Below, in pieces: positions 1 through 64,000 of a DNA stretch of 64,000 nucleotides (positions within the stretch are counted from its first letter, which is position 1; the number at the start of each line of letters is the position of its first letter). The notes below the pieces were generated by a model that saw nothing but the letters and a program-made list of their open reading frames with translations, had not been told where the DNA came from and did not search any database. The DNA is taken from contig OZ024755.1 in the NCBI GenBank assembly GCA_964016885.1, positions 8,680,001 through 8,744,000 of the forward strand, given 5' to 3'. The stretch is from Eledone cirrhosa. Its lineage: Eukaryota. The translations under genes were made by a program, and so were the position numbers.

Positions 1-15060: not shown

Positions 15061-17356
15061 TTTAATAAACTTACAGCAATATCTATCACACTAGACTATC
15101 TATAAATATTCTTTCTTCTTATGTTAGGCGCCTGACAATCTTTATTGTACTCCCCAATTGTAACATTTTACAACATTACTCTCTAGATTTAGCAGTAATG
15201 TCCTTTCAAGGTGCATCATGATCATCGCACAGAAAATTCTTTACCTCTACTTATTTCTCAGTGATCCATCTTCCGAATGATTTCTGGTCATCATGCTCAG
15301 ATATGTGTATATGTTAAAATCTGCAATAATACCTGAAAAGGTATCCGAGAGCCCTTCATTGTGGAATATAAACTGACCGTTGAGATCGTACAAGCTTAGA
15401 AAGAGCTACAAATGCAAACATTTTTTTTGCTAAATACATATTTGAAATTATGAAAGATTTATTAGCGTCAATTTTTGTTAGTGCACCGCTTTATTATACC
15501 TGAGTTAATTATTATGTTGTACGAGTCAAACCTTCATTATGAATGGTTAAGAATTTAGTTTCATGATCATAAGGTCTCGGGTCCGAATTAACCACATGCC
15601 AGAGACAGATACAGTTTAAAATACCTTCAGATAGAACTTTGCCTATAATTCAAAGGAGAAACTGTGTCTCCCTAAATTTCCATGAAATTTACATTCAGAA
15701 TATATATGACTATGAAATTTTCAGCGATGACATGCGTGTTAGTTTTACAGGCAGTATATACTTTTGATCAAAGAAATGGAACATGTACCTTCGAAACTGA
15801 CGGAGAACCACTCTATAGATTGACTTGTGCACTACTCCACAGTTTTCTTTCTTTTTTAAACAACAGATATGTGCTGAAAATGACAGTGAAAGTTTCACAT
15901 CTGATGTTTTTAATCTCTTGGGTAAAGAACAACTTCCTCTCAGACTGATGTAAGATCGGAATAATTGCATGTATTTTTTCTTGACCTGTCAGATATTAGT
16001 AAGTAGTTTGTGTTGCAAAAGACGTTACTGACACCTACTTCCAACTCTTCATACCATTCCCAAATTGATTTTCAAAAATTGTTTTTCTTTCTTCAAGAGA
16101 ATCATTGTGTTTACCACTTTCTGATGATCCATGATAGCAATATATCATATGTAGAAACAGATTGTTTGTAGTAAGAGACTCTGTTCTGTATATATTGTTG
16201 TATAAACACTCCCGCTCTGACATTTGATGAGATCAAAATATATGTAAAACATATCTGGCTACTGAATTTATATATGTTGTCACTATTATGGGGTTGAGAA
16301 CTCATGCTTATAAATTATCTGTACTATAGGATTGAGTACTCATTCAATAGAACAGAACCAAAACCACATAGATGGGAAGCAGATTTCGTAATTACACAGC
16401 CATGTCTGTACCTATATAGAAAGAGCTGTGTTAGAAATCAACATTATCAGAAATATTATTCAAAGGAAATAGACGGTTAGTTGTCTTTTGTGTATATTTT
16501 ATTTTAAAATATTTATTTTTTAATTGTTGATTTAAGTTTATCAATATTTATTTTGTTATTTTTTATAATTAAAAATATAGTGAATTTAAAATTTCGCCGA
16601 AATTTATCTTTTTCGAACAGGAACTAAAAAGCGAATTAAATTCATTTACAAAATTTAGTTGAGATGAGATAAGCTAAATACTTGAAGATGCGGAACATTG
16701 GCAGTGTATTGGTAGGAAAGGAAAATTTATTAGCAGGGTGAACGAAAAGTATAAAGATTAATTAAAGGTCGGAGGAGAGACATATGGAATTAATACGAAA
16801 AGATTGATAATGTCTCTCTCCATTTCTCCCATTCTCTCTTTCCCTCTCTACCTGTCTCGCTCTTTCTATCTCTCTCTTTCTGTGACTAATTTGTGGTGTT
16901 AGTTATAATTTCAAGAGAATTGGGTTCATGTTTATTTATAATCAGTGATTATTAACTATTAACCTAATGTGCGTATAAGTAACGTATAGTGATGTGTGGT
17001 ATATATAAATTTAAGATTAGTTATAGGATTCTAATAGTACCCAGAGATTTTACTAACGTCAATGATATTAAATTATATATATACGATGGTTGTTCATTCG
17101 CTATCGTGTATAAATAACCTCTACATCCTTTCCTCTTTCTCTGTCTAAATGTGATGCCACACCATGTGTGTATGTGTGTATGTGTGTGTATATGTGTGTG
17201 TGTCTGTGTGTGTATCTGTGTGTGTGTATGTGTGTATGGTGCCTTTTATAGCACTGGCTATGAATTATATCTAATTTTCTGGATTCCCTAACTTGCGCAT
17301 ATGTTATAGATGATCTGAATAATGCACACTCACATGCATATACCCATAAATGCATG

Positions 17357-18010
<654 letters not shown>

Positions 18011-18616
18011 AAGATGAAGTATACACACGAATAGTACGTCTCATACACCTGCCAATCTAGGAGCAAAAGTTGAAGGACACAGTAAGCTCTAAGAGGCAAT
18101 CTTCTAGATATAGAAGGAAGAAGTAGAAATGGCTAAAATCAAAGACCAAAACAGGTGCATGAACGCAATATGATGTCCGCTATGCTGACATTTATGTCAG
18201 GGTTTTAAAACATTTCTCGAAATAGCATATTCATTATTTAATGTAGACTGCTAAAGCAAGATCGTGTAATGACTATCTTTGTATATCGAACAACAATTAT
18301 CCAACTAGATTCTCAAAGAATATGTGAAGACTATGATTTCTAAAAACGGTAGATATAGAGTAATACCGTCCGTGCTGATCAGAAACAGTGCAGATATGCA
18401 AATGTGTTATAAATATATAAAATGGCGGATCATCAACTGGCATGAAATCTTTGTACTTTACGTAAAGTTCATGCGGTCAATATAGGCAATAATATATTCC
18501 TAATCTTTTGGGATATTGTATTAAATTACAGTGCTATTATTCTGTGTATCTTATTAACAGTCAATATATGTATATAATAATAATCTCTCTCTCGCTCTCT
18601 CTCCCTCACTCTCTCT

Positions 18617-18669
<53 letters not shown>

Positions 18670-18728
18670 AATAACAGGAGGCTGGACTGGGGTAATTCCT
18701 TAAAGGTTTATTATACTATGAACATTTA

Positions 18729-18770
18729 AACTGACCGGTTTCAGTATGAAACCGGTGACATCATCAGGTA
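18729..18770 (-). ncRNA. Degenerate hammerhead-like motif
   Basis: Minus strand reads CTGATGA-tgtcaccggtttcatact-GAAA-CCGG-TC, with palindromic stem III ACCGGT and a GUC triplet, but stems I and II pair poorly. Lies in an island of about 175 bp between (TA)n tracts. Confidence 0.4.
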
Positions 18771-18864
18771 TTCGAAATTTAACAAAGGAATATAATCCAT
18801 GGGGCTGAAAAGGCAGAGAGACAAGAAGGTGGCCACACAGTATATATATATATATATATATATA

Positions 18865-18885
18865 TACAGAGCGAGAGAGAGGGGA

Positions 18886-18917
<32 letters not shown>

Positions 18918-18918
18918 G

Positions 18919-19001
<83 letters not shown>
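18865..19001. repeat. (GA)n microsatellite
   Basis: Direct reading. Confidence 0.95.
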
Positions 19002-19004
<3 letters not shown>

Positions 19005-19277
19005 AGGTGGATGGCTCAGTCGTTAGTTGGATTTACACACGTGACGTTTGATTCTTTGACCGAACAATGAGTTGTGTGCTTAAGCAAAACATTTTCATTA
19101 TGAATATATTCTTTTTTCAAGAGTTGTATAAAACTCAATGGATAGATAGCATAATTGTTTTGAGAACAATAGACAGATTGTTATATTTTAAATTTAATGT
19201 CAAAATGTTGATAGAATAAAAGAACATCATACCTGTGCTCACACACTCAGTCACAAACACTGATACACACACACACG

Positions 19278-19335
<58 letters not shown>

Positions 19336-20060
19336 ATATATATATATAGTAATAATAATAAATGTGAAGACTAAAATCCATCCAAAGATGGCTCGATAAG
19401 CGTAATATATATATAAAATTATATATAAAAACCGTAGCTATAAATTCAGTTTCCGTGGAATGACACTTTTGCAGAAGCTTAAAAGTACAATAGAATGTAT
19501 AAACAGTGTCATTATCTATATGAGGCTGTTTTATGGCTGAAAGTTAACAAATGTTTACTTCAGTCATTTGGCATGTAATTAATATTCAGAAATTAGTAGA
19601 AACTTTAAAACAATTACTAATCCTCATGTCAGAGACTCCTGGCAATATTTAGTGTCTATCATGTGTGATCAAACTAATTTACTGTTCTTTCTTTTCTCTT
19701 CTTTAAAATGATCTATGTACAGTGTTTATATAATTTTGATTAATCACTGTTCTACAAATTCAAACTGTAAGCTGAAGAATATAATCATGGAAAGAGGTTT
19801 AAGTTTGATTCTACCGTGTTGTATTTTTTAGGTCTTTTGCTGAACATGAAATTACGATGTATGAATGTAATAGTAATAATAGTTATCATTTGTATATTAG
19901 CCACAGGGATTCGCGTATATTAAACAATAAACAACTTAATCATAGGGCTTACAGTAAAAGGGCGGAGATGGATTGAAATTGAATGAGGCATGAATAAATA
20001 TAAGATTAGTGTAGAACACACAATAAAATATCACGTGATATAATGTAAACATGAAGAAAA

Positions 20061-20250
20061 AATAATTGTTTCTACTTTAGGCACAAGGCCAGCGATTACC
20101 CAGTGCATTACTGGTACTTTATTTTATCGACCCCGTAAGGATGAAAGGCAAAGTCAACCTCGGCGGGATTTGAACTCAGATCGTAAAGGGACGTAACTAT
20201 GCTGGAAAGCATGGCGTCCGACCCTCCACCGATACTGCCAATCCACCGCC
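20061..20250 (-). mobile_element. tRNA-derived SINE, full length (Meta-domain-like body)
   Basis: Minus strand has an A-box-like ttggcagtatcgg, B-box gagttcaaatc, body gcctttcatccttacggggtcgataaaataaagtaccagt and an (att)n-like tail. Multiple near-identical copies in the window. Confidence 0.85.
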
Positions 20251-20274
20251 CTTCATGAAGAAAAAATAATAATA

Positions 20275-20805
20275 ATACGTATTGTCTTGAAAACGGAGCT
20301 TAACTCGAGAAATGAACTTATTGCCAAAAATGCGCTTGCAATCCCAGTTGTTACCTACAGTTTCAATATCATAAATTGTAACGTTAATGAAAGTAAAACA
20401 ATGGACACCAAAATCACGAAACCTTTGAACTGTCATAAAACATATCACCCAAAAGCAGATGTGCATCCTCTCCAACTCCCTAGACAAAATGGAGCTATGT
20501 TACAGGATATCGACCGTTGGAATCGATCAGTATATTGAAACTATAGATGACTGGATGATGAAAATGATTGCAGACCACGAAAGGAAGAAGTTACATTTAG
20601 TCACAAAGGGAGGAAGGAAGAGTGTGGAAGAATTGAGAATAAATTTTGAAAATGATGACTATTCTGCAATGAAAGCCACAAAGAACATCAATGTGTGCAC
20701 TAAATGGGAGCAAAACCACTGCATGGGCAGTATGTGTTCCATAGCAAAGAAATTGATGCAGATCAAACTTTCGCCTATCAGTGACTGCGGAGTTGTGGGC
20801 TAACA
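20275..20805 (+). mobile_element. R4/Dong-clade non-LTR retrotransposon fragment (region C-terminal to RT), frameshifted
   Basis: Translation LKTELNSRNELIAKNALAIPVVTYSFNIIN...MDTKITKPLNCHKTYHPKADVHPLQLPRQNG resembles the recalled R4/Dong pattern L.S.LN..NK..AIN..A.PV..YSF.II.W...D...RK.L.....HHPK.D..RLYLPR..GG. Confidence 0.75.
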
Positions 20806-21667
20806 TATTCTGTGAATGTGGGATATCTTGTCAATCAAAGTGTAGTGGTTATGAAGCGAAGCAGATTATATATTCATAATTTCATCCATGATCACCCTTT
20901 TATTTATAAGAAACAGTGTATACAATACTATATTTTCTAGCATGTCGCTACTTTTTAAAACGGAATGATAGCATTTGGTGAGATATGGTTATATATTTAG
21001 GATTTCGTGCTAACAGAGCCTCTGGGCATATTTGTATTGGCTATTTACATCTCAAGTTATTTTCATACATACCAAACTGATAAAATTTAAGATTAATACA
21101 CATCGCTTCATGTTTATATGAATACCATTTCCATATACAGTATACAATAATCCAGCATTAGACTACTGTGGTACGCGTATTTTGACACATATTAACATAT
21201 TTTTTATACATATTTATTAAACAAACAAGGAAGCTAGCTCTAAAATCTGTATACTGTATATACTGTGTATATACTCTATAAACTCTACATACATGGACAC
21301 AGTTATGTCTGTGTGGTCAATACTCCCAAGTTCAACCAGGTGGTTTATCTCCCCCTTCTTGAGCAAATGTTATAAGGACTACCCAAAGCAGGCAATGTTC
21401 TTGCTCTGATTGATATAGGAAACGACAACAAGAGGGTGTGGCAGTAGTGTCATTAACGGAAGAGGGGAGGGGGAGACAAAGTGACGGTGATCGATATTGG
21501 GCAGAGAACTGGAAGATCAATTGTTTATGTCTAATCCTAAGATCGAATCCTAATATACAAACATTTAATTATTATGAGAAAATAGATATGAATAAATTAT
21601 TGAAACCTTATACAATCAGTGTCTTGCTTATACAATCAGTGACTTCCACAGAAAATAGTAAAGGTAC

Positions 21668-23190
21668 TGGTGGTGGTGGTGATGGTGGTGGTGGTGGTGT
21701 AAGTGGTGGTGGTGGTGGTGGTGATGGTGGTGGTGGTTGGGCGTGGTGGTGGTGGTGTTGGTGGTGGTGGTGGTGGTGGTGGTGCTGATGGTGGTGGTGG
21801 TGTTGGTGGTGTTGGTGGTGGTGATGGTGGTGGTGTTGGTGGTGTTGGTGGTGGTGGTGGTGATGGTGGTGTTTGGGCGTGGTGGTGGTGTTTGTGGTGT
21901 CGGTGGTGGTGGTGGTGATGGTGGTGGTGTTGGTGGTGTTGGTGGTGTTGGTGGTGATGGTGGTGGTGGTTGGGCGTGGTGGTGTTGGTGGTGTTGGTGG
22001 TGTTGGTGGTGTCGGTGGTGATGATGGTGGTGGTTGGGCGTGGTGGTGGTGTTGGTGGTGGTGGTGGCGGTGTAAAATCAATAATGAGAGAAGTAGTAGT
22101 AGGAGGAGAAGGAGAAGGATTAGAGCAGCAACGGTACAAGTAGTAGTAGTAGCAGTAGTGGTGGTTGTGGTAGTAGTAGTAGTGGTGGTGGTGGTGGTGG
22201 TGGTGGTAGTAGTGGTGGTGGTAGTAGTAGTGGTGGTAGTGGTAGCGGTGGTGGTGGTGGTGGTAGTAGTAGTAGTAGTGGTGGTGGTGGTGGTGGTGGT
22301 GGTGGTGGTGGTGGTGGTAGTAGCAGTAGTAGTGGTGGTGGTGGTGGTGGTGGTGGTAGTAGTAGTAAGTTAACTACATTTGCTTTAGTTGGACAATGTT
22401 GATGTTGGTAGTGTTTCTAGCCTGTAATGATGGTGATGATGATGATGATGACTTTCGTTATTGCCATGATTACGATGATGATGCTTGTGTTGAGTATAAT
22501 GATGTGAGCGATGATGATGGATGTGGAAATTAGAATGATGATGTTGATGTTGATGGGGATGGTGATGGGGATGGTTATTATGATTATATTGATTGTGGTA
22601 TGGATGATGCTGATGATGATGATTGCTATAGTAATTGGAATGATGATGGAGGTGATGGTGGTGGTGAGGATTGTTGCGATTATAATTATGATGGTGATGG
22701 CGATGGTGATGGTTGTGATAATTGTAACGATGGTGGAGGTGGTGGTGGAGATAGGGGGCAATGATGATGATGCTTGTAGCGATTGTAAAGGTGGTGGAGG
22801 TGATGGAGGAGGTGGTGAGGATTATTGTGATTATAATTACGAGGGTGATGGTGATGGTGATGGTGGTGGTGATGGTGGTGACGATGGTAATGATGGTGAT
22901 TAATAAATAGGTTGATTGTGGTGATGATGATGGTGACGGTGGTGACGATGGTGGTGATGGTGGTGGCGATGAATAAAGAGGCTGATGATGATGATAATGG
23001 TGGTGATGATGATGATGGTGATGGTGGTGACGATGGTGGTGATGGTGGTGGCGATGAATAAAGAGGCTGATGATGATGGTTGTGATGATGATGATGGTGA
23101 TGGTGGTCACGATGGTGGTGATGGTGGTGATGGTGGTGGCGATTAATAAAGAGGCTGATGATGATGGTGATGATGATGATGTTGATAATA
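21668..23190 (+). repeat. Compound trinucleotide array (GGT)n-(AGT/GGT)n-(GAT/GGT)n with higher-order units
   Basis: ttgggcgtggtggt recurs 4 times and aataaagaggctgatgatgat recurs 3 times. Confidence 0.95.
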
Positions 23191-23497
23191 ATCACTGGTG
23201 GTTCATAATTGATTGTGAGTGAGATCAAAGACTTATGATTTTTATGTGCAGGCACGATCACTGTTGGTTGTTGGCATCTGATCATAGATTTTCGGTGCTT
23301 GGATTCGATGGATCGTTCCCATCTGTATTTGTATAATTGAATATATTAATGTTAGCTTTATTGCTTGGTCTGTGCTAGAGTTGGGTAGAGTAAATAGAAT
23401 TATTACAAGCCAATATGTCATGTTGCCTGCTTCTTCTTCTGTAGATACACATATATAGATATACATAGATATACATGTATATATACATATATATAAA

Positions 23498-23548
<51 letters not shown>

Positions 23549-23596
23549 GAAATAGGATTTCGCTTCAAGAATAGCTTTATACAATATGTATAAATA

Positions 23597-23665
23597 TGTA
23601 TCTCCAAAGAAATACAGTTTTTGCATAGCTACGGCTTCCTAAAACTGTATTTCTTTGGAGATACA
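23597..23665. repeat. Perfect 25-bp inverted repeat with 19-nt loop, between (TA)n tracts
   Basis: tgtatctccaaagaaatacagtttt / aaaactgtatttctttggagataca. Confidence 0.85.
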
Positions 23666-23669
23666 AAAT

Positions 23670-24079
<410 letters not shown>

Positions 24080-24842
24080 TTGTGTGTGCGTGTTTGTGAG
24101 TGTTTGTGTGTCTGCGTGTGTATTTGTGTGCGTAGAGAGAGTGAGAGTGTGAATTTTTATTATTATATTTATATTATCGATATGGTGTTGTACCCGGCCT
24201 TTCCCGGTTTTATTAATACCTAAAATTAATATAATCACATGAAATCCCTATATTTTGAATAATTTTCCCCTTGATCTGACAATGTTGATTCACTTAGAAT
24301 TGATGCCTGCAAGCCACCCAGAACTAGTTCGAATGAACCTTCAGAAAAATGCGTAAATGATCATCAAATACAGAATTTAAAATAAAATTATATTAAATTT
24401 CGTTTTTCCATTTTCTGGATAGAAAAACATTTTTTTTCTTTTTTTTTCCACAATATTGTATTACTTTACATAATTTCTCTACATGAATTATTTTCATAAT
24501 CAGTAACGATTTCCAATGTCTTTGAAAGTTCATAGAAATGTAGAAAATTTTAAAACTGTTTTTCAAAGATGTAAAAGAAGAGATTGTATAATAGAACAAA
24601 GTAACATGGTGTATAACTTGTTTAAAAGATGTGCCTCTGTAAAAAATTACAAGAACCTGGGTATTAATATGTGGGCGACAATTTGAAACATATATTTTTT
24701 TGTACAGTTAACTCTTTCATTTCACTGCAAGTAATTTTGGAAATAATCAAGAATTTGGAATACATATTATATTAAAACATCTAAATATCTAATTAATCTG
24801 GTGTTTGAAACATAAAAGGTGCTTACATAAAATCATTATCAG

Positions 24843-25017
24843 GGCGGTGAATTGGCAGTATCGGTAGACGGTCGGACGCCATGCTTTGTAGCATAGAGTT
24901 ACGGCCCTTTAAGATCTGAGTTCAAATCCTGCCGAGGTTAACTTTGCCTTTCATCCTTAGGGGGTGATAAAATAAAGTACCAGTAATGCACCTTGTGCCA
25001 AAAGTAGAAACAATTAT
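24843..25017 (+). mobile_element. SINE, same family
   Basis: ggcggtgaattggcagtatcgg...gagttcaaatc...gcctttcatcc...agtagaaacaattat, with a small internal deletion. Confidence 0.85.
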
Positions 25018-26443
25018 CGAAAGCTTTAGATAAATATTTTGAACAATAAATCCAGGAAGAATTTCGGGTGGTTTGATATGAAAAGTACGAGAAATATAAA
25101 CTGAAATCAAACACTGAATATACGTATTTGAAGAAGGGGGGAGAAGTAGATTGCCGCACTGATAGATAGTTAGATAGATAGAATGATAAATTAATTGATT
25201 GACAGACAGCCCCCTCGCAGTACTCCCCTCTCTCTCTCTCTATCTCTCTCACACTCTTTCGCTCTCTCTTTCTCTCTCTCTCTCTTCCTCTCCCCCCTCT
25301 CTCTCTCTCTCTCTCTCTGCACACATATACAGACACGCACACACAGAGAGAAACACCCGCACATCACGGCCACCTTCATGAAGTGAAGTGCATTTCCCAT
25401 AAGTAAAGGTTTCTGTTTGATTAACTATAATAGTACAACACCTACACAGAATTAGAACGATATTTTTATCCCAAGATGCCTGGAGTGTCTGAAATATCCT
25501 ACAAACGCAGAATAAGAGAAAGCACAACACAATTATTTATCTCTATCCACGTAGCTAACGCATTTTATTAACTCTTTTACCGCAACAAACTATCGCTAGT
25601 TTCCCACATCTCAATTTAAAATATATAATAGACACTTATGTTTTGTGCATTGGTGTCCCAGTTGGCCGATGAACCAGTCAGCCAAATGGCTCAGTATTCG
25701 ATGTAGACGTATAAAATTGAGGCAATTCTTAGCAAGATTTAGTGTGACACGATGTGAGACAAGGGTAGATTTTAAAATTACAAATGCTGTTTATCTTTCT
25801 GTGCAATTTGACTGATAATTTCTGAGACACATGGACAACTAACTTTATTCTTATGGTAATTCGGCATGACACAGAGATTGACAAGTCTTGTCCTTTGAAT
25901 TACATGTGTGGCGCATCAAACGGGTTTCTAAATAGTTACAATTTCACTAACAATGCTTTTGTTGATTCGTGAGTGTAATAAATCTAACATATTCAATTTA
26001 TCACAAGGTTAAATCGAACTCTAGATTTCATGAACGCGAAGGGAACTTATTAAGCATTCGATTCGACTATTCTAGTTAATAAATACTTAACAATTAAAAT
26101 ATATATTCTAATAACGGACGTATAGACGATAGAAGTATGTGGTGCGAACAATTCCTATATTTACACAGATGGCTAACAGCGCCTAATAACGTGAGGAATT
26201 AAGAAGGAACTATATCAAAAATATATGAAAGAAGGATTTTCAATAATATAAGGCCTGGAGAGAAAATGAGTATCTGTGTGGTGGGGTGTTTGTCAGGTTT
26301 GTTTGTGTGTACAAGTATGAGTGCGTGTTTTTTTGTGCATGGTATAAAGTTTAGAATATATATATAAGCGCACATACTTGCTTAAACAATCTGACACACA
26401 CGCACAAACATGCCCACACACACATATGTATATATAGATATAA

Positions 26444-26511
<68 letters not shown>

Positions 26512-26539
26512 GTGTGGATGTATGCGTATTGCCTTTGTT

Positions 26540-26591
<52 letters not shown>

Positions 26592-26899
26592 AACATATAT
26601 ATATATTTGTGGGGGGGGGGTCTGTGTGTGTACGTGTGTGTGTGTATGCATGTCTGTGTGGAAGAAACAGGGAAGATTAATTAATTTTATTTATATATAC
26701 TTTTGTTTATTCGCAGAAGTAAAACCACAATGCTTTGTGATATTCTTTGGAGAAAATTACTTTTTCTGAAGAACCCGGAGGCATCGTTATCACATATATT
26801 AGTATTTTAATATATAACTAGCAGGACTCCTGGAACTTTCAAGCTTTGTAAATGTTCTTATTTCTCTTTTGATACATGAATATATAAATCTTGAGAATA

Positions 26900-27850
26900 T
26901 TATTTTGATCATGTATTCATTTTCGTTTTATCGTTAGAATTGTTTAAATCCCAACATTCATTACGACGTTGCCTTTTCTACATTGTTATGGTTGTTTAAA
27001 GCATAAAACTGCTCCCTTCTTTATGTTAAATACTTCAATTATATCACCGATTTCATTTCATAGTTAATGTTGTGTAAAGCCGAGCACTTAAACTTTGTTC
27101 AATATGCAAAAAAAACAACAACATTATTGTTGGGGATTTCATTTTATATTTAAAGTTGTTTAAAGCGTAACATTCAAAATTGTTTCATTAAGATAATGAT
27201 CTTGATTATTACATCTGCTTCCTTCCATAATTAAGGCTGTTGAAATCGTTAAAAAAATCTAAATCCATAGATTTTAAAATATACCACGTGCTTGATATTA
27301 TTCCTTATTTAAAATTGTTAAAAGAGTAACATTGAAAATGATTCAATTGATTTAAAGACTTCGATTATGACTTACATTTTGTGCTATAGTTAAAACTGCA
27401 ATTTGTTTAAGTACATTGAATACTTAAGTCATATGATTGATTCATGGGGTTTTTCAACGAATAAAGCGCCAAATTATATTATTTTTTTAGTTTATGTTAT
27501 AAATATTCTTTCGAGTTAAATTTGTTCAAGGTGTAAATCACGGATTAATTCATTATGCTGAACCCATGGATTATAATTATGGTTTCTTTCATTAACCAAT
27601 TTCGTTCAATTATATAACAGGAAATTTCTTCATTATTTTTAAAATATTAACATCTTTAGTGCCACTGATTGAGTTGCTTAAAATGTAATGTATGTAATTG
27701 TTTCGGGACACAAATCATTGCGATTATATTTTCAATATATTCCACGGTTGTTCATTGGTTAAGAATGAAACATGATTTATTCTGTTAAATATTTCGATTA
27801 TATCTCTGATTTCATTTTATAGTTAAGCTTAACTATATAACACATGCCAT
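26900..27850 (+). repeat. Old tandem array, units of roughly 75-80 bp
   Basis: Recurrent (ag)ttaa.gttgtttaaa...aacatt...cgatta motif about 10-12 times. Confidence 0.55.
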
Positions 27851-27958
27851 AAAAAAAACAGAATAATATTAGAGATAGTGCGGCTTCTTGAACATTTTCT
27901 GGCAGTTATCACTGTTATTACTAAAGACGATAATTATGGTTATATTTTTTTTAAACCG

Positions 27959-28008
<50 letters not shown>

Positions 28009-28013
28009 ATATG

Positions 28014-28053
<40 letters not shown>

Positions 28054-28175
28054 GGTGCAGTCGTTATTGTGTAGTCAAGAAATTGGCTCCGCAACAAATA
28101 TATTCTACTGTAGCGTTTCTTTGACCAGTGGCAAGTAAATGAAAATTGTAATTCGGAAATGCAGATCTCGCAATA

Positions 28176-28208
<33 letters not shown>

Positions 28209-28985
28209 TTCTACACGACGAGCTTCTGTATATATATATATATAGATAGATAGAGAGAGAGAGAGATTTTTACAAGACGATCTTCTGTATATATGTATAT
28301 ATATATATAACGAACGAAGTGTGGTAAGGAACCAGGTGGACCATAAGGCACCAGAACGGCTTGAGCTCTGGCGTCAGGGTTCTGTCTCTTTTCCTATATA
28401 TATATATGTGGGGGGGGTAGTTCAGCGAAAAAAGATCCATAAGGTGTATAGTAGACTTGAAATATAAAATACGAATTTGATCTACTTTCATGTGGTGCTC
28501 CAGCATTGCTACATTCAAATGACTGAAACCAGTAAACGAATAAAAGACAAAAAGTATATCTTTGCTGTGTGTGGATACGTGTATGAGCGTGTTTGCATGT
28601 GACGGACTATATATGTAAATGTATGTATGAGTCTGCATGTCGAGCATTATTAGAACTCTATAAACAGCGACATGATCCTTGCATAATAATTAAAAAAATT
28701 GCAATCTCACGAGATTTCAATGACATTGTTGCCTACGCTAACTAGGTCAGGCGCTGATACGTATTAGACAACATACGCTACTATATGTATGTGCATGCTT
28801 CCAGTAGTGTGGTGATGTGTGCAGTCAGAAGTATGTGCAGGCATGTGTGTGTTCAACTTATTTTTATATCAATGAATCTTAGCACATGCGATCCAACATT
28901 TTATCGAATTTCACAAGATTTTTTTAAAGGCAACAGGGCTGTAGTTTTGCAAACAACACGAGATTACAGCGATATCAATTAATAG

Positions 28986-29051
<66 letters not shown>

Positions 29052-29101
29052 GTATGTATATATATACGTATATATATATATATATATATAAATATATATA
29101 A

Positions 29102-29168
<67 letters not shown>

Positions 29169-30519
29169 TACGCATTGTATTATATATGTGAGTGTGTATG
29201 TTTACGCGTGTGTGTGTTTGTAAATATGTATGCGTGTATAAATGCAATAACTCCGTAGTAGCTACATTACCACAGTGTTTTCCCTGCTGGTCGATAGCAC
29301 GTGAATTTCCCGCTTACTATCCAAGGTTTTGTACCTATGACTCATTATCAAGGATGAGAAATCGAGCAAGAAATATCCTGCTGAGAATAGATGAAATACA
29401 TAAAATATAATACAAAAACTTGCCTTAAGATACTTTGCAGTCCATAGAAAAAAGTCTATTAAAGAATGTTTTATGATAAAGAAGAAGTATATGTGTATGT
29501 ATCTATGGTTACACTCTACAATATTTCTTCCACTTTTCAAGTTAGTAGCGCATGATTTTAAAATATGTGGCTGCTATGTTCAGCACGTTGACTAATCGTG
29601 TCATATGGCATTAGTATTAAGTAGAAAAGTTACATTTTCTTCGTATTGTGTAGTGATGGTAAAACGCACAGCGCCCATGACAGTTATAAAGGTATAAAAA
29701 GTGATTGTGTTTGCTTTATCTCCGGTTACATTATTCAATATATTCTTACATTTAATAAATCGGTCTAGTTGATCTGCATTGATGAGCTATATGTATATCT
29801 AGCAAGTCAACCGAGATTGTAATATGTCATTCATTGATATTATGAAGAGACAGGTAGAGTTAAATAGTTACATTTCTCTTTTCGCCATCATCAGGTACTG
29901 GGATCGAACCTTGTGCATATCATTGTGGGCAATTGCTTTCTAAGTTGCCTGGAGCCAGCCCAGGGTAAAACGTGCAGTGGAACGATGAGTTAATATATCA
30001 TATTTTCTGAGTATAAAAGTGGCATTAGCTTTGAAGGTTCAGCATGTTCTTTGATGTCACTGTAAACGTTTTACCAAAACATCAAGCATTCAGTGCTCAT
30101 TCAGTTAATATTTGAATGTCTTAAGTTACGGGCGGGGGATGTTAATGAGGGTGGGAGTGAAGGAGTGTTGATGAAGATTTAAAAGAATTAAAGTATATAT
30201 ATATATATATACAAGAGGTGAAGGAAAATATTGAATGGCACCCCACCTCCCCCATACACGCCCAAATCTCTTATATAGAGATTCACACATCACAACGCAA
30301 CCATAGATCAGTTTGACAGTCGCCACTGACAGATGTGAGAAAGTTCTCCAAGAAAGTTAACTAGGAATATTTTTTTTTTATTTTCACCGAAGTTAACAAA
30401 TAATTTACTAGATCTACAAAAGAAAATTGTAAAATTTAATTGTTTAGAACTAAAAGTAATGTACTGGGTAATTGCTGGCCTTGTGCCAAAAATAGAAACA
30501 ATTATTTTCCTTTTTCAAA

Positions 30520-30593
<74 letters not shown>

Positions 30594-30680
30594 CGCAGTG
30601 AAACAATTATAAATACATATATATATAAAGTTCAATGAAATATCGGTAAAACTTAATATTGAAATAATCGCTAAGTTCAA

Positions 30681-30896
30681 TACATAATTGTTTCTACTTT
30701 TGGCACAAGGCCAGCAATTACCCAGTGCATTACTGGTACTTTATTTTATCGACCCCGTAAGGATGAAAGGCAAAGTCAACCTCAAATCCCGCCGAGGTTA
30801 ACTTTGCCTTTCATCCTTACGGGGTCGATAAAATAAAGTACCAGTAATGCACTGGGTAATTGCTGGCCTTGTGCTAAAAGTAGAAACAATTATGTA
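30681..30896. mobile_element. Palindrome of two SINE 3' halves (103-bp arms, 10-nt loop)
   Basis: Both arms match the SINE body and tail seen elsewhere in the window; 2 mismatches. The loop aaatcccgcc is itself SINE sequence. Confidence 0.85.
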
Positions 30897-31590
30897 AGAA
30901 GTTTAATTTAAATATTTATAGTATTCTTATAGACAAACAAACAATTTAATTCTGAAATTACACTCATCGATTCAATATCAATAAATATTAAATTTTGAAA
31001 TCTTATCTCATAGATACAATAATGTCTGCACTTATCCACCGCTACCAAACCCAACTATTAATAAACATACGTTAAATTCATTCATTTGATACTGTTTTCA
31101 TGAGCATATATTATTTCGACTGCTCACTGACACATATAGATATATGTACTCATATATATATACATATATAGTTGTGTTTGTGTATGTGTGATTGTGTGTA
31201 TTATATATGTATGTATTATATTATGTGTATTATATATGTATAAATACAAATATGTGTGTGTGCTTCTGTATGTATGATGACTTTAACCCCAAATCTACCC
31301 CCATTCAATTAGATCTAATTCACGTAAGTATTCGACCAATAAGCTGTGTGTTTCACAGATCAGAACCTGCAGATATTTCATACCTTTGTCTAGTTGACAC
31401 CTATACACATTTAAGCAAAATAGTTTTTCTTTACTCTTCCCGATTGTATCAATGAAAATGAGTTCGGCTGCAACATGATAGTTGGCACACTTTTGTATAT
31501 ATAATAAGTGTATGTTAGTCCAGTATATTGTTTAACGTTAACGTAAATGTTTGCGTTTGTGCAATATTTGTGCATAAAATTTATTTTATC

Positions 31591-31765
31591 AATTACATTC
31601 CGGAAGAGCCTTTTAGCCATTAAAAAGTACGTAATTTCTGTTAAATTTTCTTTACAGTTGTCAGTTATTGTTTGGTGTCACCAAGAAATTATGAGAAATT
31701 TAAAGTGAATTTAACACATTTTGTGTTTGTTTGAATGACTAAAATGGCTCTTCAGCTATGTAATT
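31591..31765. repeat. Decayed inverted repeat
   Basis: aattacattccggaagagccttttagccatt pairs with aatgactaaaatggctcttcagctatgtaatt. The inner pair gttaaattttcttta / taaagtgaatttaac also matches. Confidence 0.55.
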
Positions 31766-31899
31766 ACTGTACTTTAAGCACACGGCTTCAGATCAAGCCA
31801 GTTATATTTCACGTTTGTCTGTTCTGAGTTGAAGTAATAGTGTTTATACGATGTGTTGTACTATTCCGGAGTATTATACAGTAATTTTCTTAATGGAGA

Positions 31900-33400
31900 A
31901 TGACTACATATGAAGAAAGCGGCAGCGAGAGTTGGAGCTTCTTGCAATAACAAATTGCCTCACTTAAATGTTCAGTTATTGCTGTATTTTGAGTAATTTG
32001 TTTCTTTGTACATTCCATCTGATTGGGGGATATTCCATAATGATGGAAAATGATGTTTGTTTTGTAGTTTCTTATGAACTGAAGCCAAAGGCAGAACTAA
32101 CATTACTCGTGATAGTGCAGCTGTATCTTCTGAAGTCTAATCTTCCTCTTTCCTTGTGTTGACCAATTATTGTGCTTGTGAATGTTCTAAGTATCCTTGT
32201 AGACAAGTTTGATTTCTTTCATGTGTTTTTATATGCTTACTGAACGTTAGTAAATTGCGTATGTGATTGCTAGTAATGTTGTTTTCGTCTCTAGTAATTT
32301 AGTTTTGGTACAAGTGGTATGTTTCTATTGGTGTGTGTTGATTGGTTGTAATTAACGGTAAGAATTAATTGTAAGGAGAGATATAGTAGGGTCTGTTATA
32401 TTTTGCAGCACATCTGTTGTTTATGAGTTAACTTTCTAGGTTGTTTATGTAGGGTTGGAGTAGCTGTGTCTTGGAGCCACGTTAAAGTTTGATTATGATA
32501 GCAATTGCGCATGTTTTTATATTGTTAAGATGCGTGGAAATATTGTGCACATACAGGCTAAAGAAAGAGAATGAATGGAAACATCCTTGCGGTAATATAT
32601 TTGCAAAATTGCAGATTCTGAAATATTTGTATATAATTAGTGTGGTATGTTTTCGATGTCAATGCTAGTTTTGTCGATATTGAGAGGTGTGAAGGTGCGT
32701 GGTTTAGTGGTTAGAGAGTTGAAGTCTCCCTCACTCTGAATGTCAAAGCTTTGAAAGCGAAGTGGATATGGCTGGGGGATGTTTGTTGTTAGTTTAGTCG
32801 TTTTGTTATTCTAACACACGAGTCTCCCTCTACCAGATGAGGCTGTTTCACAGAGGGCTCCATACACAAGACAGTTAGTTTGATTCTGTAAGTTGCCTTA
32901 ATACGTAATTGTAGATAATTTTAAGGGCAGATAGAGATTGAAACAAATAGTTAGGTTAACATGATGGATGACGACAGAGAAGAAAACAACCACCATTCAG
33001 ATGTTTGGGGACAGGATCAACCAAGTTAAACGACATAACTGATTATCTGATAAATACTGATGTGAATATCATGTGCGATGATGAAGTTATTTACTCAATA
33101 AATGTGAATTTATGCAGTTTGTATTATATTTTAGATTTGTATGTGATTTGTCTACCCTAGGTATATTGTATGTTGTCAGTGGTTTCTGTGAATTTTACGT
33201 TTGAGTCGCTTGTGTTTACGTTTCCAGTTTAAATTTACTGCAGGTCTATGAATGTGAGACGAGAGATAATAATGGCACAACCAGATTTCCTTGTGAGTTT
33301 ATTTAATGAGTTTATATGTGTTTTTGATGTTTTATGTTGTTTGTCTCTATATGTGTGCGGATGTATTGTTGGGATGTACTTGTGATCAAAGTGTGGTAAT
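31900..33400 (-). mobile_element. Possible heavily decayed APE-type LINE
   Basis: Strong A/C-rich minus-strand bias and a GGA GAC TTC AAC (GDFN) endonuclease-like motif at 32718-32729. No intact ORF; boundaries approximate. Confidence 0.35.
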
Positions 33401-33931
33401 TGTTGTGTAGTGATGGTGTGTTACTTTTATATCATGTTTCATGTTTGACAGCATGTGTGTAACTAAAGTGATGTTGTGTAGTCCTTCACTATAATACAAG
33501 TAATAATTCGGTCCTGATCATCCCATCCTTTTAACTGACATATACCAGATCTCAGATATTAAATAGATAATTTAATGTATGAAAACGAATGACGAAAATT
33601 GGACCGCTGTTTTAGCAGATCAAATAGGCGAAATAATTTGTAATATTTTTGCTCTGAGAATATAGCTATTGATATATGATGTAGAAATGACAAACCTCAC
33701 TTTATTGGCTATGCATAAAACTAATTTGGTGAAATGTAAATCTAGAACATTATTCCGGATGGTGAAACTTCTGAAAGTTTCTGTTTTCTTCCATTTCCAG
33801 AATGATCATAGTCATAAAAACACACATAGCTACACATGTCAATACATATGTATATGTAAATGCCCTCAGAAATATTATTTTATGTATTATTAGATACAAA
33901 ATACTTTACATACAAAATAGTTTATATATAT

Positions 33932-34027
<96 letters not shown>

Positions 34028-34101
34028 GCATACATATATATATATACATATGTGTGTGTGTGTGTATGCATACATATAAATATATATATATATGTATGTA
34101 T

Positions 34102-34162
<61 letters not shown>

Positions 34163-34696
34163 TAGTAATAAATCAGTATAAAATACACATACATGAAATA
34201 ATACATATGTATATATTTCTTGATATATAGAAAGTTGTTATTGTACATATATATATATACATAGATATGTGTGTGTGATGTTTATACGCATGTGTGTTTA
34301 TGTATGTTATGTGTGTGTTGAGTGCTGTGTGTTATATACTGTGGTTATATCTGCTCCTATCGACATATTTTTACATATTTCTGCGTTTCCAAATTCAATG
34401 GCTACATATTTTTACATGAATGCACAGTGATATGCATGTAATTGTAAATCTATATTTCTCTAAATATAGGATAAATAAATACACAAGTAAATAAATACGT
34501 CTTATTCCATCTTACTCACTTCTCAGGATGTACTTTAAATGAAGTCTAACCTAGATCTTGGGCTTGAGTATTGCAATATAACTTAGTGTATTTCGTCATC
34601 CATGTAAATACAATTGTATATTACTGTTTGAAGAAAAAATATCGTTTGAGGTGAGGGTACTATTTATAGCAGAAACATATGGGAAGCAGTGTACAT

Positions 34697-34731
<35 letters not shown>

Positions 34732-34869
34732 CTCACATGCACACATGGACACATATAAATATATATGAATCTATGCATGCATATGCATGTATATATATAT
34801 ATATATATATATAGGTATGTACACACGTGTGTGTGATGTGTGCGCGATATGTGTGTATATATATATAAT

Positions 34870-35059
34870 AATAATTGTTTCTACTTTTGGCAAAAGGCCA
34901 GCAATTACCCAGTCCATTACTGGTACTTTATTTTATCGACCCCGTAAGGGTGAAAGGCAAAGTTAACCTCGACTGGAGTTGAACTCAGACCGTAAAGGGA
35001 CGTAACTATGCTGGAAAGCATGGCGTCCGACTCTCTACCGATACTGCCAATCCACCGCC
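34870..35059 (-). mobile_element. SINE, same family
   Basis: Near-identical to 20061-20250. Confidence 0.85.
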
Positions 35060-35127
35060 AATAATAATGATAATAATGTATGCCCAATAGTTGTATCTAT
35101 ACTTGAGAAATAAATATCAACAACACC

Positions 35128-35153
35128 AGTAGTAGTAGTAGTAGTAGTAGTAG

Positions 35154-35188
<35 letters not shown>

Positions 35189-35235
35189 CTAGTAGTAGTA
35201 GTAGTAGTAGTAGTAGTAACAGTAGCAGTAGTAGT
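35128..35235. repeat. (AGT)n microsatellite
   Basis: Direct reading. Confidence 0.95.
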
Positions 35236-35289
35236 TCAAACACCGCAGCTCTAATAGAAATGATGATGATTGTAAAGAAGAAGATTGAT

Positions 35290-35790
35290 AATAGTCATAA
35301 TTATAAGAATTTGTCTTACTACTGCAGAAGACACAGATTTATTAAAACAACAAAAAAAAACTGGTATAATCCTCGGATTAACGAATTTGCCAAGGCTATA
35401 TTGAAGAAGGAAAATCTAATTAAGAATGTTTATATCATGCCAGATACATAAATACATAGTGATAATAGAATTATATCAAACACACTGGTTCACCTTTAGG
35501 TATTAATGAATTACATACTGAAAAACACGCAAATGGAAGAAAAGAGTAGCAAAGAATATTATAGACGTATTAATTAATACTTAACTCTCAGCTAAAAAAT
35601 AAAGTAATAGGCATCAATACTATGTCTCATTAATAAGTTTTAGTAATATTCTCAATGATAATCTGAATGAACTAACAAGACTTGAGAGAAACTTCATATA
35701 ATAATGCCTGCGTTTAGAATACCCTACAAAAAATCTTATGAAAAATCGTATCACAAATACATAGAGGTTGTCGGCTTAAACCATAAGAAA
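35290..35790 (+). mobile_element. Second, more decayed R4/Dong-like fragment
   Basis: Broken frames give FAKAILKKENL, KEYYRRI (35551-35571), KNKVIGINT and ELTRLERN, in the expected order. Follows an (agt)n tract. Confidence 0.55.
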
Positions 35791-35831
35791 CAAGACTAAG
35801 ATATAACACATTGTATTATAATAGTTATTAT

Positions 35832-36013
35832 GGCGGTGGATTGGCAGTATCGGTAGAGGGTCGGACGCCATGCTTTGACGCATAGAGTTACGACCCTTGC
35901 CATTCTGAGTTCAAATCCCGCCGAGGTTAACTTTGCCTTTCATCCTTAGAATAAAGTACCAGTAATGCACTGGGTAATTCTTGGTCTTGTGCCAAAAGTA
36001 GAAACAATTATTA
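35832..36013 (+). mobile_element. SINE, same family
   Basis: Head, B box and tail match; short deletion in the body. Confidence 0.85.
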
Positions 36014-36333
36014 TAGTTAGTATTAGTATTATTTTTGGTATTATTATTAGTATTATTTATGTGTATTCAGAGCACAAGACCTGGTATTTGTACGGAGAGA
36101 AAAGTTAATTATATCGACTCAGGTATTTTTTCCATAAAACTACATTTTATCAACAGCGGAAGGATGAAAAGCAAAGCTAACCATTCCGATATTTGAACTC
36201 GGAACGTCACAAACCATTTCGTCGGAAACTCTACCGATATTGCTAATCCACCCACCCCCTATAGTAGTGGTAATACTACTACTACTACTACTACTACTAC
36301 TGATACTACTACTACTTATAATAATAACAATAA

Positions 36334-36548
36334 TAATGGTTTCTTATATAGGCACAGGGCCAGCAATTTGGGGGGAGGGGAAAGTCGATTAAATCGACCC
36401 CAGTGCATTACTGGTACTTTCTTTTATCGACCCCGTAAGGATGAAAAGCAAAGTTAACCTCGGCGGGATTTGAACTCAGATCATAAAAGGACGTAACTCT
36501 ATGCTTCAAAGCATGTCGTCCGACCCTCTACCGATACTGCCAATCCAC

Positions 36549-36549
<1 letters not shown>
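36334..36549 (-). mobile_element. SINE, longer subfamily variant
   Basis: Same head and body plus an extra segment ggggggaggggaaagtcgattaaatcgac absent from most other copies. Confidence 0.85.
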
Positions 36550-36582
<33 letters not shown>

Positions 36583-36588
<6 letters not shown>

Positions 36589-36670
36589 TGTTTCTACGTT
36601 AGGAACAAGGCCAGCAATTACCCAGTGCATTACTGGTACTTTATTTTATCGACCCCGTAAGGATGAAAAG
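36583..36670 (-). mobile_element. 5'-truncated SINE fragment
   Basis: Tail and body only; follows an (aat)n tract. Confidence 0.8.
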
Positions 36671-37146
36671 TCGAAGAATATGGTGATGGTGATGATGATG
36701 ATGATGGTGATTAATATATGATGCTAACGATAACATCTATTATATATCGCAGAACAAGGGCAACCTTAGCTTCAATAAAAATATCAGTATGAGAGTAGAA
36801 GCTTTGTAGAGCAGTGTAGTTGTAGAGATTGTGTCATTCGTCAAAAGATAAAGAAGGAGGGGAAGAGGAGGGCTGTAGGGGTAGGGAGAGAGGGAGGAAT
36901 ATTATAAACAAAATGGCCGCTGCGTTCTTCCTTATCTTTTTCCTTCATCAAAAGTACATTCAATCAAGCCAACAGACTCCGAATTCTGAAAGCTTATATA
37001 GAAGATAAGAAAATGCCAAGGGTCATAGAAAACGTGTGTATGAGTGTGTGGAATACCATTGCCTTAGATTTCATTTTTCATTTCAATACAACGATGCAAA
37101 ATTCTAATGAATCATATAGAATTCATCTAGATATGTATGAAGACAG

Positions 37147-37228
<82 letters not shown>

Positions 37229-37261
37229 ATATATATATATGTATGTATATGTATATATATG

Positions 37262-37306
<45 letters not shown>

Positions 37307-37411
37307 ATATATATATATATATATACATGCATACATATATGTGTGTGAGCATGTGTGTGTCTACGGTTTACTATATCTTCTTTGCATAAACATATTTACC
37401 CTCTTTCTCTT

Positions 37412-37466
<55 letters not shown>

Positions 37467-37564
37467 AGAGAGAGAGAGAGAGAGGGGGGGATAAGTTTAT
37501 ATATATATATTATATATATTATATATATATATTAGGATTGGTGCTCTGAAATAGCGATGTATAC

Positions 37565-37990
37565 ATGAATGTATGTATAGTATATTTGCCAATACACACA
37601 CAGTATGTTTAATTAAAAACATTTGAAGACCATTCGCTATAAGTTTTAAAGTAGTCACTATATCGGTTTCTTACTTATTTTCGGCAAAGGCTGGGAGAGT
37701 GACTGACAGCTGTTTCTCGCTGGTTGGCGTTTATCAAACCCACGCACTCACCTGCCTTTATATAGAAGATATTTAAAAAATGCCAAGGGTCATAGAAAAC
37801 GTGTGTGTGAAGCTATGTGGAAGATATATATACCATTGCCAGCGAGAAAGAGCTCTCAGTCACTCTCACAGCCTTTGCCGAAAATAAGTAAGTGACATAG
37901 TCACTACTTTAAAACTTATAGCGAATGCTCTTCTAAATGTTTTTAATTAAACATACGGTATATTGCCAAATATACTATACATACATTCAT
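37565..37990. repeat. Imperfect inverted repeat / MITE-like foldback (arms about 155 bp, spacer about 115 bp)
   Basis: 37565-37723 is the reverse complement of 37839-37990 with a few substitutions and small indels. Confidence 0.8.
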
Positions 37991-38129
37991 ATATATGATG
38001 ATTTCTCACGAATGAAACAGTTCTAGTCCTGTAGAAGCTTTTCTGTATTAAACATTTATACTCTGCTATATATTGAGTACCTTACTTACTGTGGTTACCG
38101 CCGATTGAACCTGGGATAACGTTATATAT

Positions 38130-38544
38130 ATATTGTTATACTTTGGGAGGGTCATGTTGCCAATAAGAAACACACGCACCAGTTGCTTTCACTTCAATTT
38201 ATTATATATTTATAAATTTATAAATTTACAAATCTACAAACTTATAAATTTCTGGTTGGTTGGTTGGTTCCACAACCAGATAGTTGTTTATATATAGTCA
38301 TAGTCCTTTCGTCACACACTCTGTGACCTCCTCAGTCACTGAAGAGGTCACAGAGTGTGTGACGAAAGGACTATGACTATATATAAACAACTATCTGGTT
38401 GTGGAACCAACCAACCAACCAGAAATTTATAAGTTTGTAGATTTGTAAATTTATAAATTTATAAATATATAATAAATTGAAGTGAAAGCAACTGGTGCGT
38501 GTGTTTCTTATTGGCAACATGACCCTCCCAAAGTATAACAATAT
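38130..38544. mobile_element. 415-bp near-perfect palindrome (207-bp arms, 1-nt centre at 38337); probable inverted Penelope-like pLTR remnant
   Basis: Arms are reverse complements with one mismatch seen near the centre (ctcctcag vs ctgaagag). Hammerhead motifs start at the symmetry centre. ttgaacc/ggttcaa extends the symmetry outward. Confidence 0.8.
38334..38378 (+). ncRNA. Minimal type I hammerhead motif
   Basis: agtca-CTGAAGA-g-GTCACA-gagtg-TGTGAC-GAAA-ggac-TA-tgact. Stem I is 5 bp; stem II is 6 bp with one extra G; stem III AGGACT is only possible as a dimer (tandem G-A pairs); CUA triplet. The mirror copy on the minus strand (about 38296-38340) has CTGAGGA. Confidence 0.65.
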
Positions 38545-38598
38545 CGGGTTCAACACACGATTTCAGATAAAGAATCTTGCTAAACAAATTCAGAAACG

Positions 38599-38646
<48 letters not shown>

Positions 38647-39143
38647 ATTATTTTTTATTTATGACTGTTTATATGAAATGTGGTTCTTGAGAAGCCAGTC
38701 TTAACAAAACTACGAAGCAACTTGCCATATTTGTAATAGATATTATCTTAGTTTTACTGTATTCACTCTAAGGCTTGTCAGTCTAATTTCTATACCATTC
38801 CAAGCGTTGATAGTGTAGGTTAGTTTACTAGTGCATAGTGCAGCATGCAAGGGCTTCTCCCTTTTGTATCCCCTTCAATTGAATAACAACCAGATTACTT
38901 GTCACGCCAATGCTGAAAATATGTGCTGTATCTCACAGTACATATGAAATAGCTGGAAAATTGTGTCGTGCGCTATACAAACACATATATATATATAATT
39001 CCTTAGTGTCTAAAGTACCATCTTTATATGTTTATTTGGTTGTATAATTCGATGGAGGTGAGCGTAGTCCCGAACAGCATTACGTAAGTGAGGAAGCTAT
39101 ATATTAGGTGAGAGTCGTCAGCAACTTTAATGACTACACAACC

Positions 39144-39193
<50 letters not shown>

Positions 39194-39397
39194 TATAAAC
39201 GTTTGGAGTTGTAATGCCAAGACAATTCAGGTATGGATATAGAATATAAATGCAAATGCAAAAGTTGTTGTTCACAATTAGCTTTTACCTTACATTTATT
39301 TAAGCCCTTGAAACTCATATATATATATATATTTATTTATTTTAGTCTTCAAATTGATTATTATTACTATATATATATATATATAATACTTAACAAT

Positions 39398-39453
<56 letters not shown>

Positions 39454-39883
39454 CAGAGAAAGAGTGAGAGATATTAGGACGGGCGAGTGTTTAATATATG
39501 TAAGGCTGGCAAGTAAGTAAAATATGGTATACAGGGAAAAAGTATATGAATATTGTATCTGCGCATGAGAGAGAAATTAAGAGAGTGGAGAAAATGAAAG
39601 CGGTTCTTCGGCCTACACATCAGAAAATAACCAAAACTAACAGTAAATGTCTGTATTATAAATTCCCTGATTGCTTCACTTGTAAAATAGATGCACTATG
39701 ATATCTATTGATCTCATTTCACTTTCACCACATAAACTAAGCAAGTTGAAGCAACCAACTCTATGAACCGCATCACCTACTTTATCTATACCGCCATCTT
39801 GGCGCTACTGAAATCATATATATATATAGAGAGAGAGATGTGTATATATGTGTGTGTATATATATATATATGAGAGAGAGATG

Positions 39884-39939
<56 letters not shown>

Positions 39940-39940
39940 A

Positions 39941-39984
<44 letters not shown>

Positions 39985-40126
39985 CGAGAGAGAGTGATAC
40001 ATAGATAAATAGATAGATAGATAGATATATAGATAGATAGATGGGGTAGTATAATTATTATAGATACACATCTACGTGTACGTACTATGTATGATATATA
40101 AATTCATGTCCTATTCGTTTGTGCAA

Positions 40127-40161
<35 letters not shown>

Positions 40162-40528
40162 TATGATTCTGTGTAAAACGTAATATGTGTGCACATATAT
40201 ATGTATGTATATATGCATGTATATATGCATGTTTATATGAGAAAAAGGGAGATAAATATAAGGGGATTTTCTGTGTATATTTGTGCATGTGCTCGCCTAT
40301 ATGTTATTTATGCCTGTCCATGTAGATGCATTTTTGTGTTTACTTGTACTCAGGTTATGCCTTTGTTTTTTTCACATCTCTTCATAAATAGAATCGTGCA
40401 TAGTATATCTTGGAATCAGTTCCAAATTGAATTGAACATCACAAGCTGGAGTATTTTCTTAGAAGTCGAACTACTGGGAATTCTTCCAAATACGAGCATA
40501 CAGATAAGTTTATAGTTTATATGTAAAC

Positions 40529-40604
<76 letters not shown>

Positions 40605-40607
<3 letters not shown>

Positions 40608-40729
40608 AATGGTATGACCTCGACGGCAGAGCTCAAGCCGTTTCGACGGCTATTTCTTGACTAATATCTTTAGTCCAGAAATAGCCGTCGAAACGGCCTG
40701 AGCTCTGCCGTCGGGGTCATACTTTTTCC
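40605..40729. repeat. 125-bp GC-rich palindrome containing the 3' half of a hammerhead
   Basis: Arms of about 60 bp with a few mismatches. The right arm has GAAA-CGGC-ctgagctct-GCCG-TC (40690-40712). Flanked by (TA)n. A related single copy lies at about 28354-28395. Confidence 0.7.
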
Positions 40730-40782
40730 TATTTCCCACTCTACTACCCTAAGTATTGAGTACTCTGGTGTGTAATCGTCCA

Positions 40783-40856
<74 letters not shown>

Positions 40857-42033
40857 CCATTGCAATTGTAAGGCAGATTAAATAGGACAGCAGGAGATGA
40901 AAGAGAGACGGAGACAATTTTGAACAATAGATGCGTGCGTCCTCGTGTCATCTTTGTCCAGTGCTGGGATAAATCAATATATATACATAGTTACACTTGA
41001 ATCCATATATTGAATTTTTATAAAACAAACCTCGATCACTCTTAATAATCTTATCTTCTGAGCCTGCATCTATGTATACACTACCTTCCTCTCTCTCTCT
41101 CTTATTGTGCTAGACTATAGTTATATACTTTTCGTTAAAACATACTATATATATATATATATGTATATATTCTATTATATTATATTATTTTATGTTTTCA
41201 CATACAAAACTATGAGAAACCAGGCAATGTTAGTGCTACTTCTAATTAGCTCCCTTTCACCAGTTCAGACTACATACAAATGAGCATCTCCAACCTATGT
41301 TTCAGTGCACAATCCATATAGGATTTAAGCTATTTTGTGTCAAGTGCTATTAAGTAAGTGCTGTTGATGATGGATAACAATCTAGAAATATTTAATTGAC
41401 ATTCTCACCGCTACTGAAATAGCTGCCACATATTCGAACCTTTTGTAAATATATATATAAAACTAATATATTACCGGGTTCGGTGACACTAATTTTGCCA
41501 TAATTCTGAGTCGACCAAAAGGTTTGTGAGTGAAACTGGATAGAAGGAAACTGTATGTAAAACAGTCGCAGGTATTGTGTGTGTTTGTGTGTGTGCGCAT
41601 GTGTGCGTGCGTTTGAATTTATAATTATCGGGAGAAACTTCTATGCAATTATTAATATTTCCCCTCTAATATCTTCAACATCAATGCTCAGTTTTAATTG
41701 TTCGTATTTACGTAAGCAACCTTCTTTTCTATATAAAAATAAATGATTTGAATACGAAATTTTGAATTTCAAATTTCCTCAAAACCAATTTCTTGGATAT
41801 TCAACCAACGTTGATTTAAATATTACCGGCGAAGCATGCATATATATTGCTACAATAAGTGTAGCCGAAACTCGAGTGCGGATATTGATTTAAGGTACCC
41901 ATTTATGTGTGTTGTATTGAAGCAAATATCTTTGTGTCTACTCTGAGATATTTTACATAACATTATCTATTGAGTACGCTGAAATGTAACCGCTACTAGC
42001 AGTGAATCTTATGCTAGTCAACTTAATATTATT

Positions 42034-42214
42034 GTATCGGTAGAGGGTTAGATGCCATGCTTTCTACTAGCATAGACTCACGTCCCTTAACGGCCTGAAT
42101 TCAAATCCCGTCGAGGTTAACTTTGCCTTTCATCCTTACGGGGTCGATAAAATAAAGTACCAGTAATGTACTGGTATAATTGCTGCCCTTGTGCCAAAAG
42201 TAGAAACAATTATT
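42034..42214 (+). mobile_element. SINE, same family, slightly 5'-truncated
   Basis: gtatcggtagaggg...ttcaaatcccg...gcctttcatccttacggggtcgataaaataaagtaccagt...agtagaaacaattatt. Confidence 0.85.
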
Positions 42215-42230
42215 ATATATATATATACAG

Positions 42231-42324
<94 letters not shown>

Positions 42325-42626
42325 TATATATATATTAGGTTATGCATGAAATGCTCAAGATTATCCTGAATGCAGTAATGGTTAATTACTACACTTTTGT
42401 AACGCGTTGAGGGGTTCCTCAACGAGTTACAAAAGAACAGTTAAAGAAACTTGGTTTCCAATTCTTCTATATTCCGGAGTGTAGATAAAGAATGATTAAT
42501 AAAACAGGTAGACATAAAAAGGTAATTTATTCCATATATAATATATAATATTTATATTATATATAGATAATATATATATAATATATATATATACATATTT
42601 ATTATATATATATATAATGTATATAT

Positions 42627-42705
<79 letters not shown>

Positions 42706-42792
42706 ATAATAATTGTTTCTACTTTTGGCACTAGGGCAGCAATTATAACACTGCATTACTGGTACTATATATAATATATATATATATATATT

Positions 42793-42880
<88 letters not shown>

Positions 42881-58832: not shown

Positions 58833-58896
<64 letters not shown>

Positions 58897-59007
58897 GAAT
58901 GTATGCCAGTGTGTGTGCATGTAAATGTTGCTCTGTGTATCATTAAGTTATAAGCATGTATGTATATATGCATGTATATATGAAAATATGTATGTATGCA
59001 TGTGTGA

Positions 59008-59087
<80 letters not shown>

Positions 59088-61399
59088 TATGTATCCATAT
59101 GTGTGTGCACTGTATGTATGTAAACTATATTATATATAGCTGCTTGTATGTAGATGTGTGTACGAAAATAAGCCGATATTTGTTTTTGTTATAAACACTA
59201 TATCAAAATACCTATTGCATTGACTGTGTAATTGAATGAGTGTGTGAGACGATGTAGTGTGGGTGTGTATATATGGGCATAACACATATATATATATATG
59301 TGCATAACACATATTTGTGTGTGGTAGCTGTGGTAAAAAAGGTGCAAATGTGGATATGCGTGTGTGTGCGTATGTGCGCTCTAACAGGGAGCATATGTAT
59401 GTGTGTGTGAAAAGTGCCTATGTGTTTATGTTTATGAATAATCTATGAGTGCTGTTGTGTACAAGAAAAGTGCACATGTATTCGTGTATGTGCGTATAAT
59501 ATGCAGCTGTGTATGGTTAGATAAATAAACATTTACAGAAACAGGAGGAAGTTTTTTTTAAACAACGAAATTATAATGAATAAAGATTGATGTCTCATAT
59601 AAGGATAAGGTTCCGGATTTATAACACGAGAATATGAGAATGAGTAACATTAAAACCTTTATCGGTTGTGTCTGTCTTACAAAGAGAACACATTTATTGC
59701 AGCTAAAGCCAAAAACGGATTACAGCACTCAACTCTCCAGCACTCTTGATACACCATCTTATTCCTACAATATAAGCTAATGCAGGTAATGGTTAATCCA
59801 GCTCTAAATCATACACATTATAAACATGGACACTTTGCATAACGTGATGCAAAATACACTGTATCGGAAGCAAAAGTGGGTTGGTCAAGTTTAGAGGGTA
59901 TTTTGATCATATACATCCATGATTAGAATTCGACTGAGAATAATCGAATAAAGCATTCCTGGCCGCCATCCATGGTACACTTACCAAGATAAAATCAATG
60001 CGATTCTCTTCTCTTCCTACTTACATAGAGAACTGAGAGCTTTCATAGCCGAACAAATAACTCAGTAGTTTTATAGTGCAGCATCCGCTCAAAATTATAT
60101 CCAGCAGAATAGATGAAGGTCATTGAGAAATATGTGTATTTATTACGGACAACATTCAGGATTTGATACACAGTCCATAATACCAACTATTCCGTTTGAT
60201 CATCTGGCTTGTATCCTCAAATCTAAATCATGAAAAATGTCTAATTGCTATTTCTTTCGAGATATTAGAGAAGTATGTTTTGTGTTTGTTACTAAATGCA
60301 TATGTATGTGTATGTCTTTGAGAGAATGAGAAAGAGAAAGGAGGAATTATCTGTGTGAGTGTGTATGTACAAGTATGCATTCATTTATGTATAAATATAT
60401 AAATGTATGCTTGATTGTTTTTTTTTTCCTCCGAAATCCACGCTTTCAAAGAATAGCCCTTTATACAAGAAATCCCTTCGAAATACAGCTGAAAAGAAAT
60501 TATATATTGTATATATGTATGTCGAATACGTTGCTTCTTATATTTTGCAAAAGTTAGACACAGGTATTTTGATACTTTAATAAATATACACCCGCGTGGG
60601 ATTGCAAAAATATATACTTATTGAAGTGTATAAAAAATAACTGATGTATATATATATATATATATATATATGGGTGCTATCCACTAAATATTTCAAATTG
60701 TACGGTCTACCATATCATAAGACAAATGAGTTCAAATACTCCTTATTTCAAAAGAATACCGTCATTATGTTGCTAATAAGGTTAATATCACTGCCCTGAT
60801 TAGAAAAGATAATTCTATTTCGCATATGTTTATTTTATAGTTCTTCACGGTGACTGATTTTATTTCTTATCACTAGTGAAGCTTCTATAAATGTGTTCTG
60901 CAAATTCGACCCTCTTTATGACAGCCGTTGAATAATTATTTAATATCCTGACAACCCAGCTGAGCTGCTGGCATTACTATATTTGTGGGGTCTTCAAATC
61001 CTTGCTTCAGTGCTCTGAGCATTGACCTCCGCAGTAATCCTAGAGCCAAATATTTTAATAATCTCAAGAGAGCTGACAATGTCTTAACATTGCTCTCGGC
61101 ACTGTTTACTGCAGACAATTACAGTGTACTATCAATCTTCCATTTGTCATAATTATGAATAATTAAAGACTAAACATATCTTTTAAAATAACACACAAAA
61201 TCAATTTAGAGATCCTTATTTTTAAGTCATTATGATAAAGAAAATATTATTAATAACTGGAATGTCAATTAATAGAAGTTGTTATCTACTCATAGTTATT
61301 TTAGCCTCTCCTTTACGGACCACTAGAAATAGTTGAGGGAGGATGATTTGAAAGACATTCAGTTTGAAATCAAGCAGCTTAGTTTACGAAGAAAGTAGG

Positions 61400-62150
61400 A
61401 TGAAGAACGAAACCTTCAGTAAAAGAAAAACTTAATGAATAGTAGGAGTGATTTACACACAGATTATGTTCGTTAGAACATGTTTTCAAACAGTCTAATA
61501 GGTGGTGCTACAGCAGAAAATTTGCAGTGGAAGAAAGATGGTTTTAATGATTGCGGCAACAGTTCAACAGACAGAGGTAAGATGTAAAAACAAAAGAAAA
61601 CATTTTAAAGAAAGATTTGTTTTATCTAAAATGGTAAGATTCATAAAGAAAGCTTGCATAAAAAAGATGCATGCATTAGTTTAGAAATAAACTCTAGCCA
61701 ATATGGATAAGAATTTTAAGACGAGTATCACTGAAATAAGATAAGAAATATTACATGATCACTGAGAAGAATCGTATCAAGAGTTCACTCAAACACTACT
61801 GCTGCATGATGTTACTAGATATTCTAGTTTAATTGTGTGGTTTCAGAAGACTCCATTCTGTTTCAATCATTCGAACTCGGTATCTGGAATAAGGATATAT
61901 TCCTATCTCACTCCCAACAGTTGCTAGCGAACTGAAAATGGACTGACTCTTTTCTCCCTGTCAAAATCGTTAACACATATAAAAAGTGATGTTAAAACGT
62001 CACTCGAGATCGATATTTTGTCTGGAATGAAATATCAAACATATATATATACATGTAAACACATCTGAGATCTTTCAGTGGCGCAATATAGCATTAAAAT
62101 ATAATATTATATTACCTTGATAAAGAATAACTGAAAAATTTATTTTGGTT
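61400..62150 (+). mobile_element. Possible decayed mariner-type transposase remnant
   Basis: LLLHDVTR at 61796-61819 resembles the LLHDNAR catalytic motif, and upstream sequence resembles the W...F..GR helix-turn-helix end. Many stops and frameshifts. Confidence 0.3.
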
Positions 62151-62791
62151 TTAGCGATGAGTGTTATATTTCATAACATTCAATTTATGCCTGAAGTAGG
62201 TGTGTTAAATATGGGATTGCTAGAAAATCCTAGAAAGATTAAGCTAACCATTTCAGAAAGATCGACAACGTTTTAAGTACAGTTCAGTATATCCATAAGG
62301 AATATTGATGCAGAATACTGCATCTGTAAGCAGATATATGAAGTTGTATATACTGCATGTAGTATACATGAGCCCTGAACACTTGATCGGTTCACAAGTG
62401 CACAGTAGTTATATGCTGCATGTCATCGTCATTTAAATCCGATGGAGCACACACAGGTCTATGCAGAAGTATGAGAGTAGATAGAATATCAGATACACAT
62501 TTTGTTTTTATATAGTATAAGTTGGAGAGGTCAGCTGGACTAGACTTAACCTAAGGTAAACAAAACTCAGATGAGTATTTGGCAACAGAACAAGAAAAAA
62601 AACTGTTATTATATCATATAATATAGTTCATATATAGATGTATATATATATATATTGACATTCATATAGAATGGCTTTATTAATAGAATATCAGATATTA
62701 AGCTGTAGTACTACAGAAACTTTGTAAGTTACGATGTAAATAATATAACTAACCATCATGGAAGACCGCACAACAGACACACACAGCACCC

Positions 62792-62825
<34 letters not shown>

Positions 62826-63921
62826 AAATAATATACATCTTTAGCCCTCCCTTGGTATTAGGTGTACTGTCTATATTTATAGGTATGAAATCATTCCTGT
62901 AAATGCATATATAGTCGTAATATATATGTGTTTATGTGTGTGCATCGTATCTATTTTCATGTGATCATTGGTCATCGTACGTTCTACATGTAAGCTCACA
63001 CATACCTGTTTATATACACATATGTGTAAGCTTGTATGTATACATTTAAATATGGAAACCCATGTGTATGTTTAATATTAAATAAACATACATAAAACCT
63101 ATATATTTTCAAATATACACCATGTATATTTGTGTATATTTTTGTACGTATATATGCTATTGTACATGCCTACATTTGAAAGTATATTAACATGTGTTTG
63201 AGCGTGTATGTATTTATATTATGTGCATGTACATTTAGATAACAATATGACTGATGTCTTTATGTATATGAGCATAGTAATGCATATATATATGAGTTTA
63301 TATAGTGATATACAGATAAATTTATATATAAATATATATTATATATACATACACACATATATATAGATAGATAGATAGATATATTGTGTGCGCATGTGTT
63401 TACATATATGTATATATACATATATACATACATATATAAATATACATGCTTACATTTATATATATATATATATATATATTTATATTTATTTATATATTCT
63501 TGTGTATACATTTACTTTTATATCTCAATTTTACTATATAAGCCATAAATATTCGATACATACGCATATACACATATATATTAATATATCAAAATAAGAC
63601 ACACTTGTATGTACATACGTAAATCGGCTGGCATTTTTTTTTATTTTTTATTAAATGTAGTTCATTTCGTATATACATACAGACACGAACGCACATTCAT
63701 GCGCACTCTCACAGACACGTAAATATAGACAAAAAATAATAACCACCATCATTATTCGATCGAATACACCAATAATTCACCAGCCATGATAAGATAACTG
63801 TGTATGTGTGTTCTAAGTAATCAACTGTGTCTTTATTCGAAACCAATCAAAATCGTTTATGTTTGCTTGGCTTTATCGATTTATTATTTGTTGTATATAT
63901 ATATATATGTGTGTATGTATG

Positions 63922-63975
<54 letters not shown>

Positions 63976-64000
63976 CAAATCTTTACGAAACATTTGTCAT

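Follow-up and report, generated by a model that had tools for sequence, protein, structure and literature searches.

The closest described counterparts of the locus studied here are insertions of Penelope-like elements (PLEs), retrotransposons that, as laid out in PMC8557442, leave behind an inverted 5'-truncated copy and a one-sided tail of 30-40 bp, with a bias toward (TA)n targets. In the A. vaga PLE described in PMC3846280, the inverted pseudo-LTR (pLTR) and the direct pLTR have an overlap of 15 bp and the target duplications measure 8-10 bp; according to the same source, the 5' ends of PLE pLTRs form palindromes of 18-38 bp, head-to-head junction palindromes are abundant, and the first ORF codons are located in the pLTR and the tail. 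PLE pLTRs also carry minimal hammerhead ribozymes (min-HHRs), with opposite-strand pairs 100-700 bp apart (PMC4209133), and stem I marks the end of an intron in D. virilis (PMC4209133, PMC2377424). For the PLE reverse transcriptase (RT), PMC11167929 reports two internal start sites that bound the tail and unprocessed RNA as the main template, together with a protein that is predicted to be a dimer and the cutting of both strands at AT-rich DNA.

Here we describe a 461-bp insert (38134-38594) in a 64,000-nucleotide stretch of Eledone cirrhosa DNA, hereafter called the window. We interpret it as the probable remnant of a Penelope-like retrotransposon, a dead end-piece whose head-to-head form likely goes back to one insertion event. 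Its layout is not new, since the combination of inverted arm, direct arm, tail, (TA)n duplication, and minimal hammerhead has already been published for PLEs.

Results

A long palindrome within a larger insert

The window is AT-rich, rich in microsatellites, and contains no N. Scanning all centres across its whole length, we found four non-microsatellite palindromes, the longest of which occupies 38130-38544 of the assembled sequence and measures 415 bp, with two 207-bp arms (206/207 identical) around the single central base C38337. An earlier note on this DNA had described the same arm length, single-base centre, and one mismatch, and the scan bears this description out. The lone mismatched pair, 38331/38343, lies 6 nt off the axis, and by simple arithmetic the chance that a randomly placed mismatch falls within 6 of 207 pairs from the axis is about 3%. 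Such a position is what would be expected of a native imperfect palindrome and is a hint at a native origin of the inner part, although mutation at a later time or an error in priming would leave the identical pattern. We treat the junction in Table 1 as a candidate native short palindrome that may have served as the turnaround site, its extent in the native element being a guess.

Both a flanking direct repeat and a one-sided extension, which are missing from the earlier note, enlarge this picture. The 16-bp repeat is the longest flanking direct repeat, its 11-mer occurs in the window only at 38118 and 38595, and just 2 of the 306 TA runs in the window are preceded by AACGT, namely, those at the same two positions. 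The flanking repeat thus delimits an insert of 461 bp that consists of the inverted arm, the direct arm, and 50-54 nt on the right side only. Within it we found one intact minimal hammerhead motif and no enzyme gene, and its target is (TA)n. The ATG-led frame at the right end is unremarkable in length, 462 of 1,962 ATGs in the non-microsatellite DNA of the window staying open for as long, and a weak protein search with the 40-residue frame at the insert end returned no match (0/3 candidates).

Table 1. Features of the insert and its flanks (positions in the window)
Feature	Position	Strand	Remarks	Basis
Left direct repeat	38118..38133	+	16 bp; AACGT and then TA units; probable target-site duplication; last 4 bases are the first 4 of the palindrome	
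Inverted arm	38130..38336	-	without tail; likely inverted 5'-truncated pseudo-LTR	palindrome scan
Mirror hammerhead core	38296..38340	-	stem I contains a G.G pair; not matched by the descriptor	
Junction	38327..38347	.	1-nt centre C38337; only mismatch at variable core position 7	palindrome scan
Minimal type I hammerhead	38334..38378	+	stem I 38334-38338/38374-38378; core 38339-38345; extra G38346; stem II 38347-38352/38358-38363; GAAA 38364-38367; loop 3 GA, not palindromic; cut predicted to follow A38373	descriptor match
Direct arm	38338..38544	+	likely pseudo-LTR	palindrome scan
ATG-led frame	38519..38593	+	25 codons, open to the insert end; possible start of the parent ORF (weak)	
One-sided extension	38545..38594	+	50 nt, or 54 when the shared ATAT is assigned to the target; putative PLE tail	
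Right direct repeat	38595..38610	+	16 bp; runs on into TA microsatellite	

Other fold-backs are present in the window. Self-BLAST detected a fifth one, with arms 76% alike; the old palindrome at 37560-37995, with arms of this similarity, ends 135 bp to the left of 38130, and its central part recurs as an 86% copy at 36994-37053. A tRNA-type SINE at 30681-30896 is folded head to head with a 2-nt overlap and a 10-nt spacer and carries no ribozyme, as judged against about ten un-inverted copies or fragments elsewhere in the window, and a small, GC-richer palindrome with arms of about 53 bp and nested hairpins lies between TA runs at 40612-40722. The palindrome at 55873-56218 has 173-bp arms and a 4-nt loop, and both arms contain a minimal hammerhead with a palindromic loop 3; its stem I lies about 66 nt from the axis, and a one-sided extension of about 88 nt is found on its left, between TA runs. 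The absence of kinship between this palindrome and the one at 38130-38544, as claimed in the earlier note, agrees with our comparison, in which 188 of 200 shuffles score as well.

Hammerhead motifs at the axis

Two divergent hammerhead cores, CTGAAGA on the plus strand (38339) and CTGAGGA on the minus strand (38335), flank the axis at the places where they had been reported. Their equivalence as two functional cores is not supported, as stem I is intact in the plus copy only: the minus copy has a G.G pair in this stem, a detail absent from the earlier note, and the centre base C consequently belongs to the plus copy, which marks the native orientation. The axis itself falls inside the 5' strand of the plus stem I, 2 nt before the core. 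A descriptor of the minimal type I hammerhead matched the window once, at the plus copy (stem I of 5 bp, stem II of 6 bp, one extra base), and gave no match on either strand of 60 Markov controls of 57.7 kb; the descriptor is strict and missed the bulged motif of the 55873 palindrome. No hammerhead family appeared among all 10 Rfam matches for 38325-38560 or among the 150 of 260 Rfam matches inspected for the window. The miRNA families that Rfam did return are below gathering score and were set aside as hairpin artefacts.

The plus copy shows the core boxes, a stem I within the range of 4-5 bp, a long stem II, the extra base, and the G10.1-C11.1 pair that characterize minimal hammerheads, and it departs from them in positions 15.2-16.2 and loop 3, which is GA and not palindromic, and in the extra base, which is G and not H. 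Judged by its sequence, the motif may be a variant or a decayed copy of the PLE minimal hammerhead. The cut that had been expected after 38373 is correctly placed by the sequence, following A38373, and the earlier statement that stem III is unable to close as a monomer is supported as well. A degenerate hammerhead-like motif on the minus strand at 18715-18770 has a core, a palindromic loop 3, and an internal 10-bp inverted repeat, and lacks stem I.

Folding predictions give the stem III self-duplex -1.7 kcal/mol in this motif versus -8.3 kcal/mol for the CG form and -5.0 kcal/mol for the AU form. However, the predicted self-duplex of the shortest and commonest minimal form is also -1.7 kcal/mol, so that the duplex is weak here, yet no weaker than in that form. 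The predicted probability of stem I drops from about 0.5 without upstream sequence to 0.02 with 7 nt of upstream sequence and to 0.000 in the full insert, while the palindrome has a predicted folding energy of -353.7 kcal/mol. Read-through RNA is thus predicted to form one long hairpin without the hammerhead stems, and because RNA crossing the axis would fold in this way, no ribozyme activity is predicted for this copy. We also considered a dimer of the two cores in cis and rejected it: the cores lie on opposite strands and therefore cannot dimerize in cis, and their stems have a probability of 0.000 in the full insert. Among the listed sequencing runs containing words of the left flank and left arm, there was no RNA data set.

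Comparison with known elements

The features expected of a PLE insertion are found in part. The insert contains a head-to-head inverted truncated copy with a palindromic junction, and the sequence of the filled site displays a likely target-site duplication at an AT-rich (TA)n target. With 461 bp, it lacks an RT and endonuclease of its own and hence autonomy. We found no RT or GIY-YIG ORF in the insert. Of 279 filtered frames elsewhere in the window, the 150 longest gave no Pfam match of this kind but five weak matches, all below the cut-off, and the window holds no second copy of the arm. PLE membership is therefore argued from structure. A scan with the hammerhead pattern produced two metagenome loci, both unrelated, one of them in a LINE-like reading frame, and no viral locus. 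In the unrelated metagenome locus L002 (141-2150), which has LINE-like RT frames, the match to the pattern is due to chance.

Two coding-like regions of the window may be recorded here. The broken frames at 20197-20803 resemble the end of a LINE reverse transcriptase, and they gave no Pfam match above the cut-off. A frame of 147 residues at 46815-47258 (+) has no Pfam match and one metagenome homologue (38% identity over 96%, E 4.6e-37) and is probably a real host exon or gene.

With Pen2a_Av-type PLE insertions, as described in PMC3846280 and in the scheme explained in the legend to Fig. 2 of PMC8557442, the insert shares the head-to-head inverted copy, the junction palindrome, an arm of about 200 bp, a putative one-sided tail, the flanking duplication, the (TA)n target, and possibly the first ORF codons in arm and tail. 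It differs from the published PLEs in having no ORF body, in a putative tail of 50-54 nt instead of 30-40, and in a duplication of 12-16 bp as opposed to the 8-10 bp of A. vaga. A further difference is that the axis lies inside stem I of the hammerhead, a point that the accessible text of PMC3846280 and PMC8557442 does not address.

The comparison with the min-HHRs of metazoan PLEs, as presented in PMC4209133, leads to a similar picture. The CUGANGA and GAAA cores, the 5-bp stem I, the 6-bp stem II, an extra base between positions 9 and 10.1, the G10.1-C11.1 pair, and the lack of a stable stem III are all shared. In contrast, the extra base is G instead of the consensus H, with G occurring in only 1 of 56 printed rows by our own count of the supplement, and loop 3 is a non-palindromic GA, whereas CG or AU is found in min-HHR rows of this shape. 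Unlike the opposite-strand pairs of PMC4209133 with their spacing of 100-700 bp, the two cores here overlap. Non-LTR retrozymes (PMC7229834; bioRxiv 10.64898/2026.07.22.740005), as far as these sources describe them, are likewise short, non-coding, equipped with a type I hammerhead, and of proposed PLE origin, but they consist of units repeated head to tail in tandem and can give rise to circular RNA. We rejected an assignment to this class, which needs head-to-tail units each with a hammerhead, for an insert that is arranged head to head and has a single intact motif.

MITEs have symmetric terminal inverted repeats that abut a short duplication of fixed size, the common ones having TA or other short duplications. 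The one-sided extension and the 12-16 bp repeat contradict such symmetric ends, and this candidate was rejected as well.

Discussion

Route of formation

The structure of the insert suggests the following course of events. The endonuclease of the element would have cut the AACGT(TA)n target with a stagger of 12-16 nt, and reverse transcription, starting at the tail end, would have used some 260 nt of uncleaved RNA as its template, the entire hammerhead included. The cDNA would then have ended at stem I or up to about 10 nt upstream of it, in self-complementary sequence, and turned round there. By our own extrapolation, the cDNA most likely turned round by pairing with another cDNA that had been primed at the opposite nick and had begun at the second start site; a beginning at the other RT start site would explain both the missing left tail and the 1-nt centre. 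Predicted DNA energies favor a duplex of two strands over a hairpin for the 7-nt centre (-3.5 versus 0.0 kcal/mol), the 11-nt centre (-9.1 versus -0.7 kcal/mol), and the 21-nt centre (-17.1 versus -4.7 kcal/mol), and the 1-nt centre is therefore better suited to two strands than to a hairpin. Snap-back of the cDNA on itself, the less likely route, and self-priming on an antisense template, the alternative put forward in PMC3846280, are possible turnarounds too. In the snap-back 5' junctions that PMC11371274 describes for the R2 protein, synthesis likewise continues from the 3' end of the cDNA, so that the 5' junction comes to hold an inverted copy; R2, however, belongs to another element class, and here the inverted copy reaches almost to the 3' end of the element, stopping short of the tail.

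Did the ribozyme set the axis?

In this route the axis would be fixed by a short sequence palindrome and not by the fold of the ribozyme. A further speculation is that, in this family and perhaps in many PLEs, the pyrimidine-rich leader just upstream of the hammerhead, which would be splice-acceptor-like or initiator-like, complements the core, so that a native palindrome of 11-21 nt could act both as a lock on the ribozyme and as a programmed site of cDNA turnaround, a proposal that we regard as doubtful. In the alignment of PMC4209133, UCAG, the complement of the core, occurs within 15 nt upstream of the core in 7 of 56 rows where about 2 would be expected (a hand count against a rough estimate), and as four of these seven rows are probably related vertebrate families, the excess is suggestive only. 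By this count and the 2-nt spacing, a sequence-level link between core and axis is conceivable. The leader upstream of the hammerhead here looks like a putative splice acceptor.

The earlier note had instead proposed that the hammerhead structure itself prompted a template switch during reverse transcription; under this mechanism, with the same PLE origin, folded hammerhead RNA would stall the RT at the 5' edge of the ribozyme. The position of the axis within the 5' strand of stem I, so close to the core, speaks for this idea, as do snap-back junctions, which PMC11371274 documents for the RT of another retroelement, above all where the cDNA is full-length. Yet, judging from polarity, the RT would enter stem I at its 3' side (38378), so that the fold would already be unwound by the time the enzyme arrived at 38337, and the SINE described above folds back in the same head-to-head layout without any ribozyme. 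In addition, the 55873 palindrome, said to have the same architecture, contains a good minimal hammerhead whose stem I is separated by about 66 nt from an axis lying upstream, and hammerhead catalysis is dispensable for insertion in vitro according to PMC11167929. We consider this mechanism improbable, and a triggering of the inversion by the ribozyme fold is not supported; for the turnaround, it is enough to have a short palindromic sequence at stem I. Since only one of the two hammerhead palindromes is centred on its motif, and short truncated inserts are bound to break nearby, no axis preference can be claimed. Among the titles and abstract openings searched, we found no paper that places an inversion axis at a hammerhead.

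Alternative origins of the palindrome

A second alternative holds that the whole palindrome spreads as a unit, as a MITE-like or PLE-mobilized palindromic family with an inherited, fixed axis. The near-identity of the arms (206/207) would fit such a family, and the sequencing runs may do so: a share of 0.2 or more of the words of the left flank plus left arm, two parts that this word count does not separate, is present in 11 of the 24 listed runs, from seven coded organisms and six studies. By the same unseparated count, 20 of the 24 contain some part of this sequence and 3, all from one sample, half of the words or more. Against it stand the asymmetry of the insert, with its one-sided tail and flanking repeat of 12-16 bp, the lack of a second copy in the window, and the expectation that RNA forming a perfect 207-bp hairpin would be a poor template for RT, and we hold spread as a unit to be no more probable than stalling at the ribozyme.

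Still less probable is an inversion after insertion, by a DNA-level fold-back at a micro-palindrome during replication or repair. The five fold-backs in unrelated sequences of the window indicate that this genome makes or tolerates such structures, but here the inverted arm ends where the target repeat begins, with the two repeat copies intact, whereas a later fold-back would be expected to have disturbed a flank. That the palindrome is a fold-back artefact of assembly or library is hardly credible: although PLEs in tandem or inverted arrangement are known to cause problems in assemblies (PMC8557442), an artefact would add neither the 50-nt extension nor the second 16-bp copy of the target, nor leave a mismatch between the arms, and arm divergence is seen among the other fold-backs of the window, where similarity falls as low as 76%.

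Implications

As an end-piece probably left by a Penelope-like retrotransposon, the insert is one more short PLE-type insert, whose main use is to show tail and target duplication in clean form. If many copies were to share its axis, the purpose of the PLE hammerhead and the origin of the inverted pseudo-LTR, as discussed in PMC8557442 and PMC11167929, would be tied together, and a recurrent junction at the core, if true, would be testable in the existing in vitro PLE system. Should the reading of a programmed turnaround be true, the sequence of the ribozyme would set the sites of inverted pseudo-LTRs, and the PLE hammerhead would gain a role in replication that is free of cleavage.
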